Made by a program: the position numbers and the translations under genes | The notes under the pieces: generated by a model | Told to the model about the DNA's origin: nothing | Databases searched by the model: none | Seen by the model: the letters and a program-made list of their open reading frames with translations, nothing else | Part shown: piece by piece, positions 1 to 64,000 of the stretch | Position numbering within the stretch: position 1 is the first letter of the stretch | Layout: every line of letters starts with the position of its first letter | Origin: Kudoa neothunni | Lineage: Eukaryota; Animalia; Cnidaria | Assembly: GCA_964304625.1 (NCBI GenBank) | Contig: OZ199838.1 | Coordinates: 12,205,553 to 12,269,552, forward strand | DNA: 64,000 bases | Direction: 5' to 3'

Positions 1-20
1 TTTAATTACATGTCGATATA

Positions 21-2338
21 GATGACAGCACTTACTTTTTTTCGATTCATTCCAACAAGTTAGCCTCGGTGAACCTATTAAAAAGTAAACACTTTTGTTA
101 TGCTTATATTTATCGTATTACTTTTATATGAACCGCTGGAACTTATTATAGAAAAGCTTAACTGGATAGTAAGGTTAGACTCTCATTTGTTCTCAGTCGG
201 ATTACTGGACAGCCGAGAAAAACTGGACGTTAGGCGCCTAACAGTGAACTTTGTTACCGAGCGAATCATGCAAGAAATCATACTACGTGTTGAAAACAAG
301 CAGAACCTTGAAATGTTCTCTTCATTAGAGTTTGTGAAAAACAATTTGATGTAATTCCGCATTATCTTTGATTACGCGTGTAAGCTAATATTTTCATGCA
401 GAAACGTAGAAATATTGAGGGATTCGAACGGAGTGAAGCTCTTTTTTGATTCTCCTGTAAAGGTAATAGATTGAGGATGAGTGTTTTTGATCAACAGCGA
501 TTCAGGGAGACGGTTGTAAACCAGCCGGCCAATTTGGAATCCAGAATCAAGCCTGCGACAACCACATAGTTACTGCCGACACTGTTAATGAAATGAGTCA
601 ATCTGTTGGTTATCTTCTCGCTTTGCGAACCAACGGCACTGATAATAACGACGAGGATAGCAGGTCTACCAGTGAATCACATGAAATAACCCCATCCAAA
701 GGTACCCTTAGGAATGTTGAAGACCCAGCAAAAGTGCTATTGTTATACAGGCAGATGATTAGATTTATGACTCGCTTCAAAAAATATGCTATCAAATATA
801 TACCCCTTTCCGAGAATTTGGCTGATTCGTTCATCAACTACAGTGCCCTTATAATGTTGGGATACACATTGATGTATATATGCAGAACTATTGGTCATAC
901 TTGGGGTAATAAATTGCCATCGTTGATTAAATCGAATCTGATCAAATCTTGCTATCCTGAAAATGGCAGTGTAATCCAATTTCTCAATATGGAGTTCAAT
1001 GTGGATGATCATCTTAATGATGTGGCATCAGTTTCAAACACCAGCAAACTAACCACATTCAAAGGATTGTACAAAAATAAACCTGTTGTGATTCGTCGAT
1101 ATGAGAACAATGTTCAATGCGATGGAAATCAAATCCTTATGCCTTCATCAACGTTCAGCCACCAATTTCACGTTTCAAATTCAGTTCCTTTCAACAAACA
1201 CATTGTCAAATTTGTGGGAAGTGAAATTGGTGTACGATATTCGTATCTCATGACGGAGTTGTATTCTTACAACTTGGAACAATTTTTTCAATGCGAGCAC
1301 TCATCTGATGTCCTTGATATTAAGACCAAAATCAATATGCTGTACCAACTTATGAAAGGAGTGAAACACCTACATGCCAATCGATTTGCTCATGGCGCCC
1401 TTATACCAAAGAATATTTTGGTTGATCTCGATAGAAATACAAAACAATTGCGTGTGACCATCTCTAATTATAGTAAAAGTCATGTTCTCGACGCTTCTAT
1501 CACTACGGCTGATTGCGTATCCACGTCAGCAGATCCAAATGATAATTCACCAACAAAGAACATTAACGGTAACAACGTCCGTTCTACAGACAAAGACTAT
1601 TTCAATTCTAACACACCCATACTCAGCGAAGCTCTAAAACACAGTACCAATGATATCTACGAATTTGGTATGCTAGCAATCTACATTATGTGCAATGGAA
1701 CGCTTCCAACTAATTGGGTCTGGGGCAGCAACCATATTCCATCTCGTCCTCAAATCGAATCCCTTCTAGGGACTCATTGCAAATCAGTGGCGCACGAAGT
1801 TATTGATCTGCTTACTAAATGTTTTTGTCCCAATCTTGCTTATCGCATTTCAGCCAATCAGCTGATTAATCATCCCCTATTTTGGAACTATGAAAAGAAA
1901 GGATTGTTCATATCTGAAGTGAGCAACCACATCGAAAATTTAGTTCCAGGGCATTACGTTCTCAAAAAATTGGAGCGAAACTCGTGTGATGCAGTGAGAG
2001 GAAATTGGGCCGACATGGTCAGTGCTGATATCATGAAAGATGTCACCAGACATCGAACCTATCGTGGTGATAGTGTCAAAGATTTACTGAGAGTTATTCG
2101 AAATAAGGTATTTTTGGATAAAAATCAGCTGTTTATAACAACTATTTTTATTTGTTAGAGAAATCATTTTAACGACACATGCTCAGAAGTGTCCAGTAGA
2201 TTCGAGTCTGCCGATCAACTCACCGAATATTTCATACAATTATTCCCAAAACTGATCATGCATGTTCATAAAGTCATTAGAGAATGCAATAAAAATGATA
2301 TCCCCAATTTGGCAAAGTTCTTTGTCGGGGTTGTGTAA
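21..2338 (+). CDS. IRE1: IRE1/ERN1-like ER transmembrane (pseudo)kinase-endoribonuclease, 5' end outside window
   Basis: GT-AG introns 85-151, 351-401, 463-505 and 2108-2158 join into one frame. The product has a luminal-type segment (..KLNWIVRLDSHLFSV..), a TM helix (SALIMLGYTLMYIC), a kinase fold and a KEN/RNase domain (HPLFWNYEK..RTYRGDSVKDLLRVIRNK|RNHF..YFIQLFPKLIMHV). Stop TAA at 2336-2338. Confidence 0.9.
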
Positions 2339-3340
2339 CGAATAACGTCAACAATAAACTATCATTCTAACAGCGAAAGATCCAAGTTCAAGCTTTCTTC
2401 GACCAGAAATATTTGCGATACAATTATGATTCGGTGGATAGCCAACTTACTCTACCATGGATACGAATAATAACAGCGGTGACAATAATATGAATTTGCA
2501 TCTTCGTTCATTTCGAGCGATTATACAATGTCAAACCAAACTCGTGTGAAAATTAGTGTTATTTACTTGTTGTAGTTTATTTTTGAATCGAGCTCATTTC
2601 TTAATTTGCATATTGTACGCTAAGCTTATGCTTATAGGGTTGCGAGAAATAGTAGACTAAGGTACACGAATTGTTTTTGTGAAAATTACTTCATCATATA
2701 TATTCTCGCGAATTCTGTTAATATTTATTGCTCACTCGACTAAGTTTTATTTTAGGAATTGAACTAATTTCATTTTTTGGTTTAATTTATCTGGATATTT
2801 TTAATGACATGATAAATAAATAAGTTATAATATTTATTTATTCATTCGATAATATTGATGTAAAATAGAAGTATATTAAGCTAGAAATTCTTCCACTAGC
2901 TATATTTCGTAGATTTCATTAGTAAAGGCATCATTTAAGCCGTCATACTCCATATTATTCACGACGGAGGTTGGCTGTCTGGCTTATTGAACCATGATTC
3001 GATGGGTCGCGAATTCAAATCACTACAATAAGGCGAAGTCGTTGCTTCATCGATATGTCTCTGTTTCGTCACGGAGCTATGGTTAAAGTGTACGCTCATT
3101 ATTAAATGTAACGCAACTGCAGTTATAATTAGGTTCAGAATGATGGACCAGCTTAGACATTTGAATCATCGAGGATGTAAAATTAAGAAACCTAATTTCA
3201 CCGGCCTCATAGAGGGATTGGTCTTGAGGAATAAGATTAGGGTTTGAAGTGGTATTGAACTTGATACGATAATATTTAGTGGTTAAATTCAGAAAACATG
3301 AAGAGAATCTAATCTATGTGATTGGATGCGCTGTCTACAG

Positions 3341-4054
3341 CAGTGTTCCCACCGTGGAAAAATTTTGGTGGGCATGGAAACTTTCGGACGTTTAATGAAC
3401 AGTTCAATTGGGATGCGTTAAATCCTGATCATTGTTGTAGCATAAGTAATGGTGAGATAATTGGGCAGTGCGGTGCACTTTGAAATCAATACATTGATTC
3501 TCGTTCTCGTTTGTTTTTAAGTGACTATTAATATCATAAAATGTACCAAAAGCAACGACTTTAATATAAAAATGGATAATAATATTAAAAGCGGTCTTTA
3601 CAAAAGTATAGTCGGAATGGTTTTGATTTCAATTTTTGCTCTTCTGTAATTGTGATCTCTATTTTTATTTTAGCCCCGTATGATATGAATTGATTTTCTT
3701 TCAACATTGTTAATTTTAAGTTTATAAGCTCCACACACACGAAAGTATTGCCTAATGAGAACTAGATTACCACAAGTCTCATTTAACGTTGTTTTAGATG
3801 ACATTAAGAACTAGACATTCATTTTTAAGGTCCAACTGTAAATTTAGTTAGATCCGATCGAATAAATTTTAATTTTAATGAGAAAAGAGGTATACACTAA
3901 ACAATATCAGATTTTACTGATATGAAGATCATTTTAAAGTCATAGTCAGTTTAAATTAAAAACCTATAAAACCAATACTTTCGAAAAAAGCTGGGAAATG
4001 GAACTTTCCTTCAAGAAAAATTGGGCGCGGTGGAAAAAAGTTTGGAAAACACTG
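3341..4054. mobile_element. non-autonomous hAT element (MITE)
   Basis: TIRs CAGTGTTCCCA / TGGAAAACACTG; 8-bp flanks gtctacag / gtctacaa. Confidence 0.75.
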
Positions 4055-4221
4055 GTCTACAATATTCATTGAGCGGCTAAGCCAATTAGAACTCCATAGC
4101 CTAATAAACTTATTTAGAAGGTTTATTTGTGAATAATTCCAACAGAATTTTTGTCATTTATATATATAAATAAAAAATAAACAACTATCTATTGAACATA
4201 TCAGAAAATTATTATATCACA

Positions 4222-4254
4222 TGTGAGTGTAATACACGCATGGGTTATCGCTAG
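4222..4254 (+). mobile_element. Helitron-like 3' terminus remnant
   Basis: Imperfect GC hairpin (gtgtaatacacgcatggg) followed by CTAG-T; a similar end lies at ~17541-17569. Confidence 0.3.
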
Positions 4255-4726
4255 TTTTTCAAATTAGTGCCTTATGAGTTGAATTATCCTATTATTCATT
4301 TAATCTTCTAACTATGGACGAAGAACTTTACTTGAAAACGTAATTCAATCGTTTTTAGATTGTGGATACAATCAAGTTGGTACATTAATATATTACGAAA
4401 ATCTTCGTTTTTTTGATTCACAGATTAAGAAAATTATATAGAGAGAGAACGATTTTTAAATAAAATCTGATACGTCAATGGAATTAAAAACTAAAGATAT
4501 ACATAAGTGATAAATATTCTAATTGAATACTACAAATACACATAAATGATGATTATCCGAAATAAATACTAAAGAGTGCAGAGTTTTTGATTGCACAAAG
4601 GCATACGAATATGAATAAAAAAATTGGAAAATATTTATTACTGAGTAGAATTTTTAATTGGGCGCGCACAGAATAATGACGTATGTAAACTTTACAGTAG
4701 TTGAAATATTGTTCATAAGTAGGCAA

Positions 4727-7700
4727 TCAAAGATTGTAAGCAAATAAACAAGTGTTTTGAATGTGATTGAAGAATTTAACTTTTTTTGCTACAACGATCC
4801 TTTCTAACAAAGGATCGTAATTATTTACGGAGTTTTCAGTTGCCGACGATATTTCGTACTAAATGGGTACATAAAATAATTTTTACAAAAGCAGTCAACC
4901 ATACAAGTCTTGCATATACATCTTTAAGTCCTCCCTTTAGGAAAGACTCTAAAACAAATTACATTCGTCGAAGAAATTAATTGATTTTATTTGATACCTG
5001 ATAGAACTGACAGCAAACTACTGTCATAAATCAGTTCCAATAATTGAAGATTAACTCTAGATACTTTCATGAGACTATAGAATCATTATAAATCGTCAAA
5101 AATGATATTCACACCAAATAATATCTTCAACATTGGTCTCAATTATATTTCCATTTAGGACGGCGATGAAAGGTTGTAAAATACAAACAGCCTAATTAAT
5201 TTTAAAACAATTTTCTCTCTAAAAAACAAAACTTCAAGTGGTCTGTCAGTCTTGCTGAAACAATCAGCTATACGAATGGCAGTAGTCTAAATTATAAATA
5301 ACACACCACATTCGAATCAAATAACGTTTGGGATCGAAATAACCACAAACAAATAATTACTTTGTCAATAAATTTATCAAACAAGACATTTTCATCATGA
5401 TCTCCAACAATATCTTTTAGAAAATGGACAGTTGCTATAGCAAACGATTTCAGACATCCATGGAAGTCACCAAGTACTAAAAATCAATTAAATCCATTTA
5501 TATTCACTCAACTTGCTTACAGTATAAACTTTCAGCGTGAAGAAGTTGAAAATCGATAAGAAAGTTCAGTTGAAGTAGTTTATCAGCGACGATAACAATC
5601 AGCTTAAGCAGGAGCATATTTGAGATTGTGGAAACATTTCTAACACCCAACGTGTAGAAGAAAATTGGATAAACAGTTAGAATGGTACTTATTTTTTAGA
5701 TTAAAATGTAATTCGGTCAATTCGGAGACATGAATTATGTTGCTTCGAGCTTTGTCGATCTAAACCAATAGCACATATTAACTCAAATATTTGGCACTGC
5801 CATACAATAGCAAAATTATAAACTGAAACCAGCATGCTAAGAATTCCCTTAATAAATTCTGCATTCTAAAGTAATTTAAAATCTTCAAGATTTGCGTATA
5901 TTTGTACGTACTGTTATGGGATCCATCCATTGTTTAAATACAGACCTACAATCACATAATCACGATATTCAAATTTAGTAATATAAAAATCTACGTATTG
6001 ATATTAATGGTGGAATGGATGGTAGATTCCTTGCCTTCGTTAAAAAGACCAACTACATTAATCAATAAACGACAACAAAAAATTAAAAACAATTACATAT
6101 GTCAAATAGACTCTTAAGTGAGTCAGGGTTGGCCCCACTGTTGGACTGGGGTAGAAAAAAAGATCCAAAAACATTTGACAGCTATTAAATAAAGTAAAAT
6201 GAAATACTCAAGTGAGTCAAATCACATGTCCAATTGGTTCATTGTTTATACTACTGATTGTCAGCGTGACTAACAACTGGTATTCTTCAAAATTGATAAA
6301 ATGAGTGAATATGGTAGTATAAAAATCGATATAGAATTTGAAATTTTTAACTAGAAACGAAAAAATAAGTAATAATAACAAAACAATGCACTCCAACCCA
6401 AAAAGCTATTAAAAAAGTTGCCGTCAACGTCCTCAACAGTGGAACTCACATTAAATTGTTAAAAATATTCATTTGATGAACAAGACGTAAGTTAGAGCTA
6501 ATTATTTTCAAGATTAATTTATTATACACTAACTATATTATTAACTAATCAATAAAGATGCAATTAAGGTGATGCGTTGGTATATACCAGATCAGACAAA
6601 AATAAAAGCTGCTATTTCTACATTGAAGCAGTTTATATTTGACCCAACGAAAAAAATACAGTTTTTTACGAAAATTAATAAGGAAGAAGTTATTGGCATG
6701 ATATTTTTCAATCCTAAATATCACGTGAATTTGAGAAATAGAAATTTTAAGGCAGATGCTGTTGGCACGGTAAATTTTAATTAACAAAATGGGTCATCGC
6801 GTATGCGCAGTGGTCCTTTTTTTACCCCCAGCGAAACTCCCACTCCCACGCTGTATACAGATTTAATTTTTCGGAATCTGTAATATTTAATTATCACTGG
6901 ACCTTCTCTCTGTTATTGGATATTAGAGATAATTAAATTAAACCAAAACTATACTTACCTGAATATCATGATCCGTGCCAATAGCTATTTCCATTAATTT
7001 ATCAATAAAGCGTCGGAAATAAATAAATTTTTAAATAAACTAATTATATTATTTTTATTATCAATGTGAATTAGTTTTGGAATTTCCAACTTCTAAGAAT
7101 ACTAAGAATTATCCTAACACCTAACTATATTAAGTTGGGGTTACCTAGAATACAGTGGGTAACCGATTTTTTGTAATCCCCTCAGGACCATAAAAAAGTA
7201 GGAAAATCAGTCTCGACCGATTTCTCGCATTTTTGTGCGTGTGCCTCGAGGAATAAATAAAGTTTGACCCTACAAATTTGTACAACGATATTAATCTAAC
7301 CTCGTTTTATTTAAATTATATTAAATAATATATCGCATTCAGTTTACAATATAATTAGGGGTCCTTATGAACCCATCTAAATTATAGGAAATGCAACAAA
7401 TATCCTACAAAAAAATGAATCCTCGCCAAAAAGTTTACATTAATTATTATTAATATTACTACATCTGTTGAAATTATAATTATTAAATTATTGTAATTCT
7501 CGTCTTTCTCTTGACGTAAAATACCTTCAATAAATATAGGAAATAACATGATAAACTAGCCAGTAAACGTAAAAGGGATTTATATCCATGTGTAAGTCTG
7601 AATTATCGTATGGTAATACAATATGTGCGTTTATCAAAGATAAAAAAATCTGATTATTAAAAAACAGTTTATAGGATAATGGAATGAGGAATATACATAC

Positions 7701-10700
7701 GATATTCAAATTTGCTATCCATCTAAAACAGTGTTTCCCTACAAATTTTACACCCGTACCCCCATCCTAATTTTCGCGTAAACGTCGCACCCCCTCCTCC
7801 ATGTGAACATCAAGACTCAATTATACTTTTTATTTAAATACGACAATAATAATACCAATGAAGAATGTCTTAAATTTAAAATTTTTATTATTTCAGTTCA
7901 TATTTTAACTTCAGATTTTCCCATTTACTTTTAAAATAAATTAAAACCAAAATGTTTTGGTTAACTCAATTTGTAATGTATAATTGAAAAAGAATGAACA
8001 TTATTTTTTCAGTCCTCATGACTTAACACTCAATGATTGGAGCTATTATTCATTCCTGCTTATATATACCATTTTTATGTAAATTAAAAAATGAATATAA
8101 ACGTAATACTAAACTATAAAAAGTATGGTCGCTTAAATAAGCTCTGTATTTAGGGGTGAAAATTAAATGAACCGAATAGAAATAGCCAATTAGTATAGTT
8201 CACAAGAAACATTATTCCAAAATCAATGATTATTTAGTATTTATTTGATCTGACGGTTCTCTTGTTCTCGCTGGGTTTTCATAAGTAATTCAAGGCAGGA
8301 CATTTTGTTGGACTATGAAACATGAAAATAGTTTTCGGAGTTTAATGAATTCGATTACTTATTATTTGTATATAACGAAGTCGATAAGCTTGTTTCATAT
8401 GTTATCCTGTGCTGAATAAATCTAGCGACTCCCTTATTCTATATTGAGTTATATGTTAACTTAAATTTTAAGGCGGTGGGTTAATAAAAATTCAATAGAT
8501 TCAAAAAGTAGGCCTTCTAAATATACTTGAATAAAAAAATATATTGTTAAAAGTGGCATTCATTTATTTATATGCATAAATGAATGCTCGGATTTTTGTC
8601 GTACAAACATTTTTCAAGAAAATTTAGCTAAAGTTCATATCAAAGGCCGGGTACAAATTCGAGCATAAAATTTAAAATGTAACATAATAAAGCATATAAA
8701 TATGTTATTTTGAAAGATAACAAAGTTACGATTTTACATGAAAATAACGATAGATTTTGTAAGCTGAGCAGGCTTAATATAAACTATTACCTTACTGCGC
8801 TATTTCGTAGAATCAAACAGAATAAATTATAAATTAAATAAAATATCTAATCCCATTTTTGAATTGAAACAACAAGAAATATTATTGTACGCATTAAGTC
8901 CTTTCATGATTCAAACGGGGACTGACGAAAATTACGAAATGAATTAATTAAGATTAATTTTTAAATTTATTCTTGAATGACTCCCGCACCCCCTGTAGGG
9001 AAACACTGATCTAAAGGAAATTATTTTCATCACATGCTCATCGGAGCAAAAATAGGGTTAAAGGCGCAAAAAATTTCGTAAAATCGATTAATCTTCTTTT
9101 CGTCAAAAAAGGAATACAAATGTTTTACTCATTTGAAATTTCACAAATATTATAATAAAGGGAGTTATAATGATTCCTTGAAAATAAGAATGGTTTTAAA
9201 ACGTTTATTGTAAGATTTTTAAAAGTGCGGCAAACCGGTTACCTACTATACTAAGAATTATTTTAAATCCCGCTAAATTAAGGTGAGGCTACATATCAGA
9301 CTGAATTCGTTAGAGGGTTGAAAAAGTGCTCAAAACAATCTATAATCTCCTTAAGAGACAAAATAATGATACATTTTGCAACTTGATCCAGTAGATTATT
9401 GGATTCCTTCACAAAGTTTACATCACTAGTTAAAAAATGGAGCATATGAATAATATTTTCGACATTCTAAGATAAAAATAATCTTACGCTGTGCATAAAA
9501 AATTGATTTTATGGGCAAGAATATCAGCTTCCACTACAGTGACCACCTTTTCATACGTCGGTTGTTCCATTTGAGCCGATAAAGAATGAATAAATTGGAT
9601 CAACGCCGCGAGTAGTTCAGAAATAATTTTATTATCGACAGTCTATCGAATGGTACTCAGTTATATTCAAGGTTGATCAATCTAAAAAGCTAATGACATA
9701 CGTTTGTTTTTTTCGAAAAACGGTGACATTTAGAAAGCACAACATGAAGAACGACCAAGAGTTGTAGGTTATCGATACTTGCTATTAATTCATCGTAATG
9801 ATGGCAAATTAGGCGCTATAAAATTCGGTCACTCTCAAACAAAGAAAACATCAACAACTACCATTGATTTCAGATGAGCGCACACTTTAACCTTATCGTT
9901 CTGACAATAGGAGATAAGCTCAACCACTGTATTTTTGATGTCATCAAACACAAAGTAATCCAGCAGGTTTTGGTTGAGTACGGTAACATTTCTGGTTTTC
10001 ACACTGAAATACTCAGACACTAATTTCGATCAGTTTAGCTGTTGTAACGAAGGTGAGAGATAAATTACCAAAATTTTCAGGAAATGACGCAATAATATCG
10101 TTGCATGAAATTTCCAAATTTGAAAGAATTTCAAGTGACGATGTCTCTGAATCGTTTAGATCGGATTCGCAATCGTTCTCATTGTGGCTTTCGAGTGAGG
10201 TTGCGAGAAAATGTTTCTTAGTTGGGAAACATGAAGATTCAATCGACTTTGAATTTTTAAGCATCTCACTGTTGTTGATGAAGGGGGAAATGAGATCTTC
10301 GAGCAATTCTTTGTCAGAAAACGACACAAATCGTGAACAAAACCTAAAATCAGTTGACGATATGCTGAAAATAGCATAAACTCTAACCTTAGCGTTTCAC
10401 TGATTAATGTTAGTTCCTCCTCGCTTTTATTGGGCACAATATCATTGAACTCCTACACACATTACATAGAATAAAAAGAGCTAATCTGGACTACACTGAA
10501 AACTATTTCCATATCGTTATCACAGAATGTGAGATCTTTTAATGGGAAACTATTGGGAGAATTGAACAGTTGCTAAAAATATCTCAGACAGAAATTCAAC
10601 CAACTGAAAGATACATTTAGTTTTTGACGTAGATCTTTGGTGATCGGTTTGGTCTCTTCATTTTTATTCAGAGAATTCTCAACGATTTCTTTAATCTTAT

Positions 10701-12030
10701 CCAATCGATCAAAATTGTAATTGTAAATTAATTTATCGGTTGTCTACACATTGGTGTTGAATTTGAATGAGAAAATAAATATCACAATTTACTTGTTTCA
10801 TCTTGAAAAGTTGGTCGAAATATTCTTTTGCTAATTCCATTTTTCCACCAAAGAAATAATATAATGCCAACTCACGAGAAACCTACACATTGGAAACAAA
10901 TATACCCATACTGCAATCTCACACATACATAAATGGTCAACTCATAAACACTCATGCAAAATCCCTTCCCTGAAAGTTCTTCCGTTGCCATATCCACTGA
11001 AGTATTAATTAAAGAACTATTATTGCTATCATTTATGTCAATATAATCGTTGATTAGTCGAAGAGCTTGATCGATTTTAGTTGTGTCAAATTGGATTGGT
11101 ATTTTTCTAGACGACAAAATTTCCTTATACAGTCGAATAATTTTGTCTATGGATTCTTCCACCTATAATACGTCATACATTTACGTAAAAAAGTAGAGCA
11201 CTGGTTGAATCAATCAGCCGCGTGAATGTAGCAATACTTGTGACGAGATTATATCCGATACAATTGGTTCACTGTTAGAAGCTCGACCACCCATAGCTAG
11301 CACACTAAAAATTTAATGATTAACTCGATAGTTAACTAGGAATCTAGAAACCTTATCTTGGAGAGAGAAGGGTAGATACTACTATAGTACGTGATAATAT
11401 ACCATCGAATGACGGTTAACGCTGATGATAGTTTTTTATCATCAAAATCATTCAACGAATCAATCTCTTTCAGAAGGGGTAATTCGTTAAATTCAATTAA
11501 TGCATTGATTAGTACACTTTGTTCAACAAGACTTAACCTATGTAATATGCACTCTCCAATCAGTGTCCCAATATGTCGATATACTTAGTCAAAATTAATT
11601 CAATGTCAAACTGGGTATAACTGAAAACAGTTAAAGCTAACAATTTTGCTTTAGTGAATGAGATTCTATGTTCAGCTTCTAATATGTGAATCTAACAATT
11701 ATAAAAATTAACAAATTTGAGTTTAATGTGAAATTGTGTTAGAATAACTTCACGTGGCTTCATATCCCAATCAAGGTTGGGTAATTTTGACTAAATTATT
11801 GAGGTAATTAATTGATCGCTTGTTGGAGGCAAATTGAAAAGTTTTTACGTGTGAGATGCAACGATTTGTCAAATCTTTCAATATTCCAACTATTTCATCT
11901 TCTATATTTATCCAAACGTACCAATATAAAATTTTTTTAATAATTGTTGCAGATGGTTACTTGTAGATATAGAAAGCTTTGAAACCAACGCAACAAAACT
12001 TGTCTTCAATAAAAGCACTTCATCAGCCAT
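4727..12030 (-). CDS. INTS8: Integrator complex subunit 8-like, many small exons
   Basis: Spliced N-terminus KAKLLALTVFSYTQFDIELILTKLSLVEQSVLINALIEF..TVIRW and C-terminus LHAESLYLLGDFHGCLKSF..TTAIRIADCF..ELIYDSSLLSVLS..ATENSVNNYDPLLERIVVAKKVKFFNHI match the recalled INTS8 termini. The 3' exons (6350 to 4727) join in frame via GT-AG introns. Exons at ~6400-6900 are not fully resolved. Confidence 0.7.
7153..9248. mobile_element. non-autonomous Tc1/mariner-type element inside an INTS8 intron
   Basis: TA|CAGTGGGTAACCGATTT ... AAACCGGTTACCTACTA|TA: imperfect TIRs with TA flanks. Confidence 0.6.
7729..9008. mobile_element. hAT non-autonomous element nested in the element above
   Basis: Perfect 15-bp TIR CAGTGTTTCCCTACA / TGTAGGGAAACACTG; 8-bp flanks atctaaaa / atctaaag. 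Confidence 0.85.
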
Positions 12031-13189
12031 CTCTCTATAAATATCAACTGTGAATGATGTAATGATTATATTAAATATGTTAGATAACACAATTGCTATA
12101 GTTTGTCACAGTCAAAATATACAATCAAACGTTGGGTAATGTGCGATACAGGTGGAAGAGATTAGAATTTGGAAGTAATGGCACACGCCTGCGCGGTTTT
12201 ATACACGACGAATAATTTCATCTTTAAATGTATTTTTTCTTATTTTAAATATAATGTATTAATTAGTTATGTAAAGTTATTTTGAATAAAAATGAGTGGG
12301 GTTCTCTCGTGTAACTTTTGATGAATAATATGCATAAAAAATTTATTCTTTGTTATTCAAGTTTTTTGTTATTTTTCAATGTAGTATAATATCGATTGGA
12401 TGAATTTAATGTTGAAAACACGAATATAAGATAAGGTAAGTAACAATTATTAAACATAATGTTTTATAAAAACATTTCATACTTTATAAATTTGAAATAA
12501 GAATTAGTGATATTCGAATTGTGGAATATTTAGTGAAATTCAGGTCAATAGAGTTAAAACAAGATAGAAAATAGTCTTTGTGAAATCACGTGACCAACAA
12601 ATTTTACGCAATTTTCAGAGTGAATATTGTCTTTTATTGATGTGTTTAATTCTCGGTGGCTGATTGAATTGAATTGAAACCAGAAATGTTTATTTTCTAA
12701 ATATCAAATAAAAATATAATACAGTAGGTAATCGATATTCCGTATTTTTTTGATGCGTGCGCGGACAATTAGAAATATTTTGTATTGAAGTAATATAATA
12801 GATTCACAATTATTAATGTTTAGAAATATTTTTAACAAAAGTTGAAACAAATCTGGTGGTTATGTATTTAGATCGTTATCATATGCAATAATGAGGATTT
12901 TAAATGAAATATTTTTGTAGTTGGGCTTTGAAAAAAAATTATTTAATTTAAATTTTAAATGGAACAACGCAAAAAATTACGCAATATTTATTTTTTAATT
13001 GGAAAGATAAACGACATATAAAGATTTAAAAATGGATGAATTATTAAAAATTGTATTATTTGTTATTTTTAATCAAACTATATAGCAAGTGAGAATTAAA
13101 ATTGAATTAATATCAAGGTTACGTTATTTAGATTTGTTGTTAAATTATTTTAAATTTTTATACCTTAAATTAAAGTAATTTTCACTCAA

Positions 13190-13640
13190 AAAATCTATAA
13201 ATTAAAACTGTGCATTCGAGATTGGTCCACATATTTAATTTCCTCATTAAATTTTTAATTTTATAATTAAACAACAAAACTACAAAATTTCGTGTAAGCT
13301 CAACTATTCACATCTGTTATTTTTCACAAAAACATTAATATATCTTGTTACTTTACAAATTATGGTTTAATCATAACTTTATCTGATAAAGAGTCCCATT
13401 CTGACCTAATTATTGTCCAAAAAGCCAATAAAACAATTCAAACCATTGATTTGTTATCAGTTTTATTTATTCTATTCACATTTGTTTTCTTGTTAAAATA
13501 GGCGGGTTTTTTCTTTTTAATGAAAATATTTTCCCCACCAAAAAATAAATCCATTTTAAATCTCTTTTTTGAGAAGAGGCGCAAATTTTTCCACGTATGT
13601 GGTAGGGGTTCCGGAAACTAAAGTAATCAGGAAGCGCTGA
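13190..13640 (+). repeat. dispersed repeat, copy 1 (copy 2 at ~51890-52340)
   Basis: Colinear shared blocks: ttcgagattg; ataattaaa..aaaactacaa; taattattgtccaaaa; ttatcagtt..acat.tgttt; ttttaaatc..tttttgagaa; gtggta.ggg..gaaactaaa..agcgctg. Confidence 0.7.
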
Positions 13641-14143
13641 TTTATAACATTGTTTATTCACAACCTTGTGAGCGCAATCTCAGATATTATGAACTGCACG
13701 TACAATAAATGTGGTTCATAATTTTTTCTCGTTCCCAATGCGACTACAAACCACCCACTGTATTTGTTTTTAATAAACACTTTCTAGAGTTTAATAAATG
13801 TTACAAGTTTTTGCGCATGTGTGGGGCGCACACAAATTGACGACCTTGTTCCAGGCTTTTGTGTATTGCAATATTTTTAAGAAAATATAAAATGAATTTA
13901 AAAATTCAATATTATAATAAAATTAAAAGAGATTAAGTGTATTAAATAAGTTATGAAGTGTTAACGTATTGATGCATTGATGGGTGTAACAATTTAACTA
14001 TTTGACCCTGAAAAATGACTTGGCTTGACTGTAGCAAGATTGAAAAGGGGGTTATGTTGAATAGTGGAAAGTTTTAATTTAGTAAGACAACAAGCGCTAC
14101 ATAATTTTTTGTTGGTTGTTGGCGCAGTGTCCACGTTCGTCCA

Positions 14144-16230
14144 ATGTCAGAAGGAGCGGGTTACGATCTCGAAAAATGTCAGAAAAAAGTTTTGCAATGC
14201 AAGATTGCTATTGACAATCATCTTCCTCATCAAAAACCATTAACCGCTAAACATAAAGATGGAGTTATTTTGTTGTTGACCAGTGAGCATGTTGAATGGA
14301 CTCAATGGAAAAATAACATTTTACTTCATTCAAAAAATTGTGTTAAATCAGATTGTTTACTTGGAATCGCATTGTCGGGAAACAAAGATCGAAACAAAAT
14401 TCTCAAAGTAATTTCAACTCAATCATGTTATCGTTTGATTGAGTTGTTTATTGGAACATGAAACTAATTTCTGTAAACCTATAGTACAATGTTGTGGGAA
14501 ACATTTACAAAATATATTGGAAACAATTAAAACAAGGAACACTGTGTGTTTGTTTCAAAAACCCAGCCGCAACCGTACGAGTTATGAGCGTAATTATTTT
14601 CTAATAGATTACCGCTTTAATTTTGCTACACAATAGAGTGACTCTATGGTTTTGAGAATGTTGGTATCGTTTATAGCCTATTTGGACAATTATAGCGATA
14701 ACAATAATCCCACATTTTTGAAGTATTTTCAGTTGCCCATCAAACAAATTCTAGAGTACATGGGGAGGTTTTATGAGGAACAGAAAAATTTATTTGTAAG
14801 GCCTTTTATAAACAACCCTGGAGAGGTGGTATTAAGCTGTGATTCCATTTCTCGCTACCCATGGTCGAATCCCCTGCCCTGCAACTTGGAATCCTTACAA
14901 CTTTTTAATTGTTGGACTGGAAAAATTACAACTGACTATATATCCGATCTAGTTGATCTCTCTGCTCAACGCAAATGGATTCAGTGCGCTTGTAGTTGTT
15001 GTGTCAAATGTAATAGAATAAAACCTTCTTTAAAATTGGAAGGCGAGCAAGAACGTACCAATTATTATTTTTATTCTAATATACTACTGGTGTATAGATC
15101 AACGTGAAATAAAAATATGTCAATTTCAAGGCCCTCTTATAGACTTAGGAAGAATCTACAGACAACTGAATAAACTTTTGAACACCCATGGTGGACCGAA
15201 AATATTAGATACAACCAAATTGTCAGCTTTATTTACACAAATTCTAACAGATGGTTCTTACAGGCACATAAAAAATTTATTCCGTGATTCCACTTACTGT
15301 AGGGGTGAATACACTTGCAGGTCCTCACAACCTAACATAGATGTGCCTGTAAATTTTGCTGACACAAGAATAAACCTGCTGTATAGACTTAAAAATATTG
15401 AATTCTACAAGATTCCAATACAACCGCAGCTAATGGCAGATTTTCGAAAGTTTTCCTATCTTCAACAACTTCATTTGGTGAATTGTAACATACGAAAGTT
15501 ATCTCCCATTATATTTTTCACTCTTCCGAAATGTGAGGTATTATCATTGGCTGACAATCACCAATTTTCTGTCCTACCCCCTAGTATATGGGGAATGGGA
15601 AAACTCAATACGTTAATACTTGCCAACACTGGAATTCAATGTTTGCCTCAATCCATTATTCACTTGAAGCATCTTCAAGTACAAACAACTTAATACACAT
15701 ATGTATAATGTGTGTAAACGTATAGAATATTGACATCTCGAATTGCCCTGTGAAATACTTTCCTGTGCTATATAGAAGATACTCATGTATTAATGTTTCT
15801 TCGACAGATATTTTCTCCACAGCATCTGCCCCACACACAATAATTTTAAATCAAAACATTGGTCCTGTTACCTCATTGAAAACTCTCGCCTGGTCACACA
15901 TTGTCTCTAATTGCTCATCAATGTAACTTTTTTTATATTTTATTGTTTCATTCGGTTTTGGATCATAGCTTTTTACAACATTTGGTGAATATTATCCCCA
16001 GAGCATTACTCAACGAAGTTGCATCGCTTGATTGTTGCATTAAATGTTTAAAATTCACCAATTTAAATACGGTTACCAGCTATTGTGCTCCAATTCCCAA
16101 TGTAGCCCGTGAACTGATTTATTCAATAAATCCATATTTTTCTAATCGCACTGTCTGCTTTAGTAGACATTTCTGTTCAGTCGATTGTAGTATACGTTGC
16201 AGAAATGTTCGTACTTATTCAAACGTCTAA
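14144..16230 (+). CDS. leucine-rich repeat protein with Cys-rich C-terminus (LRRC58/63/28-like tail)
   Basis: LxxLxLxxN/C repeats (LQQLHLVNCNIRKL, CEVLSLADNHQFSVLPPSIWGMGKLNTLILANTGIQCLPQSI). Tail VTSLKTLAW..IPRALLNEV..CCIKC..FCSVDC. Overlapping ORFs can be joined by short GT-AG introns. Confidence 0.7.
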
Positions 16231-16624
16231 TTTTTGTTATTAAATTTTTATTTTTTTTCAATGTGAATATTTTTTCCAAAGAATTACCCACTCATTATTT
16301 ATTTTAAGCTGAGATAAAATTAGTTGAAAATATTTTATATTATGGCTTAAACTTATTAAAAATTCAACCAATTTCTAAGTTATTGATAGAACTATTACTT
16401 TCATTCTCACAATGTTAAAAAGGTGAAATTGTTCGTTCCAATTAATCTACCATGACTCTTCTAAATAAGGCCCAGACTTCAATTAATTGTTCTTTGAAAA
16501 ATAGTTTTGGGGCATATTTCTCAAGTTTCTATTTAGAGTTTTCTCTATCTTTTCGCGGTTTTATTAAACCTTATTAGTATAGAGTTTATACTATAGAATT
16601 TTAATTCTGTAATGTATTTTACAA

Positions 16625-17222
16625 CAAAGGTTGTCAACAGGAGGTAAATTTCAAATGACAAGAGGTAAATCAAGTGACATCAAAATTTGATAGGATCAAT
16701 TTTTGCATGAAGGGTTTTGTGGCGTGCTTAAGGGTTTCTAAGGAATTATATTATTCAAGACTATAAAACTCAATAAGAAGTTGCAGGGATGCTTAAAATG
16801 CTTTTACGAATAAATATTCAACAACCATTTATGACATTATAATCCATCTCTTTCTTATACGGCTCGTTTATCTTTTGGTGATGTAACTAATAACACTTAA
16901 AGTGGTTATTTGAATGGTATATAATATTTATGTGTCATTAGTTTTGACTATTTTTAATTATGTCTGGTCCCTAAGAGCGTAGGATTGGGATAGAAATAAT
17001 TTAATTTAGCAAAGTCTAAAAAGTTAATTCTGTAGACAATTTGTGAGTAAGAGTTGGTGTGATTAAAAATTGTCATTATGCAAACGTACATGCTTTTTAG
17101 GATCAGAATTTACCCCTCAAATCGCGTTTACCATAGCAAAATCGGTATAAAACCTTCAAGTAAATATGAACTCGACTTCCAAATTAAGGAGGTAAATTTG
17201 GAAAAACGGTTGAGAACCCTTG
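16625..17222 (+). mobile_element. hAT MITE family A, complete copy
   Basis: TIR CAAAGGTTGTCAAC / GTTGAGAACCCTTG; perfect 8-bp TSD ttttacaa on both sides; homologous copies elsewhere in the window. Confidence 0.85.
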
Positions 17223-18354
17223 TTTTACAATTATTAACTTCATTGTTGGTAATTGTGGATCAAAAGAACGACATTGTGATTAAAATTTGTGTATAATAAT
17301 TTAATTGACCGGTCAATTGAATGATAGAGATAATATTTGTCCTTCTAAATTTTTCTAATTCAAATATGCATACTGTGAGGCTAAGCCAGATATTTCGATA
17401 TAATTAAAATTAATACGTTACTTGGCACGATGTTCAAAAGGATGATATAAAAATAATTATGAGTTTATTCTGTTCAGCAAAGCGCTATGTGAACGGGTTA
17501 ATGTATTTTTTAATGTTTTTCTAATTTAAATAAACTCACTCCCGGACAAATTCTGAGTTTCGCGCTAGTATTTTACAGATAAATAGGAATAAAAATCACA
17601 ACCAATCTATTCAAAATAACTATGTTGATGATAAAAGTTTCTGTAAGATTCGGCTCATTGGAATTTTTAAGAGAAACTAACGCAGGATTGTGACCTACTT
17701 CAAAATGTGAAATATTAAATTATCATTTAGAAAGTTGCTACCTTAACGAGCAATAATATTCGGTTATAACTATTTATGACTACAATTAATTGTTTCTGAC
17801 ACGTCGTTGCGTTACTAGGGGCCGAAAATAATTCAATCTAGTAGACCCTAAAAATCAAATGCTTATAAGTTATAACACCTAAAAATTGGCATTATTAACA
17901 TTAAGATTGATAAAGGAGCAGATCTCCTTCTCCATTAGGGTAAATTTTTAGGAGCAATATTAGCGCTATAAATGGAAAGTTTGGCTACAAAAATTTATGC
18001 GGCGCGTGCGTATTAATTATTAAAAATTAAATTTTTACGGACCCGTAAGAGACCCATTTCAACTAAGTTAAGTTTATTAAAATTAATTTAACAAGAAATA
18101 GAGCGTTAGAAATTAAATGAATTAAAATAGGATTAACTGTTATTTAGTTTATGATTAAAACACTGAAGATTTGGTACATATCAATTTTAAGAACATTACT
18201 GCAAGACTGGGTGAAGAGCAGCATGAAGTTTCCTTGTTTATCATAATAAAATATTTTTCAAAATTATCGTTGAAAAATGCCAAAAACTGATACATCTAAA
18301 CAGAAAAAGAGCATTACATCAATTTGCACTTGCGCTCTAACCCAGCGCCATAGA

Positions 18355-19814
18355 ATGCCAACAGCGATTGAGATTTTTGATCAGTTTTATAATTCTATCA
18401 CTTGTTACAAATGGTAATCTAAATTTTCTAACCACTATAAATCTTAATTAGTAAGACGTCCCCAAACAATTGCTTTACGGTGAATATGCCGTGCAATCAT
18501 CTTCTTTGCCAGTATTCGGTCAATATTTGGTCACTATTGTTTAATATTACTTAGTGAATGTAACAACGACATTTCCAAATGTTCAGCTTGCAATGAAACC
18601 ATAGAACGAAGCATAAAGGATGGCATTAACATTTACTCGAAAATACAACAACGATTTCTAGAATTAAAAGATACTGTCAAAATTGATGGTAGTATTGTTT
18701 TATTTTCCAGGGTTATTGTAATGGGTGAGATAGAGAAGAAAACAAAAAAAGAAAATTCTATTTCGAGGGCAGAGAAAAAATCTAAGAATTTGGTACAACA
18801 AAAAGTCACCGAAGAAACTGAAACCTCCCAAGATCCTAACTCGAAAGGAGTTGAAAAACTGAAACACAAAAGTTCCAACAACTCAAAATCTCAAACAACC
18901 AAACAAAAACTATCAACCAGAACAGTCATTACATTAGTTTATTCCTGTTCTGTAATTGTTATAGGCAACGAAGAATATATTAATGGGAGGATTTTCTAAT
19001 GATGAAAAGGTTTTTACAAATAAAAATCATGTTTTAATTTTATTGATTAGAGTGAACTAAAAGATAAAATGTTGTCATTGAAGGGCGGAAATATTTGTGA
19101 CGAATTCTCACCTTCTAGTAACTAAACTAATGTGTATTCAATCAAAGGCTTATGTTTGTTTGATAGTTACCCATATGGTGGTTAGCACAAATGAGAATAA
19201 TGTGTGTGCTCGAACAATAAAATATTTGTATGCACTTGCATCCGGCTGTTTTATAGTCACTAGAAACTGTATAGTTGATTAGTGGAATTGTGAGTGTAGT
19301 TTGATATTCGGTTTCAATTAAGGGATTGATGATAGTAAAAGTAAAGGAGAATGGCAGGACGAGTTGTCCTATCTTGTTCAAGGATGCAAAGATTCAAGCG
19401 ATGGTATTCCATTGAAAGTTTTGGACGCTAAAAAACAGAATGTAGATTCAATTGTTGGTATTTTCTATTTTATTTGATCAACTCAGAATGCGGGGGTTTT
19501 CAGCGATTGTTTGTTCTTTATTCTCGAACAAAACAAAGTTCCCTCAAACACTCAGCTTGAGCAATTGATTGAATTGTGTGACGGAAAAATGGCTGATAAT
19601 TACAGCAGCTTTAAAAAACAGGCTTCAAAAAATAAAGATTTTAACTGTTTCGTTTTGATCACAAAAGAAAGCCTGAAGTAATATACTATGTATTGATAGA
19701 GTTAATATTCATTTTTTTGATTATAGGTCACAAACAAATGCTATCTGTCGACCTATTTCTTGGCTGCTCAAATGTGCAGCCGATTTTCGGCTTCAAACCG
19801 ATCAAAATATTTAA
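18355..19814 (+). CDS. miniature BARD1/BRCA1-like RING + tandem BRCT protein (~350 aa, 10 exons)
   Basis: Nine GT-AG introns of about 38-54 nt give one frame: C3HC4 RING (CYKC..PCNHLLCHEC..CSAC), K/S-rich linker, BRCT1 (ITHMVVSTNENNVCARTIKYLYALASGCFIVTRNWIDDS) and BRCT2 (VFSDCLFFI..QLEQLIELCDGK..ISWLLKCAADFRL). Confidence 0.8.
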
Positions 19815-20339
19815 CTCTAATCTTCCACCATAATAATGTTATGTATAGATCATATGAAATGTGTCTTCTTGAATATTGTTGATCTAACAAGTTGTGACTA
19901 ATTTTTTCGCTAACTTTACCGATTATAATTATTTATTTTGTGGTTATCGAAGATTTATTAGGGATTTGTCTTTTTTGCGCAGTATTTTAAGTATTTAATT
20001 CTAATCTAATCGAATATGTTGTTACTATTATTCAAAGAATGTTTTTATAGATAAATTTTTTAACATGAGATATATTTCATTCTGATTTTCAATTTATTTT
20101 ATATTTATATAATATCACATTGTATTTATAAGCTAGAAATTTTAAAACTTGTAGAACTCATAAATTTGTATAAAAATCATCTTCTAATTTAAATTTTATT
20201 CACTGAGTATTTCGTATTAACAATTTTCGAAGTTTATTTTACTTATATTTACTAAATTGAATCATATATATGATAAAAAATTAAGTCAAGTAATTTTTAT
20301 CCGTGATAAAATTTATAATTAAATATTTAAAATATGCAG

Positions 20340-21770
20340 GAAAAATTATGATTATGAACTTTACACATTATAAAAGTAAAAATATGTATTTTGGGGCTTT
20401 TTTAAAGGAATTGGCTATATCTCAAGGAATGCATATCTCTAAAACTATTGCACTTGTTTTTCGATTTTATTTTTTTCACGATTGTCCCTAATAAAATAAA
20501 AAAATACGGAGAGAAAAAATTCAGCTTATAATAACAACTTCTAAATTTTAAGAATTTTTCATCCGAACACGGTCGGATACACGTGTAATCTCCATCTTTT
20601 TTTTTCAATCAACATTGAATTTTGTCGTTCCTTTCTTAGCTACTAACTCAAAAGTTATTTACTACTACCATTTAGATTTTTACTATTGTTGTATAACAAT
20701 TTTATATGGACTAACTTTAATAATAAACTTATTGCGTGTTTCACAAAAAGATCTCATTTTTCACTATAATAAAAATACTTTTTGAATTTTAAAAAATAGA
20801 TGCTGATGGCGTATGATTTGTTTTAGTTTATATCCTGTTTATTAAATTTATTGCTAGAAATTAAGAATTTATTCAATTTTTATTATCAAAATTCAAAAAC
20901 CTAGTTTTTTAAAATGAGAATATAAAATTGTTTTACCTTGTATCATCTGTAATATATCGAAAAAATATTAAGCTATATTTTTATTGTTTTGTAAGTTTTT
21001 GTATATGTCAAAATTTAGTAACAAAAAATTCGACCAAATATACGAATTGAGAATATTACTAAGTATAAACTCAATATCTTAATTAAGGTTATTATTTTTA
21101 TCGGTACACATATAAATGATTAGAAACTAATAAATGTATAGAAAAAACGACATGTTTACGTTCATCGAATGTTATACTGAACACACGTAAAAATTCTTCT
21201 AATAAAGTAATAACTTTATATAATCAACCTTGGGTTATTTACCTATTGAAATTAAATGTTAAACTAAAATACAGTGTTGATTTATTATTAAAAAAACTCA
21301 TCGGTTCCAAGAAAATTAAGAACATGCATTTTGAGAGCACGTGGTTGTCTTCTCGGTTTTTAAACTATTCACACTTAAAACTAATAAAAACATGTATAGA
21401 AAAATCTTATATTGTAAAAATTATGTTTATATAGTAAGAAATGTGAAGAAGCATTACCAATTTATGAATGATTATCAAAACAAATTAGAGAGCAATCCAA
21501 TGTTTATTGAAAAAAGATTGATATTACATGTGTATCAAACAGTGTTCGGATAAAAAATTCTTAAAATTTTGAAGTAATTAATATAAGCTAAATTTATTCT
21601 CTCCTTATTTTTTATTTTTTTATGGACACTCGTGAAAAAGAGATTTTAGATATGAAATTAATATTAAATTTTAAGCGAAGAAAAATATGAGGCATTGAAT
21701 ATAAGCAATTACGATCTTCACCTCGATTTACTGGAATTTTTGAGGTATGTTACCTCATGTCATAATTTCA
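20340..21770. repeat. long diverged inverted repeat / foldback element
   Basis: 20471-20625 is the reverse complement of ~21490-21640 (..aaattttaagaatttttcatccgaacac vs gtgttcggataaaaaattcttaaaattt..); weaker similarity extends outward. Confidence 0.75.
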
Positions 21771-22044
21771 TATTTTATTACCAAATAAAAACTTGACATC
21801 AGTGTTTTTTTCGAAGATAATTAAATTGATTTAGGAAACAGAATCCTGCTATATTAAGTTACACTATAGTCAAATCTGTCTAAACGTTTTTTAGAATGAT
21901 GAAAAAACTTTAAAAACTTAATTTTATAAATATAATAACTGGAAGCGAATTTTTTTAATGGCATAGTTGGATCTGTTCAGTTTGTTTTTGAGATCATGCG
22001 AAATAACGCATAATAAAGAGGAGTGAATTAGATGTACTCTGTGT

Positions 22045-24142
22045 GTCTTATTTTTAATATTATTAGTATAAACTACTAATTTTGTTAATGTGTTTTGTTT
22101 AAGTCTATATCTAGACTTGGATAAAATTTTTCCAGCGTATGAAAACTCCCGCTCTGACATTGAGCTGGATGCTGGTCGGCTGTACACGTTAGTTGCAATT
22201 TTTTAAGATATTCTTTCTTTGAGTTTTCCCAATAAATGAACGGATTTTCGTAAACCTGGTTGACTCTTTCTCGGATGTACGGTTGAATTTCTGATTGAAA
22301 ATCTTCTGAGTCACTATCCAGTTCATAACATATTGAGTGGCTTTTCGAAGATTCCAGGTTCTTTGGGATTAATTCTAATTTTTTTTTCAATGTTTGTTCC
22401 AAGCAAAGATTTACCATAAAATTTGTTTTTTTAATGGATGATTTGATTCAGCCATACCAGACAAAAGCGACTTAACGTGGTTTATCACAAAATTTAATTT
22501 TTTGTTTCGTAGACTCACACTCGATAAATTTGGGTGGAAAAAAACCGCGATTTATGGTTGATATCAATACACTGTGTGTATTTTTTGTCTAATAAACTTT
22601 CCAAATGCTAAAAATAATCTCCCATAAGATTTTCATGTTGCTTTTGGATCGTTCCTTTGATACGATGAAATACAATAAACACCTAACGATAATATAAAAA
22701 AACTAAAATGAATTACAAAATGTGACGATAGTGTCTTCACTTGCTCCAACTGATCAAAGAAATCGGGAAATATATTGAAAAATTCAGTCACAGCAACACA
22801 TTCGTTCTTGTCCAATCCATCAAAGTATTTTTTAGCCGGGGGGTTTTCTAACACACCCTCTAAATTATCGAAACACACCACTAACGTCCTATATCGATCG
22901 CTGAGATCTCTCCATGGTCGCGTAGCTAAGTCCCATTGTATTTCTATCGGAAATTTAAACTGTAAATCTGCCGTTTTATGAACAGACCTCCGCAGTTTGT
23001 CAATATTTACCCTTGGTATGGATAAATTGGATGTGCCGTTTGTACTGAGATCCCAAGCTACACATAATGAAAAATCGAAATTAGATATTATAGCGAAGGT
23101 AAAATTTATTTATAAACTCATTAGTGATAAAAACATGTAATCAATATATTAAAATACATAAATATAAATTATTAAAATTTAGATTAAACAGTTTTATCCG
23201 GATTTTCAAACAGAATTATGAGAGGTTAAGATAGCGCATCGTTAAGTGTACCACTTTTACATTTATTTACTCACTAAAATTTTTACATTAATTTAATACA
23301 TAAAATACCTTGAAATATAATAGTGTGAAGGCGGTGAGCGGCACATCTGGTTGTGTTGAACTCTCTTAGACCTAATAGATTGTTTGCTGCGGAGTCACCA
23401 ACAATTCTTAGATCAGATTTGTTAAGTGAAAATTTACTACAAAATTCCGTGCAGATTTTATTTATATTTTCTGCAGTGTGTTTTTCAGGAAAATAGCTCA
23501 TGCCATATCGGAAAGGTCGAAGGGTGAAATCTTTAACAAATAATACTGATATATCAATGAATGAATTGATTTTGGAATTATCACTCCAAATATCAACGGT
23601 TAGGCACATACTATTGTGATTGATCGTTTTAATTAATTTGTCCATTTTTAAATACATGCGCTCATACTCATTCATAATTGTTTTTTAACGCATTTTTTGG
23701 ATAAAACCTTAAACCTAGCACCAGGTTCATCGAACTTTTTGGCCAAGTTATATGAAAAGTTTATCATCTCCGTAAACGGAGAGATTGTTTCAGCTACAAA
23801 ATTGCCAATTTTAGTGTCAAACATTGCCTGATCAGATACGCTTAAATTAACAATAGATATAGGTGAAACAAATAATTCACCAATTTTTATATCTTTATTT
23901 GTTCGAGCATGTCACTTATTATGAGTAAGAAGTTTCCTATCCCCGTAAGACGATTTATGTGGGAATGTTTTGTAGCACTTTGTGCAAGCAATAAAATCAA
24001 TTTGGGATGTTTCATCCCCATCTTTAGTAATGATGGAATAGAAATTGTCCCATTCTTCAGAACGCGTGGCAGATTTTTTCCAAAGGAAACGTTTACCAGC
24101 TTTCAAAGCCTCTTCAACATTTTCCACACTCCAGTTTGACAT
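22045..24142 (-). pseudogene. decayed hAT (Ac/Hermes-like) transposase
   Basis: BED finger (WDNF..CTKCYKTF..LLTH), LTVDIWSD, CAAHRLH and dimerisation motif RPASSSMSEREFSYAG; broken by frameshifts and stops. Confidence 0.85.
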
Positions 24143-24199
24143 AATGTAACTAAAAGAGGGCACAAACACGAACGAATGGGCACTGTCTGCTAATAATAC

Positions 24200-24313
24200 T
24201 TAAATAACTACAACCTCAAAGTAGATATTAATTCAGCTTCCAAATTAATGGGTAAAATTGGATTTTTCATCGGACCAAGGAGGTGAATTTTAAAGAAACG
24301 ATTGAGAACCCAC
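24200..24313 (+). mobile_element. hAT MITE family A, right-end fragment
   Basis: aagtagata..cttccaaattaa.gggtaaa.ttgg..ttgagaaccca matches 17155-17222 and 42920-43017. Confidence 0.6.
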
Positions 24314-25787
24314 GTCTGAATAATTAATATATTCATCCATTGGATTCAACTCTACTCAAAAGAAATTAAACGTTATATCATAACCTGTCCTTATTTTATT
24401 TTGAAGGTTTTTGCGAGGATATTTAATTATATATTTATTTTTTTAACCTAGATAAATTGAAATAAGTTGTTTATTTACTATTCACTTTTTCCGCCTTAAA
24501 TATTTTGATGGGGAAAATTCAACAAGTCTTGATTTTGAGTCAGTATTCATAAATCATGGATGAGGCTAATTTATGTATGATTGATTATTTATATCAATTT
24601 AATCAAAAAATCCGATTTATAATTTATTGTCGTATATTGAACGAAAGTATTTAACATTAAAAATTTATCAACAATAATCACACTGAATTTTTCAAAATCC
24701 TGATCTTTATTTTTATCGTATAACTTAATACGACAACAAAGGATAATATTATCATGCATGCGGATTGATTAAAGAAATTTCGGAATATTCCTAATGATCG
24801 TTAGGAATCACGATGCCTTACTTTTTTTCAGCCGATATTGCTATAAATAATGAAAATAGATATTAACCGTACAAGTATCTTAACTCGTTTGAGCTTTGAG
24901 TGTAGTACTCGAAATGTTTGATGTTGCATATATTTTCCTTTGGAATAAATTATTGAGAAATATTTATTAATAAATATATAATTTAAAATAAAATAAATAC
25001 TATAATCATTAAATTTGTTTATCGGTCACAACGTAGAGTTTATGGGTAGTGCGAATGTAGTTTCAAATAGACTTTGTGTTTAAAGTTATTACCAATTTTA
25101 TAAATAACATGGAGAATTTTAATACAGATTTATTTTAATATCAATAACATTTTTTATAGTTTCATCATATAAAAGCTCATATGAAGTTCTATTTCTTACA
25201 GAATTTTATAATACAAATTAAATTAACCTTAACGCCTTAAATGAATCAGTTCGTCATTTGAATCGAATCTAAATATCTTGTGATGTTTAGTACTACAAAA
25301 TAATTATAAGACGATACAGAGAATTTTCGATTCTGTTCTCATTGCAAGTGACCCCTCATAAATAAAAGATATTTAATCTTTTTAAAAAATTTTATATAAT
25401 ATTAATTAATTATTCTATATATTAAATTTCAGATGTTCCTTGTATAACAAAAAAGACAAATTATGTATTATCCTATTATCTTTATTCCTTCGTGATTACT
25501 TATTCTATACCCTAAGCCACAACTTAATTATTAGATTTTAACGTTATCTAAATTATTCTTATTTTCTACGATTTAAACCATAAACGAGTTAATAAGATAA
25601 AGCTTTTATGTTTTTATGTTGGATGTCTGGGATGCGGAGAAGAAAGTCGGTACCAATAAATATTTAACTATGATAAATGTCAATAAATAAGCTGTTTTTA
25701 TTATTCTTGGTGAATTTCATGAAAAGTTAATTGAAATTATCAAAAACTCACGTTTTCGGCATTATCATTTGATAAATTGCATCATTG

Positions 25788-27315
25788 ATGAGTATGTTGT
25801 CTTCTTCAGTAATCTCAGTCACAACTCTCATTTCCGGTAATAAATCAGACTTCACCTTTAAATAATTTATCTAGTTGTTATTATATGTTCACTAAACCCT
25901 AACACGAATAATCCTACTGGAAAGAGAGGTAACAAAAAAGTTGCTTACAAGGACAAGTGTGACAAGAAAAACCCTATCGTGATAAGTTGAACTAGTTTTA
26001 TCGGTTTCATAATCAACCGTCTGTCTAGTTCCTGGATTTTTAGGGAGTCGACTTTATGGACATATGAATGTTACCGATGCATTGTCTGATTATTGCACAC
26101 GAAATATGTCATATACCCAAGTATGGATGAATATCTGGCATGTGTTAAATCTGAATTGTTTTTCACATATGCTTTCGTAATATACAAATAATATTTTACA
26201 TGACTTAACTTATTTACTGAAGCTTGAAGTACGATCAACAAAATAACACCATGAAGGATCAAAAAGGTGTAGAAATAGGTGCAACTAATTTTGGGGATGT
26301 TGACATGGTTTCCAAACTGAGTGATTCTATATTTGTCGCTTTGTTTGGCAATTACTTCCAAGGGGTGATTGATCTTATCACTAACATGGGCTGGACGTAC
26401 AATGTGGATATTCGAGCTGCACCCTATGACTTCAGGAAAATGCCGTGTAAAACATTGGTCGAAATACTTTTCTACGATTGATTATTTTAATTCTTATTCT
26501 AGTGAACGAAACAAAAGATTCCTATTTTCTAAAACTCAAGGAAATGGTAGAAGCACTTCACCAGGTAGATGAGTGTAAAGTGGTAATGATAAGTCATAGT
26601 ATGGGCAGCCCGTTAACACGTATGTTTCTATCCGCCCAAGGCCAGAAATGGATCAACAAACATATCCGAGCTTGGATTTCTCTAAACGGAAGTTTCGCTG
26701 GTGCCAAAACAGCAATCCTATCAAGAACCTACGGAATAACTACGTTGAGTTTAGTTAACTATTTGAGAGAATATCTGCAGATATTCTTTTCCACGTTTCC
26801 CTCCTTATACTTCCTACAACCAAGCATATCTTATTTTGGTGCTGACCACGTAATTATATAAAATATTTCTTATAGTCTTAACTTTAAATAAGCGTGTTGC
26901 GTTCACCCCAAAACAGAATTTTACTCTCAGAAACATGACAGAGTTTCAGAGAGTGGTTATTGGTGTTAACCAGCCACGATTGGAAAAAATGAACTTGCCC
27001 GATATATACACAGAAACAAGTTTTCATGTTCGTTTCCTCTGTGTGTATAGCACTGGATATGCTACACCCATTCAGGCTCCCCTGTTCAATGACTACTCTT
27101 TGGATAGAGACAATCTGATAATGGGGAATGGTGATGGAACGTTATCGATTGAAGAATTAAGGTCTTGTAAAGCGGTCGCTAAGTCAATGAGAAAACGAAA
27201 AACTCGAATTGTTCGTTTGCGTGGAATAGAGCACGTAAGAATTCTATCGAGTGATCTAACTCTGAAGGTTATTGGGAAATTTCTTCGTCGTCTTAAACCT
27301 AGACCACAAACCTAA
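25788..27315 (+). CDS. lysosomal phospholipase A2 / LCAT-family acyltransferase (PLA2G15-like)
   Basis: PIVI|VPGFLGSRL, AAPYDFR, nucleophile SHSMG, GDGT (Asp), GIEH (His). Multi-exon; start approximate. Confidence 0.85.
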
Positions 27316-29218
27316 TCATTCGTCTATTTGGTCTTTCGAATTAAACACGAATTATCCATTTACGGTGGTTTTATTGGCGTTAAAGTTTGATTTTCTTTCT
27401 GACAGATAAATCTATCGGATGAAGTTTTTATTTGATATGATTAAATCAATTTCATATAACTTGATATAGTTGTTAAAAAATTATTTTTGAAATAAACTGC
27501 ATTTTCTAATGAAACAACATATAATTCTACAACGTATCGAAAAATACGAAGAGCAGTAAAAAATCATTTTTGATCGACATTTTTAATCGTCGGTTTTGCA
27601 AATAACGAATCATATTCTTCCATCAAAGCTTAAAAACAAAGAAGCTCTCCTTTAACCAGTATAGAATAATTTTGTCGCGCGAATTAACCAACGGAGCCGA
27701 AAGTCTACAAAAATAAAAATAAGGCGTTATCTTGGTCTTGTAACGGAATTGAATCGGATTGGGTTTTTCCATATTAAACAATGTTTTAGACCTTTCTTTT
27801 ATCCCTTCACTTTTATTAATACAAGAAATATTTTACTTAGAACTATATTAACCCTTAATAGATGAGCTTGTGCTCCACGAGCCCACCTAAGTAGTAATTT
27901 GAACATTATCCATCAAGGAATAAAATTTCTCAACACTAATTTTTATATTTTATCTATATAATTCAATATATTGAATATTTATGTACTTATCATTTATAAT
28001 TAATAAAAAAATAAGCTTTCATCTAAACAAATTCCTTTTAAATAGTAGAAGTATTTAAACCATTGATGCTACGTGATGATTAAATATTCTCGAAAACATT
28101 TGATACACATGTTACATTTGAATTTATTGAATTTACAAAGAGGCATGTTACATCATTTTTTTCCGTTATTTACGAATATTTTTTAATTATAAAGTCAGGA
28201 AATATATGTAATTTGTAACCTTTTATCGTTAATATTTTTGGATCCAAAAAATTATATTCCCAATTAAAATTAATAATCATTACTAAAAATACGAGACTCA
28301 CATTTAAAATATCAATTACAATATGAAAAACTAGTGCTAATGACTAAAACTAAAGAATGATAAGTCGATATAGAAAAAGCTTAACGGTTTAATAATATTA
28401 TTAGTTAGAAAGCAATATTAAAAATTTAAAAGTCCTATTAAAATGGGTGTTAAATAATTATATTAAAGCACATAATTTCAATTATCATAAAATGTTTATA
28501 ATATATAACCCTGTAAATAAATATTATAAAAATGTTAAAATTATTAACATTTAATTCGATTAAACATTTTTAATATTTACATGGATAATCAGATATTTGT
28601 TTAAAAAATATGGGCTACAGCAAAAAAATATTAAACAATATATTTTTTGATTAATTTAATCACAAAATAAATAAATTATTTTTGAAAATGTCTTATAGCG
28701 ATAAAATGGAAAAGTTTGGCAAATAAATTTATCTCTAATCCGTTAAAAATAATAAACTATACTAAGGGCTGAGTTACAAATGAGATATTTGACATAAAAA
28801 GGGTTATGAAAAAGAATTCGGTAAATACTAGAAAATAAAAATAAAATATATTTTTAGAGGGTGAAACTCTTCAGGATAAATAAAAAATTATCTCTGAAGG
28901 ACTAACTGAAACAAGTAGAAATATCACACAGAATTTTAATAGCCAGAAAGCGTATCATTACGATTAAGTTCAAGTTCAATTGGAATGTTTGAACTTTTAT
29001 GCCTCAAATGCATTTATAATTAATTAACCGTGGATTGAAACTTTAATTTACTGAAAGTGTTTGATAATGTTAGATGAAAGAAAATAACATGTAATCTCCT
29101 AATCCTCGCGTAAACATATTTCACAGTAAATAAACTCTATGGCTGAGTATCGAACGAGGTAGTGCGATTTAGACCCACGTGCATACTTTTTTGAATATCA
29201 ACCAAAATTACAATCAAT

Positions 29219-30914
29219 ATGGCATATTTGTGCCAGAAGAACCCCTATCTTAAAAGTCTTATCACAGAAGTGATTTCGTGCGTGCCTATCGCGGATGAAA
29301 ATAAATCTGTTTCCGATGTCAGTTATATGGTTGAGTTGAAAGAATCGTTGTTTTTTCCAGAAGGAGGGGGCCAGGTGCACTATAATATTTGAAGCCAGTA
29401 GTAAAGTTGATTTTTAGCCTGCCGATTTTGGAAAAGTCTGACTTACAGTCATCGTCTACTTATTAATCTGTGTATCTGATAGATCGGAGCAGCAAAAGTG
29501 CTATGGGTGACACGACAACCTGGCAAAATACTTCATCGAGTAGATATTTGCTTAGATGTTGGAGTTGAAGTGGAATGCACATTGGATTGGCCAAGACGTT
29601 ACGACCATATGCAACAGCATTCAGGTTTTTGTCAAACTACTTTTTTTTCACTTTAATCAGGTAATTTTCATGATTATAGGTCAACACTTGTTATCAGCTG
29701 TTTTGAATAGTCACAATATTCCAACGGTGTCATGGTAAGTAGGCACTATTTGAGGTGTATGTAACTATTGATGTATAAGGGAATTGGGGACTTTTACTTG
29801 CAACATTGACATCCAAGTCGACAAAAACAAAATGAATGCGCAGTTTTTGGATCAAATAGAAAAACAAGTCAATGAAAAAATACGCCAAGGGTTGCCTGTT
29901 ATTGCTCATGAATATAGTGTTAATGAATTGGACACCTTAGTTGAGCAGGTTGATTGGTCGTCAATGAGTTTGCCTCAAAATTGACACCGAAATTAATATA
30001 GGGAAGACTAAAGGTGAAACCCCCTACTTTGAATGGTTGTACATCTTATTCATTCATTGAAATAAAGGGTAAATACACTTTGAACTAATTTTACTGACAA
30101 ATAATAATAATAATTTATTTATTTATTGCAACTTATAGATACCGACTTCAATATGTGTTGTGGCACCCATGTGAGATCGTTGGCTGATTTACAAGCAATC
30201 AAATTGTTGTTTACCGAGGCAACGAAAGGAAACACAAGATTGCATTTTATTTGTGGTCAGAGAGTGTTAGATAGGTTCTCCACATTATTTCAATATGAAA
30301 AAGACATGATTAAAATATTAAAGTATTTGTTCTGGAAACAGAAATAACCCAATTTTATTTTAACAACATAAACAGATGTCAACCTAAAGAACACTTGCAT
30401 AAAGTTGATGATTATCTTAAGACCATAAAATCGTTGGAAAAATCCAAAGCCACACATTTAAAAGAAATCGCCAAAACCGATGCTATGACTATTGGTAGTA
30501 ATAGCAACAATAATTTTGTTTTTGTTCACAAGTATGAGCTTTGAGTGAAATTTTGAAGCAGTCTAATCTGAATTGATTGAATAAAGGGAAGATTACGATA
30601 GCACATATTTGAACTCATTCATGAAAGAATTGAATGAAAATCCCGCGATTGGCTGTAATAAGATTGTGATGGTGGTGTGTGGCCCAACCAAAGGGACAGG
30701 TGTATTCGGAGTGAAAGCTCCTGAGACATTTTTTAACGAACACGAGAAAATGTAATTAATCTTGAATTTTAATAGCTAATTAATAAAAATATAAAGGATT
30801 TTAACCGCCCTGGAAGCAAAAGGAAAATCACGTAATGGCATCCTTCAAGGGAAAGCTGAAAACCTTAAATCTATTACTTCATTAGTAGCTCAACTTGAGA
30901 AACTAACCGTTTAA
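29219..30914 (+). CDS. AARSD1: alanyl-tRNA editing protein (AlaX)
   Basis: MAYLCQKNPY, LFFPEGGGQ|PAD, DWPRRYDHMQQHSGQHL, NMCCGTHV, RLHFICGQRV. All introns are GT-AG and in frame to TAA at 30912-30914. Confidence 0.92.
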
Positions 30915-30966
30915 AATAATTTTAACAAAGTGTTCAACAAAAATAGTATAACATTTTAAAATTCTA

Positions 30967-33900
30967 TTAGAGGATTGTTTGTTGCGTAGTGACAATATCG
31001 GCGTTGCTGCTTGAGGTATCATCTCGTATTGGTGGTGTTGTTTGTGGCGGTGAATGTATTTGAGGTGGATTATTGTTATATCTGAATCAAGTTTATTGTC
31101 AAAAATGTTATAATCAACAATAAATTATTGAAGGGAAGATGTTTTAAAGGAAAATTAATTACTTGTCAAATGTTTCGTTGTCTTTTGTTAGCGCCACAAC
31201 TGGAGAGTTGTTTTCAACCTCTATGGATGAGAATGAAGTGTTGAATTTAGTGTTTTCGGTGTTTTTTTCAACCATGATGGGGGTGCTAGAGATAGCATTG
31301 CTAGTGGGTGCGTTTTCTGTCTGTTTGATGGAAATTGATTTGTTGTGCAATGGCGATGGCAAATTTGAGCTATTAGCATATTGTGATCCTGGACCTAAAA
31401 TCCAAATTATACGATGAAATAATAATGCCGATCATATGAAATGTATCCGTAGCTTAAATTTACGCTAACAGGTGCAAGACAAGTACATCGATAAACTGAG
31501 TCGACGCATTTTGCTTTAATTTTATTTTTTTAAAATTTTAATGGTTTACACTGCAAATGTCTACTTTTCTTTCTCTATAAACGAGGTTTTGTGAATATTC
31601 ATATATAGGATCAAATCGTTTGAAACCAATGGTTCATTCTACTGATTTAATATTTCGGAGACGACAAAGAATCTCTTGTACTTTACGGAATATTTTTTGA
31701 ATTACTGGTTTGAGAATATTTTTATTCTCAATTTGAACCTATTTATATCGGCTTAGGTTTTATTTATAGTAAGATGGAATTTTTGGTCATATTGGCGCAT
31801 TTGTAGGGAAAAACATTTTTAATTCCAATAACTACGATACACGATGCGTAGATAATTTGTATGGTTCATTTTTTTGAGACACTCCATATTTAAACTATTA
31901 TGGCATGAATATAGTCGTTAAGAATGAATTCATCGTCTTATTTATTTCAAATGCACGGGTATAATTAACGAATCGCTCGAGCACAAATAAAGGGTTTTTA
32001 TAAAAAAAATTAAGATATTTAGTCAATTATGAATTATCAAAAATTAATATATTTTAATTTTTTTAACTCACAAATATCATCAATTTAAATATAAAAAGAT
32101 TTAAGAAATTAATTTTCAATTATTTTTGATCATAAAAATAGATAAAAATCATCTAAAACAATAAATTTGATAAATGTTTTATATTATGCACATTTAAAAG
32201 ATTAAGTTTGTTCACTTTGAAATTTTTAAATTATAACTCAAATGAGGTCGTAAAATTCGAAACATGAGCGCAACAACAAAATATAGAATATTTCTATTTT
32301 AGATTTTTGAGACGGTTTCTCGAAATAAGCTGTTATTCCGTCTAAATTCTCCCGTGTTTTAATTAGTAATTTTTCGTTAATAAGATAATGGATGGATCAT
32401 TACAGGCATTAGATGTATTGTAGCTAATCGTTTTTACTGAATTTATTTAATGTTTTTCCTTATGTATTCGTAGTTTAAAAAGTAAAAACTATTTCTGAAA
32501 TTATGATAGATTATTCTCATACAATTAAGATTGAAAATTACAACAATTAAAATACTCTATAGGAATATTTTATATAAAAAATACGCTATTTCGCAATTAC
32601 GTAGCTCTCTGGTACCACCTTAAGTATTTACTCCTTTAATTTAACGAATTGCATCACTTTAGACTCTATAACTCAATTGAAAATAAATTTTGATTTATTA
32701 CCAAATTATTTAATAGTTTTATTAAAAAACTACTCAAGTTGTTACTTATCGCCATCATAATCTCCCTCTACTACTGCTTTGCAGATTATTTCTACTTTTT
32801 ATAGCACATAAAACAAGGTGGACATATTGATTTCTTCCTTATAAGCAAGTCCGAATTTATCCAAACGAATAAATCAAAAAGAAATATCAAGTAGTGAATT
32901 TGTTACTATACTTATGGCTGATTCGATTAATTAATTAATTGCCAAGAAATCCGATTTTTTAGACAATAAAGAAAATATTTGAGAAAAAAATTATATAAGG
33001 AGATCGCATTGGAACAAAATTTATAACTTACAGGTGTTTTCATTGTTTAGGTCGTGCTTTAATTTATGAATGGTCATTTTTCATGATGAGTATTTTACGA
33101 ACTTGCGATTGTTGTCAAAAGTGACAAATTAACTTTAGTGATATTTCCGATGGAGATTAAGTTGATTTTTTCAACATTTAAATAAAAATATACTGTTCTA
33201 TCGTTAAAAGGTGGTCAGTTAATTCTTATAAACAATCTGCATAAATTTTTTAAAGTTAAGTTTGTTTCGCACCTTAAATCCAATTAAAACCAAGAAGAGA
33301 GATCTACTAAATGGCTTTCAGCTTATTATATTGATCCATATACGTAGATCACGTAAAAGATTTTTTCATTAGACATTGTAAGACTCCATAACACTTTAAA
33401 AAATCGAAAATTTACCTTCTTGATGATATGAGTAAAATAATTAGCATGAGGAACGATTGAAATATTTAAGAAGCATCTTATTTATAAATAATTATTTAAA
33501 AATAATTTGTTAGTTGTTCCATAGAAATGTATTTCAACGTGTAATTAAATTATACAGCATAAATGTATTATTCAAAAAGTTCAACATTATTTCATTGGAT
33601 CAAACACATAAAACTGTAAAAATGAAGTCAGAAAACTAAGTAATAAGGTTTTCTCTAATAACGCCTTATGTTTGTTACTCAACAAAATTCATGACCATCA
33701 CTGGCTGGAATGTTTGGAAAATTCAACACGAATTGAGAAAAATAGTTAATATATTAAAAATAACATATAAAAATTTAATCGTCCAAAAATAATAATTACT
33801 CTACTCAATATAATAATTTTGAGTTAATTTGTAGCATCCTTCAATACAAATATTATTCATGCGCACGTAGTTAACCAATTTTTCTCTGAAACCAAATGGA

Positions 33901-36615
33901 TTACAGGAACACGATAAACTATTGTATTTGACTATCACATTTATTCAAATAACATCACGCGAAAAAATTGATTATTATTTTATATGTCTCGTGCTTTTAG
34001 CATAATCTGATTGTTGTTTTAAATGCCAGAAATTTTTAGCTATTATCGCGGCGGGGAATTTTAATGCCCAAATCACACACACACGCACGTGCATTAATTA
34101 GTTTAATCCTAACAACTTTACTCTCAAACTGTACACAAACTTTTTTAGAATATGCGATAATTATTTCTGAACGGTAGATTCGCCCTTAAGGATCAGAGAT
34201 AATTATACTCGAAACTAACGACATCTTAATATTAATTGTGGTGCTAATAGCCATTATCTTGTTAGATCCCAAACAAGCCTATCCTGATTTTAAATTTTTT
34301 TATATAATAAAAATTAATCGTTTAAATTTAAATAATTTTTATCGAATTCTGTCATTTAAAATAAATTATTTTTTTGAATTTATCTGAATCCGCCTGATAA
34401 TAAAACATACCGAAATATAATGGTGGTTTTAATAGTCTTATTTGATCAATGTTGTTCCAATGATGATCTTCATCGTCGAAAAATATCCAAAAACGTCTGA
34501 AGTTGGCTTGGCCTTCAATTTTTTCAACAGTTCCGGGGAGAAAACTATCGATACCGGGCCATCTTGCTATCACCCTGCTACCGACTATTACTTCAGAGGA
34601 ATCAGGTTCAGCGTCAAAGATAATGGCATCTTCGACATCTTTTGCAAACGCGGCAGTGTTTCCATTGTCATTTTTTACATAGATTTTATCTGACAATGCT
34701 ACAATATGACCATGGTAGTATTCTCCATTGTATCCTTTGCTAAGAACACGCGAGCCAATTCTCAAATAACCTGAAGTTCTTCGATCGTTTATAGCAGATG
34801 TGTTAGTTTTTCTAGATTTAAGTGGAATAATTAGGCTGGTTAGTTAAATATCATGTCACCTTCTAAATGACTTTTTACGTATTGAGTTTCTAGCAATTTT
34901 CATTGACTCGTATAAAGTTCGTCCTCTTTGAAAAACATTTTAATGTTCTGTTAGTCAATTCGTAAAAATTACTGATATATGTGAGAGGTTTGCCCAGTGA
35001 GGAAAAATCCAGACTTTTTCTCCTTTTTAACACATTTCAACAGTCTGTAATAAATTCATAACGCTCAAAATGGAAAAAGTTAACACAAACCTGAAAAAAG
35101 AATGATTTTCAATACACAACTTCCAAATATCTTTAGAAATAAATGAGTTGTCGGTCACAAGGATGATTTTTCTTTTTTTCTTATTGTTCTAGATGTCAGA
35201 ATTATTCAAATATAATCGTGGTATCGAAAATACTCTATTCTGCACTTTGAATTTAATTACTTTCCTTTTAAATGCTATTAGTAATAATTGCTCCCTTTAT
35301 ATATTTATTTAATTAATTTATGTATTTTTAATTAGTAAATACCAAAAATAATTTTCTAAATCTATGTTATTTCGAGATATTATTAATCCTTTAGATCCAA
35401 TGCACAATTCATGTTGAAGTCCAAGTATATTCTAAAAAATTGATATTATGAGAAATAAAATTTAAATTAATTAGAGTGATTAATTAATTAATTAAATATA
35501 AATATAATTAGGTATGCGAACGTACAGTAACGGAAAATTTATGTAATCCAAAACCATGGATATTTTTTACAATTCTCAGATAGTTCATTTCACATTCTCC
35601 AGGTGTCATCGAGCTAAAGAGAAATTATTAATCTGGGAAAAACTAGCAAAAAACTACATCAATGCTCTATGTTTATCGGAAACCTGTTTTTCAAATTCTT
35701 CAGTCTAAAAATAACCCAATTAGTTACTCACATCAAACGTCACATCATTAAATAACTTGTTTGGGTATAAATTTAAAGTTTTTCACATAGTTTGACACAT
35801 TCTGCAGATCTTCATAATCTCCAAGCTCACCTAATTCACAAAATATCTCCAGTGTAACTCGCACAAATAGTTTATAATTAACTTTGAAGCGATAAAGCCG
35901 CCAATTCGACGCTTATATGATGTGGGGGTGATAGTTTTCGTTCTCGAATATCTTTTCGAGCTTGTAGATAGAAGTGATACCTACATTCAACATTAATACA
36001 AATATCAATCATCTGAAATCAACCTGGTCAGTTCTTCAATCAATTCATCGGGATCATGTGGGAAAAATTTCACTTTAAAATGAAAATTAAAGTTTTCTAT
36101 TAGCGAACACCATTAGCTCATTTAAACAATGAAATAGAAAAAAGAATCACTTTTAACTTGTGATCTTATAGTTTTTGTCATATCTAACCAAAACTAAATA
36201 CACACATGTATAACTATCAAAGAAATAATCACATGCCGACCTACCATCTGGTTTCCGAATTCATACTGTAAACTGAAGTAGTCTCTTTCCACCAGATCCA
36301 ATGTGCGGACCACCTGATTCATTAGATCTTCTCCTGTGCAATCTTTCTATTAAATATTACTCCACGTTAGCTGTAATCAAATGAGAAATCAATACACACA
36401 ACATTTACCCCCATTTTAAAAATCTGTTCACTATTGTCGAGAAATACCACTTTACACTCCAGCTTTCTTCTATCATAATTTATCCAATTCGAAGTGGTTG
36501 ATTTCTCATGAACAGCGGTTCTATTTTTTTGTGTTTTATTGTTGGAGGTAGAAAGTGAAGGATGTGTTTTTGGGTTGGTTCTCCCATTCAGGAAGGTGCT
36601 TATTCTATTAAACAT
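30967..36615 (-). CDS. band 4.1-family FERM protein with FERM-adjacent region, tandem Tudor-like domains and S/T/P-rich tail
   Basis: CKVVFLDNS, LDLVERDYFSLQY, FWLD, FKVKFFPHDP..EELTR, IWKLCIENHSFFR; then GSRVLSK..YYHGHI and VGSRVIARW..FLPGTV..IFFDDED. A phase-compatible 3016-nt intron (31395-34410) links to two terminal exons. Confidence 0.8.
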
Positions 36616-37162
36616 TACTACCTATTATGTGACTTTTATTTTTCGAATAACAATGTGAAAAATCAAACAATTCTATTCCCAATAGTTTTACACAAATCGA
36701 GTTAAATAGCTATAGAAACGCCGTGACTCACTCTCAACCGTTCAAACAACTGTTCTCTACTATCAAACTATTATGTCGGTGTAATAATATTCATAGTGTC
36801 GCTTTTTATAGTTGAATTATTGTATTGCCAAGGTGTATTGATCCTGTTTGTTCTTAAATCCCACGCTAAAATGGTTCCCGTGGTAACTATTTAATAAATA
36901 CGCTGGGTAAAAATAAATCACCCCGCCATTAGATAACTCTAGAATTTGCTTTAGGAAAATGTGAATTACACAAAAGAACCCGAAAGCAAATGATAACTCA
37001 ATCGAAGATATCCCAACAGTTTGGTTAAAGTGGCCGACTTTGATAATTAACGATAATAACTGTCAAATACTATTAATATTCATTTCTATAGTTATCAAAC
37101 CATACTCTCGACTAATAGAAATAACAATTGAATCATTAATATTTTATGATAATAAACTCAAT

Positions 37163-37185
37163 TATATATATATATATATATATAT
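37163..37185. repeat. (TA)n microsatellite
   Basis: Direct reading; another (TA)n at ~47773-47796 and a (CAGT)n at ~55993-56012. Confidence 0.9.
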
Positions 37186-37250
37186 ACATATCACTAATAT
37201 ATGCATATATAGTAGTGAATAAATACACAAATAAAACACTATCTATAAAT

Positions 37251-38827
37251 CTACAGCGTAGAGGATGTTTTTAGTAATTTCTTGGCAAAAAATGGATTAT
37301 TCATGTACACATGGATATTCTTCTTGAGATCGTGTGAAAGTAATTTTCGTAAAACTGCTAAAGACTTGGTCAGCTTAAGAATATATCTAAAACGAAAATC
37401 GAAGTTGTAAGCAAACAAATCATATATTAAGCGCAAAATACTTTTCGTTAGTAGCAGGTAAATCCTGCATCGAGCAATTCAATATTTTTTCTACTTCAAC
37501 CAGCCGATCATAATCATGAGGGGATATCAAGGTGATGCTGGTACCGGCTCTACCTGCTCTGCTGGTACGTCCCACGCGATGGATATAATTGTCTGTAGCT
37601 AATGGCAACGAGCTAAAACCAAAATATAATGAATTCTGAGCGTGTTTTACAATAAAACAAATAGACAGTTGGTTACTCATTGATAACTAAAGTAACATAA
37701 GGAAGATCCAATCCACGACTGGCCAGATCGGTACAAACCAATATCTGAGTGAGACAACTTTTGAATCTGCTGTAGGAGTTATTTCGTTTGGCCTGTGGCA
37801 TGGCGGAATGAAGAGTCGATACACGGAACGAAAGTTTAGATAAAAGTTCGTATAGAATTTGACAATTCCAACAACTGGAAGTAAAAATAATAGCTTGCTT
37901 TGTGATTTTTTCTTTTGGTGTTTGAGGTATGCGAGTGGATTGTTTGTATACTTTGGTGACGTTCAACTTCATTTCAGGTATGTTTAAAAAAAGCTGCAAC
38001 AAATGCACCAAATGAGCATCTTTAGCAATTGGTGGTACTATGCGATAGTACTGCTTCAATGTGTCCACTGTTGACACGCTAAGTAATGATCAATAAGATG
38101 GGCGGAAAATTGAGAGTGTAACACATACGACGTAGGTTCTTTCCAAAAAAAGGCATTTAAATTGTCCTGTGTATTGATAAAATTTTTCAGTGTCTCCGAG
38201 AGAGTTGCACTTAAAGCTACTATCTGAAACTGATTCTTTGGAGGTAAATGTTGGATAATTTCCGCAATACTATCCAGCATTTCACCCTCTTCCAACAACA
38301 TATCAGCCTCATCCAGTACAAGCATCTTTATGTTTCTAAGAGTGTAGGCATGCTGAGGATCTCTTAATAAGATCTTTAGACGACCTGGAGTGGAAACAAC
38401 TATGTGCGGTTTGTCAGCCAATTGTACACCATTATCCACTTCACTTATACCTCCACTACAGGTTAACACTTTCACTCGAATACCGCTCCCTAGGGTTGTG
38501 AATTGTTCGGCTATCTGTGCAACTAATTCTCTAATAAAAAGTATTATTATGTGCCCATGGTTAATAATACTCATATTAAAACTACCTAGTTGGTGCCAAT
38601 ACCACTCCAAACACACCAAACATGTCCCTTGATAATATGCTCAACATTGGAATCACATAACATGCTGTTTTTCCGGTTCCTGTTCGTGATATCACTATTC
38701 CGTTTTTTCCATCCATTATATTGGGCATACATTCACGTTGTACTTGAGTTGGATTGTGCATTCCAACCGCCAACATGTGATTTTCAATAACTTTCGATAT
38801 TTTAAAAATTTTCCAACCATCACTCAT
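37251..38827 (-). CDS. DDX49: DEAD-box RNA helicase DDX49/Dbp8
   Basis: PTQVQRECMP, TGTGKT, DMFGVFGVVLAPTRELVAQIAEQF, TPGR, DEAD, SAT, SRGLD, HRVGRTSRAGR; 5 exons, 4 GT-AG introns. Confidence 0.88.
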
Positions 38828-40138
38828 CTCACCGAATCTTGATTGAGTATGTTACGAATACTGCTTCACGCCTAAACGAGGCTATTGTTTTTTTGTTGCG
38901 CTTGCGTGAGAACATTACGCCCTCTTTTAATCAAAATTCTATTCATTTTCAAATAAAATATGAGGCTAAGATAGTAAATAGAATAAATTTTATATCCTAC
39001 ACTCTTTTATTGTTCCTTGATAAATATTTAAAATAAATACAATTTCTGGTGATCGAATATTCGACGAAGGGTTTCAAGAAGATTTTATGTAAAATGAGAC
39101 TGAATATTCCCCAAATTAAATTTATATCCGCGAGAGAATTTTACTAAATTTTTGATGTTTAATAGAAAGTAAAAAATATTTTAGTATATTTTGAAATGGA
39201 ACTTGCAGAAAATATGATGGTGGTATTTCAAAAATATTAAAAATATTAAAGAAATTGAAGTTTACACCAGGGGTGCACAAAATCCGGTACTCAATGAGAT
39301 TTTTTGTGGTCCTCGATGAACTCTAATTAAGTTCAGATCAATGATACATTTTTAAATGAAATGAAGAAATCACTCGATTATTTAATTTCAGTTGGTTCAT
39401 CTAGGTATTGAATATATCGAGAACACCTAATGAAACGATCAAAAAAATTTATTAAAGTTTTTATCATACACGAACCATTAAGAACGAAACATCAAAAACT
39501 CTTTAAATAGTCAAAGGCTTATTGCTATTAGCCACTTCACGATGTGATATAGAAAATAGGTTTTTTTGATCAAAGTTCGTGTACCATTTTTAATTATTTC
39601 TTCTTGAGTGTGTATGTAGGAGAAGAAAATCATACAGACGCTGGGCGGATTTATGATTTAAAAATTCGTTTGACAACGCTAACTCGAAGTTTAAATTCAG
39701 TAAAAATAAGGTTAATAATTAAAATACGTTTTATAAACGATGCGAATTAATAAAGTATTTATATTATGTGTAAAAATCAAAGATTTTGAAAAGTTTCTAT
39801 ACGAAAAATAAATAAAACATGAAATAAACTTTGACACAAAGGATAAACATCCGTTAGAGCTGATAATGAGCACATATTAATGGGTAATTTAAACTGCATT
39901 TCACATCTACGCTCGCAGCTATTTTTTTTACCCAAGATACATCTCGTATTCAATTCAGCTTTTTTTATTTCCAAGCTAAAACGACTGAAATTCGAAAAAA
40001 ATTGATGATGAGAATAAAATATATAATGAAGGCTGGGTAGAAAAATATTTTCATTCAATCGAGGACGAATATTATTTGTTTTCTATGTCAACCGGTATTC
40101 AATTTAAAACATTTGGTAAACTAATCCTTTATCTACTA

Positions 40139-41216
40139 TCTACTATACATTTAAAGCTGAAGTGTTCGGGTGTGTGTGTCAGCAAGTATGCATGAGTCAA
40201 AATTTTTTCCTTATTGAGAGACATATGTAATTTTTTTAAATTAAAATGTGTAAAAAAATCTTTAAATCGTTTTCACGTTCCCAAATATCACAAAAAGTGT
40301 TTCGAAAATAATGATTTAGTCGATTCAAAGTTTGTTTATCGGGTTACTTAAGTTCAACAATAGGAATAACGCCGGCTTTTGTCATGGTGAAGGTCGGTTG
40401 AAGTTAAAAATCCCTTTATATGTTCTATCAAATGTTGATTAACTACTACTATCTGACTTTGTATATAAATTTAATGTGTGAATTTAGGTGTTCGTGCAAA
40501 TACACTCCTTATTTGCGGAGTTTTAACATACTTGACTTGATAAACACATTTTGAAGGTTCTATTAATGGATTTAGATTTGACAAAAAATCTATATATGTT
40601 TAATGAATAAAGAATTGATAACGAATTCTATAATCAGATAAGTTGAAGCTTTATAATACCTACACCATGTCCGTAGATTTCATTGAAATCGCTCGCTATG
40701 TTTAACTTTCAGTGATTAAATTCAATGCAGATAGTTGTAATCTTACTCCCTCTAATTATATAAATTATTTATGTTGATATTGAAGCGATTTTTAGCTGTT
40801 TGTTTGGGAAAAGTGCAGTTATGTTTATGCTGGGCAACGCGATGCTAATTTTAGCAATATCAATTAATTTTCGTACGGGTTCTTTTATCTCTATTACTTT
40901 TTCTATTTTTTTATCTCTTAAAAAGTTAGTGATGCACACAGATACTGGGCCGGGCCAGAATTCGACTTTTCAAATCCTCCGGGGAACAAATCACGTTTAA
41001 GGTAACATTTTGGCGGGATTTAAATAATTGAGGAATTCACAAAAATTATCATAATTTAAATTACGCCAGTCCGAATCGTTGAAAGTATGTCACTTAACAT
41101 TTTTTAGTTATTTTGCATCTGTGGGTTAATTTGAAACTTCAATATATTTCTTGAATATTATTAAGAAGCTTATTTATGCGAAATCTTTCCCAAACAACGC
41201 TGGGAGTTCCTTCTAG
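40139..41216 (+). mobile_element. non-autonomous Helitron-like element
   Basis: A|TCTACTATACATTTAAAGCTGAAG..(TG)n 5' end; 3' hairpin cccaaacaacgctggg followed by CTAG|T. Confidence 0.55.
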
Positions 41217-42043
41217 TTATTTGTGAATTATTTTGAATCTTGCGTTTTAAAATTCGTAAATTAATTCAAAATGTGAGCTATAACTTTAGTTTTAAACTTT
41301 CTGGACCTGGGCGATTCTGAAGAATAAAATTTGGCCGAGTATCCTAAAGTTAATGCACCATTGGTTTACACATAATCAAAATGTCGGTTCACGGGCGACG
41401 TCAATATTGATTTGAATGATAATTTATAGCAGCACTTTCCTATTCATTTTAGTTCCCCCATCCCTCACCACATATGGGGGTAACTCCGAATCCCCTGTCA
41501 AAAAAAATATTTAAACAAGGATTTATTTTTAGGCGGAAAAAATATTTCTACTAAAATTGCATGGCAAGAAAACGAATGTAAATAAAATATATACATCTGG
41601 CAATTAATAAAATGTTTTAACTTTTTGGGATAATAATTAGGTTAACACGGGGCTCTTTATTAACCAACGATATGTATTAATTATAATTTGTATAAAAACG
41701 AATATATATATAATATTTTAGTGCAAACTATTAATGTGAAAATCGCGCACGCGCGGAATGTTTTTGTAGAGTTTTGTTTTAATTATAAATTTTAAAATTA
41801 AATGAGAAAAATGAAGAGGTGATTCATTTTAAAATATACCGTTTTAATTAATATAATTTATTGGATGCTAATCGATTCTAATTTTAAGTATAAAAATCTA
41901 AAATAATTCAACAACCAAATAATAAATTTAATTTTGACACTAATTTTTTGTTTGTTTATGAAGTAAAACCCTTGGCGCAACTTATTAGGCTATGGAATTC
42001 TGGTTGGTCAGACCTCTTTCATTAACGCTTTAGGCACCACAGA

Positions 42044-42512
42044 TGTGGTAGTGTGGAACTTTACCCCACTAAACATCCTCGTTTCGGAGCAACCGCCACC
42101 CAAACCATACCCTGGACAAACGTAGAATTATTCTGGGGAAGTTATCTGAATGTAGACTTCGGTTACACGGAAAACACCTTCTGGGTTTTATTTCGTTCCT
42201 GTACCCAGACGTTTATGAGCTATGAGCGCCCGAATTCTACCCTTTCGCCAGGCTCCTCTCTAACTGCAAGCAAGGCCACGATAAATCGTAGATCCTTGCG
42301 ATTATTACAGCTCTCCTACTTAATTTCGAATTAGGAGTACAGGAACTCCCGGACTAGGCTTCGAATTCACATCCGCAAGGTACGCTATCTCAACCTAACG
42401 TCATCATGCCACGTTGTCCAGGCAGGCGACTCAATGTGTGAGTCTCGGGCCCATAGTAACTGTCTCTAAGACTCCTTGGGGGTCCGAGAACACCCAATCG
42501 GGAAGTCGTGAC
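42044..42512 (-). mobile_element. probable LTR remnant with PBS-like site
   Basis: GC-richer island. The minus strand starts GTCACGA, contains AATAAA and ends CTACCACA, followed 4 nt later by TGGTGCC. Confidence 0.4.
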
Positions 42513-42514
42513 TT

Positions 42515-43017
42515 AAGGCTATTAAACTCAGTAAGAAGAAGGCAGAAATGCCTAAAATGCTTTTATGAATAAGTGTTTAAGAACTATTTATAAAACTATT
42601 ATCAGTCAGTCTCTTTCTTTTATGCCTCGTTTATCTTTAGAGATGTGGTCTAATAATAATACTTAAAGTGGCTATTCGCATAGTAAATAATATTTGGGTG
42701 AAACTAATTTTGACTATTATTTAATTATTTCTGACTCTAAGAGCAAAGGAATAGACAAGAAATAATTAAAATTAGGAGAATTTAAAAAAATAAAATCTTT
42801 AGACAGCTTGTGAATCAAATTTTCTGGAAGTAAGACTTTTCATTACACAGGCGTACATATCTTTTAAGATTAGAATTTACCCCTCCAATAGTCCCTGCAT
42901 ACTTAAGCTAGTATAGAGCCTTAAAGTAGACATGAAATCGGCTCCCAAATTAAGGGGGTAAATTTGGGGTTTTGACCAAGCCGGGGATAAAGTTTAAAAA
43001 ACAGTTGAGAAACCATG
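42515..43017 (+). mobile_element. hAT MITE family A, 5'-truncated copy
   Basis: Colinear with 16758-17222; ends GTTGAGAAACCATG followed by gcctaact. Confidence 0.8.
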
Positions 43018-43390
43018 GCCTAACTAACTCATAATTTCCTTTCCGAAAACTTAAAATTTTGGAAGCATAAATTTAAAAACAGCAACTGAACCTTTTGCAT
43101 AATTTTACGAGTAAAATAAGAATATGTACAAGGAATATAATTAGCCATAGAATTTAAACCGCACGAAGTTGTTAATGTTCGTTGCCAATGTTAAAGGAAT
43201 CAAGCATCACCGTAAATAGAAACATGAACTTTAAAAAAAGGCGGTGGTATTATTGACATACATACATACATACATAAAATAAACTTAATCAATAAAAAAT
43301 CAACAAAATAAAAACATTCAACAATAAAACGTGACAATTTACACATTTCAAAAAGTAATACAAACGTCTGCCAGCATGCTAGCTGGTCGG

Positions 43391-45658
43391 TTAGGTGTAG
43401 GAATTTTTCATCCTGATAACAATAGGAGCCGATGTACAAGGAACAACACCTAGTTCGGTGGCGAGGGCGGATATAAATTTAGGAAGGATAACATCATAGG
43501 AGAGATTGAGCATGCAGACAGTTTTTGCATTTTTCCAATTCTCAAAATGATACGGTGCATTGGGGGTGCTGGTGATAAGCTCGTGAGGATCACCTACAAC
43601 AAGTAAGTCATATGTTAATTAATGATGTGGATATTTGAATTACAAAGCTCATTGTAGACGATTGCATCAGTCTGAGCTCGTTCCGAAAATTTGTACGACT
43701 CGCAACAGACCAAAACAGGAACATTAAAAGCGTTAGCGACTGTTGTCACCATTGCGCTGCCAACTCTGCTGATGACAGCTCCATTTGCTAGCAGTCCATG
43801 GGCGCCAAGGAGAACCTTGGTAACCTATATAAACCATTATAAATTGTATAAAAATTTCCCAGAAGATTTTGATCTTAATGAAAGAGAATACACTACCTTT
43901 TTCATCACATAACTAATGCCATTGATGCCAGTGTAAGTGCATTCGATGCCGATTTTGGAGAACTTGTCAAGCATTTTCCTACCTAGAAATTATCGAAATT
44001 TGAAACTCTTCTTACACCTTATCGAATCAACTCAAAATTTACCTTCAAATCTGGGTTTAGAGTCAACAATAATCAATTTTATATTCTTTTTTCTGTTGAT
44101 AGCCTCAACAAGTATATCGCTTATAAGGGAGGAACTGCCAAGCATAAATTAAAAGCTTAAATAAATTCAAATGAATTTACCATGCGTAGGTTAGAATCAC
44201 ATCATTATTATTAATTTTAGCTTGTGTCACATTGACAATAGTGTTGTGTGCGTTGATAATTCTATTTTGATAGAATTGGTCCAGTTTTTTTAACAAATCT
44301 TCCTTACTCTGATAACAAATTCAAACCGATTAAGAGTTTAAAGAAATTCACCTCTTCTTCTGTAAGAGTGTACGGTAAAGTTGTGATATTAAATTTCAAA
44401 TATTTTATAATATTGCCCATACCAATGGACAATGGCCTGCATTGATTTAGAAAACTAGACAACCAATAGAATAAACATTCAAATCTACAATAAAGTGTCA
44501 CCTTATTGGTGGTCTCAAAGATACTTCCATATCCCTGGAGAGAACCTTGTCACTTGGAGTTTTGTAATTTATAACGAACTAATGTCAACCAAGTGTCACA
44601 ACCAAAATCTTCAACAATAATTACATTTCTAAGTGCCATCAATAAAGCTATTGATCTAGCGTTGGATCCAATCAATATTCCATCGGAGTATTTTAAACCA
44701 AGTACAATAAAATCATATCCAATACTAGTGGATAATGAACTACACAACAGAAGATTAGTGACAATTTAAAATTCAATCAATCTCTAGCTGAACACACTTG
44801 AAATTCTGCTCAATTATATAAGGTTTGTCGTATTGTTTTAGATGAGAAAATATAACCATTTTTCGAGTAGTTTCCACACGAATAGGTATCTGTCGGTGAC
44901 AAATAATCATCTACTTGAGATAAATTGATATAGATTGATTACATTTTGTTTGCTGAGCTTTTTGTTCATTTTCTTATGGAAACGAGGATCATCCATATGA
45001 TTTCGTGACCGCACAGCTTTCTCGCTTTGGCCTTGATCATCTAAGGTGGTGTTCTTTGATGGATTCGAATCATTTAAGAGTGCGACTTCATCTACAACAG
45101 CTACATTTTGTTGACCGCTCTTACCCTTGGTGGACGCATTTTCTGTCAAATTCATTTCGTTTAATGTTTGATGGATATCTGGTTCGTCATGGTTAGGAAT
45201 TGATTCAATAACGGGACGAGACGTCTCTTTGTCTTTGTTGTCCGGTTTTTTCTTTGTGTCACACTGGTTAACCACTTTCTTTTGTGGTTTAACCTTTTGT
45301 GGTAAGCCTTTACTAATCCGTTCTAATTTTGCCGCCCGTTGAGCTTCCTATTCAATGACAAATTCAATAACAACAATATATCCACAGTTAACTTTTGCGG
45401 GTTTATCGCCAGCACTAATGACCATTAAAAACCACATGAACAAACGTTACCTGCAGAGCTCTTCGTTCCGATTTAGTTAGCTTTGTTTTAGCTGGTTTTA
45501 AATCAGCATTTACAGTACTGTTTTTTTCTATTTTTGGTTCATTTGCTGACACACAATTTTGATGATGTTCATTACATCTCGTTGAATCTTCTGTTTCTCT
45601 GGAAAAATAACGTTAGCTGATGGGATAAAGAAAAGATAACACGTATTAGTTACTTCAT
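43391..45658 (-). CDS. EIF2B4: translation initiation factor eIF2B subunit delta
   Basis: TKSERRALQ|[93 protein letters not shown]. Confidence 0.92.
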
Positions 45659-48347
45659 TTTTCTTCAACTTAAAATTTAAGTTCTTTCACCAAAATAATA
45701 ACCTAGCTACCGACTAATCCCGATCCTTGCACGATTCATTTGCGATACTCACCAGGTTGCCACATTGTACATTGTTACGGGACCTTTTTATTGAAGATAA
45801 TAGATTTTTGTTCGTTTGAATATTAGTTTTGTTCCAAAATTTAAATTAGATTTTTACATTTATTGTAGAATGTATTGTATGGTTTTTAGGTGTGTAAATA
45901 GAATAATTTATCAATAAATAATTAAATATCAGCGTACATTCAAAACATAATCATTAGGCGTGTACGGTTCAATCGTGGATTTCGGGGGATTAAATTCAAT
46001 TTAATTTGATACACGCGTTTAATGCCGAATTAGGTGGTATGATGATGTTCCCAATCAATAATCCATGATACTCTGCGCGCGTGCTAATTTTTCTTAACTT
46101 GTAACACTGAGTAGAGATTTAACTAACCAAATAATAATTAGTCTTAACTCAATTAATCGGTGATAAGCTTAGAAAGGTTTGCAGTCGCATGTTTGTGGTG
46201 ATTATGGGTGTCATTGTTATTCTAAAATTTCTGTTGGAGAATTCGTCGTGCGACGAATAAGATCACTTTTATTTTGGTTAAGTTGTATAAAACGATACAA
46301 TTTTATTAATATTAAAAAGGATATTTTTATATCAGTGGTTATCAATCGGTGTTTGGTGAGCTAGCGTCAAGGATTCGACGCATCGACGGATGAGGAAATT
46401 TTTACTGTTGGTTGTGCGAAACGTACATCAAAGATTTAATAATACCGATTGGAAGTTCCTTCTTGTTATTTAACTACAGAGACGGCCATTTAAGTTCACA
46501 AATATTTAAAACATTAAGTTTATTGTTAAATCTTATAAAAATAATGATAGTTTATTTGAATAATTCACCATTTAAGTAAGGACTCCTCACCATCTATTAC
46601 GTTTTCTTTATGATGAATACACGGCTTCTATGTGCAATAAGCATTCTGCGTTTTCACTATTCATGTCTAATCGCATCAATCTTGGCCCATTTGTTGTTTT
46701 TATTTAGTATTGCTGATTATTATAAATATGAAAATGGTCAGAAGAGTACATTAAATATGGGATCTCTGCGGTAACCGATTAACATGGAAGTCAGCATTAA
46801 CCATATATTGCGGTGTAATGTTGTATTAGGCAATTATAACCTCGTAACCTGTAAAACTAGATGATCGTTTTGTAAACCTTCATGATAATATCCAACACAA
46901 AAATGCAATAATCGCCGATTTTATAGCTAAAAGAATAAAACTGGAGCTAATAAAAACTTTAACATGTCTGGATTTTGTGTGAGTGAGAAACGAGTTTGAA
47001 AGGCATCATGCAAAACTTCGTATTTGATTGTTAAACTAAATAAGCCTCGTACAATCGGTGATTATGAGTGAGGTCAACTTCTGTGAAAAGGGGAGATATT
47101 CTAATAGAACGGGCTGCTGAACCTAATTTGTCTAAAGTCTCATTTTTTGAAGGAATTATACTAAGTTAAATTATGAATATGAATACTGCGTTCAAAAGAA
47201 AGTTCCATAACGTCCATAAAACACTTCACAACAAAGAACAGTACTCTAACTGGACTGATTGTTTATATGAATAGGGAGAGAAAATGTAGCGATTAATAAC
47301 GACGTTGAATTGACAAAATAACAAATTTATTCAGGAATAAATCTTCAGTCATCTACTTGAAAATTTTTAATTACATTTAATAACACGTGTATAAACGTTA
47401 AAGTGAGCAATGACATATGTTATGGCTAATAGATAGCGCGGACAGGGATTAGGATTATTATTAGTATTGGTATCACGTTGGAGTTTCAAATATTGTTTCT
47501 ATTCGCGTTGCTCATACTTCACAACATATTATCGCGAATAATGGAACATCTGCTTTCAAGCCCATTTAAATTCAATCTCCATCTTGATACTTGATTTTGA
47601 GAGCGATATGAGAATCGCATTGACTACAATCAAGATTAGAATTTCTAAAATAATTAATGAAAAAAAGAAACAAATTTTATATTACTTTTATTTTTGATGA
47701 TACAAAAAACTTATTCGTTATTTAGTTCTTAATTTTACTTAATGTTGAATAAGGGTTATACGAATTATATGCATATATATATATATATATATATATGATG
47801 GGATAGAATATGCAATAAATTGAGCATAATTCATTCAAAAAGTTTTATTTAAAGCTTTTTCCCGTAAATTGTTAAAATTTTACTTTACATCTAGTAATAA
47901 ATTTTCAAACAATTCGATATTTTTTATTTTAAGACGATGTTTAGCCGAGAAGGATTATGACAGACGCAATGTGCCTTATTTTATTTAACCTTTAAATAGA
48001 ATGAGGTAGACCTCTACCCCAAGCGGGGTTTGTCGTCACATTTATGACTTTAATAGGAATCCAGTCTTATTGATACTCCCTCTAATATTTTATAATCGTT
48101 GATTCTTTAGATGAACGTAAAATAAAATTTTTTAAATAAATATTAAAAAAGTCAATGCAAAAACACTCTCCAAGTAAAATGGGGTAGAATTCTTCCCCAC
48201 GTTTTTTTGATCAAAAAAATTCAATATATATAAAAAATAATTATAGAACAAATTTCAGAAAATTCCATAGAGTAAATTTTTAAAAAATGAGTAAATATAC
48301 TACAAAGTTTCCGAGTTCGATTGCGCAACGCTAAACGATAATTAATA

Positions 48348-50165
48348 CAGTAGGGTCTCGATATTGCGTGAGTCGATACGGCGTAATTAAAGATTTTTGG
48401 TTCAATCAAACTCAAAATTACCGAAATCGACGGTCTCGCTATTGCGTGGCGTTTTGGATAAAATAATCCGATGAATCCTATATTTGACCCCCCCCCCCCC
48501 CAAAAAAAATTAATGGTAGGACGATCTCAGAGAAGCATAGAAGAAAAAAATTTAATATTACGACTCGATTAAAACAATAGCTGGGGCAAAAATGATGACA
48601 ATGAAACATTTTAACCTGCCAAATAATGACTAGATTTTGGTTTTCGATAAATCAGGATAGGAAATTCCTCTCTCGATAGAATATTATCAAAAAAAGATGA
48701 ACTTATTAGTTCAAATGTCTCAATTGACCGAATACGAGTTTCACGGGGAAAATACACTCAGATTGAAAGTGAGTTGTATAATTGGATAGTTAGCATGCGA
48801 GAAAAAAAGAAAAACATCTCAAAATTTATAATTAAAGAAAAGGCGATGCTTATAGCACATGATCTTCATGTCAAAGATTTTCGTTCCAGTAATGGGTGGT
48901 TTTGTAATTTCAAAAAACGGTTCAGTTTGAAAAATCAAAAGCTTCACGGCGAGGCATGTAGTGCGAATGTGATGGCATCTAATGAATGGATTGGACAATA
49001 TTCGGATGTAATAAGTAATTACAATAATGAAAATATATTTAATCTTGACGAATTTGCTCTTTTTTAAGAACAACTTCCCAAACGTACTTATCGTATTTAT
49101 ACAACAAAAGGCGAAATCGAATTGAGGGGTTGTAAACGATCAAAAAAAGAGTAACCGTGTTGGTAACTGCATCATTGGTTGAAGAAAAACTTTCGCTTTA
49201 TGTTATTGGTAAGTTTCAAAAACCACGTTGTTTTAAAGGGGTGAATGATTTCCCTTGCAAATATTTCTCTCAAAAAAATGGTTGGATGTCAGCGGCTATT
49301 TTCTATGAGATACTAAAAGATTTGGACAACAAATTTTTTAGAGAAAGTAGAAACGTTCTTATGTTATTAGATCAATGCCCTTCTCATCGTTAATCAATTA
49401 ATTCATTTACAAACATCAAATTATTATTTCTCCCAAAAAATACCACCAGCATCGTCCAGTCAATGGATCTCGGTGTTATTAATAGTCTTAAGGCAAACTA
49501 TAAGAAAATATTGGCCCAAAATCTTATATTTGACGACGATGCTACAAATGTTCCGAAATACACCATATTAGATTGTCTAAATACATTAAACAATGCTTGG
49601 GAAACAGTTATTAATTCAGTTATACTAAATTGTTTCAAAAAATCTCCTATTTTCGGTAGTGATAGTTTTGTTGATTTTGAAATATTTAATATACATACAG
49701 AAAAATCATTAATTGATTCGAATTATGAAAACCATGAAATTGTTGACGGTATTAATTGTTGCTTATCTGGTTTGATTATATTACATGACCTCGATGACGT
49801 TGGCGCTATGGAAGAGGCTGAAACTGCTCATGATGATGCATCTTACAACTCCAACACAAGCAAATTAAATAATTCTATATGTACTGAAGACTCCGATTTT
49901 GATTTGGAAAAATAAACAGTTTCAACGAAACAACTAAAATCCTCGATCAGCACAATTAGAAGGGCCTTTATAGCTGAAAACCTTCAGCTTTGCTCTCTCT
50001 ACGTCCTGTTATGGATCATTTATACGAAATATTTAAAAAACGTGAGAAACAAACTAAAATAGATAACCATTTCATCAAAAAATCAGAATATTATTTGTAT
50101 GTGAGCGTGCGGGAAGCCTCGATATTGCGAGTGGCCTTGTCATTGCGTGGTAGAATGTTGCCCGT
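48348..50165 (+). mobile_element. Tigger/pogo (CENP-B HTH + DDE_1) transposon, pseudogenised, 3' TIR missing
   Basis: TA|CAGTAGGGTCTCGATATTGCG; FRSSNGWFCNFKKRF, LHGEA, IFNLDEFALF, GKFQKPRCFK, NGWM, LLDQCPSH, MDLGVI; stops and frameshifts; repeated ctcgNtattgcg subterminal motifs. Confidence 0.9.
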
Positions 50166-50319
50166 TGTTCCAGAGCCTTCTAGCAATTTTTATGATGGTC
50201 AACTCATCCACAAGCTGTATACAGATTTTATTTTTTGGATTTTGCTAAATCAAATTAATTCTTTCCCAATCCTTCGTTCTTATGAACCAGAAATAATTAA
50301 AAATAGTAAAAACTAACGG

Positions 50320-50602
50320 CACTTGAATATTATTCACCGTGAAAATACTCATTTTAAGCATTAATATTATTATTAGGCTACATCATTAAAAGATAGAGGA
50401 GACTGAGAATAGTTTTATAAATAGCTGTTAAAGGCTTATTCCTGAAAACATCTTAAGAATGTTTACCCAATTATTATTGAGTTTAATTGCCCCGAATAAT
50501 ACAATTCCGTAGAAATCCGGAAGTATGCCTCAAACCCATAATGCAAAAATTCTCCCTACCTAATTTTGGTGTCATTTAATTTACCCCGGTTGAGAACCCC
50601 TG
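50320..50602 (-). mobile_element. hAT MITE family A, 5' half, inverted
   Basis: Reverse complement begins CAGGGGTTCTCAACCGGGGTAAATT.. and aligns to 16625-16900; flank ctctatag. Confidence 0.75.
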
Positions 50603-51889
50603 CTCTATAGGATTTGCTAAAATTTGTTCTAAAATTTTTTTTATACATATTGAATCTTTTAATCAAAAAAATGTGAGGTTAATTTCTACCCCATTTTACT
50701 TGGAGGGTGTAAATTTTTGAGTGACTGCTTTAATTCATTTGTTGTATTTTGTTTGCGAAAATACAACAAATATTTGAAAGGTAAACCTAATCGCCGACAA
50801 CAGTTTTTGTTGGATCTCTCCGCTTCTTTGAATGAAAGCCACTAGAGGAGAAGAGCTGAAACCCAAAGGATTGGATATCAAACGTTCTCTTGAGGCAGTT
50901 TGGTTTAAATTCAATGAGAATAATACGTCATTTACGGAAGCTAACAATGTAAATGTCCGGAAACGATGTTGTTCACGTAATACACGCATCATAAGGTGAA
51001 ACAAACAATTGTAAATACGCCAAGTATTCAGCAGCGCTATATGCAACGAACATTCAGTAAAAACATAAACCTGTTTTGAATGCTTCCAAAAATAAATTAT
51101 CTATTATCGTGTATTTTTATGGCGCAATAACGTATTGAAGTAAGCAGATACAGTTTAAAATATAATCAAATAAAAAATAGAAATTAATCCGAGTGGGCTC
51201 GCTGAACCCAAGGTCGCCTAAATCAGAAACGCCAGAAAATCATCTATTGATGGTAAATAAAATTATGGATATTAATTAAATAAATAAATTAATTTAAAAT
51301 ATTTATATGTATGTTAGAATTATGCATTAAAATAAAATAGGGTTCGTGCTAAGCCCATCGACACATTTGACCGGGTTTCCCGATTGGGGATCCGAGACAC
51401 ATCTTCAGTCAACGAAAAAATTTTAACGCCGATCATGCCTCGTACACAATGTACAGATTCCAAGAAATCAGAATCTCGCGAAAATATATCACGTTAAGTT
51501 CGTGCGCAATTGAAGCTGACAAAGTCTGATAAACAAATAGCCATTTGATGAATTTTACAGATAACTAATTTTTTCAATCTATTTTTTATTTACCAGTACA
51601 TAAAAAATACCTTATTTCTTTTTCATTCAAAAATAAAGTATTTGATTAGAATCTTAATTAGTTCATTATAAAAAATGTTAAAATATTTACTCTTTAATGG
51701 AACAAATAAACCTCTTATGAAGTGTTTCAGAATAGATTGAATTATTAAATCATTCATTCATTTTTTAAGTAAACTATATGGCAAGTAAGAATTAGACTTT
51801 AATTAACGCCAAGATTAAGTTTTTAATTTTGTTTGTTGAATTATTTTAGATTTTTACATTACAAATTAGAATCAATTTTCATTCAAAAA

Positions 51890-52340
51890 TTATATAAACT
51901 AAAACTTTACCTTCGAGATTGAGTTATATGATTATTTAACTCTTAAATTCATAATTAAAACAAAAAACTACAATCCCAAATTTGGCGCAAGCGCCACCCC
52001 TCGTTTGATATTTTGCATTAAAATATTATTAAATTTGATACATTTATAAAGTATGAAATATTCATACCTTTATCTAAATAAGGGTCCCGTTTTGGTTTAA
52101 TTATTGTCCAAAATGGAAAAAGTCAAAACATTTAATTATTATCAGTTGTATTGATTTCATTTACATCTGTTTCCCTGTTAAAGCAGATGCCATTTTACCT
52201 TTTAATGTAATACTAGTAAAATAATATTTCCGCCTAAAAATGAGTCAATTTTTAAATCGTTTTTTTTGAGAAAGGTGCGGAGTTGTCCCCACAAGTGGTA
52301 AGGGGTGCTGAAACTAAAATAAATCGGCGAGCGCTGCGTT
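51890..52340 (+). repeat. dispersed repeat, copy 2 (copy 1 at ~13190-13640)
   Basis: Colinear similarity to copy 1. Confidence 0.7.
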
Positions 52341-53429
52341 TGGGGATCACAAGTAAGGAAGATAAAAAACCAACGATGTAGCCATGATGGACGTAAAAAC
52401 AAAATAAATGAGTTTAAAGTGTTCTCTATAAATGTAAGTGAGCATATACTTTTTATTGATAAAAATGATGAATATAAACAAAGTGAGGGTGACCAGCCGT
52501 ATACACAACGACAATCCGTAATCCAATACCTATCGCAAGATGATACCAAATAGATGAACAAAAAATATCTTCTAATAAATATTTTTATGGTTTATTACGT
52601 TGTTCTAGCATCCCGCACGAAAGTAATAGATGAAAACTATACGTAACGTAGTCTAGAATTTTATGCATTAAGTTTAAACACACCTATACATTAAAAATAA
52701 CAGAAATTGTTTTTGGGCACATTATAAAATACAATTATTAATTAATTATAATTAGGGATGACCTCGCATATAAGGGGCCCTAATCAGGCCTGGCAATCCT
52801 TTCTATTAATGTTGATTCTTTCTGCAAAGAAATTACAAAGTAATTTCTATTCTGAAGATTCTTCAGTAAAATTTCTCTTTACGAAAGGGTAATGAAAATG
52901 CCTAGCCAATGATTTTATTACGGAAACATTTGGCTCTTTGTAGATTGCAGCGAATAGCGTATTACAAAAAAAAGAATGTCGGACGAAAGTATCCCTTTTC
53001 AGTGATACTTGTGGATTGCCGATCTCGCTCATAATTCATCCGGTGAATTTTATATTCTGCCAGATAAATGATTACATTTTATCATGGCACACAATTTAGG
53101 CTACATAAAATTCTATTATGTATTTAGTATGCGTGACGTCTCTACTGACTTATCACGCGGTAGCTTACTATGTAAACTTAATAATTATTAACTGTAGTAT
53201 CGTTAATTCTACTTGTCTACCTATATACGCGCGAAGTTATGGCTCTCAAAGTATTTTTTTTCTTTATGCAACTTACCAACAAATGAGATGCTTGAATTTT
53301 CTAACTATTGGTCGACTGGAGTACAGTCAACACAACTCGGTTTTATAACTGGACACTCGACAAATACTATTTCTAGCCGCTGAATGGGTTTATGACAGCT
53401 GGTGGCTGATAGTTTAGATTTCGAAGACA

Positions 53430-53900
53430 TCATAATAGGTGGTCAAGGTATAGTCGTGGAAGTTGAGAATCCGAATTCGCCAAAAATAAATATCACTCTA
53501 AAAATCCTGTTAACGATGCATTGATCCTTAGTGGAGTTGAAACAACCGAAGATACAAGGATCACCTTATTGAAGTCCCTGACAGAAAAGCGGAGACTTCA
53601 ATTTCCACTATTAAAATTTATGTTCGAGGAGGCTCAATAATTAACATAGATTCCTTTTGGAGCTGCAATATTCACGAACAATACTATCATCACCTCCACG
53701 TAAACCATAGTATAAAATTTGTCGACTCCGTGATCGGTGCACACACAAATATCAACGATGGTATATGGAACGCTATAAAATATCGAATTTCTCCAAGAAA
53801 CCTAACATCATCAATCAATGATAACGGAGAAATCGTCCAGTGTCATAGATAAGTTTTTGTTTTGATTCTAATGGAGGCGCAAAAACCATGAAAATCTTTG
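53430..53900 (+). pseudogene. Merlin (IS1595/ISXO2-like) transposase remnant
   Basis: Frameshifted IGGQGIVVEV..ESEFAKNKYH..VPDRKAET..GSIINID..VNHSIKFVD..GAHTN..GIWNAIK. Confidence 0.8.
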
Positions 53901-55154
53901 GAATCATTCAAAAACGTTAATTTTATATAGAACATTATAACATATTTTAATATTTTATCATTTATTGTTGCCGTCCCATCACTCAATAGTATAAAATGAG
54001 CGAGAGGAAGCAGACAACCTGTCAATTACTAGTAAAGTAGCATTGTTATTTTAATGCCGGATCATTTCTCTGGTGGCGGTGCCAGCGTAACATTTACTAT
54101 AAAATATAAGGATACAGCTTGTTCGACAACTAACAACCTGCATCATATGTAGAAATCCGATTTTTGCGCAATAATTCGACGTATGCATTAATAGGGTTAG
54201 GGACCCAATATTGCACCAGATCCTCAAATATACATACATACGTAAGGAGAGGGGAAGAGAAAAAAATAAAAAAAGGAAGGATTGTTCATTAAATAAAAAC
54301 TATTAAGAAAGTAAAAATTGCAAAAATCACTCCCAATTACATAGAATAGAAGAAAATTCTAACTTTACAACATTTGATATATAGAATAAATATTCTCCCT
54401 CAAACGACGCTGAATAAAATAATGTATGTTTTAATAGAGTTTCATTTTGTTTTTACAGTTTGGAGTTTAAAAAGATCATAAAAGTTTCGACAAAAACAAT
54501 GATTCCATTAATATCATATGTTTGTAGTAAAATCAGTTATTTCACAGGAAACTAAATAATATATAGGCTGAGTTGATGATGTCTTTGAATTGTTTAGGTC
54601 AAACACCAACATTGATCGATAATTCTATTAAAATATGTTTGCATCAAAATAATGTATAGACTGCATCGATGATGACATATCATTGTGTAATTCAAACACC
54701 AACATAATACATCGATTAGATTAGTGCATTTACAGACCTTTAATCGCCAAGAGACGTTAAAAACAAAATTAATGATCACAAGAGTTCATTAGTTAAGCAA
54801 TTGTTCTTATCTTCAGAAACACGCGAGGAAATATTTTTTCGCATTTCCAAAAAATAAATTTAGGCAATAAATAAAAAGAATTTCTTTCCGCGAGATCTTC
54901 CCTAGCATTATTAGCAATAGCTTTTGTCATAACAGATTCACAGGATCTTTTGACAAAAATATGAAACAAAGGAGAACAGATTCGGGACAATTAAAAACCA
55001 AAGTCGTCAACCAACAATCTGTCAATAATAAGACACGAAACATTTAACGTCATACAAAGACATCACTTAAACTGCGCAAAAATGAAAAATGATATGACCC
55101 CAAAATAAGACGAATATGGTTACAAAATCTGTAACCCTGGAGCACTATTGAGGT

Positions 55155-57473
55155 CTTTTCAAAAAAGATAATCGATGAATCACACGCTTGATTTGTTCTA
55201 GAGTTGCTTCGGGAATTTTAAGGTTGCGGTAGCGTCCAACCCAATAACGCAAAATATCTGGATCGATCTATGTACAACGAAAAGTGATTAGAAGCAAGAC
55301 ATTGATAAAATTACCAAAGTGTGGTCGTTCGACAGAACAATAGGCAAAAGAGAGACGGCTCGGGCGCTGTCATCCCCCAAACAATATATATGAAAATGAC
55401 GTACTGCACACTGAGCGAAAGGACCGTTTGAATTGGGTAAGGATGATTGTTGTTGACCATCCGACCCCAGCAACCACAATACAGTCTCCAGAATAAATCG
55501 TTCGTTCACCAAATCAAACTCAGTCGCGAATACTATGTTCAATGTCTATGGAAAGTTGCGAGATCGATGAATGAAAACACAATAATGGGATACCTCGGGG
55601 GTTAAGTGGATATGAATATCTCTAATCATTTTAATGAAGTTGGTGAATGACAACATGTGGGAAGGTTGGTTGATTTCAGGATGGCGCACAAAGCATTGAA
55701 TCACCTCTATAAAAGTGTGGGTTTTGAGGTGAACCTTGTAGGTTGTTCTAGCACTCCAGCCGTAGGTCATAGATATGAGTGTTGACAGTCTGGGCATGTC
55801 ATCACGGAGGTTGAAGAGTGCTTCAAAAACCACTCTCGAATTCAGCGTCTGAGTTTCAGTGCGTAATCGCATAAATTCAAGTATGGCATCTGATGTTTGG
55901 GATCGTTTAAAAATTTTGAACAACTGCGAAGCGACATTATCTGAAAATCCATCAAATATATCTTTGTGTTCGTAGTAAATCTACAAACAATAGTCAGTCA
56001 GTCAGTCAGTCACTTTCATTATTTGTGTAGATGTGGTTGTGTGAATTACTTGAACAATCAAGGGGTCATATTTTGGAAGTTTCCTTTCGACAAGATCACA
56101 CAACAGACTCGGGATCATGTCAGAAGTGACGTACTTTTCATAGAGAAACATCAACAAAAACATAGGAGTGCCGGGATGCATTAGTAATTGATCAATAAAT
56201 CTGGTAGTGGGATTGAAACCTCTTTCACATAATCCAAACATCGTGTTTGATAACTGCTCGAAATCATTTTTACGCAATAAATTTGAAAGTAATTCATGCG
56301 CACTTTCATCAGACATCTGAGAGGTATTGTTAGTAGTCAAAAGTTGGGCAACTTTCAACAACTTATCAATACCTCCTTCCCCGATGTTAAGTGCATCTCT
56401 GATAAGATCTAGAGGTTGTTTGATGTTGTTGGAAACAGTGGAGGGAAAGGTGTTATGATAATTGTTGTTCGTGGTTGGCACTGCTCTCGTATAATTATTT
56501 GGACCATTTCGATCCAAAACATCATGCAATCTTGAAAGAGCACTGTGATGTGATGCATTATGTCCTGAGAGGTGTTTATGCGGCGACTCACTGTAGTCCA
56601 AAGGACAGTGCGCTAGATGTGGTGAGTGACTTCTAGGTATGTCATATCTTGCATCAGCAAATGAGTGCCTGTTTCTCATATTTATATCGCGCGGATTATA
56701 ATAATAGCGAGGATTCGAAATTAAAGGATCATCATGACAGTAACGACGTCGATCTATATTAAAAGAATTTTTTAAGCAATTTAAAACAAACAATTTATTT
56801 CAATTATATTAGGATAAGGAAGACAACAACAAACGGAATAGTGAAATGAAATCTATTTCGCGTATAACAAACGAATACGTTGGCCAACAGAATATCATAA
56901 CCGGAAGGAATTATAATTTTTTCAAAAACGACGAAATTAAAATAATGTATAAATCAAGCATTAAGATGTTTCAAAAGGGAAACGCTGGAAGATTAAATAA
57001 TTACAAGAAAAGATGAAAAATGAATTTCAATATTCAAAAAGAATAAAAACCCCCTAATTTTAGTCAAAGCCAGTATGAGAAGAATAACTAACATTTTAAC
57101 AACCGGAATCTACTATTTCCAACAACAAAAAACCACTTACGCTCTCCATCAAAAATCTCATCCGACCTTCCATTGAAATGGTGATGCTCCAAAGAAACGG
57201 ATTGAAAGGTTCGCTTTCTAGTAGGGATTGTGGTTTTAGAACGTTTAAGTTTTTTCTTTTTATATTTATCAGATGATCTGTTAAGTGGATCATTCTCATT
57301 AGAGGGTGCAGCGTGCGTGGAATGCTCATCCATTGATCTATTGGTACTACGATGAAACAAATTGAATAACTGTATCGAGAAGTGACTTATCACCTCAACT
57401 GTATAACATCATCGTTGCCATAGTCCGACAGTTGGCCATCGCTAAGGGAAATTTGGTCGTCTACCTCACTCAT
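55155..57473 (-). CDS. hypothetical protein: disordered NLS-bearing N-terminus plus helical-repeat-like C-terminal region
   Basis: Long same-strand ORFs (263, 125, 84 aa) joinable by GT-AG introns; MSEVDDQISLSDGQL..KYKKKKLKR; 3' end uncertain. Confidence 0.6.
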
Positions 57474-58520
57474 TTCCAGCAACAGTCACGAGGTGTTTTA
57501 CCCTTATTGCATTAATCCATTGCTGTCATTTGGCGGCTTAATTTAAAATCCATGAATCCTCCACATGATTATTCTTTGTTAAATCCTAATATTTATTGAT
57601 GTTTCCAGAATGGAGTATTTTATTATATGCTTGTTTATGATTGAATAAATGTGTTTTTTAGAATAGAAAAATTTAATAACACATTCCGAGTTTGTTTTTT
57701 ATCATGATTGATATCAGTCGTGAATACTCGGATGGCTTTAACTGCACGTTTGTGCTAATAATAATATTCCCTGTTTTGTTATTTTCCAATTTTTAATACC
57801 AAAATTGAATATCAATATAGTAAATTTTATTTTTATTCCTCAGTGTAGTCTATAAAATCTTTTAATTTGGCCACGTGTTTTGTTCCGTTGGTTAGATTCA
57901 AGTATTACCCTTTAATACTTATCAACAGCAATGAAAACACACTTTTAAATTAATAGAAAATCATTTTTTTTTCAATATTTTTCCGAATAGAATAATTTTC
58001 AGCTATTTTTTAAAACGAAAAATTTGATATCGTTGTTATAAATAAATAAATAAAAAAAATTTAAGAAAGGTAAATTTTATGCAATGGATTCAATCATAAT
58101 ACTACTAATAATAATAATGAGATTTGGATGGTTAGATTGATTAAAACTAAATAAACAGCTGCATAATAATGCATATGGTCGAGTCTTGAAATAAACATTG
58201 GACTTTCCAACAGTCGGGGTCAACAAAATCAAATTATTATTAGGATTTGAAATTGAGGAGAGAGGTTACTTCTAAAATCAAAACTCTAAAATTATGTTTT
58301 ATGAAATAACGAAAGAGTACAAAGAAACCAACAAATTAATAAGACAACATGAGATGGATGTAAACATATGAACCTTTTAATTAAAACCAAAAAGAAGTTA
58401 ACTTAACGGTTACCTTTCGGCCAATGGTTGAACAGTTAAACTGTGTAATTCATTCATTCATTCATTCAACGTTTGGCTTTTTAATAAAAAAGTTAAATAT
58501 GGTGTACAAATTAGTTAGAC

Positions 58521-58672
58521 CAGCGCTTTCCAACTGGGGATGCGAGATTCGACCACAACGATAATTTTTGAAAAAATTTTGAGGGAGCTACGCCTTGTCA
58601 TATGCAGAAGGGATGAGGATTTCATTTCGTCGTCAAAAATGTGTGCGATTCCAAATTTAGTTGGAAGCTCTG
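58521..58672. mobile_element. 152-bp hAT MITE
   Basis: CAGCGCTTTCCAACT / AGTTGGAAGCTCTG; flanks agttagac / agttagat. Confidence 0.7.
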
Positions 58673-58710
58673 AGTTAGATCAATTATTTAAGAGAGAAAC
58701 TCCGATTTGG

Positions 58711-59288
58711 TTAAACTAGAACCGAAGACATATGTTGAATGGTATACGAATATTCAACATGAAAGAAAATATCAATATGTTCTATTAGAAGAGCGTCTCT
58801 ATATTTGGGATGCAGAGATATCATGATTGGACAAGCCTTAAGAACACAAATTCATATATAAATTCTCTCAAATGACCATGAGACAATATTCTACGATATT
58901 TTGTGTACGTGCGATCCACGAATTACACCTTAGGATCGCCGTTTTAAATACCAACCATCTGACATCAAAATCGTGAATTTTTAAAACTATCTAGAGGTGT
59001 TAATGGAGATAATGAGTTTAAGATTATAATGGAAAATGTCGAGTTTTATCATCCCAACAAGAATTATACGATAACTACAACCGCGGAGTTCATTATTTGA
59101 AAAGATAAAGTACCTCTTAAAAATTGCGAAAAAGTCTTCTCAAATATAATTGAGAATTCGCAGTTATGATCCTCCGATGTAAAATCATGTCTTCCACAAT
59201 GAATGACAGTTACCGAACTTAGTCTCATTACAATATTTAAACAAGGACATTTAACATCGAAACATTTATAGGATAATACCTCACTCAT
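58711..59288 (-). CDS. small hypothetical protein (~140 aa, 3 exons), divergent from DBR1
   Basis: MSEVLSYKCFDVKCPCLNI.. joinable via two GT-AG introns to TAA at 58711-58713; no recognised family. Confidence 0.4.
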
Positions 59289-60085
59289 GCTTTAATATGC
59301 CGAAAAAAAAATAAAGCAATGTTAGAGAGATGATCCCTAGGATGACAATTAGGCGAGCTTGAGGGAGAGTTATCATAGATATAAAGCTGTGTATTTTTAC
59401 GTTTAAATTATTTCATTATTTGCAATATTAAAGTTATTCTTTTATATTTGTTGGGTCTAAACGTCAACAGTCCAAGTTGGTCCAATACATCAGCTTTTAG
59501 TGCAAACCCACAGAAAATCTCCTTAAATTCAAATATTTGGCCAAATTCTAGCTTGGGTGAATGTGCACACATTCATTAACCCTAATGGCTAACCATTGGA
59601 TTCACGCGTACACCTTTCAATTATTTTGCAGTAAAACTTGATAAAGTTTGGATAGTTTCCCCAAAAGTTTAACTAATTTTATTATGTCAGTCTATAGATA
59701 AAACTTTTAAAAAAAAAAGGGTGAAATTGCGCCGAATATACATAAAATATAACGAGTTCAACAACAAAATTTATAAACATAATAATATAAGGATGGACGC
59801 GTCTAGCCAAAATTTATCTTTTAGAGGTTGACTGATATAAACCAGCAACGCGGCGCATAACTGGACATCGTACAGTGGAAAACCCGTTTGGCGCACTTTC
59901 CAGTACACATGCGTGACGTTAAAGTTTTATGTTAAGCTTTTTTATCTCGGTTTTTTCAAAAACTGTTTTGTAAATACTTCTATAATAAATAGAAAAACTG
60001 TTCTTTCGTTTTGAACATGTTTATTTAAAATTTTAACATAAATTCTGCTCAAATTGTTGTGTTCCCAAATCTCATAAAAAATAAG

Positions 60086-60097
60086 TGCGCGTGCGCA
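60086..60097. promoter_or_regulatory. NRF1-type palindromic site TGCGCGTGCGCA
   Basis: Matches the YGCGCAYGCGCR consensus on the minus strand, ~37 bp upstream of the DBR1 ATG in very AT-rich DNA. Confidence 0.5.
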
Positions 60098-60133
60098 TAT
60101 AAACTGAAATCCATCTTATTTTTTAACGACTCG

Positions 60134-61466
60134 ATGGATAGTAAAAATCGTGTAAATATTGCAATTCAAGGATGCTCGCACGGGGAGTTGGACAGAATTT
60201 ATCGAGAAGTTGCATCATTGGAAGAAAAAAACAATTGCAAAATAGATCTCCTTTTGTGTTGTGGTGATTTTCAGTCGATACGAAATCATGCAGATTTAGC
60301 CTGTATGGCAGTACCTGAGAAGTATAAGAGAATTGGTGATTTTCAAAAATATTATTCAGAAGAAGTGAAAGCTCCAGTGACAACTGTTTTTGTGGGTGGC
60401 AATCACGAAGCGTCAAATTATCTTTGGGAGTTACCATACGGGGGTTGGGTAGCTCCTCGCATATTCTATATGGGTTATGCCAATCGAATTATCTATAAGG
60501 GGATACGTATAGGAGGTGTGTCGGGTATATACAAAAGTTACAGTTATAATTGGAATCATTTCGAGAGACCTCCATTCACCTCTGAAACTCTGCGGTCTTT
60601 TTATCACAGTAGACATATGGACAAATTTCGGCTTGGGTTGTTGTCATCTGGAACTACAGACATATTTGTTTCACATGATTGGCCAACAGACGTGTATAAT
60701 TTTGGCGACATGGGTTGTTTGTTGCGTTGGAAACCATTTTTCAAGGACGAAATATCAAAAAATATATTAGGGGACCCAAATAAGTACGACTTGTTGAAAA
60801 AGCTTTCACCAAAGTATTGGTACTCGGCTCATTTACATTGCGATTTCGAGGCCAGAATACCTGTGTCGAATGACCAACAGTGCACTTCATACACTGAATT
60901 TTATTCTCTTGATAAATGTCGATCAAAAAAACGTCCTCTTAAGTTATTATCCATTGAGTTAACTGAATCGCAGTTATCAGCTTATACGGATGATAGTTTG
61001 TATTATGACTTACAATGGTTGGCCATTCTTAAAAAAACGCAGTCACTTTTCCCATCCACCGTTGACAAATATAAGCCCGCCATCCCATCTGATGAATGTG
61101 CAAAAGGTTACGCCCCTACGGCCGAAGATATTGCTGAGGTTTTATTTTTCGCTGATTTTATAGGGATTTCATTTTATTTTTGGTTAGGTGACAACTCTGC
61201 TTCGCGGCGAAGTGAAAATTCCAACAAATTTCAAACCGAGTGTTATGTATGAAAGGGATGGTGATACAGTGAATACAGTTAAAATGCAAGACGTGTATCC
61301 TCTAGTCAACTTTCAAACGGTCGAGTTTTGTGAGAAGCTTCAAATCGATAACCCTTGCTGTCTGGCACCTCCTCCTGCAGAGGTTGTCAATGATGACCTC
61401 AGATTAACTTCTAATGAACCTCTTGAAAAAATTGCGTCTAATCCTGATGAAATTGATTTATCATAG
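60134..61466 (+). CDS. DBR1: RNA lariat debranching enzyme
   Basis: GCSHG, CGDFQSIRN, GGNHEASNYL..YGGWVAP, SHDWP, SAHLH, ALDKC-like SLDKC; one intron at 61139-61187; C-terminal NPDEIDL. Confidence 0.95.
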
Positions 61467-61701
61467 AGCTTAGCTTTGTACGATTAAATTTTTGAGTTTT
61501 GAACTTTTTTTAATTTTGTTGTATTGTGTCACTTTCTCATAATTCTTATAAAATTTTATATTTTTGCCAATTTATTACTGCGCAATTATTAAAATCAGTT
61601 CTCAACTTGTAATCGAATAAATAATCAATAATATTGATAAATTTATTTTATTTGGCTTTGTTTTTTGTTAGTATAAGCCAATTCCAATAGGTTTGATCGA
61701 T

Positions 61702-64000
61702 CTACTTGTTAATTAGTTGTCGGAGAATTGAACTAGAAATTACTTCAATGTCCATTGTATCAATGTTAGGTTTGTGTTCCAGCAATCCTCCAACCAAGAT
61801 TGTTTCTTTGAGAAAGTTGAGGATATTTTTCTTCTGTGAAACCAAGTCTCTACTCACACATAATTTTTCCTTTGAAGTAGTCATGATGAGATAAATTACT
61901 TTATTTCAAATTTATTTTCAATGGACTTTAGTATCACTTCATTTGTGTTGATAACTTTATTGTAATTTTGTTGCGTTATATCACACAAGGATAGAGAACC
62001 GTGGATCTTTGACTGCGTACAAAAATCATAATAAAGGTAATTATAATGAAATGAGAATAATTACACATCGAAGCTGGTCATGATTCTTCAAAAGATAATA
62101 AAATAAATATTCACGACCTACATCAAACCAAATTTTGCCACAATGCATTTTTATGTTTTTCTTATTTTGATAAATATTACCGAAATTTGAGTAGCTAATG
62201 TGATGGTTGATGATCTTGAGAAACAGTGTGAGTAAGCAGAAATTTTTTTTCGAAAATTTTGTTATCTACAAAAATTCAACAATAAAATTGTCTATAATCG
62301 AATATACGTTAAATAAGCGGAAAATCGAGCACATATACAATTCGGTTAACCTAACGATATATGGAGAAACTATAATGAATTATTTAATTAGATCTCATTG
62401 CATGTCACCATTAATACCGTTGTGTATGAAAATGAAGAATTTTTCTTGATACTCCGGTGGAACATATTCATAACTATTGGCCAATATCTACGGATAGTAA
62501 ATAGATTAATTACAAATTATTTATTCTTTTTTATCAAAAAAAATGATATAATATTCCCCAATTTCTATAAAGCCAAAAATATACCTCGATTATTGCTTCA
62601 AAAATAAACCCTGTTCTTTGACTAAAAACCTTTTTACTTCTTAAGCCATTGGCAGGGATTCGGTTATTAATTTTAACGGCTAACACAGAATTAATATCAA
62701 ACATTCGAGATACAATAAGTAATACCGAATACTCTATTGGTGCTTAATTTTACAAATATTTGGACACAGAGGTCAATAATTGAGGTTTTTTCAAGCTTTT
62801 TGGGGACACTGTCATAATCCGAAGGTAACACATTCGTTTGACATTCAATTACACACAACAAATAATAAATAAATTGTTCCAGTTGATTGCTAGTAGAAAT
62901 TTTCATTTGGAATATCTAAATGATCATTTAAATAACGAAAAATTCTAAAATTAATCATTTGATTCTATTTATTAGTATTTTTTAAATAAAATTATTATGA
63001 ATCAAAATATTTGAGTATGTATGGTTTTACATGTTTTTTCGAAAATAATTTGATAAACAATTTTTTAATTAATAACATTTTGAATTATAAAAATTGAGAT
63101 ATTCTTATATACATGAATATACAATTGAATTGCGTATAATTTTTAAATAACAATAATACTGAGAATCAATATTAAATCATTAAAAAAATAAAGAACTACT
63201 TTACTATGGCAGACCAAAAGCCCAATAAATGTGGTGATTGGCCATTGAAGCAATTGTCCGTCAGGATAGATATGCAAATGACCCATCTAAATAAATAACT
63301 CTAATTAAGATATAAAAGTTCAACCACTTACAAAACTAGCCTTTTTCAACAATTCAACTACACATCCCACAATAGGGTATGTATTCTAAAATATTCATCT
63401 CAATAAATAAAAAGATGATTATTTATTAGTATTCGTTTACCTGGAATTTACACATTATATCCACAATCGATATTTGGTTGTTAGGGGAGTTCTAGTTGAA
63501 TGAGAGAGTTTTTAATAAAACATTTTCAATATTGAAACCGTTACATTTGTACCCAATGCAAGTTTATTAGTGTACACGATAGAGTAAGACAAATAGTTGA
63601 TCGTTGATCGTATCAATTTTTTCGGTTGAGTACCATAATGTAAATGATAAAATCTAAATAATTATTTTAAACTGATTTCTACTTAATATAGGTCAAAATT
63701 ACGGATAACTCCAATATTTATTTCTACCATTATTTGCTGATCCCAGAACAATATTTTCCAAAATCAAATAAACAAAGTGATGATATCTATTGTCGTAGAG
63801 AGTCAGTATGTTTTTGTCACAAACAACTACTTATTTTTAGGACCAAAATAGTTGGTGATCCATCTGTTGAGTGACTTAGATGATGTCTCGTCAAAGTTAA
63901 ATTCCTCACACACAATCACTCCCAATATCTTCTCCAGACTGCTCACATATTTATACATCAAATGATCCAGTGTGTGTGAGGCATTTCTCTCAATCAACTG
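61702..64000 (-). CDS. 3' part of a multi-exon hypothetical gene (5' end outside window)
   Basis: Series of short minus-strand coding segments bounded by GT-AG (e.g. QLIERNASHTLDHLMYKY.., NQLEQFIYYLLCVIECQ..); family not recognised, 3' end approximate. Confidence 0.5.

Follow-up and report, generated by a model that had tools for sequence, protein, structure and literature searches.

The analysed window, a 64,000-nucleotide stretch of a Kudoa neothunni contig, opens on the 3' part of an IRE1 gene that couples an apparently dead kinase domain to an RNase domain with its catalytic residues in place. We consider it likely that the gene encodes the organism's sole IRE1, a putative type I ER-membrane protein of ~958 residues whose RNase works without phosphotransfer. 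This agrees with the initial annotation, which had proposed an ER-membrane RNase activated without kinase chemistry, and draws on a predicted signal peptide and luminal domain, lost kinase motifs, retained RNase residues, a less diverged KEN domain and the presence of XBP1-like and RtcB genes, all read from sequence.

The interval 593–2338 falls in the two final exons of a gene with 12 exons and ~958 codons, the start of which lies 4.3 kb ahead of the window. The ATG at 593 lies within the coding sequence and is not a start codon. A short, sensor-less IRE1 beginning there was considered and rejected, since the small ORFs upstream of P0001, the IRE1 of a relative (contig L012), are homologous to and collinear with ORFs before 593 and before the window. 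The frame had been described as open across four introns; the window does hold four, but only one of them lies inside 593–2338, and the other three (85–151, 351–401 and 463–505) are upstream of 593, as the gene starts ahead of the window. Searches were run exon by exon, and the protein length is that of the summed exons. All exon borders are GT..AG, the exon lengths total 2877 nt (a multiple of 3) and the upstream exons are collinear with L012 at 31–67% identity. The junction of exons 6 and 7 is uncertain, its 33-nt intron having weak sites. The features are as follows:

Before the window, G000:C1:12201287-12202327 (= L004 4735-5775): exons 1–7.
22–84, forward strand: exon 8, luminal domain (..DSTYFFSIHSNKLASVNLLK); 67% identity to the collinear exon of L012, E 8e-8.
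85–151, forward strand: intron 8, 67 nt, GTAAAC..TATAG; splice sites and reading phase common to L012.
152–350, forward strand: exon 9, luminal domain; 49% identity over 67 aa to L012 859–1068, E 2.9e-22.
351–401, forward strand: intron 9, 51 nt, GTAATT..TGCAG.
402–462, forward strand: exon 10, luminal domain (NVEILRDSNGVKLFFDSPVK); 55% identity to L012, E 7e-6.
463–505, forward strand: intron 10, 43 nt, GTAATA..TTCAG; the sole acceptor that joins exon 10 in frame to the long open frame.
506–2107, forward strand: exon 11, comprising the luminal end, hydrophobic segment, pseudokinase and first two thirds of the KEN domain; open frame, Pfam matches and matches to IRE1 structures at 1e-22.
827–895, forward strand: candidate transmembrane segment (SFINYSALIMLGYTLMYICRTIG), with a basic, amphipathic-looking stretch just before it; hydropathy maximum of exon 11.
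1040–1870, forward strand: predicted pseudokinase; alignments to yeast, coral and myxobolid IRE1.
1871–2107, forward strand: first part of the KEN domain with HPLFW.., R486/R488, Y490 (2060–2062) and R503, N504 and K505 (2099–2107); Pfam PF06479, 2.9e-15.
2108–2158, forward strand: intron 11, 51 nt, GTATTT..TGTTAG, dividing RNK from RNH; P0001 has an uninterrupted RNKKNH.
2159–2338, forward strand: exon 12, the remainder of the KEN domain and the stop codon (2336–2338); Pfam PF06479, 3.8e-8, profile positions 74–119.

The N-terminal part of the predicted protein would be a diverged IRE1-type luminal domain, for which homology rests on weak profile matches and their collinearity. Exon 1 is hydrophobic and resembles a signal peptide. 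Two motifs of the luminal profile could be placed, llvsTlDGslhAv..G.ilW in exon 2 (i-E 1.2e-4) and RteYtlsiyd in exon 7 (0.011), and the matches, although weak (1.2e-4, 0.011 and 0.14), occur in collinear order. For exon 8, AG/GT borders and phase fit, and a weak collinear match falls at luminal profile positions 208–224. A Pfam search of the luminal exons gave no match, and BLASTP of single luminal exons against coral IRE1 gave no significant match. The candidate membrane segment is weakly hydrophobic (1.35, Kyte-Doolittle, 19-residue window), and P0001 carries a far more hydrophobic helix at the corresponding position.

C-terminal to the membrane segment, a kinase fold directly precedes the KEN domain, as indicated by a partial Pfam Pkinase match of exon 11 (7e-13) and a continuous alignment to yeast IRE1 over residues 155–505. 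The losses that had been read from the open frame are borne out by the alignments, in which six kinase motif columns are altered. The columns of the GxGxxG loop read SVSNTSKLTT and lack glycine; VVIRR (1084–1098) aligns to VAVKR in the IRE1s of yeast, coral and myxobolids, such that the β3 Lys is lost; HRDLKPxN has become HGALIPKN (1391–1414), removing both the HRD Asp and the catalytic-loop Lys; ISNYS (1460–1474) aligns to ISDFG; and the APE column reads TDKDY. In addition, the activation segment (~1475–1650) is rich in S, T, N and D and exceeds that of normal IRE1s by ~20 residues, and 10 residues are inserted after β3 relative to canonical IRE1. The domain is thus best described as a predicted pseudokinase, with the fold retained and the chemistry lost.

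Its nucleotide-binding residues look to be lost as well, which bears on a reading in which the pseudokinase would still bind a nucleotide or small ligand as an allosteric switch, like RNase L or ADP-activated Ire1, but without phosphate transfer. Such a switch would fit with the retention of the fold (34% identity between the pseudokinase parts of K. neothunni IRE1 and P0001), with the catalytic-loop Asn and αF Asp that are kept, with the D-F of DFG and the αC-column Glu that P0001 keeps and with the activation of yeast Ire1 by ADP binding (PMC7904763). However, the Gly-loop glycines are all absent in both species, the β3 Lys is replaced by Arg in K. neothunni and by Cys in P0001, and in K. 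neothunni the DFG Asp is Asn and the αC Glu is Phe. Moreover, the ligand residues differ between the two species, and we regard a ligand switch as unlikely.

The KEN domain was recognized in both exons, with Ribonuc_2-5A (PF06479) matches past the cut-off in exon 11 (2.9e-15) and exon 12 (3.8e-8). As the initial annotation had noted, RTY (2054–2062, with Tyr at 2060–2062) and RNKxxH are retained, the latter assembled as RNKRNH from RNK (2099–2107) and RNH (2159–2167) across the 51-nt intron, which places the catalytic His at 2165–2167 in exon 12. RHRTY and RNK/RNH align to RYRKY and RNKYHH of yeast (R1039, Y1043, R1056, N1057 and H1061), and the R..Y and RNKxxH motifs are present in both K. 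neothunni IRE1 and P0001. The best solved relatives are yeast IRE1 (8.5e-23) and human IRE1 (1e-21). Identity to normal IRE1s amounts to 17–18% in the kinase part and 41–43% in the KEN part; the reverse pattern is seen between Thelohanellus and coral IRE1 (kinase 46%, KEN 35%).

Among the ~150 best IRE1 relatives, the kinase motifs are kept in nearly all, including those of Thelohanellus and Myxobolus, and all are lost only in K. neothunni IRE1 and P0001. The two proteins share the dead kinase and are 36% identical, P0001 being the sole close relative, against which synonymous sites are saturated. At the columns of yeast D797 and K799, K. neothunni IRE1 has Ala and Ile, whereas P0001 has Asn and Ser. 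Neither exon 11 nor P0001 retrieved close relatives when used as a query in word-index protein searches. A clade with Thelohanellus and Myxobolus IRE1 was not rejected (lnL 11.2 better than the free tree, p-AU 0.70; AU test on a 40-row alignment, LG+G4), and the tree position of K. neothunni IRE1 is unsure because of long branches. The very long branch could also be taken to mean that the gene is decaying, both activities having been lost and the frame persisting as a remnant or scaffold. Such decay is highly improbable, given that the frame is intact through 12 exons and 958 codons of ~30% G+C DNA, that the RNase catalytic residues and KEN motifs survive in two species of such low identity and that the luminal exons are conserved, as well as that XBP1-like and RtcB genes are retained.

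We also searched the 40-Mb genome for a second, kinase-competent IRE1, as had been proposed. None was found: PF06479 matches at this locus only, and Thelohanellus IRE1 as a query recovered no second KEN region in the genome. On sequence criteria the gene is the single IRE1 orthologue of the genome. Since this is the only KEN locus, a regulatory paralogue acting beside a canonical IRE1, one of the roles suggested initially, is disfavoured.

A candidate substrate is provided by an XBP1-like gene, in which twin hairpins (L009 1822-1863) with stems of 7 and 5 bp and 7-nt loops with G at position 3 bound a frame-shifting 23-nt intron (L009 1832-1854; G000:C3:3938964-3938986). Twin hairpins of this kind arise in 46 of 5000 shuffles. 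They are positioned exactly at the opening of the second frame and form the most conserved nucleotides of the gene, the hairpin block being identical at 47 of 51 nt (92%) in a relative (L019), compared with 67% in the bZIP part. The loops of the relative differ only at position 2, which is the free N of the consensus, and both frames are open 3' of the 23-nt intron in both species. An RtcB gene with its motifs is also present. The frame-shifted tail ends in ..DELFHEL.., which resembles the end of vertebrate XBP1s. Of the dual CNGCAG stem-loops that the initial annotation had suggested seeking, the twin stem-loops were thus found, but the CNGCAG loop sequence is absent. Rather, the loops read UNG|AAGC and ANG|AAUU, non-canonical with respect to CNG|CNGN, and depart at positions required by yeast and human IRE1 (C −3, C +1 and the second-loop G +3). 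CTGCAG and TCGCAGC at L009 1910-1931, which resemble the human XBP1 splice sites, were rejected as such: they lie 15 nt apart, outside 7-nt-loop hairpins, and are not kept in L019. Rfam gave no match on the XBP1-like region, and a protein atlas search returned generic bZIP clusters only. Three metatranscriptome runs with the species label gave 0 reads over 6 kb, which is no test of expression. Reads of a DNA run merely re-cover the assembly.

The non-canonical loops, and the failure to see any spliced XBP1 read, raise the prospect that the RNase serves mRNA decay only, as in fission yeast, or acts on another target, with the XBP1-like hairpins not being its substrate; S. pombe indeed has IRE1 without a HAC1/XBP1 intron (PMC12530127). 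A RIDD-only role is improbable, however, because a conserved XBP1-type intron exists: the twin hairpins with their 23-nt spacing, their place at the second frame, their top conservation in the gene, the confinement of the relative's loop changes, the conserved dual coding and the shifted tail all argue for a splicing substrate.

For the RNase working without phosphotransfer, we suggest the following mechanism. The luminal domains would assemble under ER stress, and assembly would pair the cytosolic pseudokinase-RNase modules, with the pseudokinase serving only as a dimerisation scaffold. The paired KEN domains would then cut both hairpin loops of the XBP1-like mRNA to release the 23-nt intron, and RtcB would join the exons, the frame shift replacing the C-terminus with an acidic activation tail. 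Trans-autophosphorylation would play no part in the switch, and nucleotide binding probably none either. A homodimer prediction for P0001 residues 100–515 had a score of 0.00 and was made without controls, so that it speaks neither for nor against binding.

With canonical IRE1 (yeast Ire1p, human IRE1alpha/ERN1, Thelohanellus kitauei KII74567.1 and Myxobolus squamalis KAF1743564.1), the K. neothunni protein shares a predicted signal peptide, putative luminal motifs, a candidate membrane segment and a kinase fold directly fused to KEN, together with R..Y, RNKxxH, one gene per genome, an XBP1-type partner with twin hairpins and RtcB. It differs in having lost the Gly loop, β3 Lys, HRD Asp, catalytic-loop Lys, DFG and APE. 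RNase L likewise has a pseudokinase fused to KEN and is activated by dimerisation rather than phosphorylation, as we propose here. RNase L is cytosolic, its N-terminal ankyrin repeats bind 2-5A and its pseudokinase still binds nucleotide. The K. neothunni protein instead has a predicted signal peptide and IRE1 luminal motifs at its N-terminus, a Pfam search of the exons for the ankyrin family found none, and the RNase L match is weak and restricted to the kinase part (1.6e-7 compared with 8.5e-23 for IRE1). The comparison with RNase L is therefore an analogy only.

The proposed mechanism is feasible because the kinase-inactive yeast Ire1(D797N,K799N) retains its RNase activity and can still splice HAC1 in the absence of phosphotransfer (Rubio et al. 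2011 PMC3082176; Le et al. 2021 PMC7904763), although this mutant is slow to switch off. The same two catalytic-loop residues are replaced in K. neothunni IRE1, making it a likely natural counterpart, but one that is lineage-fixed and far more degenerate, including in its nucleotide-binding elements. Arabidopsis IRE1C, which has a kinase but no luminal sensor and is a paralogue beside IRE1A/B (PMC6788458, PMC6883098), is similarly a natural IRE1 minus one of the three modules; in K. neothunni the sensor is kept, the kinase chemistry appears lost and the gene is present once.

A search of the available literature found no paper on myxozoan IRE1, the myxozoan UPR or a natural pseudokinase IRE1. 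No ER-stress sensor is older or more conserved than IRE1, yet the purpose of its kinase has been under debate for two decades. Work with engineered mutants and ATP-competitive ligands suggests that the RNase can be switched on without phosphotransfer, which nonetheless matters for switching it off. A natural loss of the kinase chemistry from an only IRE1, with sensor, RNase, XBP1 and RtcB kept, would make this role testable in an evolved system, and one may ask what took over from phosphorylation in shutting the RNase off; the altered XBP1 loops offer a second handle, on RNase specificity. Tentatively, a whole animal lineage may have as its only IRE1-XBP1 pathway one with a pseudokinase lacking both phosphate transfer and nucleotide binding, and with an RNase whose cleavage preference has shifted together with the XBP1 loops. 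If true, this would be natural proof that IRE1 kinase chemistry is dispensable for activation, and an instance of an enzyme co-evolving with its substrate at an unconventional splice site. The sequences suggest that in an animal a stress response can proceed with no kinase activity from IRE1 and that in myxozoans, extremely reduced cnidarian parasites of fish, a core signalling module may have been simplified rather than lost.

The open frame at 593-2338, flagged initially as an IRE1 with a dead kinase and an intact RNase (KEN) site, matches in Pfam a partial protein-kinase domain (7e-13) and, on both exons, the Ribonuc_2-5A/KEN domain (2.9e-15 and 3.8e-8). The best solved-structure relatives are yeast IRE1 (8.5e-23) and human IRE1 (1e-21), with a continuous alignment over residues 155-505, whereas the similarity to RNase L is confined to the kinase part (1.6e-7). 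Motif columns were checked against yeast IRE1 and then against the IRE1 proteins of coral, Thelohanellus and Myxobolus (alignment A1). The Gly-loop columns, reported to lack GxGxxG, read SVSNTSKLTT with zero glycine, and the described changes to the VAVK, HRDLKPxN, DFG and APE motifs are borne out by VVIRR in the VAVKR column, HGALIPKN, ISNYS in the ISDFG column and RSTDKDY in the GWIAPE column. In addition, the alphaC Glu column of A1 holds Phe. The activation segment is indeed long, exceeding the usual length by ~20 residues rich in S/T/N/D, and the RNase residues said to be kept are present, with RHRTY aligned over yeast RYRKY (R1039, Y1043) and RNK|RNH over yeast RNKYHH (R1056, N1057, H1061). 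These column comparisons confirm, at the level of sequence, the observation of a dead kinase joined to an intact RNase.

An exhaustive protein search returned a single close relative, P0001 (548 aa; identity 36%; E 8e-54), which is encoded on L012, a 3.65-kb contig (3650 nt) from Logan SRR31175926. L012 is extremely A+T-rich with introns of ~34 nt, and P0001 as called begins at an internal TTG, the real gene running upstream off the contig. Upstream of P0001 lie small ORFs whose homologues are found, in conserved order, both 5' of 593 and ahead of the window, with seven collinear matches of 31-67% identity and E-values down to 2.9e-22. The IRE1 gene therefore extends 5' of 593, and a sensor-less IRE1 starting at the ATG at 593 is ruled out by these homologous ORFs. 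Reading of splice sites gives a full model of 12 exons, with GT..AG at every exon border and a summed exon length of 2877 nt (958 codons plus stop). The model and the other ORFs of the window are as follows.

Gene model of IRE1 and other matches (window positions unless stated; strand where assigned)
L004 (IRE1 stretch reaching before the window) 4735-5775 = G000:C1:12201287-12202327: exons 1-7, upstream of the window
22-84: exon 8
152-350: exon 9
402-462: exon 10
506-2107: exon 11
2108-2158, + strand: intron, 51 nt, GT..AG
2159-2338, + strand: last exon, TAA stop at 2336-2338
14646-15693: LRR protein match
38056-38619, - strand: DEAD-box helicase exon
49463-49915: DDE_1 transposase fragment
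60059-61252: match to the lariat debranching enzyme DBR1

The long open frame, counted from its first ATG, spans 593-2107. The four introns of the initial annotation do fall in the window, but the flagged stretch itself holds one (2108-2158). Ten introns of the gene measure 33-67 nt and one 3246 nt; the latter, intron 7 (L004 5776-9021, window -3224 to 21), is ~34 nt in the relative's contig and may represent an insertion. The placement of the exon 6/7 junction, with a 33-nt intron and weak sites, is uncertain.

Searches with the IRE1 gene were run with single exons, each separately. Exon 1 (MMLQHRYMCFLFLLAIIK..) resembles a signal peptide, and exon 2 (LIVSTIEGSLLIIRKLDGKILLNLK) matches, with an i-E of 1.2e-4, the segment llvsTlDGslhAvdrstGeilWtlk of a profile that combines the luminal regions of 70 relatives of IRE1. 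The same profile matches exon 7 (0.011) and exon 8 (0.14), and the three matches are collinear. Because Pfam and single-exon BLASTP gave no match on the luminal exons, the luminal homology to IRE1 appears real but weak. The hydrophobic segment 827-895 of the window's protein scores just 1.35, and P0001 carries a strong hydrophobic helix at the equivalent relative place.

The most economical reading is that the RNase would be switched by luminal assembly, whereby assembly of the luminal domains would turn on the RNase and the pseudokinase would serve as a dimerisation scaffold. Such a mechanism is feasible, since yeast Ire1(D797N,K799N) transfers no phosphate, yet splices HAC1, and can be activated without ADP capture (PMC3082176, PMC7904763). 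The same two residues are Ala/Ile in the window's protein and Asn/Ser in P0001, and the yeast mutant is slow in switching off. That a nucleotide or other ligand still acts on the pseudokinase is less probable than switching by luminal assembly.

Among the 150 best relatives, HRDxKPxN, DFG (or DMG), VAVK and GxGxxG are present in nearly all, and the loss of all kinase motifs is seen solely in the window's protein and P0001; in the latter, the columns read AAICR, HGNLSCQN and LSDFK. Both proteins also carry 10 inserted residues following beta3, and a KDYFN block stands at the APE position in each (A1). Together, these shared features argue that kinase degeneration is older than the split of the two species, with the fold kept since. 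Ordinary kinase motifs are found in two named myxozoans, Thelohanellus kitauei (KII74567.1) and Myxobolus squamalis (KAF1743564.1). Partly degenerate kinases also occur in two further IRE1-like proteins, P0053 of the bivalve Sinanodonta woodiana (KAL3837646.1; HGN/SSFA, with RNVDSH) and P0138 of the plant Rumex salicifolius (KAL8160467.1; HGD.S/SEIG), both probably paralogues. Per-domain identity is asymmetric: the window's protein is 17-18% identical to coral, Thelohanellus and Myxobolus in the kinase part and 41-43% in the KEN part, compared with 46% and 35%, respectively, between Thelohanellus and coral, which shows, for the aligned sequences, a kinase more diverged than the KEN domain. A decaying gene is rated lower than luminal-assembly switching of the RNase.

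RtcB is encoded in the genome by a multi-exon gene that carries the motifs GGVGFDINCGVR, LGAGNHY and HRKGATRAFP, and the basic region of a bZIP gene on G000:C3 (L009), KLKNRISAQNSRERRRK, is XBP1-like. L009 1822-1863 (G000:C3:3938954-3938995, outside the window) contains two hairpins, each with a loop of 7 nt, shown with the cut site as |.

Hairpins of the XBP1-like gene
Hairpin 1: UGUAAUU[UAG|AAGC]GAUUACA
Hairpin 2: UAUCC[AAG|AAUU]GGAUA

Predicted cuts in both hairpins, each directly 3' of the third loop nucleotide (G), would free 23 nt (L009 1832-1854), the same layout as in the known XBP1 intron, whose splice sites are placed in short stem-loops with 7-mer loops (PMC12530127). Without the 23 nt, reading would pass from the bZIP frame to a second one, open from L009 1827, and, after a conventional intron of 50 nt (L009 2040-2089), a third frame is open to 2465, ending ..GDELFHELCPSYLFNQ. 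When the gene was dinucleotide-shuffled 5000 times, 46 shuffles gave comparable twin hairpins. The same 23-nt intron is present in a relative's contig (L019), whose protein is 57% identical; nucleotide identity is 47/51 (92%) in the hairpin block, compared with 67% for the bZIP part and 49% for the downstream part, and within the two loops the differences are confined to position 2, the free N of the consensus. Downstream of the intron, both frames are open in L019 as well. In the unspliced frame (L009 1855-1910), a hydrophobic stretch, MVLMLNMLGFLTSAV, follows directly after the intron, is conserved in L019 and is reminiscent of the region that targets vertebrate XBP1u to membranes. The dual stem-loops sought in XBP1 are thus found as twin hairpins with a conserved 23-nt intron, but with non-canonical loops: each hairpin deviates from the consensus CNG|CNGN at -3 and +1, and the second also at +3. 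The frame shift, the shuffle result, the conservation in L019 and the hydrophobic stretch are evidence that the unconventional intron, conserved but atypical, is real. An RNase serving mRNA decay only is considered less likely than one switched by luminal assembly.

The search for a second, kinase-competent IRE1 that had been proposed found none in the genome of 40.26 Mb (4 contigs): the IRE1 locus is the sole match in a six-frame PF06479 search, and residues 458-784 of Thelohanellus IRE1 match this locus, with generic kinase domains only elsewhere. A tree of 124 rows pairs the window's protein with P0001 as its sister (100% SH-aLRT); both branches are very long, making placement of the pair among IRE1s unsure. 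In a 40-row test, the tree joining the pair with two myxobolid IRE1s beats the free search by 11.2 log-likelihood units, and this joint clade is not rejected (p-AU 0.70). The literature searched on myxozoan IRE1/UPR and on natural pseudokinase IRE1 yielded no description of such a gene. By these searches and trees, the window's gene is the sole IRE1 of a myxozoan, an orthologue, and is real and probably functional, with a thoroughly dead kinase and a conserved RNase.
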